Assembly: GCA_042408875.1 (NCBI GenBank) | Contig: JBHOQS010000014.1 | Location: forward strand, 2,891 to 66,890 | DNA length: 64,000 nt | DNA from: Chloroflexota bacterium | GTDB taxonomy: Bacteria > Chloroflexota > UBA11872 > JBHOQS01 | Direction of reading: 5' to 3' | Shown: positions 1-64,000 of the stretch, piece after piece | How positions within the stretch are numbered: position 1 is the first letter of the stretch | Layout: each line of letters begins with the position of its first letter | Position numbers and translations under genes: made by a program | The notes under the pieces: model-generated | The model's database searches: none | What the model saw: the letters and a program-made list of their open reading frames with translations, nothing else | Told to the model about the DNA's origin: nothing

Positions 1-299
1 ATGTGCAGCGAGACGACATCCACCTCGAAGGAGGTATGCTCCTTCTTGCCCGCCAATCCAGTTGCGGATCGAGGAGGGGGGCGTAGCTGTACTGGCTCGT
101 CTGCCGCTCGCGGACTTCGTAGGTAGGTGCGAGGCCGGCAGGGGGATTGTTCTTGCGCCGGGCCTGTGCGTGCCGAAAGTCGCGCACGCTGTTGCGCTCC
201 GTCGGATGCGTCTTCCTTTTGCGTGGCATTGAACTCACCCCTTAAGGCTACTTGCTCTGAGAGGCTTCCGATCTCGGACTCCATCCAGAAGGGCCAGTG

Positions 300-440
300 C
301 CTCGAAGGGCTCGCCGTCGTCATCAACTGGCTCAGCACCCACGTAGCGGCCGGGTGTGAGCACGTAGCCGTGCTTGCGGATCTCTTCCACTGTGGCGCTC
401 TTGGAAAAGCCGGGGCCGTCCCGGTAATCGCCTGCGCCTG
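300..440 (-). pseudogene. hsdM: C-terminal fragment of type I R-M methyltransferase HsdM (duplicate of about 1260-1400)
   Basis: Encodes [45 protein letters not shown] near-identical to the 3' end of the hsdM at 1154-2655. No N-terminus. Confidence 0.85.
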
Positions 441-523
441 CCTGCCGCGCCCGACCTGAAGTCATAGCAATGCGGATTGGCCAGCTTGCAGCCGGCCTCG
501 ATGCCCTTCCCCCTTCACGGGAC

Positions 524-877
524 TCACCCGCTATAGCCCAACTCCTCCAACCGCTTCAGCAATCTTTCTATGGAAGGTTTAAGGGCTGGCGCGTCACGGC
601 TGGCCGCCTCCCATACGATGTCGAGGTCAATGTCGAAGTAACCGTGAACCAGAACATTCCGCATCCCGATGATCTTTGCCCATTCGATTTCTGGTGCCAT
701 GGCCCGCACGTCTTCAGGCAGTCCCCTGGCCGCCTCCCCAATGATCTGCAAATGGCGGACGAACCAACCCTGCAAGAGTTCGTCCTGCTCAAAAGCGGCT
801 CGACCCCTGCCCAAGTAGCGCTCAATGGCAGCGATGGCATCCAGGATGTCCCGCAGGCGCTCCTTCGGGTCTCTCAT
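524..877 (-). CDS. hepT: HepT-like HEPN ribonuclease toxin (DUF86)
   Basis: 117 aa with RX4HXY motif (RNVLVHGY). Start overlaps the stop of the upstream nucleotidyltransferase. Confidence 0.9.
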
Positions 878-1164
878 AGTGGCACGGCCTCCTTGAGCAC
901 CCGATCCCGAATGCGCGGCTTGATGCCGCGATCGCTTACCACATCCACCGGGCGGCCCAGCAGCTGCTCGAGTTCATACTGAAGTCCGCCCAAGTCGAAC
1001 AGGCTCCGCCCCGCTTCCATCTCCACCAGAAAATCGATGTCGCTCTCCTCATCTGCCTCGCCGCGGGCAGCAGAGCCAAAGACCCGGACGTTGCGGGCAC
1101 CGTATTTGGCGCAGATGCGCAGGATTTCTTCGCGCTTTGCCTTCAGCAACTCCTCAAACGTCAT
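874..1164 (-). CDS. mntA: MntA-like minimal nucleotidyltransferase antitoxin
   Basis: 96 aa with GSX10DXD motif ([17 protein letters not shown]) and RPVDVV. Paired with the HEPN gene; start overlaps the hsdM stop. Confidence 0.9.
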
Positions 1165-2655
1165 ATCCGAGCTCCTTCAGGTTCCGGGCGATGGCGGCAT
1201 CGAGCTTCGCGGCCTCGGCCTGCTGCTCGCGCAGTTGCGCCACCAGACGGGCCATCTTCTCCTCGAAGGGCTCGCCGTCGTCATCAACTGGCTCAGCACC
1301 CACGTAGCGGCCGGGTGTGAGCACGTAGCCGTGCTTGCGCACCTCCTCGAGCGTCGCGCTCTTGCAAAAGCCGGGCACGTCTTGGTATTCGCCCGCGTCC
1401 TTCTCACCACGCCAGGCGTGGTAGGTGTCGGCGATCTTCCGGATGTCCTCGTCCGTGAGTTCCCGGTGGACCCGGTCCACCATGCGGCCCATCTTGCGGG
1501 CGTCGATGAAGAGCACCTCGCCGCGGCGGTCGCGCAGGGGCTCTTTTCTTCCCGCGGGCGGGCGTCCGCTCTTGTCTCGGGCGAGGAACCACAGGCACGC
1601 CGGGATCTGGGTCGAGTAGTAGATGGAGGACATCCAGCCGTTGGCCAGCACGAAGCCGGCCACCCCGCGGGCGCCAGGTGGTGGATGATGTGCTGCACCC
1701 AGGCGAAGTTGGCGTTGCCGGCGGGCGGCACGCCGAACTTCCAGCGGCGGTCCTCCAGCAGGTGCTCCCCGCCCCAGCGCTTCATGTTGAACGGCGGATT
1801 GGCCAGGATGTAGTCGGCCTTGAGGTCGGGGAAGCGGTCGTTCGTGAACGAGTCGCCCTGCTCGATCTTCGCGTCGATCCCGCGGATGGCGAGGTTCATC
1901 TTGGCCAGCCGCCAGGTGGTGTAGTTCAGCTCCTGGCCGTAGATCGAGATGTCGCCGATGCGCCCCCCCTGGGCGCGGATGAACTCCTCGGACTGCACGA
2001 ACATCCCCGAGGAGCCGCAGCAGGGGTCATAGACGCGGCCGCGGTAGGGCTCGAACATCTCCACGAGGAGCTTGACGATGCAGCGGGGCGTGTAGAACTC
2101 CCCGCCCTTTTTGCCTTCGGCGCTCGCGAACTGGCCGAGGAAGTACTCGTAGACCCGCCCCAAGATGTCGCGGGCGTGGTTGTCACCCCCGCCGAGGTGG
2201 ATGTTGGAGACGAGGTCGATGAGCTGTCCCAGGCGCTGCTTGTCGAGGGCGGGGCGGGCGTAGTCCTTGGGGAGCACCCCCTTGAGGGAGGGGTTGTCCC
2301 GCTCCACGGCTGCCATGGCGTCGTCCACGAGCTGGCCGATGTCCGGCTGGCGGGCGCTCTTCTGCAGGTGCGCCCAGCGGGCCTCGGGCGGCACCCAGAA
2401 GATGTTGTCCGCCCGGTACTCGTCGGGGTCCTCGGGGTCGGCGCCCTGATCGCGCTGACTCTCGAGCTTGGCGCGGTGGGCCTCGAAGGCGTCCGAGACG
2501 TACTTGAGGAAGATGAGCCCGAGCACCACGTGCTTGTACTCGGCGGCGTCCATGGAGCCGCGCAGGGCGTTGGCGGTCGCCCACAGCTGGGCCTCGAAGC
2601 CGAGGTTGGCGGAGGTCGCGTCCGACTTGCCCGTGTTGTTCTTTCGCTTCGCCAA
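1154..2655 (-). pseudogene. hsdM: Type I R-M methyltransferase subunit HsdM, frameshifted with internal deletion
   Basis: [15 protein letters not shown] and NPPF motifs. Frame changes near 1665 (HHLAPAG / VAGFVLANG). The segment normally between MSS and YSTQIP appears missing. TTG start with GGTGAGGT RBS. Confidence 0.9.
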
Positions 2656-2699
2656 TGGCTACCTCACCCAATCATTTCGCCGAGGCGGTGTCCAAGGGC

Positions 2700-2810
2700 G
2701 TCTAACGGCTTGCGGCTGAGCCGCCGCGCCCTCTACCAGAACGCTACGAATGAAAATGAGCGCCCAAATTGCGGCCCGTTGGCGCGGTCGGCTCCAGTCG
2801 CTTGTTGGGC
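2700..2810 (-). other. Integron attC recombination site
   Basis: Minus strand: R'' GCCCAAC (2810-2804), 5-nt spacer, arm CTG-G-GAGCCG-A-CCGCGCC read as CTGGAGCCGACCGCGCC, variable loop, arm GGCGCGGCGGCTCAG, spacer, R' GTTAGAC (2706-2700). The arms pair with two extrahelical bases. Starts 8 nt after the SRPBCC stop. Confidence 0.85.
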
Positions 2811-3357
2811 GGCAGCGGCTAATGGTCGTCCTTAGCATGGCGCGGACCATCTTCAAGTATGCTCTTGAGACGATTGAAGTCGGGTCCCAGAGTGGGGCGC
2901 ACAACGAGGTTGAGGAAAAGGGCCACCAAGGGGGCTGCCAGAACCTTCAAACCTTTCAATGGTACTTCGAGGCGAAAGTACAGAATCGTTCCTGCGCCTC
3001 CTCGCGCAAGCTCATAAATGGCACTCGGACGGATCGGTCCGGAGGCACGCTGCACGGTGATGAGCCTCGGTGGTTCGAAGGCCGTGATCACCGCCTCTGT
3101 TTCGATCGTGCGCCCTGGCACCCACCGTACTTCGATCTGACGAGACCAAGCTCCTCCCAGAGCCGATTCAGTTCCAATCGCGCGCATCTCGAGCACATTG
3201 GCTCGCCACCTTGGATCATTGGAGAAGTCCGAAAGGAAGGCGAAGACGTCTTCCGGTTGTCGACTGATTTCGACCTTGTGGCTGAGCTTCATATGTTGTT
3301 CCTCCATTGTGATTTGGCTCCTGGCGTTTCGAGCACGTCACCTCCGAGTCCGCTCAA
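2706..3357 (-). mobile_element. Integron gene cassette (SRPBCC ORF + attC)
   Basis: Upstream core G/TTGAGC-GG (3358-3350) fits GTTRRRY and is complementary, with one mismatch, to the cassette's own R'' CCGCCCAAC. One ORF is followed by attC. Confidence 0.75.
2819..3292 (-). CDS. SRPBCC (START-like) family protein
   Basis: [23 protein letters not shown]...FEPPR pattern. ATG at 3292 with GGAGG RBS (ORF track start 3307). Confidence 0.85.
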
Positions 3358-3419
3358 CGGCCTCGAGATGGGACGTCCGGTCAGCCCTTCGAGCCTATCC
3401 GGAATCTGAGTCTCCGCAT

Positions 3420-3921
3420 TGCCTTCGGCGCTGGCGAACTGGCCGAGGAAGTACTCGTAGACCCGTCCCAGGATGTCGCGGGCGTGGTTGTCACCCCCGC
3501 CGAGGTGGATGTTGGAGACGAGGTCGATGAGCTGTCCCAGGCGCTGCTTGTCGAGCGCGGGGCGGGCGTAGTCTTTAGGAAGCACCCCCTTCAAGGAAGG
3601 GTTGTCGCGCTCCACCGCCGCCATGGCCTCGTCCACGAGCTGGCCGATGGTGGGCTGGCGGGCGCTCTTCTGCAGGTGGGACCAGCGGGCCGCGGGCGGC
3701 ACCCAGAAGATGTTCTCGGCTCGGTACTCGTCCGGGTCCTCGGGGTCCGCGTAGGGTTCGGCCTCCAGACGCCGGTGGTGCTCCTCGAAGGCATCGGAGA
3801 TGTACTTGAGGAAGATCAGGCCCAGGACGACGTGCTTGTACTCCGCCGCGTCCATCGAGCCGCGCAGGGCATTGGCCGCTTGCCAGAGCTGGGCCTCGAA
3901 GCCCAGCGTGGCGGAGCTCAT
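3420..3921 (-). pseudogene. hsdM: N-terminal fragment of HsdM (second copy), truncated
   Basis: [35 protein letters not shown]...[13 protein letters not shown], highly similar to 2113-2600. Homology stops abruptly at about 3420. Confidence 0.88.
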
Positions 3922-4299
3922 GGGTGTCCCCACCCTCCGGGCATCCCTCTCGGCTGCAACGCTACCGCTGTAGCGCCTGTGATCCCTTCGACTCATCTCC
4001 ACCCCTTTGACCAAGTTCTGGCCGAATTCTACCTAGCGTTGCTCCCCCTAGCAACCCGCCGTAGATGGGGGTGGTTTTGGTATCGTGACTTCCAGTCCAT
4101 AATTGGAGCGACAACATGAGTTGCGTGCTTCAATTATTCAATCATTTCAATTATTCAACTGAAGACTCGAAGGCTCCCACTGTCAACCCGCCCGGAGGCC
4201 TGATTGGGGGACCGGTTTAGGTGTGTGGTAGGAGTGATAGGAGTGATAGGAGAGGAGAGGTAAGAAGAGCTTCCCAAGCCTGAGTAGACTGACGGCCTG

Positions 4300-4628
4300 C
4301 CCGACGCGGGTGGTGCGCGTCCTTGGCCGGTGCCCGTTGCGGTACCCTGGTCGCGCGTCCGTCCGCTCAGAGGGGGCGGCCGTGCGCTGGTCCGTCCCCT
4401 GCGCCGCCAGCACCTGGTTCAGGCCCTGCGCCAGGAGCCTGGCCCCCCTCGTCCTGGCGGACAAACAGGTGATGGAACAGCTCGCTGGCTACGGTCACCT
4501 GGTCGTGGGCCATCCCTCCCCCCCCCTGGTGTGGTTTGCTGCCGCCTTCCCGCTCCCAGCGGGAGGGTGGCCCTTCTTGCTCACTCCCGGGCCACCCCGC
4601 TTTTTCCACACAATACCGGACACAACTC
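4300..4628 (-). mobile_element. IS256-family element remnant (left end plus frameshifted transposase N-terminus)
   Basis: MAHDQVTVASELFHHLF (ATG 4513), then in another frame LNQVLAAQ...ERTDARPGYRNGHRPRTRTTRVG, the IS256 GYRNG...TRVG motif. IR-like end GAGTTGTGTCCGGTATTGTGTGGAAAA at 4628-4602. Confidence 0.8.
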
Positions 4629-4649
4629 AGAACGGGGGGGGAGATTCAG

Positions 4650-5240
4650 CTACTCCGCGGCCTCGGCGTCCAGCGCAGACGGGCTGGCCGTCCCGCCCTC
4701 GCTGAGGGCGTCGCCGGGCAAGGCGGGCTCCGCGGGAGAAGCAGGAGTTGCCGCCTGGCAGAACACGGCGCGCGTCCCCTGGTCGGTGTGGTACTCGTAG
4801 CGCCGCCCGCCAGCAGCCAGCACCAGGCGGTACCCGGGGGTAATCACCTGGAGGTAGAAGAAGCCCGGCTGCGGGCAGCCGAGCGAGCTGTCCGGCCAGT
4901 CGACGGCCTCGAGCTCGACCACCGCAATGGTCTCAGGAGGCACACCTGTGCGCGCCGCCAGGTCCTGGATGGCCAGCGCAGCCACAGGGGGCAGCGCACT
5001 CGGGTCGGCAGGTTGCTGAGGTAGTGGGGCCGGCGACATCGGTAGCCTGATGACAATACTCCCGCCGCAGCCGTGGTCGGCGGCACCTCCGTAGGCCGAG
5101 AGTGAATCCAGCCTGACCGGATGGCATGCCTCGGCCGGCCCAGCCAGGCCGAGCCAGAGCGCCACGCCGGCGATCATCCCAGTTACCGCAAGCAGGGCCC
5201 ATGCGACGATGGCGTCCTGGCTGTGACCAGGTGTACGCAT
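4650..5240 (-). CDS. Secreted or membrane-anchored hypothetical protein
   Basis: N-terminal hydrophobic segment, conserved-looking WPDSSLGCPQPG...TPGY...YEYHTD block, AAGGAG RBS. Confidence 0.75.
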   Translation of the reverse strand: MRTPGHSQDAIVAWALLAVTGMIAGVALWLGLAGPAEACHPVRLDSLSAYGGAADHGCGGSIVIRLPMSPAPLPQQPADPSALPPVAALAIQDLAARTGVPPETIAVVELEAVDWPDSSLGCPQPGFFYLQVITPGYRLVLAAGGRRYEYHTDQGTRAVFCQAATPASPAEPALPGDALSEGGTASPSALDAEAAE

Positions 5241-5312
5241 CTAGTATACTCCTTGCCGGTAGAGTTCTCACCAGGATACTTCCTACCGGGATAGGTCTTA
5301 AACACCTTCCTG

Positions 5313-6083
5313 ATGCCAGATCTCTTGAGCGTTGCACGGCGTTCCGCATTCCCGCGGAACGCCGTGCAAGATGCGTATCGGGTGTGTCTCGGCGCCGGTT
5401 CGGCGAAATCCATGTGCTCCTTGCACACGATTCAACGTCGCGGGCCTGCGAAAAGTTCCCATCCAGTTGGAACTGACGACAGATCGGACACAGGGCGTGA
5501 GCCTGCTCTGAGCAGCGTTCGGCAGCCCACACGGCGCGGGCTCATCGCCCTGGTGTGGGGCAGCGCCGCGTGGGGATGCGGCGCCGCGCCGGCGCCGCGC
5601 GTGACGGTACGCGAGGTGGCTGAGTTGGAGCAGCGGGTCCGCGAGCATGCCGTCCGGCTGGAGCGCATAGCGGCGTTACTGGAGGAGCATCGTGAGACGC
5701 CCAGCGCCGCGGCGCTGGCCGCAGCCTGCCGCGCCGCCACAGCACGCCTGCCGCGATTGCGCTATAGCCTGCAGGAGACGGCCCGCTCGCTCTTCGAGTT
5801 CCCGCCGGATGCTTCGCGGGTGGAGTACCGTCGCGCGGTGAGCGAAGGGCGCGTGCTGCGGCAGGAGGCCGCCGACCTGGTCGCACAAGTGCAGGAAGTA
5901 CGCCTCCTGCTCCGGCGTATGGCCGCGCTCCCAGACATTGCCGATGTGCCGGCGTTGCAGGCTGAACGTGCTGCCCTGGAGGATGATCTGGCAGTCTTCG
6001 AGCGCGCAGCAGCACGCTTCGAGGCCTATGGACGTATGCTTGAAGAGCAGGGCAGCGCATTCCAGCGCAGCCTCGGTCGGTGA
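5313..6083 (+). CDS. Hypothetical helical protein, probable Tat lipoprotein (true start probably near 5500)
   Basis: TRRGLIAL...AWGC signal-like segment followed by coiled-coil-like helices. Start codon uncertain. Confidence 0.55.
   Translation: MPDLLSVARRSAFPRNAVQDAYRVCLGAGSAKSMCSLHTIQRRGPAKSSHPVGTDDRSDTGREPALSSVRQPTRRGLIALVWGSAAWGCGAAPAPRVTVREVAELEQRVREHAVRLERIAALLEEHRETPSAAALAAACRAATARLPRLRYSLQETARSLFEFPPDASRVEYRRAVSEGRVLRQEAADLVAQVQEVRLLLRRMAALPDIADVPALQAERAALEDDLAVFERAAARFEAYGRMLEEQGSAFQRSLGR
5332..5369. other. Perfect 16-bp inverted repeat (hairpin) between divergent genes
   Basis: TTGCACGGCGTTCCGC-ATTCCC-GCGGAACGCCGTGCAA. Confidence 0.7.
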
Positions 6084-6148
6084 GCTTGCTGCCCTGCCCT
6101 GAGCGGAGCAACCGGCACATGTGCATGCCGGAGGGGAGAAGCAGAGCG

Positions 6149-6904
6149 ATGGCGGTGACGACACAGCGACTCGGCGTGGTACTCCTGTCGGGCGGACTAG
6201 ACTCGACCACGGTAGCAACCCTGGCCGTGCGCCAGGGGTACACGGTCTGGGCGGTGACGGTGCAGTACGGCCAGGCCCATCAGCGCGAGCTCGAGGCGGC
6301 ACGGCAGGTGGCGCAGGCGTTGGGTCTGCGCCATCAGGTCGTGGAGATCACGGCGTTCAAGGACCTGGCCTGGTACTCAGCGCTTACCCATCCGGAGCGC
6401 TTTGGCATCCCCAGTGGACGCTCTCCGGAGCAGATAGCGCGCCAGATCCCGCTCACCTATGTGCCGCTGCGCAATACCTTCCTGCTGACCCTGGCGGCGG
6501 CCTATCTGGAGAGCGCAGCGCTCCACGCTATCGAAGTCGAGGGTGCTGCGCCAGAGCAGCTCGAGGTCGTGCTGTTCATTGCCGCGAATGCTATCGACTA
6601 TAGCGGCTACCCCGACTGCCGCTCGGAGTACTACCGCGCTATAGCCGAGGCGCTGCGGCTGGGGAGCAAACTCGGGACCCAGTACGGCGTGCTGTTCCAG
6701 ATCGAGACGCCGCTTATCGCCAGAACCAAGGCCGAGATCGTCCGCCTAGCTGTCGAGCTTGGGGCCCCGCTCGAGTACACCTGGAGCTGCTATCTCGGCG
6801 GCGAGCGGCCGTGCGGGAAGTGCGATAGCTGCCTCCTGCGCGCCAAAGGCTTCGCTGAAGCAGGCATTCCCGATCCAGCCCTGGTCTCGCTGGGCTGGAG
6901 CTGA
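6149..6904 (+). CDS. queC: 7-cyano-7-deazaguanine synthase
   Basis: SGGLDS, YVPLRN, YPDCR and TWSCY...CGKCDSC zinc motifs. Confidence 0.93.
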   Translation: MAVTTQRLGVVLLSGGLDSTTVATLAVRQGYTVWAVTVQYGQAHQRELEAARQVAQALGLRHQVVEITAFKDLAWYSALTHPERFGIPSGRSPEQIARQIPLTYVPLRNTFLLTLAAAYLESAALHAIEVEGAAPEQLEVVLFIAANAIDYSGYPDCRSEYYRAIAEALRLGSKLGTQYGVLFQIETPLIARTKAEIVRLAVELGAPLEYTWSCYLGGERPCGKCDSCLLRAKGFAEAGIPDPALVSLGWS

Positions 6905-6929
6905 TAGCACGCTGCCGCTCCCAGCCATC

Positions 6930-8087
6930 CTACGGATGCACGATCACCGGAGTGCCGATACCCGCCCAGTCCCAGAACCAGCGCGCCGTGGCTAGGCGTA
7001 GGTTCACACAGCCGTAGCTCATCGGCTGGCCGAAGTTGTTGTGCCACCAGGCGTAGTGGATGGCGTGCCCGACGCCGGTGAAGTACTGCGTGTACAAAAC
7101 ATTTGTCAGCAGGTACCCCTTCGGGCTGGAGAGCGGGATACCGATCGTGCGTGAGTCCATGGTTTCGTTGTAGACGCGGCGCTGGATGGCAAAGATGCCA
7201 ATGGGAGTCAGACCTTTATCAGCGCGGCCGGTGGAGACCAGATCGCTGAAGACAGCACGCTCGCCCTCATATGCGGTGATGCGCTGGCGGCTGATACTGA
7301 TGTCGATCCATTTCATGCCCCAGGGGCCGTACGCTTCGAGCGCCGCCTCCGTCGAGGCCACGCGTGGAGCCCGTGGGAAGAGCGCTTCCCGCCAGTCCGG
7401 GGCCTGCTCTGCTCGCGCCACGGGCTCCACCGGTACGCCGGCGCGGGCGGCCGCTTCAGCGCCGAGCAGGCCGGCCGTCACGGGCTTGTTGGGCTCCCAC
7501 TCCAGCCGGAAGCGCTGGAAGTACTGCACGGTCCGGTCGTTCTCCCAGAGCTCTTCGGTAATGGGATAGCCGAGCACGGGCACACCGCCATGTTGGTCGA
7601 GAAACTGTAGGAAGCCAGCGCCAACGCTGTGCCCGGTCTCGGGGTAGTAGCGCCGCCCGGTCACGCGCTCGTCTTCTTCGGGCGGGGGGACGCGGCGCTG
7701 CCCTTTGCTCAGCTCATCGGCGAGCAGGCCCAGCTCGACCGGGCCGCCTTCTCCAGGGCGCTCGAAGCGGCAGCGTTCGAAATACTGCACGATGCGATCG
7801 CCCCACTCGAGCTCTTCTGTCAGCGGCAGGCCAAAGAGTTCTGCGCCGCCCATGGTACGCCAGAACTGTAAGAAATCCTGCTGGAGGTGATGCCCGGTCT
7901 CAGGGAAGTACACCAGCGACACGTTTGGCCCAACCACCGCGTGGTGTTGACTTGCCTGAGCCCGCTCCAGACCTGCGAAGCCTCCGAAAGCTGTCCCGAG
8001 CGCCATGCCTGCAAGGGCCAGTGCCACGCGGCGGCGCGATAGCCCTGCGCGATGAGCCGAACGGTCTCCTGTGCCTGCACCTGCCAT
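6930..8087 (-). CDS. Tat-exported L,D-transpeptidase with FPETGH-type repeats
   Basis: SRRRVAL Tat signal, YFPETGH/GYPITEE/VQYFQR repeats, YkuD catalytic motif AIH...SYGCVN. Confidence 0.9.
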   Translation of the reverse strand: MAGAGTGDRSAHRAGLSRRRVALALAGMALGTAFGGFAGLERAQASQHHAVVGPNVSLVYFPETGHHLQQDFLQFWRTMGGAELFGLPLTEELEWGDRIVQYFERCRFERPGEGGPVELGLLADELSKGQRRVPPPEEDERVTGRRYYPETGHSVGAGFLQFLDQHGGVPVLGYPITEELWENDRTVQYFQRFRLEWEPNKPVTAGLLGAEAAARAGVPVEPVARAEQAPDWREALFPRAPRVASTEAALEAYGPWGMKWIDISISRQRITAYEGERAVFSDLVSTGRADKGLTPIGIFAIQRRVYNETMDSRTIGIPLSSPKGYLLTNVLYTQYFTGVGHAIHYAWWHNNFGQPMSYGCVNLRLATARWFWDWAGIGTPVIVHP

Positions 8088-8305
8088 TGCTTTTTCACCT
8101 CCCGCCATCGGCCCGCTTGCTGAGGCGTGTCTTTATAGTTAGCATTTGAGGTTCTGGTCGGCACTTGGGCGTCCTGCAGGACGCCCAAGTACTCCTGGTC
8201 TCCCCAAACGCGTATGCGTAGGTAACAAGAATGTGCAAGTATTATGCCAGATGGGTGCTGTGCATGTAAGAGGGGACAGGGCTTCCGGCCGGATTGCGCC
8301 AACAC

Positions 8306-8339
8306 TTGTGCAACTCCGAATAGTTTGGTATGATCAAAC
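8306..8339 (+). promoter_or_regulatory. Sigma70-type promoter for marR-ABC with overlapping palindrome (probable MarR operator)
   Basis: TTGTGC (8306)-17 nt-TATGAT (8329). Inverted repeat GTTTG-N7-CAAAC (8323-8339) straddles the -10. Confidence 0.55.
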
Positions 8340-8447
8340 CGCTAGGGATAGGCAAATTGCTCGAAAGCTGTGAATGATCTGGCTGGAGGGCGAAACCAGG
8401 CGCCGGCCCTGTCGGTGCCTGACAGTGAGCCGGCGGAGAAAGGCGCC

Positions 8448-8999
8448 ATGTCTATGTCTCCGTCTTCGATGAGCTCGGCAGGTTCGGCCGTAGGGGCGCA
8501 GGCGAGCGACAGGCTCTCCACCGGTCTGAGCCAGCAGGATCTGGCGCGGGTCGCCGATCTGCTGCGGGCCGCCATGCGGGTGGTGCGCGGGGGCCAGGTG
8601 GCTGAGTGGACGGACCTCGACCTTACCATGGCCCAGGTAAAGGTGCTGTTTCTGCTGCACCATGAAGGGCCGCTCCGCACGGGGCATATCGCTGCTCGCC
8701 TGGACGTGAAGCTCCCCACCGTGACCAGCACGGTGGATGGGCTGGTGAAGCGTGGGCTGGTCCAGCGCGAGGACGACCCGCATGACCGCCGCATCGTGAT
8801 CGTGCGTCTCACGCCGGAGGGCAGCGCGCTGATGGAGCGGTTGCAGCAGGGGCGTCAGGCGCGGCTGGTCGCGCTGCTGGCGCAGATGCAGCCGCACGAG
8901 GTAGCAGCCCTGGAGGAGGGGCTGCGCGCCCTGATCCGTGCCGCCGAAGCGAGCACCGAGCCGGCGGCAGCCACCCAGTCACACACAAAGGATTGCTGA
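8448..8999 (+). CDS. MarR family transcriptional regulator
   Basis: LTMAQVKVL...TVTSTVDGLVKRGLVQR...DRRIVIVRLTPEG. Confidence 0.93.
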   Translation: MSMSPSSMSSAGSAVGAQASDRLSTGLSQQDLARVADLLRAAMRVVRGGQVAEWTDLDLTMAQVKVLFLLHHEGPLRTGHIAARLDVKLPTVTSTVDGLVKRGLVQREDDPHDRRIVIVRLTPEGSALMERLQQGRQARLVALLAQMQPHEVAALEEGLRALIRAAEASTEPAAATQSHTKDC

Positions 9000-9002
9000 G
9001 CC

Positions 9003-11060
9003 ATGCGTATCTTGCTGCGCCTATTGCAGTTCGTGCGACCGTACTGGTGGGCGAGTATCTTTTCCGTGGTGCTCATTCTGGCCCTCACCAGCTTTCGCAT
9101 GGGCCCGGCCTGGTTCACCAAACTGATTGTGGACGAGGCAATCCCCCGGCGCGATCCATGGCTCGCCCTGTGGTTCATCGCCGGCCTCTTTGGCGCGGCG
9201 CTGATTTCGAATCTCATGAACTCGCTGGAGACCTACCTGGAGCAGTACGTCGGCCAGCGGGTCATTTACGATCTGCGCAACGCCTTGTACACGCATCTCC
9301 AGTCGCAGAGCATGAGCTTCTACGACGCCAACCAGACCGGCCAGCTCATGTCGCGCGTCACGAACGATGTGAGCCAGGTGCAGTTCTTCTTAACCCAGGG
9401 CCTGGCACGCCTGATCACGTCGTTCGTCACCATGGGGCTGAACCTGGGCATCATGCTGGCCCTAGACGCGCAGCTCACGCTTGTCGCCATGTCCGTGATC
9501 CCGCTTATCTTCTTCTACCAGCGCAAGATGCGTGAGGTAATGCCCCTGTGGCGGGAAGTACAGAAGCGCATGGCGGATCTGAACGTGGTGATCCAGGAGA
9601 ACGTGGCCGGCATTAAGCTGGTCAAGGCGTTCAACCGCGAGCCCTATGAGGCCCAGCGGTTCAACGAGGTGAACTGGGATATCCGGCAGAAGCGGCTGAA
9701 GTCCAGCCTGCTGATGGGCTTTATCATGCCCGGGCAGGAGTTCGCCGCCAGCCTGAGCACCGTGATTATCCTTGCCGTGGGGGCGGCGCGTGTGATGGAC
9801 GGCAACCTCACTGTGGGGAGCCTGCTGGCGTTTAACTCCTATGCCCTGGCCATGTGGATGCCGATCCGGTTCCTTGGCTTCATCAACCAGATGGCCCAGC
9901 AGGCCATCGCTGCTGGCGAGCGGGTGTTCGAGATCCTGGACACGCCGCTGGACGTGACGGAGAAGCCGGATGCCGTGCCGCTGCCGCCGCTCAAGGGCCG
10001 TATTGAGTTCGACCACGTGTGGTTCTCCTACGGCAAGGATCAGCCGCCGCTGCTGCGCGATATCACATTTACCGTCGAGCCAGGCCAGACGCTGGCATTG
10101 GTCGGGCCGAGCGGGTCTGGCAAGAGTACTATCGTGAACCTGATCCCGCGCTTCTACGACCCCACGCGGGGGCGCGTGCTGATCGATGGCTACGATGTAC
10201 GCGACGTTACGCTGGAGAGCTTGCGCTCGCAGATCGGCATGGTCATGCAGGAGACCTTCCTGTTCAACATGACCGTAAAGGAGAACATCAGCTACGGCCG
10301 ACCTGATGCCACGATGGAGGAGATCATCGAGGCAGCGAAGGCGGCCAACGCGCATGACTTCATCATGGAGATGCCGCAGGGCTACGACACTCTCATCGGC
10401 GAGCGGGGCATGCGGCTGTCGGGCGGGCAGCGCCAGCGCATCGCCATCGCCCGCGCCATTCTGGTCAACCCGCGCATCCTCATCCTGGACGAGGCTACGT
10501 CCAGCGTCGATACGCGGACAGACGCCATGATCCAGGCGGCACTGGACCGGCTGATGAAGGATCGCACCACGATCGTGATCGCCCACCGGCTCTCCACCGT
10601 GCAGCGGGCGCACCAGATCCTGGTGCTGGAGAACGGGCAGATCGTTGGCCGCGGTACGCACGAGGAGCTGCTGCGCACCAACGAGCGCTACCAGCACCTG
10701 TACGACATTCAGTTCCGCCTGCAGCGCGATGGCATGGCTTCGACGCTCGTGGGCGCTGTCGTGGGAGATGGAGGCGCTGTCGTGGGAGATGGAGAGGAGG
10801 GCGATGGCCGGCGCGCTCGCTCTGGGGAGTATCTCGGCCGGCGTGTTGGGGAGGAGGGAGAAGAGGGCGCCGCACTGCGCGACGGGCGGTGGAACCGGTT
10901 CGGCCCTGCCCGCGATGGTGGAAGCTCTGCAGGACCGCAGAGGGATGGCTGGGAAGGACAGCGCGGCGTTGGGGGCGCGCCGAGCAACGGTCCTCCCCAG
11001 GGCTCCGCAGCCACGACAGGGCAGCATGCTCGACAGCACACGCGGGAGGTCGTGCCATGA
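9003..11060 (+). CDS. ABC exporter ATP-binding/permease subunit 1
   Basis: TMD plus NBD: GPSGSGKS, LSGGQRQR, ILDEATS. Long low-complexity C-terminal tail. Confidence 0.95.
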   Translation: MRILLRLLQFVRPYWWASIFSVVLILALTSFRMGPAWFTKLIVDEAIPRRDPWLALWFIAGLFGAALISNLMNSLETYLEQYVGQRVIYDLRNALYTHLQSQSMSFYDANQTGQLMSRVTNDVSQVQFFLTQGLARLITSFVTMGLNLGIMLALDAQLTLVAMSVIPLIFFYQRKMREVMPLWREVQKRMADLNVVIQENVAGIKLVKAFNREPYEAQRFNEVNWDIRQKRLKSSLLMGFIMPGQEFAASLSTVIILAVGAARVMDGNLTVGSLLAFNSYALAMWMPIRFLGFINQMAQQAIAAGERVFEILDTPLDVTEKPDAVPLPPLKGRIEFDHVWFSYGKDQPPLLRDITFTVEPGQTLALVGPSGSGKSTIVNLIPRFYDPTRGRVLIDGYDVRDVTLESLRSQIGMVMQETFLFNMTVKENISYGRPDATMEEIIEAAKAANAHDFIMEMPQGYDTLIGERGMRLSGGQRQRIAIARAILVNPRILILDEATSSVDTRTDAMIQAALDRLMKDRTTIVIAHRLSTVQRAHQILVLENGQIVGRGTHEELLRTNERYQHLYDIQFRLQRDGMASTLVGAVVGDGGAVVGDGEEGDGRRARSGEYLGRRVGEEGEEGAALRDGRWNRFGPARDGGSSAGPQRDGWEGQRGVGGAPSNGPPQGSAATTGQHARQHTREVVP

Positions 11061-12928
11061 TGATGCGTGGTGGCATGGGCGGCATGCGCGGCGGTATGGG
11101 CAGCATGATACGCGGCGGCCATGGCGGCTGGAACATGATGCTGGAGAAGCCGGAGCTGAAGTCCAGCGCGTGGCAGATCTTGCGGCGCATGCTGGGACTG
11201 CTCCAGGATCAGAAGAGCCGGCTTATCTTGGCCTTCATGACTGTGCTCGGGGCTTCGCTCTTGAACATGGTTCCTCCCTGGGCCACGCGATATGTCATCG
11301 ACCAGGCTATCCCGCACCAACGGTATGATCTGCTCTGGATCGTTGGCCTGGGGCTGGCCGGCGTGCATGGGGCGCGCTACGCGTTATCATTCGCCAACCG
11401 TTACTTCACGGCCGTCGTCTCGCAGCAGCTTGTCTTCCAGATGGCGAAGCGGCTGTTCGAGCACGTGCAGCGATTGTCCCTGCGCTTCTACGAGCGGCAG
11501 GGCACCGGTGACATCATCTCCCGCGCTACCAACGATGTGGGCGTCTTGCAGCAGGCCCTTGGTTTCGGCGTGGTCCAGGCAGCGGTAGGCCTGCTGAACA
11601 TGGTCGCCTACGGCCTGATCATGCTGGTGCTCGACTGGAAGCTGTCAGTGCTGGCCTTCCTGACCATCCCGACGCTGGTGGTGGCGAGCCTGATCTCGTC
11701 TGAGATTCTGCGCCAGAAGTACTTAAAGGTACAGGAGAGCATCGGTGGCGTGAACCAGGTACTAGCTGAGAACATTAGTGGTGTGCGCGTTTCGAAGGCC
11801 TTTGCTCGGGAGGGTGAGCAATTGCGCCGCTTCCAGCAGCAGAACCGCCAGAGCCTGGAAGCGAATATGAGCACTGCCGCCGTCCAATCTGTGTCGAACC
11901 CGACTATGCAAATGATCGCCACGCTCGGCATGTGCATGGTGCTGGGCTTCGGTGCGATACGGGTGATGGGCGGCTCGCTCACCGTCGGCACTCTGGTTAC
12001 CTTCGGCACGTATCTGATCGCCTTCTACCAGCCGGTCGAAGATATCATCCGCGTCAATAACCAGCTCCAGCAGGCCCTGGCCGCTGCCGAGCGTATCTTC
12101 GAGTTCTTGGACGAGCCGTATGAGGTCCAGGAGAAGCCGAATGCCATTGTCTTGCAGCGGGTGCGCGGCGAGGTGACGTTCGAGCATGTGTGGTTCAGCT
12201 ATGAGCCAGGCAAGCCCGTGCTGCAAGACATCAACGTCCACGTTGAGCCAGGCATGATGGTGGCGCTGGTGGGGCATACCGGCTCGGGCAAGACGACGTT
12301 CATCAACCTGATCCCACGCTTCTACGACGTGGACCAGGGGCGCATTCTGATCGACGGTATCGATATTCGCGATGTGACGCTGCGCAGCCTGCGCGACCAG
12401 ATGGCGATCGTGCTCCAGGAGACCTTCCTGTTCGGCACGACGGTGAAGCAAAACATCGCCTACGGCAAGCTAGACGCCACCGACGAGGAGATCATCGAGG
12501 CGGCTAAGCAGGCGCACGCCCACGAGTTCATTGTCAATCTGCCCAAGGGCTACGACTCGCTGGTCGGTGAAGGTGGCGTGCTGCTCTCGCGCGGGCAGCG
12601 CCAACGTATCGCCCTGGCGCGGGCGATCCTGCGCGACCCGCGCATCCTCATCCTGGATGAGGCAACCTCGGACGTTGACACCGAGACTGAGGTGCTCATC
12701 CAGGAGGCGCTGGAGCGGGTGATGCGCGGCCGCACGGTCTTCGTCATCGCTCACCGTCTCTCCACCATTCGCAACGCCGACCTGATCCTGGTGCTGGACC
12801 ACGGCCGCATCGTGGAGCGGGGCACGCACGAGGAGCTGCTGGCGCTGAACGGGCATTACGCCGAGCTGGTGCGCATGCAGTTCGCTGGCCATCCCGACCT
12901 GGAGCGGGAGACCGCCGTGCCGGCGTAG
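11057..12928 (+). CDS. ABC exporter ATP-binding/permease subunit 2 (heterodimer partner)
   Basis: GHTGSGKT, variant signature LSRGQRQR, ILDEATSDVD. ATGA overlap with subunit 1 and GGAGG RBS. Confidence 0.95.
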   Translation: MMMRGGMGGMRGGMGSMIRGGHGGWNMMLEKPELKSSAWQILRRMLGLLQDQKSRLILAFMTVLGASLLNMVPPWATRYVIDQAIPHQRYDLLWIVGLGLAGVHGARYALSFANRYFTAVVSQQLVFQMAKRLFEHVQRLSLRFYERQGTGDIISRATNDVGVLQQALGFGVVQAAVGLLNMVAYGLIMLVLDWKLSVLAFLTIPTLVVASLISSEILRQKYLKVQESIGGVNQVLAENISGVRVSKAFAREGEQLRRFQQQNRQSLEANMSTAAVQSVSNPTMQMIATLGMCMVLGFGAIRVMGGSLTVGTLVTFGTYLIAFYQPVEDIIRVNNQLQQALAAAERIFEFLDEPYEVQEKPNAIVLQRVRGEVTFEHVWFSYEPGKPVLQDINVHVEPGMMVALVGHTGSGKTTFINLIPRFYDVDQGRILIDGIDIRDVTLRSLRDQMAIVLQETFLFGTTVKQNIAYGKLDATDEEIIEAAKQAHAHEFIVNLPKGYDSLVGEGGVLLSRGQRQRIALARAILRDPRILILDEATSDVDTETEVLIQEALERVMRGRTVFVIAHRLSTIRNADLILVLDHGRIVERGTHEELLALNGHYAELVRMQFAGHPDLERETAVPA

Positions 12929-12972
12929 CGCCCGGCACAGCGGCGTAGAGCAGTCTGCAGCCCGCGCCGGCC

Positions 12973-15627
12973 TCAGCCCACTCTGGTGGCAGGAGCAGGC
13001 CTGGCCCGGAGCTTAGCGAACTCCGGCCAGATGGTCGCTAGGACACCCGCGGCCGCGGTCGCGGCTAGCTCGCCTGGCGACGGCGGCGCCAGCTTCACCA
13101 TGGCTGCCACTGGTGACACGTAGAGCACGATGACCAGGCTGGCGAGTGTGCCGCCCACGATCCACGGCAGCACCCGGTTGCCACGCAGGCCGGCCTGCCA
13201 CAGTGGGCGATCGGGCGAGCGCGCCCCCAGAGCGATGACGATCTGTCCCAGGACCAGCTCCGCCAGCGCCAGGCCACGCGCCAGCGGCTCTGGAGCGCCC
13301 TGCCCCAGCCGGATCAGATAGAGCGCCAGCACGCCGGCGCAGAGAGTGGCTCCCACAGCGGTGGCGCGCAGGGCACTGGGCCAGCTGAGCAACCCGGCGT
13401 CGCGCGGCCGCGGAGGGCGTTGCATCAGGTCTGGAGCAGGCGGGTCATACTCGAAGACCAGCGAAGCGGTGGGATGCACGATCAGCTCGAGCCAGACCAG
13501 ATGCACCGGCAGGAGCAGCAGTGGCGCTCCCAGCAACGGGACGAGCAAGGCCGCCAGCAGAAGCGGCGTGTGGAACGCAATGAGATAAGTGAACGCCCGC
13601 TGCAAGTTGTCGAAAATGTGCCGCCCATCGCGGACAGCTTTTACGATCGTGGCGAAGTCATCATCGAGCAGGACCAGCGTTGCCGCTGCCCGCGCCACCT
13701 CTGTGCCGCGCTGCCCCATGGCCACGCCGATGTCGGCCTCCCGCAACGCGGGTGCGTCGTTGATGCCGTCCCCAGTCATGGCCACCACCTCGCCCTGTGC
13801 GCGCAGAGCCCGCACCAGCCGGTACTTGTGCTCAGGTCTGGTGCGGGTGAAGATGCTGGCAGTGGCGGCCAGCCGTGCCAACGTATCATCGTCGGCTGCA
13901 TCCAGCACATCGCCGGTGACGAAGGCGGGTTCTTCCGCGTGGGGCAGGCCGAGCTGGTGGGCAACCGCATGCGCCGTCAGCGGATGGTCGCCCGTGACCA
14001 TGATCACGCGAATGCCAGCGGTGCGACACTCCTGCAACGCCTCTGCCACGCCAGGCCGCACCGGGTCAGCGAAGGCGATGAGGCCGAGGAACGATAGGTG
14101 CTGCTCAGCGGCGGTGCGGTCGTCTACGCTATCCGGCAGGCGGCCGGCCGCGATGGCAATCACGCGCTAGCCGCGCTCGGCCATGGTGCGATTGGCTGCC
14201 AGCGCCTCCTCTTTTGCCTCGGGCAAAGCCGCGCTCAGATCGAGGATGCTCTCCAGCGCGCCCTTGGCGTAGATGCCGGTGGCGCTGGCGTGCTCCCACA
14301 TGTGTGAGAGATACTTGCGCGCTGGATCGAATGGATAATCGTGCACTAGCTTGCCGCTGTGCAGTCGCGCCACATCGATGCCGCACGCCGCGGCATGGCG
14401 GAGGATCGCCTGGTCCATCGGGTCGAACGGATGCGGCTCCGAGGCGAGCACGGCAGCCTCGAGGAGGGGCCGCTCAGCCTCGCTCACCCCTGGGGCCACC
14501 CGCCCGGCGCTCCCAGCTTCCCAGCCTGCCGATCCGGGAATAGCCGGAGCGCGCTCGGGAGCGCCGGACACGAACACCTCGGCTACCTCCATCCGGCCTA
14601 GCGTCAGCGTGCCTGTCTTGTCGGTGCAGATCACAGTGGTGCTGCCCAGCGTCTCAACCCCGGCCAGCCGACGGATCAGCGCGTTGCCGCGGGCCAGCCG
14701 CCAGGCCCCGAGCGTCAGGTACAGGGTGAAGACCATGGGGAACTCTTCGGGGATAGCAGCGATGCCCAGGCTGACCCCAGCGATGATGGCCGCCGCCCAG
14801 CCCCGGCCCTGTATGTACTCGAGTGCCCCGGCCGCCACGCAGAGCACAAGAGCGGCTAGGCCTAGAACACGCACCAGACGGCGGACCAGCCGCTCGAGCG
14901 GTGTGGGCGGCTGCTTGATCTCGGCTACCATCCGGCTGATCTGCCCGAAGCGAGCGCGCCGGCCAGTAGCCGTGACGCGGGCCACCCCTCGGCCAGAGAG
15001 CACCGTCGTGCCGGCGAAGAGCAGCCGCGCGTCAACTCCACCCTGCGGATCCTTGGCCACGGGCAGCGATTCGCCGGTCAGCGCCGACTCGTCCACCATG
15101 AGGGGAGCACCAGCGATCAGCTCCGCATCCGCTGGCAGGACAGCGCCCTCCTGCACGAACAGGATGTCTCCGGGGACCAGTGCTTCGACCGGGATGATCT
15201 GGCGCCTGCCGTCGCGCCAGACGGCTGCCGTGGGCGCCGCCAGCCGGCGCAGGTGCTCGAGCGCCTGCTCAGCTCGCCATTCGAGGACCAGCGTCACCAT
15301 AGTGACTGGCACCAGCGCAGCCAGAGTGACGGCGGCGTCGAGATACTCCTGGAGCACGGCGTAGGTCAGCCCGGCGATTAGCAGCAGCGCAGCCATCGGA
15401 TCGGCCAGGGGGCGCAGCAGCCAGACGAGGAGAACCGGGCGGCGCGCCTCCGGCACGAGGCGGTTCAGACCATACTGTGTCAGCAGGACACGGGCCTCCT
15501 CGCTGGTGAGACCGCCTATGTCGGCCGGCAAGGTTGGCTGCTGCGTCGTCGCAGCTTGCTCGGTGCCCGCCACGCCGCGGCTGCCGGCCACATGCCTGTG
15601 AAGAGGTTCGTGGCTTCCAGCCCTCAT
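12973..15627 (-). pseudogene. Cation-transporting P-type ATPase (P2A-like) interrupted by one in-frame TAG
   Basis: TGES, PEEFP, DKTGTLT, TGDH and GDGINDAP all present. The two ORFs are in the same frame, separated by TAG at 14167-14169 (ERG*RVIAIA). Confidence 0.9.
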
Positions 15628-15940
15628 CGCTGGGACCCCGTAGCCTCAGACCTCAAACGTCAGCGGGTGTTCCCACAGCAGATCTATCCCTGCCGCGCAG
15701 CCAGACCCCAGGGTGGACGTGTCCAGCCAGCGTGACCCGCTTCTCTCCACGAGCTTACTGCGCCCGACGTGTCGGCGCATCAGGAAGAACCCCGACGTCC
15801 CACTGAACGTAGGGCCTGGTATCCTAGACCTGTGCACTTCCGGGCGGGTGGCCCGTCCGTTGCACCGGCAGCGGCAGAGGACTGGCATCCTGAGGGATGA
15901 GATACAGGATGCGCCATGACCTTACGTAAAGAGCCAGGGC

Positions 15941-18736
15941 ATGCGTGCGTGGCATACGCTGGATGGGCTGGATGTAGTCAGGGAGCTGAACACTGATGTG
16001 CAGCATGGTCTCAGTGCTGACGAGGCGGCGCGCCGCCTGGCCGCCTACGGCCCCAATGCACTGGTCGAACGCGGCCGCAAGGGTCCCTGGCGCATCCTGT
16101 GGGAGCAGCTCACCGCCACGCTGGTGGTGCTCCTGCTGGCGGCCGCGACCATCTCGCTGGTGCTCGGCGACTACAAAGACGCCGGGGCCATCCTAGCCAT
16201 CGTAGGGCTCAACGCGGCGCTCGGGTTCGTCCAGGAGTATCGCGCCGAACGGGCCATCGCCGCGCTGCAACGCCTGGCAGTCCCGCTCGTACGCGTGCGC
16301 CGGGACGGCCACGTGCGGCTCATCGCCGCGCACGAGCTGGTGCCGGGCGATGTCGTCCTGCTGGAAGCCGGCAGCCTGGTGCCGGCCGACTGTCGCATCC
16401 TCGAGGCGATTAACCTGCGTGTCCAGGAAGCCGCGCTCACCGGCGAGTCCGAGCCGGTGGAGAAAGATCCGGCGCCCCTTCCTGTGGCGGAGGTGCCGTT
16501 GGGCGACCGGCGCAACATGGTCTACATGGGCACGGCGGTGGCGTACGGGCGGGGCGTGGCCGTGGTGGTGGCGACCGGCATGCGCACCGAGCTGGGGCGC
16601 ATCGCCGAGCTCCTCCAGCAGGTCGAGCACGAGCCAACGCCCTTGCAGCGGCGGCTGGACCGCCTGGGCCGCCAGCTAGCGGGTGTGGCGCTGGCCATCG
16701 TGGCCGTGATCGTGGCGGCGGGCCTGCTGCGGGGCGAGGACCCGCGCCTCATGTTTCTCACCGCGGTAGGTCTGGCGGTGGCTGCCGTCCCGGAGGGGCT
16801 GCCGGCAGTGGTCACCATCACGCTGACGCTGGGGGCCCAGCGCATGCTCCGCCGGCGCGCACTTATCCGCAAGCTACCCGCAGTGGAGACCCTCGGTTCA
16901 GTCACGGTGATCTGTACGGACAAGACCGGGACGCTGACGGAGAACCGCATGACCGTCACCGTGCTCGCACTGCCGGACCGGCGGGTGGAGCTGGCCGGGC
17001 ACGAGCGCCGCGGCAACAGGCTGCCCGCCCCCGACACTGGGACGGCGCCCGCGCCCGATGGGCAGCCAGCCGTAGCGCTTGTGCTCGCCGGTGGCGCGCT
17101 GTGCAGCGATGCCGTGCTGGAGCCGGGCTCCGGCGCGCCGTTGCAGGTGATCGGCGATCCCACCGAAGGTGCGCTGGTTGTGGCCGCGGCGCGGTTCGGC
17201 CTGGCCAAGGCAGCGCTCGAGGCGCGGCTGCCGCGCATGGCCGAGCTGCCGTTCGACCCGGTGCGCAAACGCATGACTACCGTTCATGCCATCGACGCGG
17301 TGCCGGCGGCCCAGGCAGGGGATATGGTGGACGGGAACGCAGACTGGCTGGCGACGCTGCGGCGGGCCTTCCCCGAGATGCGCGCGATCGTGTTCACCAA
17401 GGGCGCAGTTGACGGACTGCTGCCTGTATGCAGCCATATATGGGTCGACGGCCGGCCCGTACCGTTGGACGCAGCCTGGCGAGCGCGAATCGTGCAGGAC
17501 CACGACCGGCTGGCCCAGCAGGGCATGCGGGTGCTGGGCATTGCCTTCAAGCCCGTTGGCGCAGTGCCGGAGGGGCTGGCGGGACGCGCGCTGGATACGC
17601 TCGAGCAGGAGCTGATCTTCGCTGGCATGGTGGGGATGATCGACCCGCCGCGACCTGAGGCGAAGTCTGCCGTGCAACGCTGCCGCGAGGCCGGCATCCG
17701 GCCGGTGATGGTCACCGGCGATCACCCGCTCACCGCCCAGCAGATCGCTCGCCAGCTCGGCATCGCCACGGACGGCCACATCCTGACTGGTCAGGAGTTG
17801 AACCGCATCGCCGCCGCGGAACTGGAGCGAGCCGTCGAAGAGGTTCCGGTGTTTGCCCGCGTCTCGCCGGAGCACAAGCTCCGGATCGTGCAGGCGCTCC
17901 AGGCACATGGCCACATCGTCGCTATGACTGGCGACGGCGTAAACGATGCGCCCGCGCTCAAAAAGGCCGATGTGGGGGTGGCCATGGGCATCACTGGCAC
18001 CGATGTGGCGAAAGAAGCGGCCGACATGGTGCTCCTGGATGACAACTTCGCTACCATCGTGGCTGCAGTGGAGGAGGGGCGGATCATCTACGATAACATT
18101 CGCAAGTTCATCCGCTACCTGCTAACTACCAACTCGGCCGAGATCTGGGTGATGCTACTGGGCCCGCTGCTCGGCCTGCCGCTGCCGTTGTTGCCGCTGC
18201 AGATCCTGTGGATGAACCTGGTGACCGATGGCCTGCCGGCGCTGGCCCTGGGCTTCGAGCAGGCCGAGCGCGACGTGATGCGCCGCCCGCCCCATCCGCC
18301 TGGCGAAAGCATCTTCGCCCGCGGCCTGGGCCGGGACGTGGTCTGGGTAGGCTTGCTGATGAGCCTGCTTGCGCTGGGCCTAGGCGCCTGGTACTGGCAG
18401 AGCGGCCGGGCAGAGTGGCAGACCGTCCTATTCACGACGCTGACCCTCTCGCAGCTGGCCAACGTGCTGGCCGTCCGCTCCGAGCGCGATTCGCTCTTCA
18501 CCATTGGATTCTGGTCGAACTGGCGGCTGGTGGCTGCCGTGCTGCTGACCGTGCTCGTGCAGCTTGGGCTGCTCTATGTGCCGGCCCTTCAGGCGATCTT
18601 CGGCACCGTGGCCCTGCCGGCCGGCGACCTGGCGCTGACACTGGTGCTGAGCAGCATGATTTTCTGGATCGTCGAAGTGCAGAAGTGGCTCTTGCGCAGC
18701 CGGCAGCGCGCACGCGCGCAGGCAGGTGCGCGCTAG
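15941..18736 (+). CDS. Cation (Ca2+-type, P2A) transporting P-type ATPase
   Basis: [39 protein letters not shown]. 931 aa, intact. Confidence 0.95.
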
Positions 18737-18762
18737 TAGCACTGCCGGGGCAGAGCCCCCGC

Positions 18763-18969
18763 TCAGGCTGCACGCCGCGCCTGCAAGCTGGCCGCGCCGG
18801 CCGGACATGCGCGGGCGAGCGCCCGGCGCAGCAGCGAGGGCCGGCTGCCGGGCTGAGCGGTAGATTGCCGGGATCGCCGGGGCCGGCCGAGCAGGTCCCG
18901 CTCGTCCTCGGCACACCACCAGACGAAGCCGATAGCAAGCAGATAGAGGCTCAGCAACGCACTAAGCAT
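18763..18969 (-). CDS. Small hypothetical single-pass membrane protein (68 aa)
   Basis: GGAGGGAG RBS before ATG 18969; MLSALLSLYLLAIGFVWW hydrophobic start. Confidence 0.4.
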   Translation of the reverse strand: MLSALLSLYLLAIGFVWWCAEDERDLLGRPRRSRQSTAQPGSRPSLLRRALARACPAGAASLQARRAA

Positions 18970-19386
18970 CCGCGCTCCCTCCGTGACCGAGGACATCCCT
19001 GCGCTGTCACACCTGCACCGCTGCGCCGGTCCTGCCGCACGAGAGATGCCGCCGCGGGACGTTGCCAGGCGTGCAGCGTTCCGCGGCGGCTCAGTCGCTG
19101 GGGGCATGCCCCATGATCGGTGCCTCTCCCTCCGTGTGGAACTGGCCGAGACGGCGCTTCGGGTCCTGCTCCGCTGGCTCATGTGTCTGCGCCGGGGGAT
19201 ACTTCGCCGGGTCGAGGCCAGGAGGCAGGAAGACATGCTTGACAGCGAAGGTTCGACCACGGCGATGGATTTTGTGCAGAGCCTTCACCCGGGCGCGGCG
19301 AGAGCGGAGCGTCTTATGCGGCCGGTGAACCGGTTTGTTTGTCATCGCACGCTCCTCGTCACAGCGACCGCTCACTGCACTCGAGG

Positions 19387-19689
19387 TCACGAGATGGTCC
19401 GGGCAAGCTCGCGGAAGCGCTCCCAGGGGGTCGCAGCCCAAGTCTCGGTGGTGGCATGCCCGAAAGAGCGGATGATTACAGCGACCTTCGTGGCCGCTTC
19501 TATATCGGGCGCCTCAAAGATATCCACGTAGTCATACGGTCCGAGCACGGCGTAGCTGGCGATCCATTTCACGTCCGGGCACTGCGCCTTGAGCTTCTCG
19601 CTCACCTGCTGGCCGAGCTGCTCGATGGCGCGCGGGTCAGCGACAGCCTCCGGGGAAAGGCGGGTCAGCATCACAAACGTGGCCATCAC
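19387..19689 (-). CDS. GYD domain protein
   Basis: 100 aa, YAVLGPYDYVDIFEAPD...TETW; strong GGAGG RBS. Confidence 0.88.
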   Translation of the reverse strand: MMATFVMLTRLSPEAVADPRAIEQLGQQVSEKLKAQCPDVKWIASYAVLGPYDYVDIFEAPDIEAATKVAVIIRSFGHATTETWAATPWERFRELARTIS

Positions 19690-19852
19690 TCTCCCTCCCT
19701 CTACGCTTCATCTACGCTTCATCTCATCGCCTCTAGACCTGCAGCGCACCAGATAGCCGGCACAGCTGGGCCGGACGGGACGTGTGCCATCCGGCCCGCC
19801 GGGACTAGCCGGCCGTGGCCAGCGAGGCCTCTGGCGAGCCACCACAGCGCGG

Positions 19853-19996
19853 AAGCCGTATGAACTCACGCGTGAAGGCCGGGTGATCAGGCCACGCCCG
19901 CCCGCAGACACCGTACCCCTTAACCACTGCCTCAGCGTCGACGAACGTCGCCCCGGCCAGGTGAATATCCGGCTTCAGCGCCGGGCACGCCGCGGT
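19853..19996 (-). pseudogene. C-terminal remnant of a DJ-1/PfpI family protein
   Basis: TAACPALKPDIHLAGATFVDAEAVV...GRAWPDHPAFTREF resembles the PfpI C-terminus. No start. Confidence 0.65.
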
Positions 19997-20016
19997 GTCC
20001 GGCGAGCAGGCAGCTG

Positions 20017-20463
20017 TCAGCGGGCCTCCTTCACCGGGATAACCTTGCCGGCTGCCTGCGCCAGCTTGGGGAAGGTGATGGTCAGGATGCCATCGGCAAG
20101 CTGCGCCTCGGCCTTCTCCGTGTCCAGTCCTGGCGGCAAGGTGATCGCCCGATAGATGCGCCCGTAGCGCCACTCGCGGGCGAGGTATTGCTCCTCCTTG
20201 ACCTCCTGAGCCGCTTTCGTCTCCCCCTCGATGATGAGGGTGTTCTGCTCGACGCGCACCTTGAGGTGCTCCGGCTTGAGGCCAGGCACCACCGCCTGTA
20301 CCACCACCTGGTTATCCCGCTCGAACATGTCGATCGGCACCCGGCTTTCCACAGCGCGCATCCAGCGACGCATGGGGACGAAGCCCTCCTCGAGCAGCCG
20401 GTCCATGGCCTCGCGGATCGCCGTCAGCTCACGCAGGGGTTCCCAGCGCTGAATCATTGCCAT
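20017..20463 (-). CDS. Hsp20/alpha-crystallin small heat shock protein
   Basis: RWEPLREL, PIDMFE, VPGLKPE, ERxYG-like EWRYG, A-x-LADGILTIT; AAGGAGG RBS. Confidence 0.93.
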   Translation of the reverse strand: MAMIQRWEPLRELTAIREAMDRLLEEGFVPMRRWMRAVESRVPIDMFERDNQVVVQAVVPGLKPEHLKVRVEQNTLIIEGETKAAQEVKEEQYLAREWRYGRIYRAITLPPGLDTEKAEAQLADGILTITFPKLAQAAGKVIPVKEAR

Positions 20464-20598
20464 CGATGAACCTCCTTTCGTGGCTCCATTTCGTGGCTCT
20501 GTTCATGGCTCCGTTCTCAGCCTTGCACTCCTCGCTACTGGAGCCGTCGCAACCTCCGGCCTGCTGCCGGCCATGGCCGGCAGCAGGCCGTGCGTCCC

Positions 20599-20814
20599 TC
20601 AGTTGAGGCGCCAGACCGCGCCATCCACTACCTCTGCAAGGCTGCGGGCGAACGCCTTTGTTCCGCCGCCCACCGGGCCGTTGCACGGGTCATGGAGATC
20701 CCAGACGTGCCACAACGCGCCCTCCTCGTCGGCAAGTAAGGCAACGTAGCACGGACGCGGGGTGCTTGTAATCGTGAGGACGAAGGTCGGGACAGCGTGC
20801 ACGGCAACTGGCAT
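20599..20814 (-). CDS. Small hypothetical protein (71 aa)
   Basis: GGGAGG RBS before ATG 20814. A degenerate homolog at about 26310-26480 supports coding status. Confidence 0.6.
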   Translation of the reverse strand: MPVAVHAVPTFVLTITSTPRPCYVALLADEEGALWHVWDLHDPCNGPVGGGTKAFARSLAEVVDGAVWRLN

Positions 20815-20972
20815 AGCAACCTCCCTGTTTCGACAGCCTGGACTACTCAGGCAGCCTGGACCATAGAGCTGCGGGCTATGCTCGTGCTGCACGCCGGGGA
20901 AGCCCGGCATCGTTGCCTGTCCGGCAGGCGGCGGTCGCCGGCGACCGCCAGACATCGCGCCCTACAAAATAA

Positions 20973-21018
20973 AGCATAGCACGCCCGGGCGGGTATGGAG
21001 TCAGGGATTCCCCTGACT
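20973..21018 (-). promoter_or_regulatory. Extended -10 promoter with upstream palindromic activator site
   Basis: Minus strand TG-C-TATGCT (-10 at 20978-20973). Palindrome AGTCAGGG-N4-CCCTGACT at 20999-21018. Confidence 0.55.
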
Positions 21019-21438
21019 GTTTGCTCCGATCGCGGTCGAGCGATCCTCCTTCTCCCTTCTCTTCTTTCTTTACTTATTACTATACTTTATCTTCATTATC
21101 TTCCTGACGAATGGGCCTCCCTCTGGATGAACATAGAGCAGGGTAGTCGAGGACAGGTGATCGTGAGGCTGGCGAATCTCGGCTGCGTACACCAGGCTGT
21201 CATTGCCGCCCGACAGCATGTGTTCGATTGCAGCAACCTTGACTTGCCGGCACAAATCTGTATACTCCATACTCCGACTCCATACTCCGCGCCACTGTCG
21301 TGCCGCCTGCTGGCTCTGTATGTGCCTGTATGCCCGGCACCGGGGCCGGGCCCGATGCGCGCTCTATGGCTGCATGAGCACCCGTGAGCAGTGTCAACGG
21401 AGCACCCCTGGCCGGATCGATGGCTTCAGGGAGGTGCC

Positions 21439-22149
21439 ATGCCTGCACCAGCGTCCCGCCACGGCGCATACCGGGATGCACCTCTGGGCAACATCCGTAT
21501 CCTCCTCGTCGATGACCACACCATTCTGCGCGCCGGCCTGCGCCTGCTCCTGGAGGCAGAGCCAAACCTGACCGTCGTCGGGGAGGCGGGAAGCGGAGCG
21601 GAGGCGCTGGAACAGGCGCGTACGCTCCAGCCGGATGTGATCGTCCTGGACCTCGGTCTGCCGGGGATGAGCGGTTTAGACGTGCTGCGCGAGGTCCGCC
21701 AGCGCGTTCCCAGCGCCCGTGTGCTGGTGCTGTCGATGTACACCAATGAGGACATCGTGCGGCACGTCTTTCTCGCTGGTGGCCTGGGCTTTGTGACCAA
21801 GCGCGCCACGGCCCAGGAGATTACTGAGGCGATCCGCACGGTCTTCCGCGGCGGGCGGTACCTATCGGCGGACCTGGCGTACCTGCGCGAGTACGCCATC
21901 CGGCAGGCGAGGGCGGCGGAATGCGCACGCGGCGAGCTCTCCCAGCGGGAGCGTGAGGTCCTGCGGCTGATCGCCTCTGGCTATGCGACCAGCGAGATCG
22001 CAGCCCGGCTCAGCATCAGCCCGAAGACCGTCGAGACGCATCGCCGCCGCATCATGGCGAAGCTGAAGCTCTCAAGCCGGCCCGAGCTGGTCCGCTATGC
22101 CTTGGAGCACGGGATCATTCTGCCCGAAGGCCCGCCGGCAGGATCGTGA
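21439..22149 (+). CDS. NarL/LuxR family response regulator
   Basis: ILLVDDH, VLDLGLPGMSG, LSQREREVL...ISPKTVETHR; GGAGG RBS. Confidence 0.95.
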   Translation: MPAPASRHGAYRDAPLGNIRILLVDDHTILRAGLRLLLEAEPNLTVVGEAGSGAEALEQARTLQPDVIVLDLGLPGMSGLDVLREVRQRVPSARVLVLSMYTNEDIVRHVFLAGGLGFVTKRATAQEITEAIRTVFRGGRYLSADLAYLREYAIRQARAAECARGELSQREREVLRLIASGYATSEIAARLSISPKTVETHRRRIMAKLKLSSRPELVRYALEHGIILPEGPPAGS

Positions 22150-22225
22150 AAGGGCAGCGCCAGGCGGTGCAGAGGGCTCTGCGTGGCGGTGGATGGCCAT
22201 GAGCAGCTTATGCGCATGCGCTGCT

Positions 22226-23002
22226 CTAGCGCCCGCTGTGGGCCACCGAGCGTAGACTGTGCACGCTCCTGGGCTGAGCTGACGGAAAGGGCAGCAGGCG
22301 CTCGAACGCATCGCGTATGGCGGTGTAGTCCTCGCAGACGAGGTGCTCCAGGCCGCGGCGGTCCTGGATGGTCACTTCGCCGCGTCGGTGGGTGATCAGC
22401 CCCGCCTGCTGGAGCGCGCCGATGGCAAGCGTAACCGTGGCACGGCGGACGCCGAGCATCGCGGCAAGGTTTTCCTGGGTGAGGGGGAAGCGATCCTCCC
22501 AGAGGCAGTCGTGCAGGTGCAGCAGCCAGCGCGCCAGCCGCTCCTCAACCGTATGCAGCCGGTTACAGGCGGCGGTGCGGGCGATCTGGATCAGGAAGAC
22601 TTCCACGAAACGCAGCAGCGTGGCCAGCAGCGCGCTGTCCTCGTGCAGCGCGTGCCGGAAGTCGCCCAGCGGGATGCGCAGTCCTTCGCCTTCAACCTGC
22701 ACAATGGCTTCGTGGGGGCTCACCTCCTCACCTGCCAGCGCGGGGGTTCCCACCATGCCCTCGAAGCCAGTGGTAGCCACGTCTACACTGCGGCCGTCAC
22801 GCATGAGCACAAGGTGTGCGACGGCCCCGCTAAAGGGAAAGTACACATACTCGATAGGGCTGCCGGTGTGCATGAGATGCTGTCCAACCGCCACTCGCAC
22901 GAGCCTGCCACGGGCTTGCAACCGCTCCCGTGAGGACAGCGGCAGGCTCATGAGGAGACGGTTGGCGCCCGGCCTGGGGCGACTGTGCGGAGCAGACATC
23001 AT
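22226..23002 (-). CDS. Crp/Fnr family transcriptional regulator
   Basis: NRLL, YVYFP, GFEGMVG, ACNRLHTVEERLARWLL, LTQENLAAMLGVRRATVT HTH. Confidence 0.93.
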   Translation of the reverse strand: MMSAPHSRPRPGANRLLMSLPLSSRERLQARGRLVRVAVGQHLMHTGSPIEYVYFPFSGAVAHLVLMRDGRSVDVATTGFEGMVGTPALAGEEVSPHEAIVQVEGEGLRIPLGDFRHALHEDSALLATLLRFVEVFLIQIARTAACNRLHTVEERLARWLLHLHDCLWEDRFPLTQENLAAMLGVRRATVTLAIGALQQAGLITHRRGEVTIQDRRGLEHLVCEDYTAIRDAFERLLPFPSAQPRSVHSLRSVAHSGR

Positions 23003-23499
23003 AGGCGCTCCTTTCAGGCCGCTTGGCCGTATCCTTGTACTGCAATAACCGCCATACGTCTGAGGCATCCGAGGCATCTGAGGTATCTCACGGCGATCTT
23101 CACCCAAGTTCTATAGTATATCATTAGTATATTCTTGCATAGCGATGTAGTGATCATTCCTGCTTGGCGGGCGCCAAATATGTTCGCCCTGTGTGCAGCA
23201 GCCTTCGTCAGTGCACAGCTACCCTGATGAATTCGTGATATCTGTGCGATAGCGTACCGACGCGTTGGAAGCGGGCCAAGATAATCTGCCTGCTTTACGT
23301 TTGCTCCCTTGCCGCTCGCCTATCACCTGAGAGTCGATGCTTGAGTGCCGGGTCGAAGAGACACAAGAGCGAGAGGAACGCCTCGTATGGCACTTCCAGC
23401 CCGGCGTGAGAGGCCATCGCATAGGCTGGTGAACTGATCCACGTGGACGCCCCAGAGAAGGAAGACGTCGTGCAGACGAGGAAGGGCAAGGTCCGGCGC

Positions 23500-23765
23500 C
23501 TGGCCAGGTATTCTTTCAGCTCATTGAGGCGGCGCCAGATGGACTGGTCGCGGTAAGTGAAGAAGGCACGATCGTCTTCATGAACAGCACAGCCGAGCAG
23601 CTTTTTGGCTACAGCCGTGCGGAACTGGCCGGCCAGCCGGTGGAGGCTCTCCTGCCCGAACGGTTCCGCGCGGCACACAGGCGCTATCGCCAGGCGTACA
23701 TGGCTGCACCGCAGCGCCGGCCAATGGGCAGCGGTCTGGAACTGTGGGCGCGGCGCAAGGAGTGA
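23500..23765 (+). pseudogene. Truncated PAS domain (N-terminus of a sensor protein)
   Basis: FQLIEAAPDGLVAVSEEGTIVFMNSTAEQLFGYSRAELAGQPVEALLPER...RPMGSGLELWARRKE*. No in-frame start; ends mid-domain. Confidence 0.8.
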
Positions 23766-24171
23766 AGACGCGTCGCTGGAGGAGGTCGCGACGCTGATGC
23801 TCCAGCACGAGATCGGCGCAGTCCCGATCGTGGATGGCCGCGGCAGGCTCGTGGGGATCATCACCGAGTCCGACTTCACAGGCAAAGAGCGCGGGTTCCC
23901 CTTCTCAGCCTATCGGGCTCCGCAGGTCCTCGGGGAGTGGATCACACCGGACGGGATCGAGCGCATCTACGCGGCGGCGCGCACCAGGAAGGCGAAGGAG
24001 ATCATGAGCACGTCGGTGATGACCGCCCGGGAGGACGAGCCGGTCACCGCCGTGGTCGAGCGGATGATCCACTACGATCTGCACCGCATCCCGGTGGTGC
24101 GCGATGGCGTGCCGGTGGGGATGGTGACGCGGCACGACCTTCTCAAGCTGATGCTGGACACCGCGCGATAG
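23762..24171 (+). pseudogene. CBS domain pair protein lacking its N-terminus
   Basis: EDASLEEVATLMLQHEIGAVPIVD...GIITESDF...IPVV...GMVTRHDLL. Joined directly to the PAS fragment. Confidence 0.8.
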
Positions 24172-24279
24172 CTCGGTCGGCCGGAGAGGCCAGCGTAGCG
24201 CTGCGCGCGACGTCTTACCCTACCCCGGCCATTACGTTGCTCTGGGGAAGCACCCCCTCTCTGGAGGGTGGGTGGACGC

Positions 24280-25440
24280 GCGTAAGTAGGTAGGAAGGCG
24301 CTGAGCAGGAGGAACAGTCCAACAGCAAGCATCGCGCTGCGCAACGTGCCCGTGGCGTCGGCGGCCAGGCCGGCCAGGGCTGCGCCGAGAGGTTGGGCGA
24401 ACTCCCACGCTGCGCTGCCCAGCCCGGTGAACTCGCCCGCGCGCCGCCGCGGGATAAGGTCGGCTAGCAGTGGCAGGAGCACTGCTGTGCACAGCGCGTT
24501 GGCCGCGCCTGTCACCAGCAGCGCGGCCACGGCCTGCGGGACCGTTCGCACCTGCGATCCGGCGAGCGCGCTCAGGCCCATAGCCACGAGCCCGGCAAGG
24601 AGCACGGTCTTCTTGCCGTACCGGTCGCCCAGCCAGCCGGCAGGTAAGGTGCACACCGCCGTGGCCACGATGGCGACCATGAGCAGGCGAAATGCAGTGG
24701 CCTCATCGGTGCCGAGCTCGCGTATGCCGAAGCGCGTGAGGAACGGCACCACACCTCCGGTGCCCAGCCAGAAGAACAGGGTGGCGAAAGGTACTTCGCG
24801 ACCTCGCGGTGCTCCAGCACATCGCGCAGGTACGCCAGCGGCCGGAAGCTCAGGGGCTCGGGAGCCGGAGGGGAGAGGACCTCCTCGCGAATGCCCAGCA
24901 GGACAAGCGCGAATCCGGCCAGCAGCCCACTGGCAACGATCGCGAAGACCAGCCCCTCGCGCCGTGCCCAGAGCTGCGCGGCCAGCGATAGGAAAGAGAA
25001 GCTGGCCAAGCCCGCTGGCCAGCGCCAGCACAGCGCCAACCCGCGCCCGCTGCCCGCCTGGCACGAGGTTGGCCAGCAGGGCAAGATAGGGCCCGTAAGC
25101 GAAAGCCAGGGCAGTGGTCATGACTAGGAGCACAAGGAGCATTGCCCACAGCGGCGGCCGCAATGCTCAGGCCAGCATTGCGGCCGCCGCTAGGGGAATA
25201 CCCGCGAGAATATACGGGCGCCTGCGGTCCAGGGGCGTGTGTGTGCGATCGCTGAGCGCCCCGGCCACGATCTGGGAGAGCCCGGCCAGTGGAGGGTGCT
25301 TCTGCGAGAGGACGCCGATCACAGCATTGGGCAGACCAGGGCTGGCCAGATACAGGGGTAGCACCGCATTGGTGAAGGCGAACATCATGCCGGCGCCGAT
25401 GTTCCCTGCGCCATAGAGCAGCACCTGAAGCCAGGTGGTC
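24280..25440 (-). pseudogene. MFS transporter, multiply frameshifted
   Basis: GALSDRTHTPLDRRRPY and AGWLGDRYGKK motifs spread over ORFs 25167-25535, 24572-25084 and 24072-25163. Confidence 0.85.
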
Positions 25441-25590
25441 GACACAGGCGACGCCGGACCTAGAGTACGCAATCGACTGCTCGCGTAGTGGGGCAAGCTC
25501 CGGTGCGCACAGTTCAGCGCCCCAGTCTGACGCACGACCCTGCTGGGCGGACCTGGTGGAGCAGGCTGACGCTACAGATCGCGCGCTATC

Positions 25591-26199
25591 ATGGCGCGTT
25601 ATCTCGAATGGTACCATCGTATCGAGTGCAGCGGGACAGAGCATGTGCCACTCACTGGCCCGCTCCTGGTCGTGGCAAACCACGCCAGCAACCTCGATCC
25701 TCTGGCGCTGGCCTATGGCATCCGCCGCCCGCTGCACTTCCTGGCCGCCAGGGGGCTGTTCCGCATTCCCCTGGTAGGATACGTGCTCCGCCAGTGGGGC
25801 GCAATACCGGTCGAGCCTGGTGGGCTCGATATCGCGGCGGTACGCGCCTGCGTGACCATCCTGCGCACAGGCGGGGCGCTGGCCGTCTTCCCGGAGGGGA
25901 CGCGCTCGCGCGATGGAAGGCTCCAGCCGTTCAAGAGCGGCCCGGCCAGGATGGCTATCCTGGCGCAGGCTCCGGTCCTGCCGGCTGGCCTTCTGGGCAC
26001 CTTCGAGGCGCTGCCGCCAGGCGCGCTGTTCCCCAGGCCGGTGAAGCTGCGCGTGCGCTACGGTCGGCCGTTTGAGTTGCATGAGTATTACGGCAGGCGC
26101 CTCACCGAGGCTGACGTGGCTGCCGCCACCAGGCGGCTGCGCGACGCCGTTGCCGCCTCCTTTCACTTCACTTATATTGCCTGCTTATTATTACTATAA
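25591..26199 (+). CDS. Lysophospholipid acyltransferase (PlsC-like), ends possibly eroded
   Basis: NHASNLD and FPEGTRS motifs. C-terminus runs into an AT-rich tract. Confidence 0.85.
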   Translation: MARYLEWYHRIECSGTEHVPLTGPLLVVANHASNLDPLALAYGIRRPLHFLAARGLFRIPLVGYVLRQWGAIPVEPGGLDIAAVRACVTILRTGGALAVFPEGTRSRDGRLQPFKSGPARMAILAQAPVLPAGLLGTFEALPPGALFPRPVKLRVRYGRPFELHEYYGRRLTEADVAAATRRLRDAVAASFHFTYIACLLLL

Positions 26200-26309
26200 T
26201 TATATTATAATTATATTACTATAGCACTATGATACTATACATTGGCAATTGAGTAGCTATTATTGTGCATCCACTGCAACGGGTGCGCTTCGTTCGGGCT
26301 GCGAGCAGC

Positions 26310-26480
26310 GCGCTACGTAGCCGCTCCCCTTGTCCGGGTAAAGGCCTTCGTGCCACTCCTCTATAGGGCCGTGCTGGAGGTTCCGCAGGTCCCAGAGGTG
26401 CCACGACGCGCCATCAGCAGTGGCAGGCAGGGTGATAGAGCATGCCCGCGAGGGCTGAGAGACAGAAGAGGGATCGCAGG
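26310..26480 (-). pseudogene. Degenerate paralog of the 71-aa protein at 20599-20814
   Basis: RACSITLPATADGASWHLWDLRNLQHGP aligns with RPCYVALLADEEGALWHVWDLHDPCNGP; GTKAF follows after a frameshift. Confidence 0.6.
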
Positions 26481-26820
26481 GATTGGCTGCACCGCCACCG
26501 GCATAGCGGCCTCCTTGCCACCAGGTATCCTGAGCCATGCTTATACGCCCGGCCATATACTGCCTTGCGCCACTGCATGCGCCCGGGACTGGTCACAGCA
26601 CGGTAGGCAGAAACGCCTCCTCATAAACAAGCAGAGCACGTCCGCCGGCCACTGCTCGTGGGATCCCCGACCGTGTCTGGAATGGCTCCGTGCGCCTTGT
26701 GTGCCCCTTGAGGGCTTACCAGCTCCCTTTGCTTGTGTTAGTGTATGTCAACGTATGTCTCGAAATAGCGTCAGTAATCGTTCAGTAATCGAGCAGACGC
26801 GCTTGAGGGCTCTAGGGGAG

Positions 26821-26903
26821 TGCCGGGTAAGGGACTCGAACCCTTACAGCCTTGCGGCCACCAGATCCTAAGTCTGGCGTGTCTGCCATTCCACCAACCC
26901 GGC
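26821..26903 (-). tRNA. tRNA-Leu (anticodon TAG)
   Basis: GCCGGGT acceptor stem, CCAGA-CTTAGGA-TCTGG anticodon arm, long variable arm, GGTTCGAGTCC T-arm. No encoded CCA. Confidence 0.95.
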
Positions 26904-26939
26904 ATAGGGCTGCGGCACCAGGCCCGGCAGCCATCTTCA

Positions 26940-26969
26940 AGTGTACCCAGCCTTCCAGGACAGCGTCAA
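26940..26969 (-). promoter_or_regulatory. Sigma70-type promoter for tRNA-Leu(TAG)
   Basis: TTGACG-18 nt-TACACT on the minus strand. Confidence 0.55.
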
Positions 26970-27115
26970 ACTGCGGCTCCGCCGGCTTGACGCCGGGTAC
27001 AGAATACGCTATGAAGCAGTCCTGACCGGGCTTACGGCACCCTGCAGAGGCTGGTACGCCCGAGCCAGCACGGCGTGTGCCACGCCGTGCTCACCCCCTG
27101 GAGGAACAGATACCT

Positions 27116-28207
27116 ATGCCGAAGAAGGATCCCAACAGCATTGGCTTCGCCGTCGTAGGGTACGGAGTCATCGGGGCACATCACTGCCGGGCGATCAACG
27201 AAGCGGCAGGCGCGGAGCTGGTCGCCACCTGCGATATCGACGCAGAGGCAGCCCGCGCCGGAGGAGAGAAATGGGGCGTCCCCTGGTATACGTCCCTGAG
27301 CGAGCTGCTGGCCAATCCAGACGTCGATGTGGTGAACGTGTGCGTGCCCACCGGCCTGCATGCCGAGGTGGGTATTGCCGCCGCACGCGCCGGCAAGCAC
27401 GTGGTCTGTGAGAAGCCACTTGACGTGAACCTGGAGAAGGCCGACGCGCTGATCCGCGCCTGCCGCGAGAATGGCGTGAAGCTCGCCGCGATCTTCCAGC
27501 GGCGGCTGCACCCGCTCAGCCGCCGCATCAAGGACGCCGTGGACTCCGGCCGGCTGGGACGGATCGTCTATGCCGATATCCATCTCTACTGGTATCGCAC
27601 ACCGGAATACTATGCTGGTGGGCGGCCGCCCGGCTGGCGCGGCACCTGGAAATACGATGGCGGCGGCGCCTGCATGAACCAGGGCATCCACTCCGTGGAC
27701 TTCATCCAGTGGATCGTCGGGCCGGTGCGCAGCGTCTTCGCGAAGACCGGTACGTTTACGCACAACATCGAGGCTGAGGACGTCGGTACGGCGACGATCC
27801 AGTTTGTCAATGGCGCGCTCGGCAATATTACGTGTACTACCAGCGCCTATCCCGGCCTGACGAACGACTTCCATCTGATTGGCGAGCGCGGCAGCATTGT
27901 GGTCCAGGACAACGACAAGGTGCTCACCTGGCGTATTCAGCAGGGAGATGTGGCGAAGGAGAAGGCCGAAGAGGCGCAGATGCGCGAGTGGTACTCCGGG
28001 AGCCGCGAGTCGCCGTCGGCCGACCCGGCCGCGCTGGGGAGCGTGGGCAAGGATGGCCACACCATGCACATTGAGGATATGGTGCAGGCTATCCGCGAGA
28101 ACCGCGATCCAGTGATCCCCGGCGAGCAGGCGCGGCACGCTATCGAGATTATCCTGGCTATCTACGAGTCCGCCCGCACTGGCCGGGAGATCACCCTGCC
28201 GCTGTAG
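27116..28207 (+). CDS. Gfo/Idh/MocA family oxidoreductase
   Basis: VVGYGVIG, HVVCEKP, WRGTWKYDGGGACMNQGIH. Confidence 0.93.
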   Translation: MPKKDPNSIGFAVVGYGVIGAHHCRAINEAAGAELVATCDIDAEAARAGGEKWGVPWYTSLSELLANPDVDVVNVCVPTGLHAEVGIAAARAGKHVVCEKPLDVNLEKADALIRACRENGVKLAAIFQRRLHPLSRRIKDAVDSGRLGRIVYADIHLYWYRTPEYYAGGRPPGWRGTWKYDGGGACMNQGIHSVDFIQWIVGPVRSVFAKTGTFTHNIEAEDVGTATIQFVNGALGNITCTTSAYPGLTNDFHLIGERGSIVVQDNDKVLTWRIQQGDVAKEKAEEAQMREWYSGSRESPSADPAALGSVGKDGHTMHIEDMVQAIRENRDPVIPGEQARHAIEIILAIYESARTGREITLPL

Positions 28208-28281
28208 CGCAAGGACCGGCTGTGGGGGCCGAGAAGGAAGCCCGCAGGACAGCGAAGGGCGATGAGAGGGGAGAAGACGCA

Positions 28282-29172
28282 GTGGAGCCGGGCTTTGAGG
28301 TGCATGATCCGGCCTTGTATCGCTTGATCCCGCAGGGGACGCCGATCGAGCGTATCGCCGGCGGGTTCGGCTTCACCGAGGGGCCGGTGTGGCGGGGTGA
28401 CCATCTGCTATTCAGTGATATCCCGCGCAACCGCATCGTGTGCTGGCGCGAGTTGCCTGAGGGTCCGGAGGTGACGACGTTCCGGTACCCCAGCGGCAAT
28501 TCGAACGGCCTGACGCTCGACCGCCAGGGACGGCTGATCGCCTGCGAGCATGGCAACCGGCGCGTCTCGCGCACTGAGCCGGATGGCACTGTGATCAGCC
28601 TGGCTGAGCGCTACGAAGGCAGGCGCCTGAACAGCCCTAACGATGTGGTGGTGAGATCCGACGGCGGCGTGTACTTCACCGATCCACCGTATGGCCTGCG
28701 CAACCTCACCGAGGGCAAGGAGCTACCGTTCCAGGGGGTCTACCGCATCGAGCCGGACGGCCGGCTCACGCTGCTGGTTGACGATTTTGAGCGGCCCAAT
28801 GGCCTGGCGTTCTCGCCCGACGAGACGGTACTGTACATCGATGACAGCGCCAGACGCCACATCCGCGCCTTCGACGTCCGGCCAGATGGGACGCTTGTGA
28901 ACGGCCGCGTCTTCTTTGAGATGCAGTCGCCTGACAGCGGCAGTCCCGATGGCATGAAAGTGGATGTCCAGGGGAATATCTTCTGCACCGGGCCCGGTGG
29001 TATCTGGGTGCTGACGCCTGCCGGCCGGCTCCTCGGCCGGATCATCGTGCCGGAGCAGCCGGCCAACCTGGCCTGGGGCGGGCCGGACTGGAGCACGCTC
29101 TTCATTACCGCCCGCACCAGTGTCTACCGCCTGCGTACGGCGACCACGGGTATACGGGTGGGAAGTGAGTAG
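28282..29172 (+). CDS. SMP-30/gluconolactonase family protein
   Basis: FTEGPVW, SNGL, LNSPND, FTDPPYG, PNGLAFSPD, PDGMKVD. Confidence 0.93.
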   Translation: MEPGFEVHDPALYRLIPQGTPIERIAGGFGFTEGPVWRGDHLLFSDIPRNRIVCWRELPEGPEVTTFRYPSGNSNGLTLDRQGRLIACEHGNRRVSRTEPDGTVISLAERYEGRRLNSPNDVVVRSDGGVYFTDPPYGLRNLTEGKELPFQGVYRIEPDGRLTLLVDDFERPNGLAFSPDETVLYIDDSARRHIRAFDVRPDGTLVNGRVFFEMQSPDSGSPDGMKVDVQGNIFCTGPGGIWVLTPAGRLLGRIIVPEQPANLAWGGPDWSTLFITARTSVYRLRTATTGIRVGSE

Positions 29173-29312
29173 AGTAAGGAGTACTGCGTCCTGCGTACCA
29201 CCCACCCTCGGGCAAGCGCCGTACTGTAACGAAGGGAGTTGCCTTAGATGATTTCGCATGACGGCATTACGCAATACGCGGTACACAGGGGCCGGGGGCG
29301 GGAGGGAGACTC

Positions 29313-29558
29313 ATGTTGCTTGAGGTGCGCGAGGGCGTCTTCGTAGATCTGCGCGAGATGCTCGGCATCTTCGACCCGCGCACAGCCAACCTACCAGCCA
29401 GCGACACCACGGAAGCCCTGCCCACCGCCGGACCGGGTCCGGCGGCGCTCGTGCTCACCGACCGCGGTGTGGTGCCTGCGGCGTTCGATCCGCAGCGCCT
29501 GGCGCAGCAGGCGCAGGCGCTCTCGGTCCGGCTAAGGCCCCAACCTGGGTCGGGGTGA
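29313..29558 (+). CDS. Small protein resembling RemB/DUF370
   Basis: MLLEVREGVFVDLREMLGIFD...ALVLTD pattern and GGAGGGAG RBS. 3' end overlaps the convergent maf tail. Confidence 0.5.
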   Translation: MLLEVREGVFVDLREMLGIFDPRTANLPASDTTEALPTAGPGPAALVLTDRGVVPAAFDPQRLAQQAQALSVRLRPQPGSG

Positions 29559-30234
29559 CCCGCTCGATCGCGCCCGCCTCTTCCAGGAGGCGCAGGGCAG
29601 TACGCACTGGCAGGCCTACGACGTTGGGGTAGGAGCCGCTGATGCGCTCGACAGGCCTGAACTCTTGGTTCTGGATCGCATACGCCCCGGCCTTGTCCAG
29701 CGGATCGCCGGTGGCAACGTATGCGGCGATCTCCTCGTCGGTGTAGGGGCGCATCAGCACGCGGGTGGTCACCGCCGCGGTGCGCTCCTGCGGTCTGCCG
29801 GAGGCGTCGGGGGCGATCACCGCCACGCCGGTAGTGACCCGATGCCAGCGGCCACGCAGGCGGCGTAGCATGGCCACGGCCTCCTCCGGGGAGGCCGGCT
29901 TGCCCAGCATCTCACCATCGAGCGCGACGACGGTGTCGGCTGCCAGGACCGCGGCGTCGGGACGCTGCTGCGCTACCGCGCGCGCCTTTGCCAGCGCTGC
30001 CAGCACGGCGTAGTGGCGCGGCCCGCGGGCGGGAATGCCCTCCTCATCAGCGCCCGAGGGCACCACCTCGAAACGCAGCCCGACAGCGCGCAGCAGCGCC
30101 TCACGGCGGGGCGAGGCGGAGGCAAGCACCAGTGGCAGCTTCTGGCGATAGCGTGGCCGGCCTGGGCGCGCACGCGGCGGGCGGGGCAGGACATCCTGGG
30201 CTACGCTGGTGTCCGTCCAATCTGTGCGAGCCAT
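29455..30234 (-). CDS. maf: Maf family nucleotide pyrophosphatase
   Basis: LASASPRR, ADTVV, GKP, DKAGAYAIQ, NVVGLP. TGATG coupling to the upstream gene. Confidence 0.92.
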   Translation of the reverse strand: MARTDWTDTSVAQDVLPRPPRARPGRPRYRQKLPLVLASASPRREALLRAVGLRFEVVPSGADEEGIPARGPRHYAVLAALAKARAVAQQRPDAAVLAADTVVALDGEMLGKPASPEEAVAMLRRLRGRWHRVTTGVAVIAPDASGRPQERTAAVTTRVLMRPYTDEEIAAYVATGDPLDKAGAYAIQNQEFRPVERISGSYPNVVGLPVRTALRLLEEAGAIERVTPTQVGALAGPRAPAPAAPGAADRTPQAPHRGR

Positions 30235-32144
30235 CACAGCCGGCCGTGCAGAACCAGCAGAGAGTCGCCCAGGTTGCCCAGCACCACGCCACCGAGCTCC
30301 GGCCGCCATTCCATACGCATGCGCTGGAAGTATTGCACGCGCACGCCTGCCTCCAGGAACTCACCCGTGGCAGGATAGCCAGTCAGGTCCACACCGAGCG
30401 TTTCCATGGCGTGACGAAACGGCCCAGCAGTGCTCGTACCCGTCTCTCCAAACGTCACGGCCTCCTCTTCGATCCCGGCCGGCGCGGCCTGCACGGGCAC
30501 GAGCGCACCCGCGTCAGGCAACGGCAGGTCAGGGTGGAGGCGCCGGGCCTGGAGATATTCATCGCCGAGCAGGCCGAACAGCACCCGGCCATCGAGCTCA
30601 GGGTGCCACTCGGCGCGGCAGCGCTGGAACCACTGCACGGTCACGCCACCTTCTACCGCTTCGCCAGTGCGCGGATAGCCGCACACTGCCGGCCCGCCGG
30701 CCAAGCGATATGCCTCCAGGATCCCGAAGCTAACGTACTGGTCCGTCATCGCATAGTATACCTGCTGTCCAGGGATCGTCTCACGTTCAGCCAGTGTCGC
30801 AGCCATCACTGTGTACACCCCTGGCTCGCGGACCGGTGCCGTGACCACGCGGGCTGCTCGATCGACCACCGCGCCATCGACCGCGCGCCAGACTGGCACA
30901 AGTGCAGGGCGCTCCAGGCGCGCCAGGACCAGCCGGTCCTCGCTAGCATCCAACGGCAGGGCTGCCGAGTCGTACCCTATATGCAGGGTGACGGCCTGCT
31001 TAGGATCGAGCGGGGTGGCCGGGCTCCCGATCCAGACAAGCTCGACCAGCGGGCCGACCGGCGAGCGCACCATACCATCCTCATCCGGCGCTGGAAACGG
31101 ATCGATCAGCTCCCCGGCCCGGAGCACCGGGCGCGGCCGGCTCCGCCGCGGTGGTGTGTCCGTCAGCCGGCGCAGCACTGGTTGCTGGTCCGGGGACGGG
31201 GGCAGGCCCGTCAGCCAGGCTCCCAGCTCACCGTCACCAGCAGGCGCACCTGCCGGCTGAGGCGTGGCGCGGTCGCGTGCTGGTGGGGCAACGCTGCCTG
31301 GCTGGGCCGGGGCCGTGCCGTTGCCCATGGTAGCGGCAGGCGGTGCAGAGGCGGCTGAGGGCGCCGGCGTGGCGGATGGCAGGCGAGGCTCGGTCGGAGC
31401 CGGCGGAGGCACTGGCGTGCGCGTCAACGTGGGCGTGCGCGTTGGAGTCGCCGTGCGGGTGGACGTCGGTGTGCGCGTTGGTGTGGGCGTGCGCGTCAAC
31501 GTAGGGATAGCGGTCACGCTGGCCTCGGGCTCATCCTGCGCCGGCAGGATGGTCGCCCCGGCCGTACTACCGAGCAAGGGCTGCCCGCCGTAGGCCGCTT
31601 CGCTCCGGCGCGGCGGGGCAGTGCTCCACGTGAGCGCGGCCGGCTCCGCACGCAGCAGCGTGACATAGAACGCGGCGACCTCAAACGTTCCTGAGGGCGG
31701 AGGACCGGTTGTGCCAGCAGCGTAGTCGATCGTTCCTCGCGCGGCCGATACTCCGTTCTGGAGCTCCTGGTCAAACGGGCTCGCCTGGTGGGGCCGCAGC
31801 GCGCTGATCTCCTGCCCGGCGCCGTCGGTGATGCGCAGCAGCGACGGATCGTACTGGAGATAGACGGCAACGGCGGAGACCGGCTGCACCGGTGCGGAGA
31901 CGGTGACGAGGACGCGGCCCGGCCGGCCAGGCCGTAGCGTGAGCGTGGCCGGCACGAGCGAGAAGCTGACCGGTCCCGGCGTCTCCACCGGCTGCGACCC
32001 GGCGCCCGGCGGGGTAACCGGCCACAGGGCACTCAGCGCTGCCACCAGCGCGGCACAGCCCAAGATGGCGGAGCTAGACCGGCGGCCCCGTGGCGCCTGC
32101 CCGTCCTGTGCCGGCGCATGTCTGCATCTCCACATACCAGACAC
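30234..32144 (-). CDS. Secreted surface protein: cohesin-like domain, Thr/Pro linker, FPETGH-type repeats
   Basis: Signal peptide, LQYDPSLL cohesin-like strand pattern, PTRTPT repeats, GYPRTGE/VQWFQR repeats. Confidence 0.75.
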   Translation of the reverse strand: MSGMWRCRHAPAQDGQAPRGRRSSSAILGCAALVAALSALWPVTPPGAGSQPVETPGPVSFSLVPATLTLRPGRPGRVLVTVSAPVQPVSAVAVYLQYDPSLLRITDGAGQEISALRPHQASPFDQELQNGVSAARGTIDYAAGTTGPPPSGTFEVAAFYVTLLRAEPAALTWSTAPPRRSEAAYGGQPLLGSTAGATILPAQDEPEASVTAIPTLTRTPTPTRTPTSTRTATPTRTPTLTRTPVPPPAPTEPRLPSATPAPSAASAPPAATMGNGTAPAQPGSVAPPARDRATPQPAGAPAGDGELGAWLTGLPPSPDQQPVLRRLTDTPPRRSRPRPVLRAGELIDPFPAPDEDGMVRSPVGPLVELVWIGSPATPLDPKQAVTLHIGYDSAALPLDASEDRLVLARLERPALVPVWRAVDGAVVDRAARVVTAPVREPGVYTVMAATLAERETIPGQQVYYAMTDQYVSFGILEAYRLAGGPAVCGYPRTGEAVEGGVTVQWFQRCRAEWHPELDGRVLFGLLGDEYLQARRLHPDLPLPDAGALVPVQAAPAGIEEEAVTFGETGTSTAGPFRHAMETLGVDLTGYPATGEFLEAGVRVQYFQRMRMEWRPELGGVVLGNLGDSLLVLHGRL

Positions 32145-32363
32145 GCCCTTTTAGTCTCTCTTCCGGCTGCCAGACGTCCCTCGAGCAGCCCTGCTGCGAT
32201 TGTGGGAGCCAGTATCCGGCCGGTCAATGCACCTGCATGTGCCGCTGGTGTACAGAGGTGGCCTGTTTTCGCGGGGAAGCAGTTGACCGGAGGGGGGAGC
32301 GCGGCTAGAATGCGGCGCGGGGAGCAGGTCCACTGCTGGTCTACCACTGCTGGTCCATCACGG

Positions 32364-32942
32364 ATGGTCTACAGCGCAGAGTTCTGGGCCCTGGAACCGC
32401 ATGAGCGTGAAACAGACGGTGGGCTGCCGTCGGCGCGGCTGCGGCATGCGCGGTTGCAGCGTCGGCCTAGTCCCCGGCCGGGCGAGAACGCGCTGAACCA
32501 GTGGGCCCGGACCGTCTCGCCGCTCAAGGTCCTGCGCAACGGCGCCTGCATCTTCCTCTCACGTTATGCGCCATCGCTGGCGCTCAAACGGTGGTTGCTC
32601 CGCCTGACCGGCATGCGCGTGGGCCGCAACGTTGCGGTGGGCCTCTTCGCCACGTTTGACGTCTTCTTTCCGGAGCTGATCACCATCGGCGCGGAGAGCA
32701 TCGTCGGCTTTGACTCGGTGATCCTCTGTCACGAATATCTCGTAGATGAGTGGCGCATCGGCCCGGTCGTCATCGGCGAACGGGTGATGATCGGAGCGAA
32801 TTGCACCATCCTGCCCGGCGTAGTGATCGGCGATGGGGCGATCGTGTCAGCCTGTAGTCTGGTCAACCGGGATGTGCCGCCCGGTGCAGTGGTCGGTGGT
32901 GTGCCGATCAGGCTCCTGCGCCGCGCGCCAGCGGATAGCTAA
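32364..32942 (+). CDS. Hexapeptide-repeat acyltransferase (YvoF-like)
   Basis: DVFFPELITIG, ILCHEYL, IGANCTILPGVVIGDGAIV, GGVP. Start approximate. Confidence 0.85.
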   Translation: MVYSAEFWALEPHERETDGGLPSARLRHARLQRRPSPRPGENALNQWARTVSPLKVLRNGACIFLSRYAPSLALKRWLLRLTGMRVGRNVAVGLFATFDVFFPELITIGAESIVGFDSVILCHEYLVDEWRIGPVVIGERVMIGANCTILPGVVIGDGAIVSACSLVNRDVPPGAVVGGVPIRLLRRAPADS

Positions 32943-32958
32943 GGGAAAGCCAGGGACT

Positions 32959-32997
32959 TTGTTAAACTTTGCACAAAGTTTGGGGGCGTGCTATACT
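32959..32997 (+). promoter_or_regulatory. atp operon promoter with overlapping Rex-like operator
   Basis: TTGCAC (32969)-17 nt-TATACT (32992) with TGn extension. TTGTTAA-N4-TGCACAA at 32959-32976. Confidence 0.65.
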
Positions 32998-33049
32998 CAC
33001 GGCGGCAGCAGCAGCCCTGGACCCGCCGGGGCCGCCAGGATTGAGGTGC

Positions 33050-33250
33050 ATGCGAGGCGCATGGCGAGCTGCAGCGCTGGCTCTCCAGATGGGGTTCTTG
33101 ATCGTCACGCTCGCCGGTGCGGGCCTGGCGGCTGGTTTGTTGCTTGATGGGTGGCTCGGGACGAAGCCGCTCTTTTTTATCATCGGGCTGCTGCTGGGCC
33201 TTGCCTCGAGCTTCTACGCGCTCTACTATTTGCTCAAGGTGCAGGAGTAG
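33050..33250 (+). CDS. AtpZ/AtpI family protein
   Basis: Two TM helices with GLLLDGWLGTKPLF; first gene of the atp operon. Confidence 0.88.
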   Translation: MRGAWRAAALALQMGFLIVTLAGAGLAAGLLLDGWLGTKPLFFIIGLLLGLASSFYALYYLLKVQE

Positions 33251-33296
33251 GCGCGTTCGCGCGTCAGGGCGGTGTGGGCAACACGAGGGACATGTA

Positions 33297-34118
33297 ATGA
33301 ATGTGGAGATCAGTCCGGCTGCGGAGACGCTCTTTCATCTCGGGCCGGTCCCCATTACCAACACGATCATCACGACCTGGCTGGTGATGATCGTGTTGAT
33401 CGTAGTGAGCTACGTTGGGACGCGCAATCTCCAGCTCGTGCCGGGCCGCTTCCAGGGGATGCTGGAGGCCATTATTGAGGCGATCTACAGCCTGGTCGAG
33501 AGCAGTACTGGGCGGTATGCACGGGCGGCGTTTCCCCTGATCGGCACCCTGTTCCTGTATATCGTCACGGCAAACTGGATGAGCCTGTTGCCTGGCTTTA
33601 CCCCCAGCGGGATGTTCGGTCCGGCGCTCTGGCTGGCCGCCGAGCATGATCATCACCTGGTGCACATCCCCTTGCTGCGCGCGCCCAACAGCGACATCAA
33701 CATGACGCTGGCGATGGGTCTGAGCAGCTTCGTGTTCATTCATTACTCTGGCATCCGAATGAACGGGCTGCTCGGCTACCTGAAGCACTTGAGCACGCCG
33801 ATCTTCCTTACGCCGATCAATGTAGTCATCGAGTCGTTCGTGCCGGTGTCCCTGTCGTTCCGGTTGTTCGGCAACATCTTCGGGGGCGATGTGCTCCTGA
33901 CGGTGATGGCCCTGCCGGTGGTCGCCCTGGTGTTCATGATCCTGGAGATGCTGTTCGGGCTGATCCAGGCGCTGATTTTCTCGATCCTGACGGCCATCTT
34001 CGTCGGCCTGGCCACGGCGCACGGCCATGAGCACGACGAGCATCCCCATGCGCCGGCTGCCCACGGCGAGCGTGCCGGGCCCGCACCAGCTGCTGAGCCT
34101 GCGGCGCCAGCGCATTGA
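33297..34118 (+). CDS. atpB: F0 subunit a
   Basis: PITNT, PGRFQ, PNSDIN, SLSFRLFGN (essential Arg), IQALIF. Confidence 0.96.
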   Translation: MNVEISPAAETLFHLGPVPITNTIITTWLVMIVLIVVSYVGTRNLQLVPGRFQGMLEAIIEAIYSLVESSTGRYARAAFPLIGTLFLYIVTANWMSLLPGFTPSGMFGPALWLAAEHDHHLVHIPLLRAPNSDINMTLAMGLSSFVFIHYSGIRMNGLLGYLKHLSTPIFLTPINVVIESFVPVSLSFRLFGNIFGGDVLLTVMALPVVALVFMILEMLFGLIQALIFSILTAIFVGLATAHGHEHDEHPHAPAAHGERAGPAPAAEPAAPAH

Positions 34119-34438
34119 CAGGATGTCTGGCACAGTCTAGAGACTAAAAGACTAATTAAATTTAAAAAATAAAAATAAAAACCAGTCTGTTAAGCACACA
34201 GATAGCGGACATGGGCTTCAGTGCACGTTCGACGCCGTCAACGTCGAACGTGCAGGGATGGTGTGGACGGAGCACGTTATACTACGGCACCGATCAGCGG
34301 GCCGGGCGCGCGGGACCCTGGTGCCGCGCCCGCAAGGCGGCCCGCGTCCGGGTGGCGAGCGAGTGCGGTCGCTGCCCGAGGGGGCGGTCGCGTACGACCG
34401 TCAGGTCTAGAGTCACAGGTCAAAGGAGTGAGTGAGCG

Positions 34439-34669
34439 ATGTCCCCGGAAGTTGCCAAGCTGTTTGCCCCCGCCCTGGCCATCGCCTTCGGCGGCATGCT
34501 GCCGGCGCTGGCGATCGGACTGTCCGTGCGGTCGGCGCTCGAGGCCATCGGGCGCAACCCCGAGGCGGAGAACGCTATCCGCACGACGATGATCATTGGC
34601 ATCGGTCTGGCCGAGGCCGTGGCGATCTACGCCTTCGTGGTTGCGCTGGTGCTCATCTTTGTAGGATAA
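34439..34669 (+). CDS. atpE: F0 subunit c (H+-type)
   Basis: GRNPE loop, LAEAVAIY carrier Glu, AAGGAG RBS. Confidence 0.97.
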   Translation: MSPEVAKLFAPALAIAFGGMLPALAIGLSVRSALEAIGRNPEAENAIRTTMIIGIGLAEAVAIYAFVVALVLIFVG

Positions 34670-34701
34670 GGGTGCCCTTCACCCCGGCCCCCGCCGGTCT
34701 G

Positions 34702-34739
34702 GGGCTGGAGGGGTGAATGATCAGTCACCCCTCCAGCCC
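34702..34739 (+). other. 15-bp perfect hairpin downstream of atpE
   Basis: GGGCTGGAGGGGTGA-N8-TCACCCCTCCAGCCC. Confidence 0.7.
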
Positions 34740-34842
34740 ACGCTCCAGACTGGCTCGCCCGCTCCCGCGCTGCGGAAGAGGGGCGTATGTCACTGTCGCT
34801 AGCGACGAGGCGGGGTGAAGGACCGGAGAAGGCAGGTCGGCG

Positions 34843-35346
34843 ATGGAGAAGCTCGGGCTTAATCCGATTGTCTTGGGAATCCAGCTCATCAATTTCCTGT
34901 TGCTTCTCTGGGTGCTGAACAGGCTCTTGCTCCAGCCGATCCTGCGCACGCTGGATGAGCGGGCCAACCGTATTCGCACGAACTTGCAGGAGGCCGAGCG
35001 GCTGCGCGAGGAGGCCGAGCGGCAGCACCGTGAGTACCAGGAGCAGCTCCAGCGCGCTCGCGAGGACGTGCGGGCCATGCTGGCCGAAGCGAATGCGCAG
35101 AGCGAGCGTATCCTTGCGCAGGCTCGCGAGCAGGCCGAGCGCGAACGGCAGGAAGCGCTGCAACGCGCCCATGCGGAGATCCAGCGGGAGAAGGAGCAGG
35201 CCATTCTGGAGCTTCGCAACGAGGTAGCGAACCTGGCGATCATCGCGGCCAGCCGTGTGCTGGGCGAGGAGCTCGACGAGCAGAAACACCGGCGGCTGAT
35301 CGAGAGCATGCTCCAGGACGTACGGCTCGGCAACGGCCGGCCGTGA
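34843..35346 (+). CDS. atpF: F0 subunit b
   Basis: QLINFLLL TM, LDERANRI, coiled coil; operon position. Confidence 0.96.
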   Translation: MEKLGLNPIVLGIQLINFLLLLWVLNRLLLQPILRTLDERANRIRTNLQEAERLREEAERQHREYQEQLQRAREDVRAMLAEANAQSERILAQAREQAERERQEALQRAHAEIQREKEQAILELRNEVANLAIIAASRVLGEELDEQKHRRLIESMLQDVRLGNGRP

Positions 35347-35404
35347 AGGGCCGGACCCGTACGCCTCGGCGTAGTTCAGGGAGATTTGCTGAAGCGGCTG
35401 ACAC

Positions 35405-35944
35405 ATGGCGCTACGAGGCAGCGCAGCGAAGCGCTACGCACAGGCGATCGCCCAGATCGCACAAGAGCAGAACACCTGGGACCAGTGGTACCGGGATCTG
35501 AACACTATTGACAGCATCCTGTCGAACCGCCTGCTCCAGCAGTACCTGCGCAGCTCACGCATTCCGGTCGAGGAGAAGGTCGAGACGGTGCGACAGGTCG
35601 CTGAAGGCGGGCTGTCGGCGGAAGCGATGAACCTGCTGCGGCTGCTGGTCGAGCGGCAGCGCACGCACCTGGCACACGAGATCCTGGTATGGTACGACCG
35701 CCTGGCCGATGAGGCGCGGGGGATCGTGCGCGCGCAGGCGACGACGGCAGTGCCGCTGACCGACCGTGAGCGCGAGCTGCTGCGCCGTTATCTGGGCGGG
35801 CCAGAGGGCCGGCCGGTGCGCCTCGCCGAGCAGGTTGAGCCGCTGATTATCGGCGGGATCATTCTGCGGATCGGTGACCAGCTCATCGACAGGAGCCTGC
35901 GCACGCGTCTGGTGGCGCTGCGTAACAGCCTAGTGCGCGGCTAG
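35405..35944 (+). CDS. atpH: F1 subunit delta
   Basis: AKRYAQA, IIGGIILRIGDQLIDRS. Confidence 0.95.
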   Translation: MALRGSAAKRYAQAIAQIAQEQNTWDQWYRDLNTIDSILSNRLLQQYLRSSRIPVEEKVETVRQVAEGGLSAEAMNLLRLLVERQRTHLAHEILVWYDRLADEARGIVRAQATTAVPLTDRERELLRRYLGGPEGRPVRLAEQVEPLIIGGIILRIGDQLIDRSLRTRLVALRNSLVRG

Positions 35945-36157
35945 CAGGCTGGCCGGCGCTGCGCCGGTGCAGGCCTGGCCGGCCCTGCGCGACGATGAAG
36001 AAACAGTATAAAACGGTATAGAATTATGCGCGGACTGCCAGGCACGCCGGCCGGGCATAGCCGGGGCAGGGCCGGAGACTCTCAACAGGCCGGCGCACTG
36101 GCAACGGAGAGCGGCATAGATCAGGCGCCCCACGTACCGGAGGGGGAGTAGAACGCA

Positions 36158-37684
<1,527 letters not shown>

Positions 37685-37693
37685 GCCGGGGCT

Positions 37694-38587
37694 ATGCCAG
37701 GCACTCGTGAGATCAGGCGACGCATCCGCTCGATCAACAATACTAGACAGATTACCCGCGCCATGGAGCGCGTGGCGGCGGCGCGGCTGCGCCGTTCACA
37801 GCAGCGCGTGCTGGCGGCGCGGCCCTACGCGCAGAAGATGCGGGAGGTGCTGGCCGACCTGGCCGCCCACGTCGGCCCTGAGATCGCAGCGTCCCATCCG
37901 TTGATGCAGCGCCGCGAAGTGCGCGCCATCGGCGTGATCGTCTTGACCACGGACCGCGGGCTGTGTGGGGCATTGAACTCGAACACGATCCGCGCCACGC
38001 TGCGATTCTTGCTCGACCACCAGGCCACGCCAGCACAGCTCGTCACCGTCGGCCGCAAGGGCCCGGAACTGCTGCGCAGTGCCGGGGTGAATATCGTGGC
38101 CGAATTCCGTGACCTGGGCGACCGGCCTACTTTGCTCGACACGCTGCCGATTGTGCGCATCGCCATGGATGGCTTCGCCGACGGCAGCTTCGACGAGGTG
38201 CACCTTATCTATCCACAGTTTGTCAGCACGCTGGTGCAACGGCCGACGGTGCAGCAGATCCTGCCGCTCACCGGCGTCCTGGCTGGCCTTGCCGAGGACG
38301 TCACCGGCAGGTATCCGCGTCGCGAGATCGAGTTCATCTATGAGCCAAACGCTCGTGAAGTGCTGTCACGGCTGCTGCCACGCTTTGTAGAGATCCAGGT
38401 CTATCAGGCGCTGCTGGAGACCATCGCGTCGGAGTACAGCGCGCGCATGGTGGCGATGCGCAACGCCACTGAGAATGCGACGGAGCTGCTGGAGGAGCTG
38501 CGACTGAGCTATAACAAGGCGCGCCAGGCGCAGATCACCCGCGAGATCGTCGAGATCGCTACCGGCGCACAGGCGGTGTCACGCTAG
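37694..38587 (+). CDS. atpG: F1 subunit gamma
   Basis: QITRAM, DRGLCG, ARMVAM, NKARQAQITRE. Confidence 0.98.
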   Translation: MPGTREIRRRIRSINNTRQITRAMERVAAARLRRSQQRVLAARPYAQKMREVLADLAAHVGPEIAASHPLMQRREVRAIGVIVLTTDRGLCGALNSNTIRATLRFLLDHQATPAQLVTVGRKGPELLRSAGVNIVAEFRDLGDRPTLLDTLPIVRIAMDGFADGSFDEVHLIYPQFVSTLVQRPTVQQILPLTGVLAGLAEDVTGRYPRREIEFIYEPNAREVLSRLLPRFVEIQVYQALLETIASEYSARMVAMRNATENATELLEELRLSYNKARQAQITREIVEIATGAQAVSR

Positions 38588-38670
38588 AGGGTTCCACCTC
38601 TGCGTGTATGACTGTTCCAGGTTTGTCGTTCTGAAGCTGTCGTTCTGAGGTTGTCGTTCTGGGGTTGTAG

Positions 38671-40077
<1,407 letters not shown>

Positions 40078-40141
40078 AGGCGGACCTCGCTCTGGCCCCT
40101 GCCCCTGGGAGGGCCAGGGATGCGGCCGCTGGGAGCAGCCT

Positions 40142-40594
40142 ATGCCTGGCAAGCTCACGCTCGAAATCATCACTGCGGAGCGGGTGGTCTTCTCGGACGA
40201 GGTCGATATGGTCACCGCGCCCGGCGCGTTGGGCACAGTTGGCATCCTGCCGCGCCACGCACCGATGTTGACGACGCTGGAGCCGGGCGAGGTGAAGATC
40301 GTCCAGAACGGGGAAGAGACGTTTCTGGCGATCGGTGGCGGCTTTCTCGAGGTCCGGGATAACCACATCGTGGTGCTCGCGGACTCCGCCGAGCGGGCAG
40401 AAGAGATCGACGTTCAGCGGGCAGAAGAGGCGCGGCAGCGGGCTCGTGAGCGCCTGCGCGCCCGTGAGGCGGGCGTTGACGTCGAGCGCGCGGCGACGTC
40501 GCTCGCGCGAGCTCTGGCTCGCCTGCGGGTGGCTGAGCGGGCCAGGCGGCGCGGCCGCATCCCCGGCGCGCCGCCGCGCACCGGCGAAGAATAG
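40142..40594 (+). CDS. atpC: F1 subunit epsilon
   Basis: GILPRHAP, GGFLEV, AERAEEID. Confidence 0.96.
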   Translation: MPGKLTLEIITAERVVFSDEVDMVTAPGALGTVGILPRHAPMLTTLEPGEVKIVQNGEETFLAIGGGFLEVRDNHIVVLADSAERAEEIDVQRAEEARQRARERLRAREAGVDVERAATSLARALARLRVAERARRRGRIPGAPPRTGEE

Positions 40595-40863
40595 CCCAGG
40601 AGCCCGCCGCTTCATTCCCTCTCACAGGCGCTCGCGCGCCTCGCCCGGCTTCCAGCCGCGCTCCTGTGGGCCGCCTTCCTGCAGATCAGGGGCGCGTTCT
40701 GGCCGGCACGCGCTTTGCACCCTTATGCCCTGCTGGTCGTCAGTACCAGGGGCACTGGAAGGGCTTGGCCGCCCCGGCTGGCCATGCTATGATACCGCCA
40801 CACGCCACTCACAGAGACGGCCCGCTCGCGGGGGCTGCGCGCGGCAGCGCGGGGGAGCATACG

Positions 40864-42153
40864 GTGTCGTACATCGTCATCTGCGGTGGTCGTCCGCTCC
40901 GTGGTGAACTCACCATCATGGGCTCGAAGAATGCCACGCTGCCGCTGCTGGCAGCGTGTCTCCTCACCGATGAACCCTGCCTCCTCTCGAACATCCCGCT
41001 GGTCGACGATATCTTCACGATGGTTGAGCTGCTGCGCTGCCTCGGCGCAGATGTCACCATCGACGTGGCCACGCGCACCGTGCGCGTGTGCGCTGCCGGC
41101 CTGCGCCGGTCCGATCCGGACCCTGATCTGGTGCGTAAGGAGCGTGGGTCGTTCCTGGTGATGGGGCCGCTGCTGGCGCGGCTGCACCGCGCTTCGTCAC
41201 CGCATCCCGGCGGCTGCGCTATCGGGGCACGGCCGGTCGATGTCACGGTGCATGGGTTTCGCGCTATGGGGGCACGGGTGCAGACCGATGGTGGATGGTA
41301 CGATGCTTGGGCGCCGCAGGGCCTGCACGGCGCCAGCATCTACCTCGACTATCCCAGCGTGACCGGCACCGAGAACCTCATGCTGGCCGCCTCGCTCGCG
41401 CCGGGGCGAACAGTGATCAAGCACGCCTCGTGCGAGCCCGAGGTGGTAGCATTGGCGGAGTTCCTCACCGCCATGGGGGCGCGCATCCGTGGCGCTGGCT
41501 CGTCGTTCATCGAGATCGAAGGCGTGCCCCGACTGCACGGTGCAGAAGGACGGGTCATCCCCGATCGCATCGAGGCAGGTACCTTCGCCGCCGCAGCCGT
41601 TGCTACCGAGGGTGAGCTCGTGCTCCATGACGTGAACTATGACCACCTCGAGCCAGTGCTGTACAAGCTTCAGCAGATCGGCGCTCGCACCGAGTGCCAT
41701 GGCAGCGTCCTGCACGTCAGCGGCAGCCGGCCGTTCCAGGCAGTGGAGGTACAGGCCATTCACTTCCCCGGTTTCCCGACGGACCTCCAGGCGGTCTTTG
41801 CCGCCCTGCTCACACAGGCGGAGGGCCTGAGCATTATCCAGGAACGTGTGTACGAGAACCGCCTGCTTTACGTAGACGAGCTGCGCAAGATGGGCGCGCA
41901 GATCATCGTGCGCGGTCAGCGCGCCGATATCTACGGCCCCACGCCGCTCCACGGTGCCGAAGTACGGGCGCTGGACCTGCGCGCCGGGGCAAGCCTGATC
42001 GTCGGCGGCCTGGTTGCCGAGGGTGAGACGGTCATCTCCGACGTACACCACATCCAGCGCGGCTACGAAGACGTGGTCGGGCGCCTCGCGTCGCTCGGCG
42101 CCGATATCCGCCTGGTCGAGCGGCCGGCCGGGGCGGTTGCCGCCGGCGCGTAG
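40864..42153 (+). CDS. murA: UDP-N-acetylglucosamine 1-carboxyvinyltransferase
   Basis: GSKNATLP, PGGCAIGARP (catalytic Cys), PDRIEAGT, PGFPTD, DLRAG. GTG start with RBS. Confidence 0.96.
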   Translation: MSYIVICGGRPLRGELTIMGSKNATLPLLAACLLTDEPCLLSNIPLVDDIFTMVELLRCLGADVTIDVATRTVRVCAAGLRRSDPDPDLVRKERGSFLVMGPLLARLHRASSPHPGGCAIGARPVDVTVHGFRAMGARVQTDGGWYDAWAPQGLHGASIYLDYPSVTGTENLMLAASLAPGRTVIKHASCEPEVVALAEFLTAMGARIRGAGSSFIEIEGVPRLHGAEGRVIPDRIEAGTFAAAAVATEGELVLHDVNYDHLEPVLYKLQQIGARTECHGSVLHVSGSRPFQAVEVQAIHFPGFPTDLQAVFAALLTQAEGLSIIQERVYENRLLYVDELRKMGAQIIVRGQRADIYGPTPLHGAEVRALDLRAGASLIVGGLVAEGETVISDVHHIQRGYEDVVGRLASLGADIRLVERPAGAVAAGA

Positions 42154-42389
42154 CCCGGACCTCCTGGCCGCCGAACATGGTATACTGGACCTGCGCGTTC
42201 GCCGAGTGGCTCGCGCACACCAACCTTCTGTGCTTCACCTCTCTGTATGGCATTTATCTATATGCCATTTATCTATATGCCATAATAAATGGCATATTTG
42301 CCATGGGAAAGATTCCCGTAGAGCAATTTCGTGCTGTGGTGCAGTACCGGGCGGTACGCTAAGCATTGAACTCAACATCCTCACACCGC

Positions 42390-43403
42390 ATGTTTGGCAA
42401 GCAGATCGGCATCGACCTGGGCACCGCGAACGTTCTCGTCTACGTGCGCGGTCGCGGCATCGTCATCAACGAGCCGTCCGTTGTCGCGATCTCGACCACA
42501 GATAACCGCATCGAGGCCGTCGGAGATGACGCGCGCCAGATGCTCGGCCGCACGCCCGGCACCATAAACGTCGTGCGGCCGATGCGCAACGGCGTGATCG
42601 CCGATTATGTCATCACCGAGGCGATGCTGCGGTATTTCATTAATAAAGTCTGCGGTCCGCCGTGGCGCCGGCTGGTGAAGCCGGATGTGGTCGTGTCCGT
42701 GCCGGCAGGTGTCACCGACGTGGAGCGCCGCGCCGTGCACGACGCAGCGCGCGCGGCGGGGGCGCGGCAGGCCTCGCTCATCCCCGAGCCGCTTGCCGCG
42801 GCGATCGGCGCGAACGTGCCGATCTCCAGCCCCAGCGGGAACCTGATCGTCAACATCGGCGGGGGTACGACCGAGGTAGCGGTTATCTCGCTCAACGACA
42901 TCGTCGTGGTGAACTCGGTGCGCGTGGGCGGCAATAAGATCGATGACGCTATTGCTACATATATTAAAAAAAAGTACAATCTGATGATCGGCGAGCGCAC
43001 GGCTGAAGAGGTCAAGATCGAGGTAGGCAGCGCGCTACCACTCGATCCGCCGCTGACGGTCGATGTGCGCGGCCGCGATCAGGTAATGGGACTGCCCCGC
43101 ACCATCACCGTCACCTCGGACGAGATCACGGAGGCCATCGCCGAGCCGGTCGAGCAGATCGTGCAAGCGGTGAAGGACGTGCTCGAGGTCACGCCCCCCG
43201 AGCTGGCCTCAGATATCATCGACAAGGGGATGGTCATGACTGGCGGCGGGTCGCTGCTGCGCAATCTGGACAAGCTGCTCACCCAGGTGACCGACATCCC
43301 CTGCCATGTGGCCGAGCACCCGCTGACCTGCGTGGCGATCGGGACTGGCATGGCGCTTGAACACTTCCATGTGCTCAAGAAAAGTATGATCCTGGCTGGC
43401 TAG
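42390..43403 (+). CDS. mreB: Rod shape-determining protein MreB/Mbl
   Basis: [37 protein letters not shown]. Confidence 0.96.
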
Positions 43404-43458
43404 CGCGTGTCCAGGCGGCAGCCCGTGCCAGGCTGCCGCCTGGCGGTGCGGGTGCCCT

Positions 43459-43728
43459 ATGCACAACACGATGGACATGCACGATGCCACCGCGTATGCG
43501 GGTTCCAAGCCGTCGCCGGATGAGGTGCGGGCCTGGATCGTACAGCAGCCGGCGACGCAGCGGATTACCGCTGAGGCGCTCCAGGCGCAGTTTCACCTCG
43601 GTGACGAGGACGAGCCCGGCTGGCTGGCGCACTTCCTCCGCGAGTGCCGGGAACGCGGGCCATATACACGCAACCATGCCCTGGCCCGGCTGGCCGCCAT
43701 CGTGGCCCAGCATAACCACCTCGGCTAG
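43459..43728 (+). CDS. Hypothetical protein (89 aa)
   Basis: ORF co-oriented after mreB with protein-like composition. Confidence 0.55.
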   Translation: MHNTMDMHDATAYAGSKPSPDEVRAWIVQQPATQRITAEALQAQFHLGDEDEPGWLAHFLRECRERGPYTRNHALARLAAIVAQHNHLG

Positions 43729-43800
43729 AGATCGCGGCTCGCGGGCTGATCGTGATTTCCTGGCGGGGTCCGGCGCGAGGACGCTGGCTAGGGAGGAGCG

Positions 43801-44121
43801 GTGATGCCGGACGAGGAGCCAGAAGCTGTCCAGGCCGGTGCGGCGCGGCTCGCGGCGCTTGAGGCTGCCCTCCAAGAAGCGCAGCGATTTATCGAGCAAG
43901 TGCAGCGTGCCCCCGTCGGATCCAGCGCGGTCTCCGATGCAGCGCTAGCGCCAGCCGCGCTGGCAGACGATCGCCTGGCCGGCCTGGAGGCGCGGATCGA
44001 GGCCCTGGAGGCGCTGGTGGCACGCCAGGCCGAGGAGCTGGCCGCTCTGCAGGCGGAGGTTGCCGCGTTGAAGGCGGAACACCGCCAGCGCAGGGGCGGC
44101 CTCTGGCCGTGGCGCAGATAA
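43801..44121 (+). CDS. Hypothetical coiled-coil protein with basic-aromatic C-terminus
   Basis: GGGAGGAG RBS, heptad repeats, ends RRGGLWPWRR. Confidence 0.7.
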   Translation: MMPDEEPEAVQAGAARLAALEAALQEAQRFIEQVQRAPVGSSAVSDAALAPAALADDRLAGLEARIEALEALVARQAEELAALQAEVAALKAEHRQRRGGLWPWRR

Positions 44122-44172
44122 TATCCACGCCACCGCTGCAGCACGCGCCCGGCCTCCACAGGGCCGGCTCGC

Positions 44173-45435
44173 TCACCGCAGGAACAGCTCAATCACCGGC
44201 ACAGGGGTGTCCGGCTTGATTACCGGCAGGGTGAGGGTCAGGGTGCCCCCAGCATCTTCGGTGAGGGGAATCTCCGAAGCGTCGTTGAGGAGCTGAGCAT
44301 ATTCCACCTTGCCAGCGTAGCCGTCGAGATGCAGATGCCTGAACGGCCAGGCGAATACGTGCACGTACAGCCGCCGCGCGACCGGATTGTACGTCAGACG
44401 GCAGTCCTGCGGCGTGGCGAACTCGGCCGGGGCTTGCGTACAGCCGTAGATCGAGCGGCTGTGATACCTCATCCATGCACCGATGCCGGCGAGCCGGTCG
44501 CGGGCGCGCTGGTCGAACTCGCCACGTGCCGTCGGCCCCACGTTGAGCAGGAGGTTCCCGCCCTTGCTCACGGTATCGACCAGCAGGCGCACCAGCATGT
44601 CCACGCTCTTCCAGCTCGCCTCGTCGCGGTGATAGCCCCAGGAGCCCGAGAACGTATGGCAGGCTTCCCAGACTACCGGCTTTCCATCCACCTGGACCCA
44701 CGCGCGCGGCACTACCTGCTCCGGCGTGTAGAAATCACCGGGCACATCTGCGCGGTTATTAAGCAGGATCTCAGGCTGGAGCTCGCGGATCATCGCGACC
44801 AGCTTCTCGCTCTGCCAGTCTTCTCGCCCCTTGCCGCGTGACCAGCCCCAGTCGCGATTGGGGTACGAGAAATCCAGCCACATGATGTCGATCTTGCCGT
44901 AGTTGGTGAGCAGCTCGCGCACCTGGCCGTGCAGGTACTCAGCATACTTGCGGATGTCGCGGTGCTTCTCCCGCTCACGAAACTCGACGTCATCGCGCTG
45001 GGGGTGCAGGCCATCGACCGGGAACTCGGGGTGGTGCCAGTCGATCAGGGAGTAATAGAAGCCGATCTTGAAGCCAGCCGCCCTGAAAGCGTCCACGAAT
45101 TCACGGATCAGATCGCGCCTGGCCGGCGTGTTGGGCGCCTTGTAGTCTGTGAGCTGCGAGTCAAAGAGGCAGAAGCCGTCGTGGTGCTTCGTCGTAATGA
45201 CAGCGTAGCGCATACCGGCCTGCCAGGCGATCTGCGCCCATTCGTGCGGGTTATAGAGATCCGGCTCAAAGTGATCGAAGTAGCGCTGGTATTGCGCGTC
45301 CGTCATACGCTCGCGGTTCTTCACCCACTCGTGCCGCGCCGGGAGCGCATAGATGCCCCAGTGGATGAACAGCCCGAAGCGATCATGCACGAACCAGTCA
45401 GAGCGCCCTACCGTAGGGGCAGGCTGCGGGACCAT
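44173..45435 (-). CDS. Alpha-L-fucosidase (GH29)
   Basis: FGLFIHWG, TTKHHDGF, YYSLIDW, WLDF, SKGGNLLLNVGP. Confidence 0.95.
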   Translation of the reverse strand: MVPQPAPTVGRSDWFVHDRFGLFIHWGIYALPARHEWVKNRERMTDAQYQRYFDHFEPDLYNPHEWAQIAWQAGMRYAVITTKHHDGFCLFDSQLTDYKAPNTPARRDLIREFVDAFRAAGFKIGFYYSLIDWHHPEFPVDGLHPQRDDVEFREREKHRDIRKYAEYLHGQVRELLTNYGKIDIMWLDFSYPNRDWGWSRGKGREDWQSEKLVAMIRELQPEILLNNRADVPGDFYTPEQVVPRAWVQVDGKPVVWEACHTFSGSWGYHRDEASWKSVDMLVRLLVDTVSKGGNLLLNVGPTARGEFDQRARDRLAGIGAWMRYHSRSIYGCTQAPAEFATPQDCRLTYNPVARRLYVHVFAWPFRHLHLDGYAGKVEYAQLLNDASEIPLTEDAGGTLTLTLPVIKPDTPVPVIELFLR

Positions 45436-45551
45436 CGAGCACACCTCGTTCATCAAGGGTACGGAGTATCAGCACGCATGGTACCAGGACAGGGCGAGTG
45501 AAACAACGTCGCTGTAGGGTGGGTACGCAGCCGGCCCGCCCCGCCGGTGGC

Positions 45552-46658
45552 TCACTCGCTGCGCCACTGCCACACCCCATCGGGCGTGGCAGCGAAGACG
45601 CCTCCGGCGGTAACGATCACGTCGCGCACCGGCAGCGTCCCTAGGCCGTCGGCAAGACGTTCCCAGCGCCCGCCCCCATCGCGGCTCCAAAAGACGCCGC
45701 GGCCTTCAGCGCCCAGCCCGCCGGTCGCCAGGTAGAGCGTCTGAGGGCGGGCCGGGTCAATCGCTAGCGATGAGAGCGGGTAGATGGCCATCGGTCCTTG
45801 CATCTGCCTTGCGGCTTGCAGCCCCTCGTTGGCAGCCTGCCAGCTCGCTCCGCCGTCGCTCGTGCGGAACACGCCGGCCCACGTCACCGCATACACGGCG
45901 TCGGGGTTCTGCGGGTGCACCTGGAGGTCCACCGGCCCCCACGGGTCGCCAGCCGGCGTAATGTCGTTCCAGGATGTGCCGGCGTCGCTACTCCTGGCCA
46001 GGCGCACGGTGCCGCCCTCGCTCACCGACATGACGTAGATGATGTCGGGAGCGCTCGGCGCCACGGCCACGCGCCAGGCGTCATAGTTCGGCCGCCGTGC
46101 GCCTGCCAGGCGCTCCCAGGTCTTGCCCCCATCACGGCTGCGCACGGCGTCCGGGCAGGAGGCAGCGTACACCACCTCACGGTCGGTAGGGTGCGGCGCA
46201 TACGAGGTCAGGTTCCCACCGATGCCGGTCCAGGTCTTGCCGCCGTCTACGCTACGGAAGCTCGGCGCTTCAGTGCCCCTGGCACAGCCGTCGGTCGCGC
46301 CCACGTAGATGACTTGGGGATCGGCCGCGCTGATGGCGATTTCAGTAACTGTCATGCCCGCACGCAGCGCAGCCCACGTCTTGCCCACGTCGCCGGACAC
46401 CCACAGGCCGTTGCCCCCGGCATAGAGTGTCCCCTGCTGCCGCCCACTGACCGCGAGGGCATGCACGTCCACGCCAGCGAGCCCGGCGCGCTGCCACGCG
46501 CCTCTGGAAGCCGGGCGCGTCGTAGTGAATGCCGGACGCACCTCAGGCGTCGCGGCTGCCAGACGGAACGGGTTCTGGCAGCCCGCTAGGAGGAGCGCCT
46601 GGGCCGCCAGGACTGCCAGAAATAAAGTAAAAAAGATGAAGACCGGACGCTGCGCCAT
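45552..46658 (-). CDS. BNR/Asp-box beta-propeller lipoprotein
   Basis: LLAGC lipobox and repeated SxDGGxTW motifs. Confidence 0.85.
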   Translation of the reverse strand: MAQRPVFIFFTLFLAVLAAQALLLAGCQNPFRLAAATPEVRPAFTTTRPASRGAWQRAGLAGVDVHALAVSGRQQGTLYAGGNGLWVSGDVGKTWAALRAGMTVTEIAISAADPQVIYVGATDGCARGTEAPSFRSVDGGKTWTGIGGNLTSYAPHPTDREVVYAASCPDAVRSRDGGKTWERLAGARRPNYDAWRVAVAPSAPDIIYVMSVSEGGTVRLARSSDAGTSWNDITPAGDPWGPVDLQVHPQNPDAVYAVTWAGVFRTSDGGASWQAANEGLQAARQMQGPMAIYPLSSLAIDPARPQTLYLATGGLGAEGRGVFWSRDGGGRWERLADGLGTLPVRDVIVTAGGVFAATPDGVWQWRSE

Positions 46659-46665
46659 GCGCTCG

Positions 46666-47691
46666 TCACTCCAGGCCGGTCACCTGGTACGGCCGCTGCT
46701 GCTCCGCCGACTCATATGCGCCGAACACGAGCTCTAGGGTGCGCAGGGCATCGCGGCCGGACGTCTCAGGCTCACGGCCGGAGCGGAGGCAGTCCACCCA
46801 GTGCTGCTGGATGCGCACGACGCTCTCTTGCACTGCCTCGGCCGGCGGCGCGCTCCAGGAATAGACATGCGGCGCGGCGGTAAATCGCTGCGGGCCATCT
46901 ACGCCGGTGACACTGATGGCATAATGCGGGCCAAGCGTCGCGGAGCCATCCGTGCCCTCCAGATGCACCAGTGTCTGCGGGAACAGTTCCTGCTCAAGTC
47001 TAGAGGCAAAGCTCATATCTACAATGCAGGTCGCGCCGCTGGCCATGAGCAGCATGATCGTCGCCACGTCCTCGCCGCGGATGCGCGGGTTAATGCGCTG
47101 CACATGGCAGTACACCTGTGCCGCCTCGCCCATAAAGAAGCGCGCCAGGTCCAGCAGGTGCACGCCGAGGTCGTAGATGATGAAGCGCGGGTCGGTGGCA
47201 AGATAGGGCTGATTGGCGTAGACATCGACGGCGCTGCGGAAGGTGATGCGCCCGAAAAAAAGCGGACCCACTCCCGCAGCTGCCTGCTTGAGGGCTCGCA
47301 TCGGTGTCTGCCAGCGGAAATTCTCGTGCACCATGAACTGCACGCCCGCGGCGCGGCAGGCCTCGACCATCGCCCGCGCGTCATCCAGGCTCGGCGCCAG
47401 CGGCTTCTGGCAGATGACGTGGCAGCCATAGCGCGCGGCCAGCTCAACCAGTGGTCGGTGCCCGGCCGGCTGCGTGACGATGTCCACGAAGTCCGGCCGC
47501 TCGGCCTGGAGCATCTCCTCAGCACTGCCATACGCGCGAGGGACCCCAAACTCGGCGGCGTACGCCCGCGCCCGAGCCAGGTCAAGGTCGCAGACAGCCA
47601 CGATGCGGGCACCCTGGACCTCGCTCCAGCCATGGAGATGGTTGCGCGCAAAATACCCACAGCCGATGAGCACGCCTCGTAGCTCGTTCAT
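46666..47691 (-). CDS. apsD: Gfo/Idh/MocA oxidoreductase, probable D-apiose dehydrogenase
   Basis: LIGCGYF, ICQKP, MVHENFRWQTP, QPYL...RFII.DLG.H, GEDVATI, QESV..IQQHW match ApsD as recalled; adjacent to the ApnL-like gene. Confidence 0.7.
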   Translation of the reverse strand: MNELRGVLIGCGYFARNHLHGWSEVQGARIVAVCDLDLARARAYAAEFGVPRAYGSAEEMLQAERPDFVDIVTQPAGHRPLVELAARYGCHVICQKPLAPSLDDARAMVEACRAAGVQFMVHENFRWQTPMRALKQAAAGVGPLFFGRITFRSAVDVYANQPYLATDPRFIIYDLGVHLLDLARFFMGEAAQVYCHVQRINPRIRGEDVATIMLLMASGATCIVDMSFASRLEQELFPQTLVHLEGTDGSATLGPHYAISVTGVDGPQRFTAAPHVYSWSAPPAEAVQESVVRIQQHWVDCLRSGREPETSGRDALRTLELVFGAYESAEQQRPYQVTGLE

Positions 47692-47817
47692 TAGTAATCT
47701 CTCCTAGTCTCGCCTGCCAACGTAGCGGGCCGGTGCATGACAGGCTGTCCGGGTTGTGCACTGGACACGTTGTACATCTGACGTTGTACATCTGGGAGAG
47801 GTACTTAAGCTCGTTAC

Positions 47818-49833
47818 TCAAGCGCCCGCACTATCGATACAGCAGTAGGCGAAGGGCCGCAGGCCGACCACGAGCTCACCCGCGGCCACGCTGGCCGGTT
47901 GCCAGGCCTCAGCGCGAAACCGCTCGGGCGCGTGCATGGCTTCCAGCGCATTCGTCTCATCCAGATATCGCAGGCGCACCTGCGGGCCGAGCGACGGACA
48001 GCGCACCCGCACCTGCCGCGGCTGCGGACCCAGATTGGCGAGCATGACCCGCACACGGCCGTCACGCTGGAGAGCGAGGCCCTCGAATGCCAGCGGTGCA
48101 CTGGCGCGGGCTGGCAACACTGCACCCCCAGCCAGCTCACCGGCATCGGCAAACACATGGTACAGCGGGAACACGCCGCCGGGCAGCGAACGAAAGCGCT
48201 CCGGCACCGGCGAGCCAGCCTCGGTCTCCATGACGCCGCGCCAGCCGGTGGTCTCGTAGTAGGTGATGCTGTACACGCCGCTCTCCGCCAGATACTTCAG
48301 GCTGCCGAGCGTCCAGCCGGCGCCAAAGAGCGACATCTGCCGTACATCGACCTGTGGCGGTAGCTCGTCGGGCGGGGGCTCGGACACCGGGCCGGTCGCG
48401 TTCGGGTTGAAGCGCGGCCGCAGGGTGACAGGCGTGATCGCCAGCGGGACGGTCCCGGTGAAGCGGCGGGCGCTCACCACCGTCTCCGCCTGCATCTCCA
48501 GCGTCTCGACTAGTGAGGCATTGTCAAAGGCGTGAACCTGCGGGGTGATTGAGTAGCAAACCAGGTCGAGCCCCTCGACCGGCGGTGGCTGCCGGTTGAG
48601 CTCAGCAAAGTAAGCGTTGGTGCCGGCGCCGATCCTGGCTTCCGGGGCATAGCTGGCCAGGTAGCGGCGCGCCAGTCGAACCCACGGCGCCGTCGTGCTT
48701 TTCTCCTCTACATGAAAGATCAGCCACTGAGCCACCGCCGGGCGGAGCTCGCGCAGGACTGCGGCTAGGGCAGCCAGCTCATCCTCCCCTGCACCGGACA
48801 GGAAGACCGCCAGCTCAAGCGCAACACCGATCGCCGTCGCTTCTGCGGCTGCCTGCGCCAGGCGCTGGCGCCAGCCAGCGGCGCTGAGAGCGAGGTCTGC
48901 CCGCAGCAGCGACAGGTTCAAGGCCTGCAGCCGGCCGGTCTCGGTGGCTGTCAGCGGCTGCCCGTGCGAGGCCATGCCTAGGCCGAGGCGAGGCAGACGT
49001 GCTACCGGCGTCTCACCGACTGTGAGGATGGGCTCCGCGACCTGCTCGCCCGGCCCGCCAGCAGCCGCGACGTGTACAATCGTGGCGGGGCGCTCGCGCT
49101 CTGCACGGACGGCGGCAGATTCAGGCGGAGCGTTCTGGAGGGCGAGGCGCACAGTCTGGCTGACCCGCGTGCCAGCGGCCACTTCGACGGGGTACGGCAG
49201 TCGCAGCGGCGTGCAGTAGGTCTTGAAGGAGCCATCGGTCCAGTTCCGCTGGTCCTCCATCTCGAAGAGATCGCCCTCGAACTGCACCACCGCCCACACG
49301 TCAGGCGCCGCCTCATGGGCGATGGCGGAGATGTCCAGGAAGGGTTGGTGCGGTGAGATGTGGCGCGGGAACGTGCCGTGCTCCCACGTGCCATCAGGGT
49401 GCTGCACCAGGCACGGCCGCCCGGCACATTCGCGGATAGGATGCAGCACGCAGAAGCCGATGCGGTTACGCAGGAAGGTCGAGTGCGCCTGGCCGTCCAT
49501 GGTAAACGTCAGTCGGCCCCCTGGCGTGCCTTCGATGGTGCCGTGCCAGCGGAAGTCAATCTCGCCCTGCCGGCATTCGACGTCGAATGCCACGGAGAAG
49601 GCCTGCGGCTCCTGGTGGAGCTGGAGGTTCGACAGGCGCGGCAGCACAGTGTCCCAGTTGCGGTCACGCACGGCGCTATACACGCCGCGCAGCACCTCGC
49701 GGTCGCCCAGGCAGATGTAGCGCATGAACGCCGTAGCCGGTTCGAAGAGCAGCGTCAGCGGCCCGGCGCGCAAGGCGATGCGCGCGGGGAGGGGTGTCTC
49801 GGCTCCGTAGTACAGGACCGTTGGCGGCAACAT
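47818..49833 (-). CDS. apnL: Probable D-apionate lactonase family protein
   Basis: LRAGPL, EVLR...VRDRNW, RIGFCVLHP, FEMEDQRNWTDGSFKTY, YFAELNR, PQVHAFD. Confidence 0.7.
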   Translation of the reverse strand: MLPPTVLYYGAETPLPARIALRAGPLTLLFEPATAFMRYICLGDREVLRGVYSAVRDRNWDTVLPRLSNLQLHQEPQAFSVAFDVECRQGEIDFRWHGTIEGTPGGRLTFTMDGQAHSTFLRNRIGFCVLHPIRECAGRPCLVQHPDGTWEHGTFPRHISPHQPFLDISAIAHEAAPDVWAVVQFEGDLFEMEDQRNWTDGSFKTYCTPLRLPYPVEVAAGTRVSQTVRLALQNAPPESAAVRAERERPATIVHVAAAGGPGEQVAEPILTVGETPVARLPRLGLGMASHGQPLTATETGRLQALNLSLLRADLALSAAGWRQRLAQAAAEATAIGVALELAVFLSGAGEDELAALAAVLRELRPAVAQWLIFHVEEKSTTAPWVRLARRYLASYAPEARIGAGTNAYFAELNRQPPPVEGLDLVCYSITPQVHAFDNASLVETLEMQAETVVSARRFTGTVPLAITPVTLRPRFNPNATGPVSEPPPDELPPQVDVRQMSLFGAGWTLGSLKYLAESGVYSITYYETTGWRGVMETEAGSPVPERFRSLPGGVFPLYHVFADAGELAGGAVLPARASAPLAFEGLALQRDGRVRVMLANLGPQPRQVRVRCPSLGPQVRLRYLDETNALEAMHAPERFRAEAWQPASVAAGELVVGLRPFAYCCIDSAGA

Positions 49834-50072
49834 AGTCGCGTTCTCCTGGCCCGCTGGATCTCTCAACTGTATCTGCCATCCAGGACAGGCGATCCCTGGC
49901 AGGCTATTGTAGGTGATCTATATATGCATATGCACCGGCAATCCGTACAGCATGGGGTCTGTGCGGTCCGGGGCGGTCTCCCCGCCGGACCGTGCTGACG
50001 CCGGTGGGACTGGTAGAGTATACTGGGTCCACCAGCATGGCATGCCCAGGGTATGCGGCGGCGAGAGAGACG

Positions 50073-50861
50073 ATGCCCAAGCTGTTCGCCTTGTTTGATT
50101 GCAACTGTATGGTTGGGCGCTCCCCGGTGCGGCAGCCGGACGCCTTTTTCACCGTCGCCGGCCTGCTCGAGGAGATGGACCGCCTGGGCATCGAGCAGGC
50201 GCTCATCTCCTCGAGCATCGCGCAGCACTACGACCCGGCCACCGGCAACCGACTGCTGCTCGAGGAACTGGACGCTGCGGGCAGGCCGGAGCGCTTGCAC
50301 GCCTGCTGGGTCTTGTTGCCGCATGCCACGCACGAGATGGGCGTGGACAGCGCCGAGGTGCTGGTGGAGCGCATGCTGGCGGCCGGGGTTCGGGCCGCGC
50401 GGCTCTTTCCCACGCAGCATCGCTTCTCTCTCAGTGACTGGTGCACCGGCCCGCTGATGCGCGCCCTCGAGCGCCACCGCGTCCCGGTGTTCATCGACTT
50501 CGGCAATGTGCACTGGAGCGACTGCAATACGGATTGGGACGCCCTCTACCGCCTGCTGAAGGATCATGCCCGGCTGCCAGTCGTGCTGGTGCACGAGGGC
50601 GTTGGCTCAGACCGATATCTCTACCCGCTGATGGAAGCCTTTCCTGACTTACTGATCGAAACATCATACTACCAACCGCACCGCGGCATCGAGGCGATCT
50701 GCCGGCGCTTCGGCCACGAACGGCTGCTGTTCGGCACCGGCATGCCAGTCTGGGCGCCTGGCCCGGCTATTAGCATGCTCGCCTACGCCGATATCTCCGA
50801 TGAGGCCCGCCGCGCCATTGGGAGCGAGAACCTGCGCCGGCTGCTAGGAGCGGTCTCATGA
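50073..50861 (+). CDS. Amidohydrolase-fold protein with degenerate metal ligands
   Basis: TIM-barrel amidohydrolase pattern, but DCNC replaces DxHxH and FGTGMP replaces GSD. Confidence 0.8.
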   Translation: MPKLFALFDCNCMVGRSPVRQPDAFFTVAGLLEEMDRLGIEQALISSSIAQHYDPATGNRLLLEELDAAGRPERLHACWVLLPHATHEMGVDSAEVLVERMLAAGVRAARLFPTQHRFSLSDWCTGPLMRALERHRVPVFIDFGNVHWSDCNTDWDALYRLLKDHARLPVVLVHEGVGSDRYLYPLMEAFPDLLIETSYYQPHRGIEAICRRFGHERLLFGTGMPVWAPGPAISMLAYADISDEARRAIGSENLRRLLGAVS

Positions 50862-51682
50862 GCGGAATGGCTGCACCTGCCGGCTCGGACTCAGAACTGC
50901 TGCGCCGCGGCCGGCTCGGGGAGCGGCTCGACGGCGTACTGGTGATTGATATCCATGTGCATCTCGGCCCAGCCGACCGGCTGCACATCTCGTTTAACGA
51001 TGCTGCCGGGCTGGTGCGTGCCATGGATCGCGCTGGCATCGACCGGGCGTGTCTCTTTGCGGGGGCCGGCATCGGCTCTGACTACCGCCTCGGGAACGAT
51101 CTCACGGCTCGCGCGGCGCAAGAGTTTCCCGAGCGCTTCATTCCCTTCGCCGTCTTCAATCCGAACTACGCGGAGGATATCCCTAGCGAGATCGAACGCT
51201 GCTTTAGCACGCTGGGCATGCGCGGCATTAAGCTGCACACAGGTTTCCATCAGTACCCTGCCAACGGCCCCAACTACCACCCGGTGTTCGAGTACGCCAA
51301 TGCCCATGGCCTGCTGGTGATCAGCCACGGCTGGGGTGGCCCGGGCGCGCTGGAGCGTCTGGCCAGGGCATACCCTAATGTCACTTGCGTGGTGGCACAT
51401 GCCGGAGGGAATTGGGATGGCCGTCTTCCCACAGAGGCGATCCAGGCGGCCCGTCGGCTAGAGAACGTGTACCTTGACCTGGCGTCGTCAATAGTACCGT
51501 ACGGCGGCCTGGAGCGGGCGGTCGAGCTGGTTGGCGCTGAAAAACTCCTCTACGGCTCCGATATGCCCTGGATGGACTCCGCCTATCAGCTCGGGCGGGT
51601 GCTCTTCGCCAGGATCACAGACCGTGAAAAGGAGCTGATCCTGGGGCTGAACGCGCAGCAGTTGCTGAAGCTGGAGAAGTGA
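50858..51682 (+). CDS. Amidohydrolase family protein
   Basis: DIHVH, GIKLH, AHAGG, LYGSDMP. ATGA overlap with the previous gene. Confidence 0.9.
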   Translation: MSGMAAPAGSDSELLRRGRLGERLDGVLVIDIHVHLGPADRLHISFNDAAGLVRAMDRAGIDRACLFAGAGIGSDYRLGNDLTARAAQEFPERFIPFAVFNPNYAEDIPSEIERCFSTLGMRGIKLHTGFHQYPANGPNYHPVFEYANAHGLLVISHGWGGPGALERLARAYPNVTCVVAHAGGNWDGRLPTEAIQAARRLENVYLDLASSIVPYGGLERAVELVGAEKLLYGSDMPWMDSAYQLGRVLFARITDREKELILGLNAQQLLKLEK

Positions 51683-51686
51683 GGGG

Positions 51687-51727
51687 CCCTCACCCCCGGC
51701 CCCTCTCCCGCAGCGCGGGAGAGGGGG
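51687..51727. repeat. REP-like palindromic element
   Basis: CCCTCACCCCCGGCCCCTCTCCCGCAGCGCGGGAGAGGGG, the widespread CCCTCACCCC...CCCTCTCCC...GGGAGAGGG class. Single copy in the window. Confidence 0.65.
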
Positions 51728-51789
51728 GTAGTGACACTGGCTGGAGCAGAGGGCAGTGAAAGCCCGTGTTTTTTAACCAGGAGGTCGCA

Positions 51790-53130
51790 ATGATGTCGCG
51801 AGTCGTCGTGACACGGCGGGAGATGCTTGGGGCGGTGCTCGCCGGCATGCCGCTAGTCAGCGCCTGTGCGCGGCGTGCGGAGGCGCCTGGGTTGCGCCAG
51901 CGGCGTGGCCCGGGGACTGTGATATGGACAAGCTGGGCCACCGACGATCTGGGCAAGAACCGTGTACAGGAGCAGGCGGATCTGTTTATGCAAGAGTACC
52001 CGGAGATCAAGGTCGACATCCAGAACTATCCGAGCAGCGGGTATATCGATAAGGTCGTTGCTCTGCTAGCTGCCGGCACTGGACCTGATGTCTTCAGGGC
52101 GAACCCGAACTCTGCCATCGCCATGCTCGGCCACGTGCAGGAGCTTGACGGGCTGCTGGCGAAGGAGAAGGGCACCTGGTGGGGCAGTAAGGATGTGAAA
52201 CCTGGGGTGATGGACTGGGGCCGCTACCGCGGCAAGATGCTTGGCTTTCCTATGGGCACCGGCGCCTATTACGCCCTTCACATCAACAAAGATATCTTCG
52301 ACAAGGCTGGCATACCGTATCCCCCGGAAAAGTATAACGATCCATCCTGGACCTTCGATCGCGTGCTCGAGCTGGCCAGAGCGATGACCGTACGCTCCGG
52401 CGATAGCCTTGCCGAGCAACTGGGCATCGACCGCGGTATGAGCTGGTCCTATCTTCATCCAGTGGTGATGAGCTGGGGCGGCGAATTCTTCGATGAGAAC
52501 AGCGGCGAGTTCAGATGGCACGAGCCGGCAGCCACCGACGCCATCCAGTGGATGGCCGACCTCCTGAACAAACACCGCGTGGCCCCCACGCCCGATGATG
52601 CGCGGGCCGGCGTAGGGAACTTCGTAAACGGCAGGCTGGCGATCCGCTGGTCAACGTTTAATCTGGCTATGTACCTGATCAACGACGTCGGGGATCGCTT
52701 TCGGTGGGATGTCGCGCCGCCGCCTCGCCTCGGTACCCGCCCACCGCGGCTGTGGTTCTACGTAAGCTGGTGGGTGCTGAACAAGGGCACCCGCAACCTG
52801 GAGGATGCCTTCCTGTTTGACTACTGGGTGAGCGGGCCGAAGGGCGAGCGGGTCTCGGTCGAGTATGCCTGGAGCATCCCGCACTTCTACAGCCTCGACG
52901 CGAAGCTTGGCCTCCGCATGGGCCAGAAGAAGAACCTGTCCGTTGCGCTGGACTGCCTGAATTACGTGGCGAAGTCGCGGCCTGAGCTAAACCGTGGCTA
53001 CGACGAGGCGCTGCGGGTGCTCGGACCGGCCCTGGCCCAGGTGGCGAACGGTGAGACTACGGCCAAGCAGGCGATGCAGCAGATCAAGCCGGAGATGGAC
53101 CGGCTGCTCCGCGCCGGCCTCGAGAAGTGA
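51790..53130 (+). CDS. Carbohydrate ABC transporter solute-binding lipoprotein
   Basis: TRREML Tat motif, SAC lipobox, GTGPDVF, NKDIFDKAGI, WDVAP. Confidence 0.9.
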   Translation: MMSRVVVTRREMLGAVLAGMPLVSACARRAEAPGLRQRRGPGTVIWTSWATDDLGKNRVQEQADLFMQEYPEIKVDIQNYPSSGYIDKVVALLAAGTGPDVFRANPNSAIAMLGHVQELDGLLAKEKGTWWGSKDVKPGVMDWGRYRGKMLGFPMGTGAYYALHINKDIFDKAGIPYPPEKYNDPSWTFDRVLELARAMTVRSGDSLAEQLGIDRGMSWSYLHPVVMSWGGEFFDENSGEFRWHEPAATDAIQWMADLLNKHRVAPTPDDARAGVGNFVNGRLAIRWSTFNLAMYLINDVGDRFRWDVAPPPRLGTRPPRLWFYVSWWVLNKGTRNLEDAFLFDYWVSGPKGERVSVEYAWSIPHFYSLDAKLGLRMGQKKNLSVALDCLNYVAKSRPELNRGYDEALRVLGPALAQVANGETTAKQAMQQIKPEMDRLLRAGLEK

Positions 53131-53325
53131 GCGGCGCGAGCGCATCGATCATGTACGCCCGCCGCCTCACCCGGCTGTGCTCTGGGTACCCTGCCTGAAA
53201 GCAAGCTGTATGGCGCGGGTCCTGGCCTTGCAGGAAGTGCGTTGTGCCGGACAAGACGAATCCTTCAGCGTGCGGCAGCATCACCGCAGCCATCGGTGGG
53301 TCTCGCCGAAGCGATGGCAGGACCG

Positions 53326-54372
53326 CTACCCCTTAATCCCGGTGAGGGTGATGCCGCGAATGAACGTCCGCTGGGCAAAGAAGAAGACGATGATCACCGG
53401 GAAGGTGATCAGCACCGACGCGGCCATCAGCATGGCCCACTCAACATCGAACTCCGAGCGGAACTGCTGCAAGCCCAGGGACAGGGTGTAGAGCTCCTTG
53501 CGATTGAGGTAGATCAACGGGCCGAGGAAGTCCCGCCAGGCGCGTAAGAACTCGAAGACGATCACCGTGGCCAGGGCCGGCTTTGCCAGCGGCAGCATAA
53601 TATTCCAGTAGATGCGGAACTCGCTGGCGCCGTCGATGCGCGCCGCGTCGGTCAACTCCTGCGGGATGGTCATGAAGAACTGCCGCAAGAGGAAGATGTA
53701 GAACGCGCCACCCAGCCAGTGCGGGACAATGAGCGGCAGCGGCGTGCCGACCCAGCCCAGGGTCCGGAACACTAGGAAGAGTGGGATCAGTGTCACCTGG
53801 TACGGCAGGAACAGCGTGGCCAAGGTCAAGCCGAAGAGAATGTTGCGGCCCGGCCAGGGAATGCGTGCCAGGCTATAGGCCACCGGCGGACAGGAGACGA
53901 ACACCCCCAGCGCCGCCAGCACGGCGATCACCAGGGTGTTCCGTAAATACGTGAAGAACGGGATGAACTGCACTGCCCGCGGGTAGTTCTCCCAGACAAG
54001 CCGGTCCCAGACATCGGGCGCCTGGAAGGGCAGCCAGAGCGGCGGGATATGGTAGATGGCTGTCTTGGGCTTCAATGACGTGGCCACCATCCACCAGAAC
54101 GGCATCAGGAACGTCAGGCCGACGGTGATCAGAAAGGTGTGCAGCAGGATACGCAGGATCAGCCGGCCCTGCGGGGTGCGGTGCCAGGCCGTCACCACCA
54201 CGCGCCGGCCGGCAGGCACCGCCGCTGCCTGGCCCGGCGAGAGCGCTACAGACTGTTGTGCGCCGCCGTGCGGGGCCGGCACCGGCCGGGGCGCCATGCC
54301 GGGGCGCCCCGGCGCCTGGAGCCGCCCGGACCGGTTGTGAAGATACAGACGGAGGCGTGCCAGTGCTCGCAT
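53326..54372 (-). CDS. Carbohydrate ABC transporter permease (MalG-like)
   Basis: FLLRQFFMTIPQELTDAARIDGAS EAA motif. Confidence 0.95.
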   Translation of the reverse strand: MRALARLRLYLHNRSGRLQAPGRPGMAPRPVPAPHGGAQQSVALSPGQAAAVPAGRRVVVTAWHRTPQGRLILRILLHTFLITVGLTFLMPFWWMVATSLKPKTAIYHIPPLWLPFQAPDVWDRLVWENYPRAVQFIPFFTYLRNTLVIAVLAALGVFVSCPPVAYSLARIPWPGRNILFGLTLATLFLPYQVTLIPLFLVFRTLGWVGTPLPLIVPHWLGGAFYIFLLRQFFMTIPQELTDAARIDGASEFRIYWNIMLPLAKPALATVIVFEFLRAWRDFLGPLIYLNRKELYTLSLGLQQFRSEFDVEWAMLMAASVLITFPVIIVFFFAQRTFIRGITLTGIKG

Positions 54373-54402
54373 AATGGTGTCCTGACTAGCTGGTGCAGAT
54401 AC

Positions 54403-55365
54403 CTAGCGTGCTTCCCCGCCGTAGTAGACCCACCGCGCCGAGGTGCGAAAGATGATCACGGTGAGGACCAGCACGGCCATGAACATGAGCCAGGCCATGG
54501 CCGAGGCCACGCCAAACTTGAAGAACACGAATGCCTGGCGGTACAGCAGCATCGAGTAGAACATCAGCGCGTTGGCCGGCGTGCCTAAGCCGCCCGTCAG
54601 CACGTAGGGAATAGTGAAGAACTGGAGCGTGCCGATCAGGCTGGTAATGAGATTGAAGAAAATCACCGGCGTGATCATCGGAATAGTGACGTTCCACAGC
54701 CGCTGCCACCAGTTCGCCCCATCTACTGCCGCGGCGTCGTAGAGGTCCTGAGGCACGTCCTGCAGCCCGGCCAGGTAGATCAGCATGTTCTGACCGGCCA
54801 GCCAGAGATTGAGCAGCACCAGGGTCGGCTTGGCCCACACCTGGCTGGCCAGCCAGCCGGGGCCGGCGATGGGATGACCCAGCAGCTTTGGAATGAACTC
54901 GATGAGAGTATTCACCGTGCCATATTGGGGGTTAAACATCTGCACCCAGACGATGGAGAGGGCGACGTCCGGTACCAGCACCGGCAAGAAGTAGATGGTG
55001 CGGTAGATCGCCTGGCCGCGGATATTCAAGTTCAGCAGCAACGCCAGCATCAGCGCCCAGACGATGCCGAGCGGGATCGCCACGACGGCGTAATACAGTG
55101 TGTTATAAACGCTGGTCCAGAACACTGGATCCTGGCCGCTCAGCATGAAGGTGTAATTCTCCAGGCCGACGAAGCGCGCTGCCTGGAGGCCATTGTAATC
55201 GTGGAAGCTAAAGTAGAATGCTGCGGCAATCGGATATGCGTAAAAGAGTAGCAGACCGGCGATCCATGGCGAGGCGAAGAGTAACCCGGCAATGGTATTC
55301 CGCACCGTTGTTGGGCTAATCCGTCGCGCTTGTGCCCGCACTGCCACCGAGGCAAGTTCAGCCAT
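54403..55365 (-). CDS. Carbohydrate ABC transporter permease (MalF-like)
   Basis: YLAGLQDVPQDLYDAAAVDGA EAA motif. Confidence 0.95.
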   Translation of the reverse strand: MAELASVAVRAQARRISPTTVRNTIAGLLFASPWIAGLLLFYAYPIAAAFYFSFHDYNGLQAARFVGLENYTFMLSGQDPVFWTSVYNTLYYAVVAIPLGIVWALMLALLLNLNIRGQAIYRTIYFLPVLVPDVALSIVWVQMFNPQYGTVNTLIEFIPKLLGHPIAGPGWLASQVWAKPTLVLLNLWLAGQNMLIYLAGLQDVPQDLYDAAAVDGANWWQRLWNVTIPMITPVIFFNLITSLIGTLQFFTIPYVLTGGLGTPANALMFYSMLLYRQAFVFFKFGVASAMAWLMFMAVLVLTVIIFRTSARWVYYGGEAR

Positions 55366-55446
55366 GCAAATGCTCCTCTATCTGGAGGCCCCGAGTGGGT
55401 GCAGAGGCAAGCTTCTGCACCCACTCGGCGAGCACGGCAAGAGGTC

Positions 55447-56835
55447 TTATTTCGAGAACTTCGCCAGCTCTCGATTGACGCGCTCGGTGACGCCATCGAG
55501 GAGCTGCTTGGGCGTGCCCTTGCCGTGGATAGCATCGTCGGTGGCAGTCGCCAGCTCCGTCCAGAGCATCTGGCCCACAGGAATGTTCGGACGGAACCGT
55601 ACGATATCCTTCAAGGCCAGGAACTTGCGCCAGCGCGGATCAGTACTCTGGAACTGCTTCTCATCGAAAAGCGATAGCAGCGTGGGCACGCGGGTGAGGG
55701 CCTGGACATAGATCTTCTGTCCCTCAGTGGCCCACCATTTGGCAAAGACCCAGGCCTGATCCTTGTTCTTAACCCCACGTGGCAGCACGATGCTCCAACC
55801 GCCGCCCCAGCTCGACGTGCGCGGCCCGCCCGGCGCCTGGGGCAGTTCAACCACGTCAAACTGCTGGAACTGCTCGGGCTTCATGTAGTTCTTGAAGATA
55901 GCGATCTGCCAATCGCCATCGGCGACCATGCTGAGCAGGCCGTTTACGAAGGCGTGCTGGTCGTTCCCCTGGAAGCCTGTCTGGGAGCGGAAGGCGGCGG
56001 TGAAGTTGTCGACCGTCTCGATGCCGTACTTCTGGGCATACGAGACCATCCAGGTAAGGGCCTGCACGATCTTGGGATCGTTGGCCGTGACCTTATTCGC
56101 CTTGGCGTCGTAGAACTCGCCGCCCCACAGCCAGCCCCACGTGTAGAGCCAGCCCTGGTACGCCCACGGCACGAAGCCCATCCGGCTGAACTTCGCCCCG
56201 TCACGCCTGGTTAGCTTCTCGGCCATTTCGTCCAGCTCGGCGATGGTCTTCGGCGGCTTGTTCGGGTCGAGGCCGGCTTCCTGGAAGTGGGCCTTGTTGT
56301 AATACAGCATGCGGAAGTCGGTGGTGAACGGCGTTGCATACAGCTTACCGGCCCAGGTTGCCTCGTCCCAGGCTTCCTTCAGGAACATGCTCTGGGTGAA
56401 GTTATCCCGCTTCGCATAATCGCTGATATCGGTCAGGAAGCCCTGCGCAGCCCACGAGGTGACGATGAAGCGGTCGAAGTAGTTCATGTCCGGCGGCGTG
56501 CCGGCATTGATCGCGGTGAGCAGCTTCTCCGACGCTTGCGTGTTGCCTGAGGTCGCGACCTGGGTGTAGTTGACCTTCAGGCCGGGGTTTGCCTTCTCGA
56601 ACTCAGGCAACAGCGTGTTCTGGAGCAGTTGCCCATCCGGCGCGTTGGGCGCCCAGGGAGTCCAGAACTCCAGCGTCACCTGCTTTGCCCCGGTCTGTCC
56701 TCCGCTGCCGGCCTGCCGGCCACCCGCCTGCGGGGTGCAGGCGGCCAGGATCGTTCCAGCAACACCTGCGCTCAACCCACCGACGGCGGCCCGGCGGCTC
56801 AGCCGGGTCGCCGCAATCATAACGATGCGAGACAT
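55447..56835 (-). CDS. Carbohydrate ABC transporter solute-binding lipoprotein
   Basis: LSRRAAV Tat motif, LAAC lipobox, GTPPD, LYYNK, GGW. Confidence 0.93.
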   Translation of the reverse strand: MSRIVMIAATRLSRRAAVGGLSAGVAGTILAACTPQAGGRQAGSGGQTGAKQVTLEFWTPWAPNAPDGQLLQNTLLPEFEKANPGLKVNYTQVATSGNTQASEKLLTAINAGTPPDMNYFDRFIVTSWAAQGFLTDISDYAKRDNFTQSMFLKEAWDEATWAGKLYATPFTTDFRMLYYNKAHFQEAGLDPNKPPKTIAELDEMAEKLTRRDGAKFSRMGFVPWAYQGWLYTWGWLWGGEFYDAKANKVTANDPKIVQALTWMVSYAQKYGIETVDNFTAAFRSQTGFQGNDQHAFVNGLLSMVADGDWQIAIFKNYMKPEQFQQFDVVELPQAPGGPRTSSWGGGWSIVLPRGVKNKDQAWVFAKWWATEGQKIYVQALTRVPTLLSLFDEKQFQSTDPRWRKFLALKDIVRFRPNIPVGQMLWTELATATDDAIHGKGTPKQLLDGVTERVNRELAKFSK

Positions 56836-57204
56836 TGACCTGCTTCTCCTCTCCATGCGAGCTACCAGGTACACCGGTGACATTGCCGCTCGAGCGTCCA
56901 CGCTGCCTTCTCGAGCGTCGACACGTTATGTATCGTGGGGGCCCCAGGCCCCCACCCTGGAGTGCACCCTGCATGCCACCTGAGAGATGCCGCCGGCCGG
57001 CGGCGTCTCTGGCAGGCGCTTCAGCGCGGAACATGTCCCGATCACACAAGAGCGGCGGACGCAGATCTGCAGCCGCCGCTGCGTTGCCGGTCTAACCTGG
57101 TTTTCGCCCGCGCTCCAGGCCACTCCCCGTCAGTATACGAAGGTACACGAGGCACTGTCAAAGCGAATTTCGCGCCCCAGTGCTGCGCTCGGTGCGCTGG
57201 ACCG

Positions 57205-57996
57205 TCACGCTTCGTTCCACTGGCGCTTCAGGTACTCCCCGGCGCTGCGCAGCGCTTCAAGCGGCTCACCGACGAGACGGCACTCCAGGCTGAGCGGCCC
57301 GTCGTAGCCGATCTCTTTGAGCGCACGGAAGCCAGGCCGGAAGTCCAGATGTCCGCGCCCGGGTTGCTCGCGGTTCGAGTCCGCCACATGGACATGGACA
57401 AGGTACGCCGCTGCTTCATGGATACTCACCGGCACCTGGGCCTCCTCGAGTTGCATGTGGAAGAAATCAGCCATGATGCGCAGCGCCGGGCTGCCGATTT
57501 CCTGGCACAGGCGCACGCCGTCGCTGAGCGACCGCAGGAAGCTGGTCTCATACCGGTTGAGCGGCTCAAGCACGAGCTGCACCCCAGCGCGCTCAGCCGC
57601 CGGTGCGAGTTCGTGCAACTGCGCGATGAGCACCCTGCGCTGAAGCTCGTGCGCCGTGAACGCCGGGCTGAGGTCAGGATACTGCGGGGGCTGGTAGAGG
57701 GCCAGCAGCAGGCCTGGCGCGCCGATTTCAGCGGCGATCTCGATACGCTTTAGAGTTGCCTCCAGAGCCTCCCGCCGGGTAGTGCGCTCGAGAGCGACCA
57801 GATCGCGCCCTGGTGCGGCCGGGATAATGCAGGGCCGGATGCTGCTGCCCTGGAAGGCCTGCCTGATCTCCTCGACCGAGAGCTCGTTCACAGAGCGAAT
57901 AAGCTCGATGCCGCCATACCCGATCCGTTCCAGGTTCTCCAGCCGCTCGCCCAGTGTGCGCCCCGGGACCATGTTCTCGCGCGTCGCCAGATACAT
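57205..57996 (-). CDS. Sugar phosphate isomerase/epimerase (TIM barrel)
   Basis: LEPLNRYE, DFFHM, HVHVADSNR, GYDGPLSLEC. Confidence 0.92.
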   Translation of the reverse strand: MYLATRENMVPGRTLGERLENLERIGYGGIELIRSVNELSVEEIRQAFQGSSIRPCIIPAAPGRDLVALERTTRREALEATLKRIEIAAEIGAPGLLLALYQPPQYPDLSPAFTAHELQRRVLIAQLHELAPAAERAGVQLVLEPLNRYETSFLRSLSDGVRLCQEIGSPALRIMADFFHMQLEEAQVPVSIHEAAAYLVHVHVADSNREQPGRGHLDFRPGFRALKEIGYDGPLSLECRLVGEPLEALRSAGEYLKRQWNEA

Positions 57997-58397
57997 CGCT
58001 GCTCACTCCGCCTCTTTATCCAGTTTATCAGGATTAATCAGAATTAACCAGAATTAATCAGACGGAATCCACTCAGACTAGAATCAAGGTGAGGAGTAAA
58101 AAGTCTACACGTGTCACGTAGACTTGAGTTAAGAACTGTCACTTTGCTGAGACAGTTTTCCTCCTATATCAAGATGTCTTCTGAACGCATCACTTGAAAA
58201 GAACCCATCGAAAGGGCGCCTTGAACGCCAGGCCGTACGCATTCGCTATATCACGCGAAGACATCCTCGCTCTCGAGCTCGTGCGCGAGGCAATGCACGG
58301 AATGTGCCGCCGGCCACCGCGCGGTGCCGCGCCAGGCATTCCCGCTCATTATGCCTGCCACGGCAATGCACACCAAATGGGTGCGCTAGACCCTGCG

Positions 58398-58427
58398 TTG
58401 ACATACCCCCGTGGGGTATGGTAGGAT
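58398..58427 (+). promoter_or_regulatory. trxA promoter with CsoR/CstR/RcnR-type operator in the spacer
   Basis: TTGACA (58398)-18 nt-TAGGAT (58422). Palindrome CATACCCC-CGT-GGGGTATG at 58402-58420. Confidence 0.7.
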
Positions 58428-58568
58428 TGCTGCGAGCGATAGGGCCGGGCAGGCGTGCGAGTCGCACGCCTGCTCAATGCGGCCATGCGCTCGTAGCCAG
58501 GGTTATGCAACGGGTGTTAGTACAGGCATCACCTTTGGTACAGGTATTGCCTAAGGAGCAGGGCACTG

Positions 58569-58937
58569 ATGATGAATTTCCCGTGGAACGCGCCGGCAAC
58601 GGGCCAGGTGCATGCGGCGGAGCCAGTTACGGACGCCGACTTCGAGGCGAAGGTGTTGCAGAGTGACCTGCCCGTCTTCGTTGACTTCTGGGCGGAGTGG
58701 TGCGGTCCGTGCCGCATGATGGCGCCGGTCTATGAGCGTCTGGCCCAGCAGTTCGCCGGCAGGGCGCGTTTCTACAAGCTCGACGTCGATGAGAACCCAC
58801 GTACCGCGGAGCAGTACGGCATTCAGGGGATCCCCACCCTGATCCTGTTCAAGGGTGGGAAAGAGGCCGGTCGCCTCGTCGGCTACCCCGGCGAGGCTGT
58901 GCTGCGGAACGCGATTAGCCGGGCGCTTGGCGCGTAA
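58569..58937 (+). CDS. trxA: Thioredoxin
   Basis: DFWAEWCGPC, GIPTL. Confidence 0.95.
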   Translation: MMNFPWNAPATGQVHAAEPVTDADFEAKVLQSDLPVFVDFWAEWCGPCRMMAPVYERLAQQFAGRARFYKLDVDENPRTAEQYGIQGIPTLILFKGGKEAGRLVGYPGEAVLRNAISRALGA

Positions 58938-58966
58938 CGAGCGCACCAGATAGGCCGGTCGATCAA

Positions 58967-59014
58967 GGAGCGAGCCTGCAGGGCGGAGTGCTAGCACGCT
59001 CGCTCCCGGTTTTT
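58967..59014 (+). terminator. Probable intrinsic terminator after trxA
   Basis: GGAGCGAGC...GCTCGCTCC stem followed closely by TTTTT. Loop is long. Confidence 0.5.
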
Positions 59015-59050
59015 AGCGGTGCCTGGTCCTTCAGAATGGCTCCGTTCTAA

Positions 59051-59137
59051 AAGTAATCTAATAGTACTAATAGTAATCTAATATAAAGTAATCTACATGA
59101 AGTAATCTAAAGTAATCTAAAGTAATCTAAAAAGTAA
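59051..59137. repeat. AT-rich degenerate tandem array of AAGTAATCTA
   Basis: About six AGTAATCTA copies, the last three in exact 10-bp tandem. Confidence 0.85.
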
Positions 59138-59379
59138 AGCCAGGGGGAAACCCGCAGGCGCCAGACACGGAACCATGGAGATCTCACCCTGGCTTAGGTC
59201 TAGCGGATGCCAAGCTGGGGACCTGGCACCCGCTGACGCCTGCATCACATCCAGTACCGGTCCCAACAGTCCCGCCGATGATGCTGCAGGCGGCAGCTGT
59301 CTTGCGGCTGTTGCAACCACACAGGCAACTCTCGGAGCCGAACTGTTTCGGCGTCCCTCGCAGAAAGGCCAGCTGGGGG

Positions 59380-59461
59380 TGGCCCCGGTGGGATTCGAAC
59401 CCACACGCCTTGCGGCCTGGAATTTTAAGTTCCATGCGTATGCCAGTTCCGCCACGGGGCC
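59380..59461 (-). tRNA. tRNA-Leu (anticodon TAA)
   Basis: GGCCCCG acceptor stem, TGGAA-CTTAAAA-TTCCA anticodon arm, long variable arm, GGTTCGAATCC T-arm. TATACT -10 upstream. Confidence 0.95.
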
Positions 59462-59884
59462 GTCTACTGCTGTCGGGTTTAGTATACCCCGACAGCATAA
59501 GCACGCAAGCTGCCTGTGCTGGTTGGCGGACAGCTTACCTCCCCCGGATTCCTCCCGCGCTTGTAACCTCGGCGCGGGGTGTGCCACGATGACCATACCG
59601 ACAGTCCATGCCGATAGTCCATGCCGATAGTTATGGATACATCAGTAGCGAGCACGCACATGCTCTGCCGGGAAAGTCTGGCACGACTCTTGCTCAACGC
59701 TCGCAAAGGCATAGCGCCCCTGCACAGTACTCCCGAGGCCACTGCGGCGTGGCCTCGGGAGGAGAGGTCCGGTCGTTGGGTATTTGGTTTGAATATCAAA
59801 ATCTCTCAAGATTTCTACATAGAGTGTGAGAGCAGAGTGTTAGAGCGGCAGAGTAGATTAAAGTGCTATACAGGGGGAAGTGCT

Positions 59885-60217
59885 ATGGCAGCACAGGGGT
59901 GGGGTGGACGCTGGCGTTGGCCCTGGCAGCACACCGGCGTGCGCGAGGCGCAGCGGGGCGCGAGCTTGAAAGACGTCGCCTACTGGGCGGCCGAATGGCA
60001 GGCTCAGGCGCGTCGTGTCCAGGCGTATATCGCCGAGCATGGCCTTGAGTATGACCCTCTCGGGCTGGAGGAGCTACGCAAAGCGTGCCGGCTGGCCGAA
60101 GTCCGCTACTGGCGGGCCGTCGAAGAGTATGCCCGCCAGCGCGAGCAGACGCGTCGCGTCCTCGCCCACCTGCGCTGTCTGCTGCCACCTCACCCTCCGA
60201 GGTCTCGTGCTGCCTGA
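59885..60217 (+). CDS. Hypothetical protein (110 aa)
   Basis: GGGGGAAG RBS, helical composition, fills the gap before the cdaR stop. Confidence 0.6.
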   Translation: MAAQGWGGRWRWPWQHTGVREAQRGASLKDVAYWAAEWQAQARRVQAYIAEHGLEYDPLGLEELRKACRLAEVRYWRAVEEYARQREQTRRVLAHLRCLLPPHPPRSRAA

Positions 60218-60253
60218 GGGCTGGCTCCGGGCCGGGACTGGCGCCCCACCGCC

Positions 60254-61474
60254 TTAGCTGGCGGGCGCCAGGGTGAGCGTCACCTGGACCGGGTTCACGC
60301 GGACAACATTGACGCCCTCCGGGACGGTGACCTGTGGGCTCACTGCGTGCGTCCCCGCAGTGAGCTGCGTAGCATCGATGCGCGCCAACAGACGGTCGGC
60401 CTGCTGGAGCAGCGGGCTGGGCCCGCTCAGGGTAACCTCCACCGTCGTAGGGTTCACGGTGGCGACCAGCCCGCCAGGGAGATTCTCCAGCACGACTGCC
60501 AGCCGCACCGTCGTGCTCGCGGCGATCGGTGCGATCTGCACCCGCACGGTGACCGGCTGCTCCACCTCGAGGCTGACATTCGGTGGGCGCACCAGCGAAA
60601 CCTGGCGTTCCAACGTGCTCGTGGCGCCGCTAATATCAACGGGAGCGGTCGCGATCGTCGTGATATCTTCCACGCGGCGGGGCTCACCCAGGATGGTCAC
60701 CGTGCCTGGCGTGACCGTGATACCGCTCACAATAAAGCCCGGCGCTGGCTGGCCGCGCACGTCGGCCACCACAGAGACTGTCTTGTAGCTGGCCACCTGC
60801 CGGATCGGCACTACTACTTCGACGGTCTGCGGCTCCAGATTAGTGATGCCAGCTACATCACCCCCTAAGCGGTTTTGCGGCACCGGCCGACGCGAGACAG
60901 TGACCGACGAGCGCTCCCCCTCGATCCGTACATTGACGTTCACCTGGGTGACTTCATCGACCACACTGGCCGGCCCGCTCACTGTCACGCGGTCCGGCGT
61001 GACCTTGACCTGGTCCTCTTCAAGGCGATAGCCTAGGGCCACGTTGCCCTGGATCTGTACCCGCACCGGGACAGTCGCTGTTTTGAGCGGTTCGATCCGC
61101 ACTGGCACGCGCGGCCGGTCGATCTCCAGGACCCGCACCTGTGGATCCGAGACTTCGATGCGGACGTCGGCTTCGCGCACGCCTGGCTCCGCGCCGCTGA
61201 GGTTCACGTAGGCGACAAAGTTGCTCTCCTGGAGGCGGCTCCAGGTTTCCCGCGGTGCTGCAATGCGCAGGCGGACCGGGGTGATCTCGCCCTTGACCAC
61301 CAGCCCCTGCGGCAGCCCGCGTGTCTCGATGGGAATGCGCGTGGGAAACCAGTCCACGCGTTCGGGGTTCTCGGACGCAGTCACGACGCTCCACAGCGTG
61401 ATACTGAGCGCCAGCGAGAGCAGGTAGCGAATGATCGTCGATCGGGATAGTGCGAGCATGATGTCGGCTAGCAA
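60254..61474 (-). CDS. cdaR: CdaR/YbbR-domain regulator of diadenylate cyclase
   Basis: LSLALSITLW TM, repeated PxxVTVSGP YbbR domains; follows cdaA. Confidence 0.9.
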   Translation of the reverse strand: MLADIMLALSRSTIIRYLLSLALSITLWSVVTASENPERVDWFPTRIPIETRGLPQGLVVKGEITPVRLRIAAPRETWSRLQESNFVAYVNLSGAEPGVREADVRIEVSDPQVRVLEIDRPRVPVRIEPLKTATVPVRVQIQGNVALGYRLEEDQVKVTPDRVTVSGPASVVDEVTQVNVNVRIEGERSSVTVSRRPVPQNRLGGDVAGITNLEPQTVEVVVPIRQVASYKTVSVVADVRGQPAPGFIVSGITVTPGTVTILGEPRRVEDITTIATAPVDISGATSTLERQVSLVRPPNVSLEVEQPVTVRVQIAPIAASTTVRLAVVLENLPGGLVATVNPTTVEVTLSGPSPLLQQADRLLARIDATQLTAGTHAVSPQVTVPEGVNVVRVNPVQVTLTLAPAS

Positions 61475-61545
61475 CGATGCTGGTTAGAACTCAGGCACGC
61501 CGCGAGCAGCGGCTGCGCCAGGCACCTGAACGCATCGTCTCGACG

Positions 61546-62469
61546 CTACTTCTTCAGGGCCGGCTCACCGCGCGCCGCCGTGAGCTCGACCTGTGCCGAT
61601 CCTTCGACCCGCTTCGCCGCAGTGACTGGCTGCCCGGGCGCCGCGGGCTCACGCCGGATCATCCAGCTCGGCAGGCCATCACTCACCGTACTCACGCGCA
61701 GCAGCGGGAGCAGGAGCTTGCGCAGCTTATCCGGCGAGAGATTGCTGGTCATGTGGCCGCGCGTCGCTAGAGAGATCCGCCCGGTCTCTTCGGAGACGAC
61801 GACTGCAATCGCGTCACTCACTTCCGTCACGCCCAGCGCCGCGCGGTGGCGTGCCCCCAGCGAGCTATCGAGCGACGCGCTGGTGCTCATCGGCAGCGGG
61901 CAGCCCGCCGCGACGAGCCGGTCCCCCCGGGCGATCACCGCCAGGTCGTGCAGCGGTGAGTTCGGGAAGAATATCGTAAGGAGCAGCTCTACCGAGACCA
62001 GCGCGTCCAACTTGGTGCCACGGTCAGCGATGTCCTGCAGACCGGTCTCACGCTCGATGACGATCAAGGCGCCGTAGCGTCGCTCGGACAGTCTGGCGCA
62101 CGCCCTGACAACGTGATCGACCAGCGCTTCCGTGGTTGTCCCGGCGTGACTGGTCAGGGGCCGGTTGAGCACGTTGCCAGCGTGGCCGAGCTGCTCCAGG
62201 GCGCGCCGGAGCTCCGGCTGAAAGATCACCGGCACGGCAATGAGCAGCGCCGGGAGTGAGTTCCGTAGCAGCCAGTTAAATGACGGCAGGTTGAAGACGA
62301 AGGCCACGACGACGCCGATGATCACCACCACGATAACGCCGCGCAGCACCTGCTCGGCCGGCGTGTGATGGATCAGCGTGAGCAGCCAGAAAAAGACAAG
62401 CGAGACGAGCAGTATATCAACGATGTCACGAAAGGTGAGCCGCGAGAACAGCCAGAGCAATTGTGGCAT
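61546..62469 (-). CDS. cdaA: CdaA-type diadenylate cyclase with atypical active-site motifs
   Basis: Three TM helices, FQPELRRALE, GALIVIER, VSEETG. HDLA replaces HDGA and GARHR replaces GTRHR. Confidence 0.9.
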   Translation of the reverse strand: MPQLLWLFSRLTFRDIVDILLVSLVFFWLLTLIHHTPAEQVLRGVIVVVIIGVVVAFVFNLPSFNWLLRNSLPALLIAVPVIFQPELRRALEQLGHAGNVLNRPLTSHAGTTTEALVDHVVRACARLSERRYGALIVIERETGLQDIADRGTKLDALVSVELLLTIFFPNSPLHDLAVIARGDRLVAAGCPLPMSTSASLDSSLGARHRAALGVTEVSDAIAVVVSEETGRISLATRGHMTSNLSPDKLRKLLLPLLRVSTVSDGLPSWMIRREPAAPGQPVTAAKRVEGSAQVELTAARGEPALKK

Positions 62470-62564
62470 GGCGTCCTGCTCCTCCTTTCGTGTCGAGCTG
62501 TGTCCTGTTACCACACCGCACGTTCCCGTGCGGTGCAATAGCGCTGCTCTCCCACCGGCTCGGA

Positions 62565-63497
62565 TCAGATGCCACGGATAAGGGCAACGAGCAGAGCCTT
62601 CTGGGCATGCAGACGATTCTCGGCCTGGTCGAAAATGATCGACTGCGGGCCGTCCATCACGTCGTCAGTGATCTCTTCACCGCGGTGTGCCGGCAGGCAA
62701 TGCATCACCACCGCGTCGGGCCTGGCGTATTGCAGCAGTCGGGCGTTCACCTGATACGGCGGGAACACCCGAATGCGCAGCTCCCGCTCGGCTTCCTGCC
62801 CCATGCTGACCCACGAGTCTGTGTAGACGACGTCCGCCCCGGTCACGGCCTCCCGCGGGTCGTGCATGAGTTCGATACACGCGCCGTTTCGTTCGGCTAG
62901 CCGCCGCGCCTGCTCGACCACACTGGGGAGCGGCTCGTACCCTTCCGGGCAGCCTACGCGCACATGCATGCCGGCCAGCGCGCCCCCCAGGAGGAGCGAA
63001 TGGCAGACGTTGTTGCCGTCACCCACGTAGGCAAGCGTGCGCCCGGCCAGCCCACCCTTGTGCTCACGAATGGTCAGCAGGTCGGACAGGATCTGGCACG
63101 GGTGGGAGTAGTCAGAAAGCCCGTTAATGACCGGCACGTGCGCGTACCGCGCCAGCTCCTCCAGCGTGCTGTGCGCGAACACCCGCGCCATGATCGCGTC
63201 AACCCAGCGCTCCAGGTTGCGCGCCACATCCGGCACACTTTCCCGTACGCCCATCTGGAGATGCTCGCGGGCGAGATCGATGGCGTGGCCGCCGAGCTGC
63301 GTCATCCCGGTCTCGAAGGTCGCACGGGTGCGCAACGACGGTTTCTCGAAGATCATCGCCAGAGTGCAACCTTCCAGCAACCGGTGCGGCTCTCGCCGCT
63401 TCTGGCGCGCTTTTAGGTCGGCAGCGAAGTCGAGCAGCGCCTGGAGCTCGTCCGCGCTGAGGTCAGCGAGGCTGAGAAAATCCCGCCCTTGAAGCAT
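62565..63497 (-). CDS. argF: Ornithine carbamoyltransferase
   Basis: FEKPSLRT, HPCQ, GDGNN, WVSMG, HCLPAHRGEE. Confidence 0.96.
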   Translation of the reverse strand: MLQGRDFLSLADLSADELQALLDFAADLKARQKRREPHRLLEGCTLAMIFEKPSLRTRATFETGMTQLGGHAIDLAREHLQMGVRESVPDVARNLERWVDAIMARVFAHSTLEELARYAHVPVINGLSDYSHPCQILSDLLTIREHKGGLAGRTLAYVGDGNNVCHSLLLGGALAGMHVRVGCPEGYEPLPSVVEQARRLAERNGACIELMHDPREAVTGADVVYTDSWVSMGQEAERELRIRVFPPYQVNARLLQYARPDAVVMHCLPAHRGEEITDDVMDGPQSIIFDQAENRLHAQKALLVALIRGI

Positions 63498-63650
63498 CGT
63501 TGTTTCTCTAGATCACTATGTTGAGATCACTATGTTGGTTCTGGCTCTCTAGCAGAAACTCTGGTCGTGTCACCAGCCGCGTCTCTGGGGGAGAAGCCAG
63601 GTACAGTATAACATGTGTCTGGAGATGTTGACCGATACTAAAGCCCTCAG

Positions 63651-64000
63651 TTAATAAATTCTCGCCAGCACGGTGCCGGGGTAGTAGAAGGCCAGGATCT
63701 GTTCATAGGTGGCGCCCGCTCGGGCGCGCTCTCGTGCACCGACCATGCACATGCCCACGCCGTGGCCGCGGAGCTCCCCGGCATTACAGTAAGGGTCGGG
63801 ACCGCCGGGCAGCCAGGGATAGCCATCTCCACCCCACACCTCGGCCCAGCTCCGCAGCCTGCCGTCCGAGACTGAGAAATACGGCGTGATGGCGACCGTG
63901 CCGTTATACGTCAGCACCTGGCCGCGGGTCTCCTGCACCGCCCGCGTCAGGTTCGGGCCAAGCGTCTCGCGGTACTGTCCGATATACCACTGGTTCGCCC
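63651..64000 (-). CDS. SpoIID/LytB-domain protein, C-terminal part (runs off the window)
   Basis: AVQETRGQVLTY, YFS, GHGVGMC, QILAFYYPG. Confidence 0.85.
   Translation of the reverse strand, partial: ANQWYIGQYRETLGPNLTRAVQETRGQVLTYNGTVAITPYFSVSDGRLRSWAEVWGGDGYPWLPGGPDPYCNAGELRGHGVGMCMVGARERARAGATYEQILAFYYPGTVLARIY

Follow-up and report, generated by a model that had tools for sequence, protein, structure and literature searches.

A probable solitary integron gene cassette with SRPBCC cargo in a decayed restriction-modification island of a Chloroflexota bacterium

Gene cassettes can persist away from the integrons that collect them, and resistance cassettes at secondary sites of plasmids are a familiar case: a lone cassette with its attC lies outside any integron and is stabilised by an improper 5' junction. 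The cassette described here resembles these in form, but its cargo is not a resistance gene and its site is chromosomal. Solitary elements made of one CDS and one attC, called SALINs, and off-site insertion of cassettes at GWT sites are described in the passages of Loot et al. on lone cassettes (bioRxiv 10.1101/2022.09.11.507474), where 3,400 SALINs are counted in 2,469 of 21,105 RefSeq genomes. Clusters without an integrase, or CALINs, need at least two attC sites according to the relevant passages of Cury et al. 2016 (PMC4889954), which propose integrase loss, rearrangement and secondary-site insertion as their origins, list Chloroflexi among the integron-encoding phyla, and set aside 431 single attC sites as possible false positives.

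We analysed a 64,000-nt stretch of contig JBHOQS010000014.1 from a Chloroflexota bacterium (the window; coordinates refer to it unless the contig is named). It holds one SRPBCC gene followed by one attC, with neither a further att site nor a nearby intI found, as in the SALINs of those passages, and the GTT trinucleotides flanking the cassette fit the GWT insertion consensus given there. Compared with the SALINs reported in the same passages, two things differ: the host lineage is thermophile-associated and its sampled relatives within the class show no IntI, and the landing place is a decayed type I restriction-modification (R-M) island with a possible half attC upstream. A cassette without an integrase is also what a CALIN offers, but here only one attC passes the model used, and unlike the 431 sites set aside in the passages of Cury et al., this attC has an independent homologue and breakpoints at the level of the cassette. 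The solitary cassette is a known kind of element, with no new mechanism and a generic cargo function. Its features are as follows.

2700..2810, minus strand: attC site of 111 nt, matched by the covariance model over the full model length
2810-2804, minus strand: R'' core GCCCAAC, 8 nt past the stop of the SRPBCC ORF
2706-2700, minus strand: R' core GTTAGAC, which closes the attC site
2795 or 2794 (G) and 2788 (A), 5' arm on the gene strand: bulges of the L''/L' stem, placed by arm pairing
between G2706 and T2705, minus strand: predicted attC crossover
2819..3292, minus strand: SRPBCC cassette ORF, 157 aa from ATG 3292, with the TAG stop at 2821-2819
3307, minus strand: alternative in-frame ATG of the SRPBCC ORF, product of 162 aa
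3300..3305, minus strand: Shine-Dalgarno-like GGAGGA, 7 nt 5' of ATG 3292, read from the sequence and putative in function
3352..3358, minus strand: GTTGAGC, upstream R'-type core, 59 nt 5' of ATG 3292
2706..3357, minus strand: whole cassette, 652 bp, starting at T3357

A preliminary description of this DNA had proposed a cassette made of an SRPBCC gene and an attC, and the features it pointed out (the cores, the bulged G and A, the 8-nt spacing and GTTGAGC) are all present in the sequence. The attC carries inverse cores at its two ends, R'' of the form RYYYAAC and R' of the form GTTRRRY. Its stem is imperfect, with an extrahelical G and A on the '' arm, which set the strand. The upstream GTTGAGC (3358-3352) agrees with the complement of the R'' core GCCCAAC at 6 of 7 positions, as expected for the circular form, vs only 5 of 7 positions at which R'' and R' pair in the present linear context. 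A single ORF lies directly before the attC and GTT bounds both ends, which is the layout of a cassette. The composition is foreign to the genome: the GC content of the cassette is 0.585 vs about 0.65 for the genome, and the GC3 of the SRPBCC ORF is 0.61 vs 0.81 for queC. A consensus scan found no promoter-like site inside the cassette.

The minimum free energy structure of the bottom strand contains the L''/L' stem with its two bulges. Against dinucleotide shuffles, the folding energy is not significant (z = +0.49 on the minus strand and -0.60 on the plus strand), and the thermodynamic hairpin test was dropped as support because this energy is ordinary for GC-rich DNA. Since BLASTN also found no second copy of the element in the genome, a joint test of sequence and structure was needed. 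A first heuristic scan, which combined core heptamers with arm alignment, found true arrays; as it scored the candidate at only 1-2, it was replaced by a covariance model.

The model, R1, was built from the flanks of integrase genes of the same phylum: for ten intI genes, as much as 20 kb was taken on the side where an array would lie. By a simple scan, five of these ten stretches contain repeat arrays bounded by RYYYAAC and GTTRRRY, one of them (L050) with 11 sites. Twelve IntI-adjacent repeats from 5 genomes were oriented by the strand expected from the direction of intI and then aligned. R1 is thus a custom model, distinct from the attC model of IntegronFinder, and its E-values are rough. 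There is good support for the structure it encodes: pairing holds in 94.4% of 267 cells, both sides vary in 11 of 23 pairs, the covariation score was reached by 0 of 500 shuffles, and slid controls drop to 29-37% paired. R1 is also specific. Matches at E<=0.001 occur in 26 of 151 sampled genomes of the phylum, and these cluster in IntI-bearing families, four of which contribute 8/9, 6/9, 2/2 and 3/3 genomes. As a side observation, 12 of the 26 R1-positive genomes have no IntI match at E<=1e-40, and many of the assemblies are fragmented; integrase-less attC sites or clusters therefore appear common in assemblies of the phylum.

Applied to the window, R1 matches 2700-2810 on the minus strand over its full length, with 47.4 bits and an E-value of 2.6e-11, and the bulged G and A of the candidate align to the two unpaired positions of the model. 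A search of the contig with an attC covariance model had been named beforehand as the check, and with this custom model it returned a significant match exactly where the site had been placed. With filters off, the opposite strand reaches only 7.8 bits vs 47.4 bits on the gene strand, so the attC faces the same way as in real cassettes, its ORF being on the top strand. Genome-wide (4.37 Mb), the site has an E-value of 1.7e-9 and the next best match 16.2 bits and E 1.1, which leaves 2700-2810 as the sole match with E <1 in this pre-filtered search. A segment within the coding sequence of hsdM, 2349-2413 on the minus strand, gave 16.6 bits with filters off (E 0.0016 in 8 kb); this corresponds to about E 1 at genome scale, so it was treated as noise and is most likely just that. 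A further window match at 17392-17470 (11.3 bits, E 0.42) was likewise taken as noise. No second attC was found by R1 on the contig, where filters were off over contig 1-8000, and the genome-wide absence of other sites refers to the pre-filtered search together with this filter-free search of 8 kb. Pre-filters do cost sensitivity: a single-genome scan missed the Actinomycetes site described below, and the scan of the 151 phylum genomes, run with stricter filters and giving matches in 0 of 14 same-class genomes, missed the studied genome's own attC, so its negatives are weak.

The studied site has much in common with the five sedentary chromosomal arrays of the phylum. The arrays share with it GCCYAAC, a short spacer and GTTRRRY, as well as a stem whose 5' arm on the top strand has a bulged G and a bulged A, and an ORF before the site on the top strand. 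Whereas these arrays consist of many near-identical sites beside intI (11 in the L050 stretch), the studied site is single; it matches none of the arrays closely, and its nearest relative is in a metagenome-assembled genome (MAG) of Actinomycetes.

We then consider the integrase. The proposal of a cassette with no integrase nearby holds: no integron integrase was found on the contig, and in the genome (all 30 contigs, 92.3% complete) the best score against TIGR02249 is 72 bits vs a cut-off of 265. The search for intI and further attC sites, including the region left of position 1, found neither by profile search or R1. The preliminary description had called integrons little studied in this lineage. 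They are not rare in the phylum, where IntI is above cut-off in 32 of 401 sampled genomes, though in 0 of 45 sampled genomes from three families of the same class. Because only one attC on the contig passes R1, the element is classed as a SALIN (one attC and a CDS, with no other att site or intI found nearby) and not as a CALIN, which has at least two clustered attC sites without an integrase. Nor is it a complete integron, in which intI, attI and Pc lie beside the cassettes.

To find relatives of the attC, a motif was composed of R'', the seven free bases and the first ten stem bases of the candidate. Named genomes contain this 5'-arm motif in at least 145 stretches, and the matches listed span many phyla, with Acidobacteriota, Gemmatimonadota, Chloroflexota classes, Planctomycetota, Nitrospirota, Proteobacteria and others among them. 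Of the 80 loci examined, 51 have the motif at the start of a full attC by R1 (54 matches, 23-64 bits), and the score of the candidate falls in the upper third of these matches. As the motif was taken from the candidate, the shared 5' arm is circular as evidence, while the matching 3' arms are not.

The closest relative is a 111-nt attC at 678-788 of a 10.7-kb contig of the Actinomycetes MAG. Over 108 nt, which take in the loop, it shares 85% identity with the candidate (E 2e-30), and the likeness spans 3 nt before R'' to 3 nt after R' and no further. The gene before it is unrelated to SRPBCC, its product being a YgaP-like membrane protein of 72 aa, and IntI was likewise not found in this MAG. 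A cassette system predicts such a pattern, in which two phyla carry one recombination site behind different cargo. Two other observations concern this contig. At 335-355, 59 nt before the YgaP-like ORF, lies a perfect 21-nt mini-palindrome, GCCTAAC-N7-GTTAGGC, which scores 14 bits by R1 on both strands; it may represent an attC that has collapsed, or else a landing site. Beyond the attC, 804-2108 holds an unannotated 174-aa ORF and a vapBC pair.

To delimit the cassette, 2450-3600 was compared with contigs of four public metagenome runs from four studies. A contig of run X1 spans 2535-3454 at 0 differences, which shows the assembly to be sound across all junctions; the studied genome may itself come from the X1 sample. 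Contigs of X3, a run of another study, cover 2626-2733 and 2704-3448, and in both runs the cassette is in the hsdM context. A third study gave a different picture. There, in X6, a 1,927-nt contig matches 2704-3361 only, with 3 differences, and continues beyond the match into unlike sequence, for 23 nt on one side and 1,246 nt on the opposite side. Its breakpoints fall at the second T of the R' GTT (2704) and 4 nt past the upstream GTT (3361). These are the expected ends of a cassette cut at G|TT and preceded by a site ending in ...GCCG, and the cassette was therefore set at 3357..2706; the end at 3380 given in the preliminary description is slightly too far. By sequence comparison, the same cassette thus occurs in a second context, of which the flanks are known only as unlike sequence. 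None of the four runs contains a contig joining across the cassette, i.e. an empty site, and joints that appear to go back come from hsdM paralogues. Of 40 relatives compared, 0 share 2656-3418, and they yielded no sequence of the site before insertion. More broadly, the stretch or parts of it appear in hot-spring, subsurface and hydrothermal-vent metagenomes of several studies (runs X1-X11), and the hsdM parts attract contigs of many other organisms in these runs.

The cassette is internal to a 69-kb contig and has ordinary genes to its left and right. Its immediate surroundings contain the following.

3419..3919, minus strand: truncated hsdM copy, N-terminal part, Pfam HsdM_N, just 5' of the cassette
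1177..2655, minus strand: full-length, frameshifted hsdM, starting 44 nt after the attC
1164-524: MNT/HepT toxin-antitoxin pair
300-436: third hsdM fragment, C-terminal
contig 1114-2718, left of the window: intact 534-aa hsdM of another type
4183-4464, minus strand: 93-aa ORF matching a Mutator-family (IS256-like) transposase profile over 44 residues, E 7e-5
4026..4054, minus strand: promoter-like site 5' of the truncated hsdM, a consensus match only, with 1 found vs 0.2 expected
3357..3387, minus strand: putative 3' arm (L'-spacer) of a lost preceding attC, a weak short BLAST match

The frameshifted hsdM carries Pfam HsdM_N and N6_Mtase over two frames, 1177-2655 and 1154-1663. The hsdM fragments are 83-93% identical to it: the truncated copy matches 2111-2410 at 93% and 2475-2617 at 83%, and the homology stops at about 3419. 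Left of the window there is also a frameshifted AlbA_2/HATPase_c_4 gene. The region has the look of a type I R-M island that decayed and was rearranged repeatedly, and the initial guess of a defence hotspot is borne out in this form, as decayed R-M and toxin-antitoxin genes. The transposase match at 4183-4464 is probably an IS remnant; it lies beside the truncated hsdM and may have brought about the rearrangement. As an aside, four pieces of hsdM lie within 7 kb, with the MNT/HepT pair between two of them.

How the cassette arrived can be approached from its upstream flank, where the right half of another attC, and with it the relic of an array, had been suggested. In favour, 3387-3357 matches the 3' end of the L140 attC at 27 of 31 positions and in register (E 0.18 in a 4.8-Mb database). 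Against it, R1 run on 3335-3425 gave no match (-1.3 bits), and the model found no second site on the contig; short BLAST searches with the 62-nt and 44-nt flanks of the cassette returned nothing else of note. The sequence likeness is suggestive only. It hints that the cassette is a piece of an array and not one clean insertion, and the match to L140 gives the array-fragment origin a slight lead over a clean insertion at a GTT of the genome. We give roughly even odds to the cassette having come as a fragment of a donor array, the upstream part of which would have been lost in rearrangement. IntI-mediated insertion at a non-att GTT ('attG'-type) site is a possible but doubtful route, and arrival by some other route seems unlikely.

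The cargo itself is unremarkable. The SRPBCC protein belongs to Polyketide_cyc2 (PF10604), scoring 47.5 bits vs a cut-off of 27.4 (E 3e-12), and its homologues align from about residue 7. Its AlphaFold model (pLDDT 87.4) has a helix-grip fold, with strands followed by a long C-terminal helix, and the best PDB matches of this model are CoxG-like, START and TcmN ARO/CYC proteins at E ~1e-7 and 14-21% identity. The predicted structure points to a binder of hydrophobic ligands and to nothing more specific. The relatives at 54-70% identity number 13, all metagenomic. In genomes of the phylum, the relatives are at most 41% identical, and 30 of 401 genomes have one at E<=1e-10, a tally that includes one unpublished genome. 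The idea that SRPBCC homologues might travel in other cassette arrays was not borne out: none is encoded in the integron arrays examined, a scan of genome contigs found none as cassette cargo, and an attC accompanies 0 of 12 homologue loci (one metagenomic locus at 58% identity and 11 loci of the phylum at 30-41%).

Taken as a whole, we read the locus as a genuine integron gene cassette stranded outside any integron, i.e. a SALIN, with a probability of roughly 0.85. The reading to be weighed most carefully against it is that the cassette is part of a complete integron, whose intI and attI either fall within the 8% of the genome that is not assembled or were split off by rearrangement, so that a resident IntI still serves the cassette. 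The genome is indeed only 92.3% complete, arrays assemble poorly (many IntI and attC matches of the phylum are on short contigs), a transposase fragment of the Mutator/IS256 family lies 0.8 kb upstream, and the region is rearranged. However, none of the 30 contigs carries an IntI above cut-off, no other attC with E <1 was found in the genome, the cassette sits between ordinary genes of a 69-kb contig, and the three same-class families lack IntI in all 45 sampled genomes. We consider a complete integron improbable on this balance.

The two remaining explanations dispense with cassettes altogether. The site could be an attC-like small palindromic mobile repeat, MITE or REP-like, that is moved by a transposase; a discrete 111-nt module behind unrelated genes in two phyla, with IntI found in neither genome, would suit such a repeat. 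Yet a single copy is present in the genome and not many, the cores and bulges fit a model made only from IntI-adjacent array repeats, and the unit shared with X6 is more than the palindrome, namely an ORF together with the site, bounded by GTT on either side. This makes a mobile repeat very improbable. Finally, a chance hairpin or a transcription terminator might stand behind a horizontally acquired gene, with the RYYYAAC/GTTRRRY cores a coincidence. The folding energy, ordinary for the GC content, would allow this, but coincidence sits badly with a genome-wide R1 E-value of 1.7e-9 and with 85% identity to an attC of another phylum that is confined to the site, and for a terminator there is no T-tract and the terminator scan gave no call. 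We find this explanation scarcely credible.

If the locus is a stranded cassette, its workings can be sketched by analogy with studied attC sites. The bottom strand of the attC (the plus strand of the window) would fold into a hairpin, in which an integron integrase would read the R''/R' cores, the L''/L' stem and the two extrahelical bases, and would cut between the G and the TT of R'. As no integrase was detected in the genome, the cassette would currently be fixed; an integrase supplied in trans could mobilise it again. Read-through from the truncated hsdM upstream probably accounts for transcription of the promoterless SRPBCC ORF, and the promoter-like site at 4054-4026 could drive this read-through into the cassette.

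An attC that stands alone is usually set aside as a possible false positive. The site studied here is backed by three independent lines, namely the model match, the cross-phylum homologue and the cassette-exact breakpoints in metagenomes. It documents traffic of cassettes into a lineage whose sampled class relatives lack the integrase, and into an R-M/toxin-antitoxin island. It also offers a concrete substrate for work on the integrases of the phylum, acting on sites with a C/T extrahelical pair on the bottom strand. A wider reading, which we hold to be rather unlikely, is that the cassette belongs to a pool that even now moves across phyla and through thermophilic and subsurface communities. 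It is based on the same allele in two contexts, on an attC family with other cargo in Actinomycetes, and on class relatives without the integrase. If it were true, integrases acting in trans would seed cassettes into the decaying defence islands of integron-less lineages, and the SRPBCC cargo could serve a role tied to the defence island.

A minor observation concerns the left edge of the window. An 89-aa ORF at 2-238 on the minus strand (contig 2859-3128) has no Pfam match. We take it to resemble the N-terminus of adenine-specific DNA methylases of type III-like systems, and it may be another defence-gene fragment.
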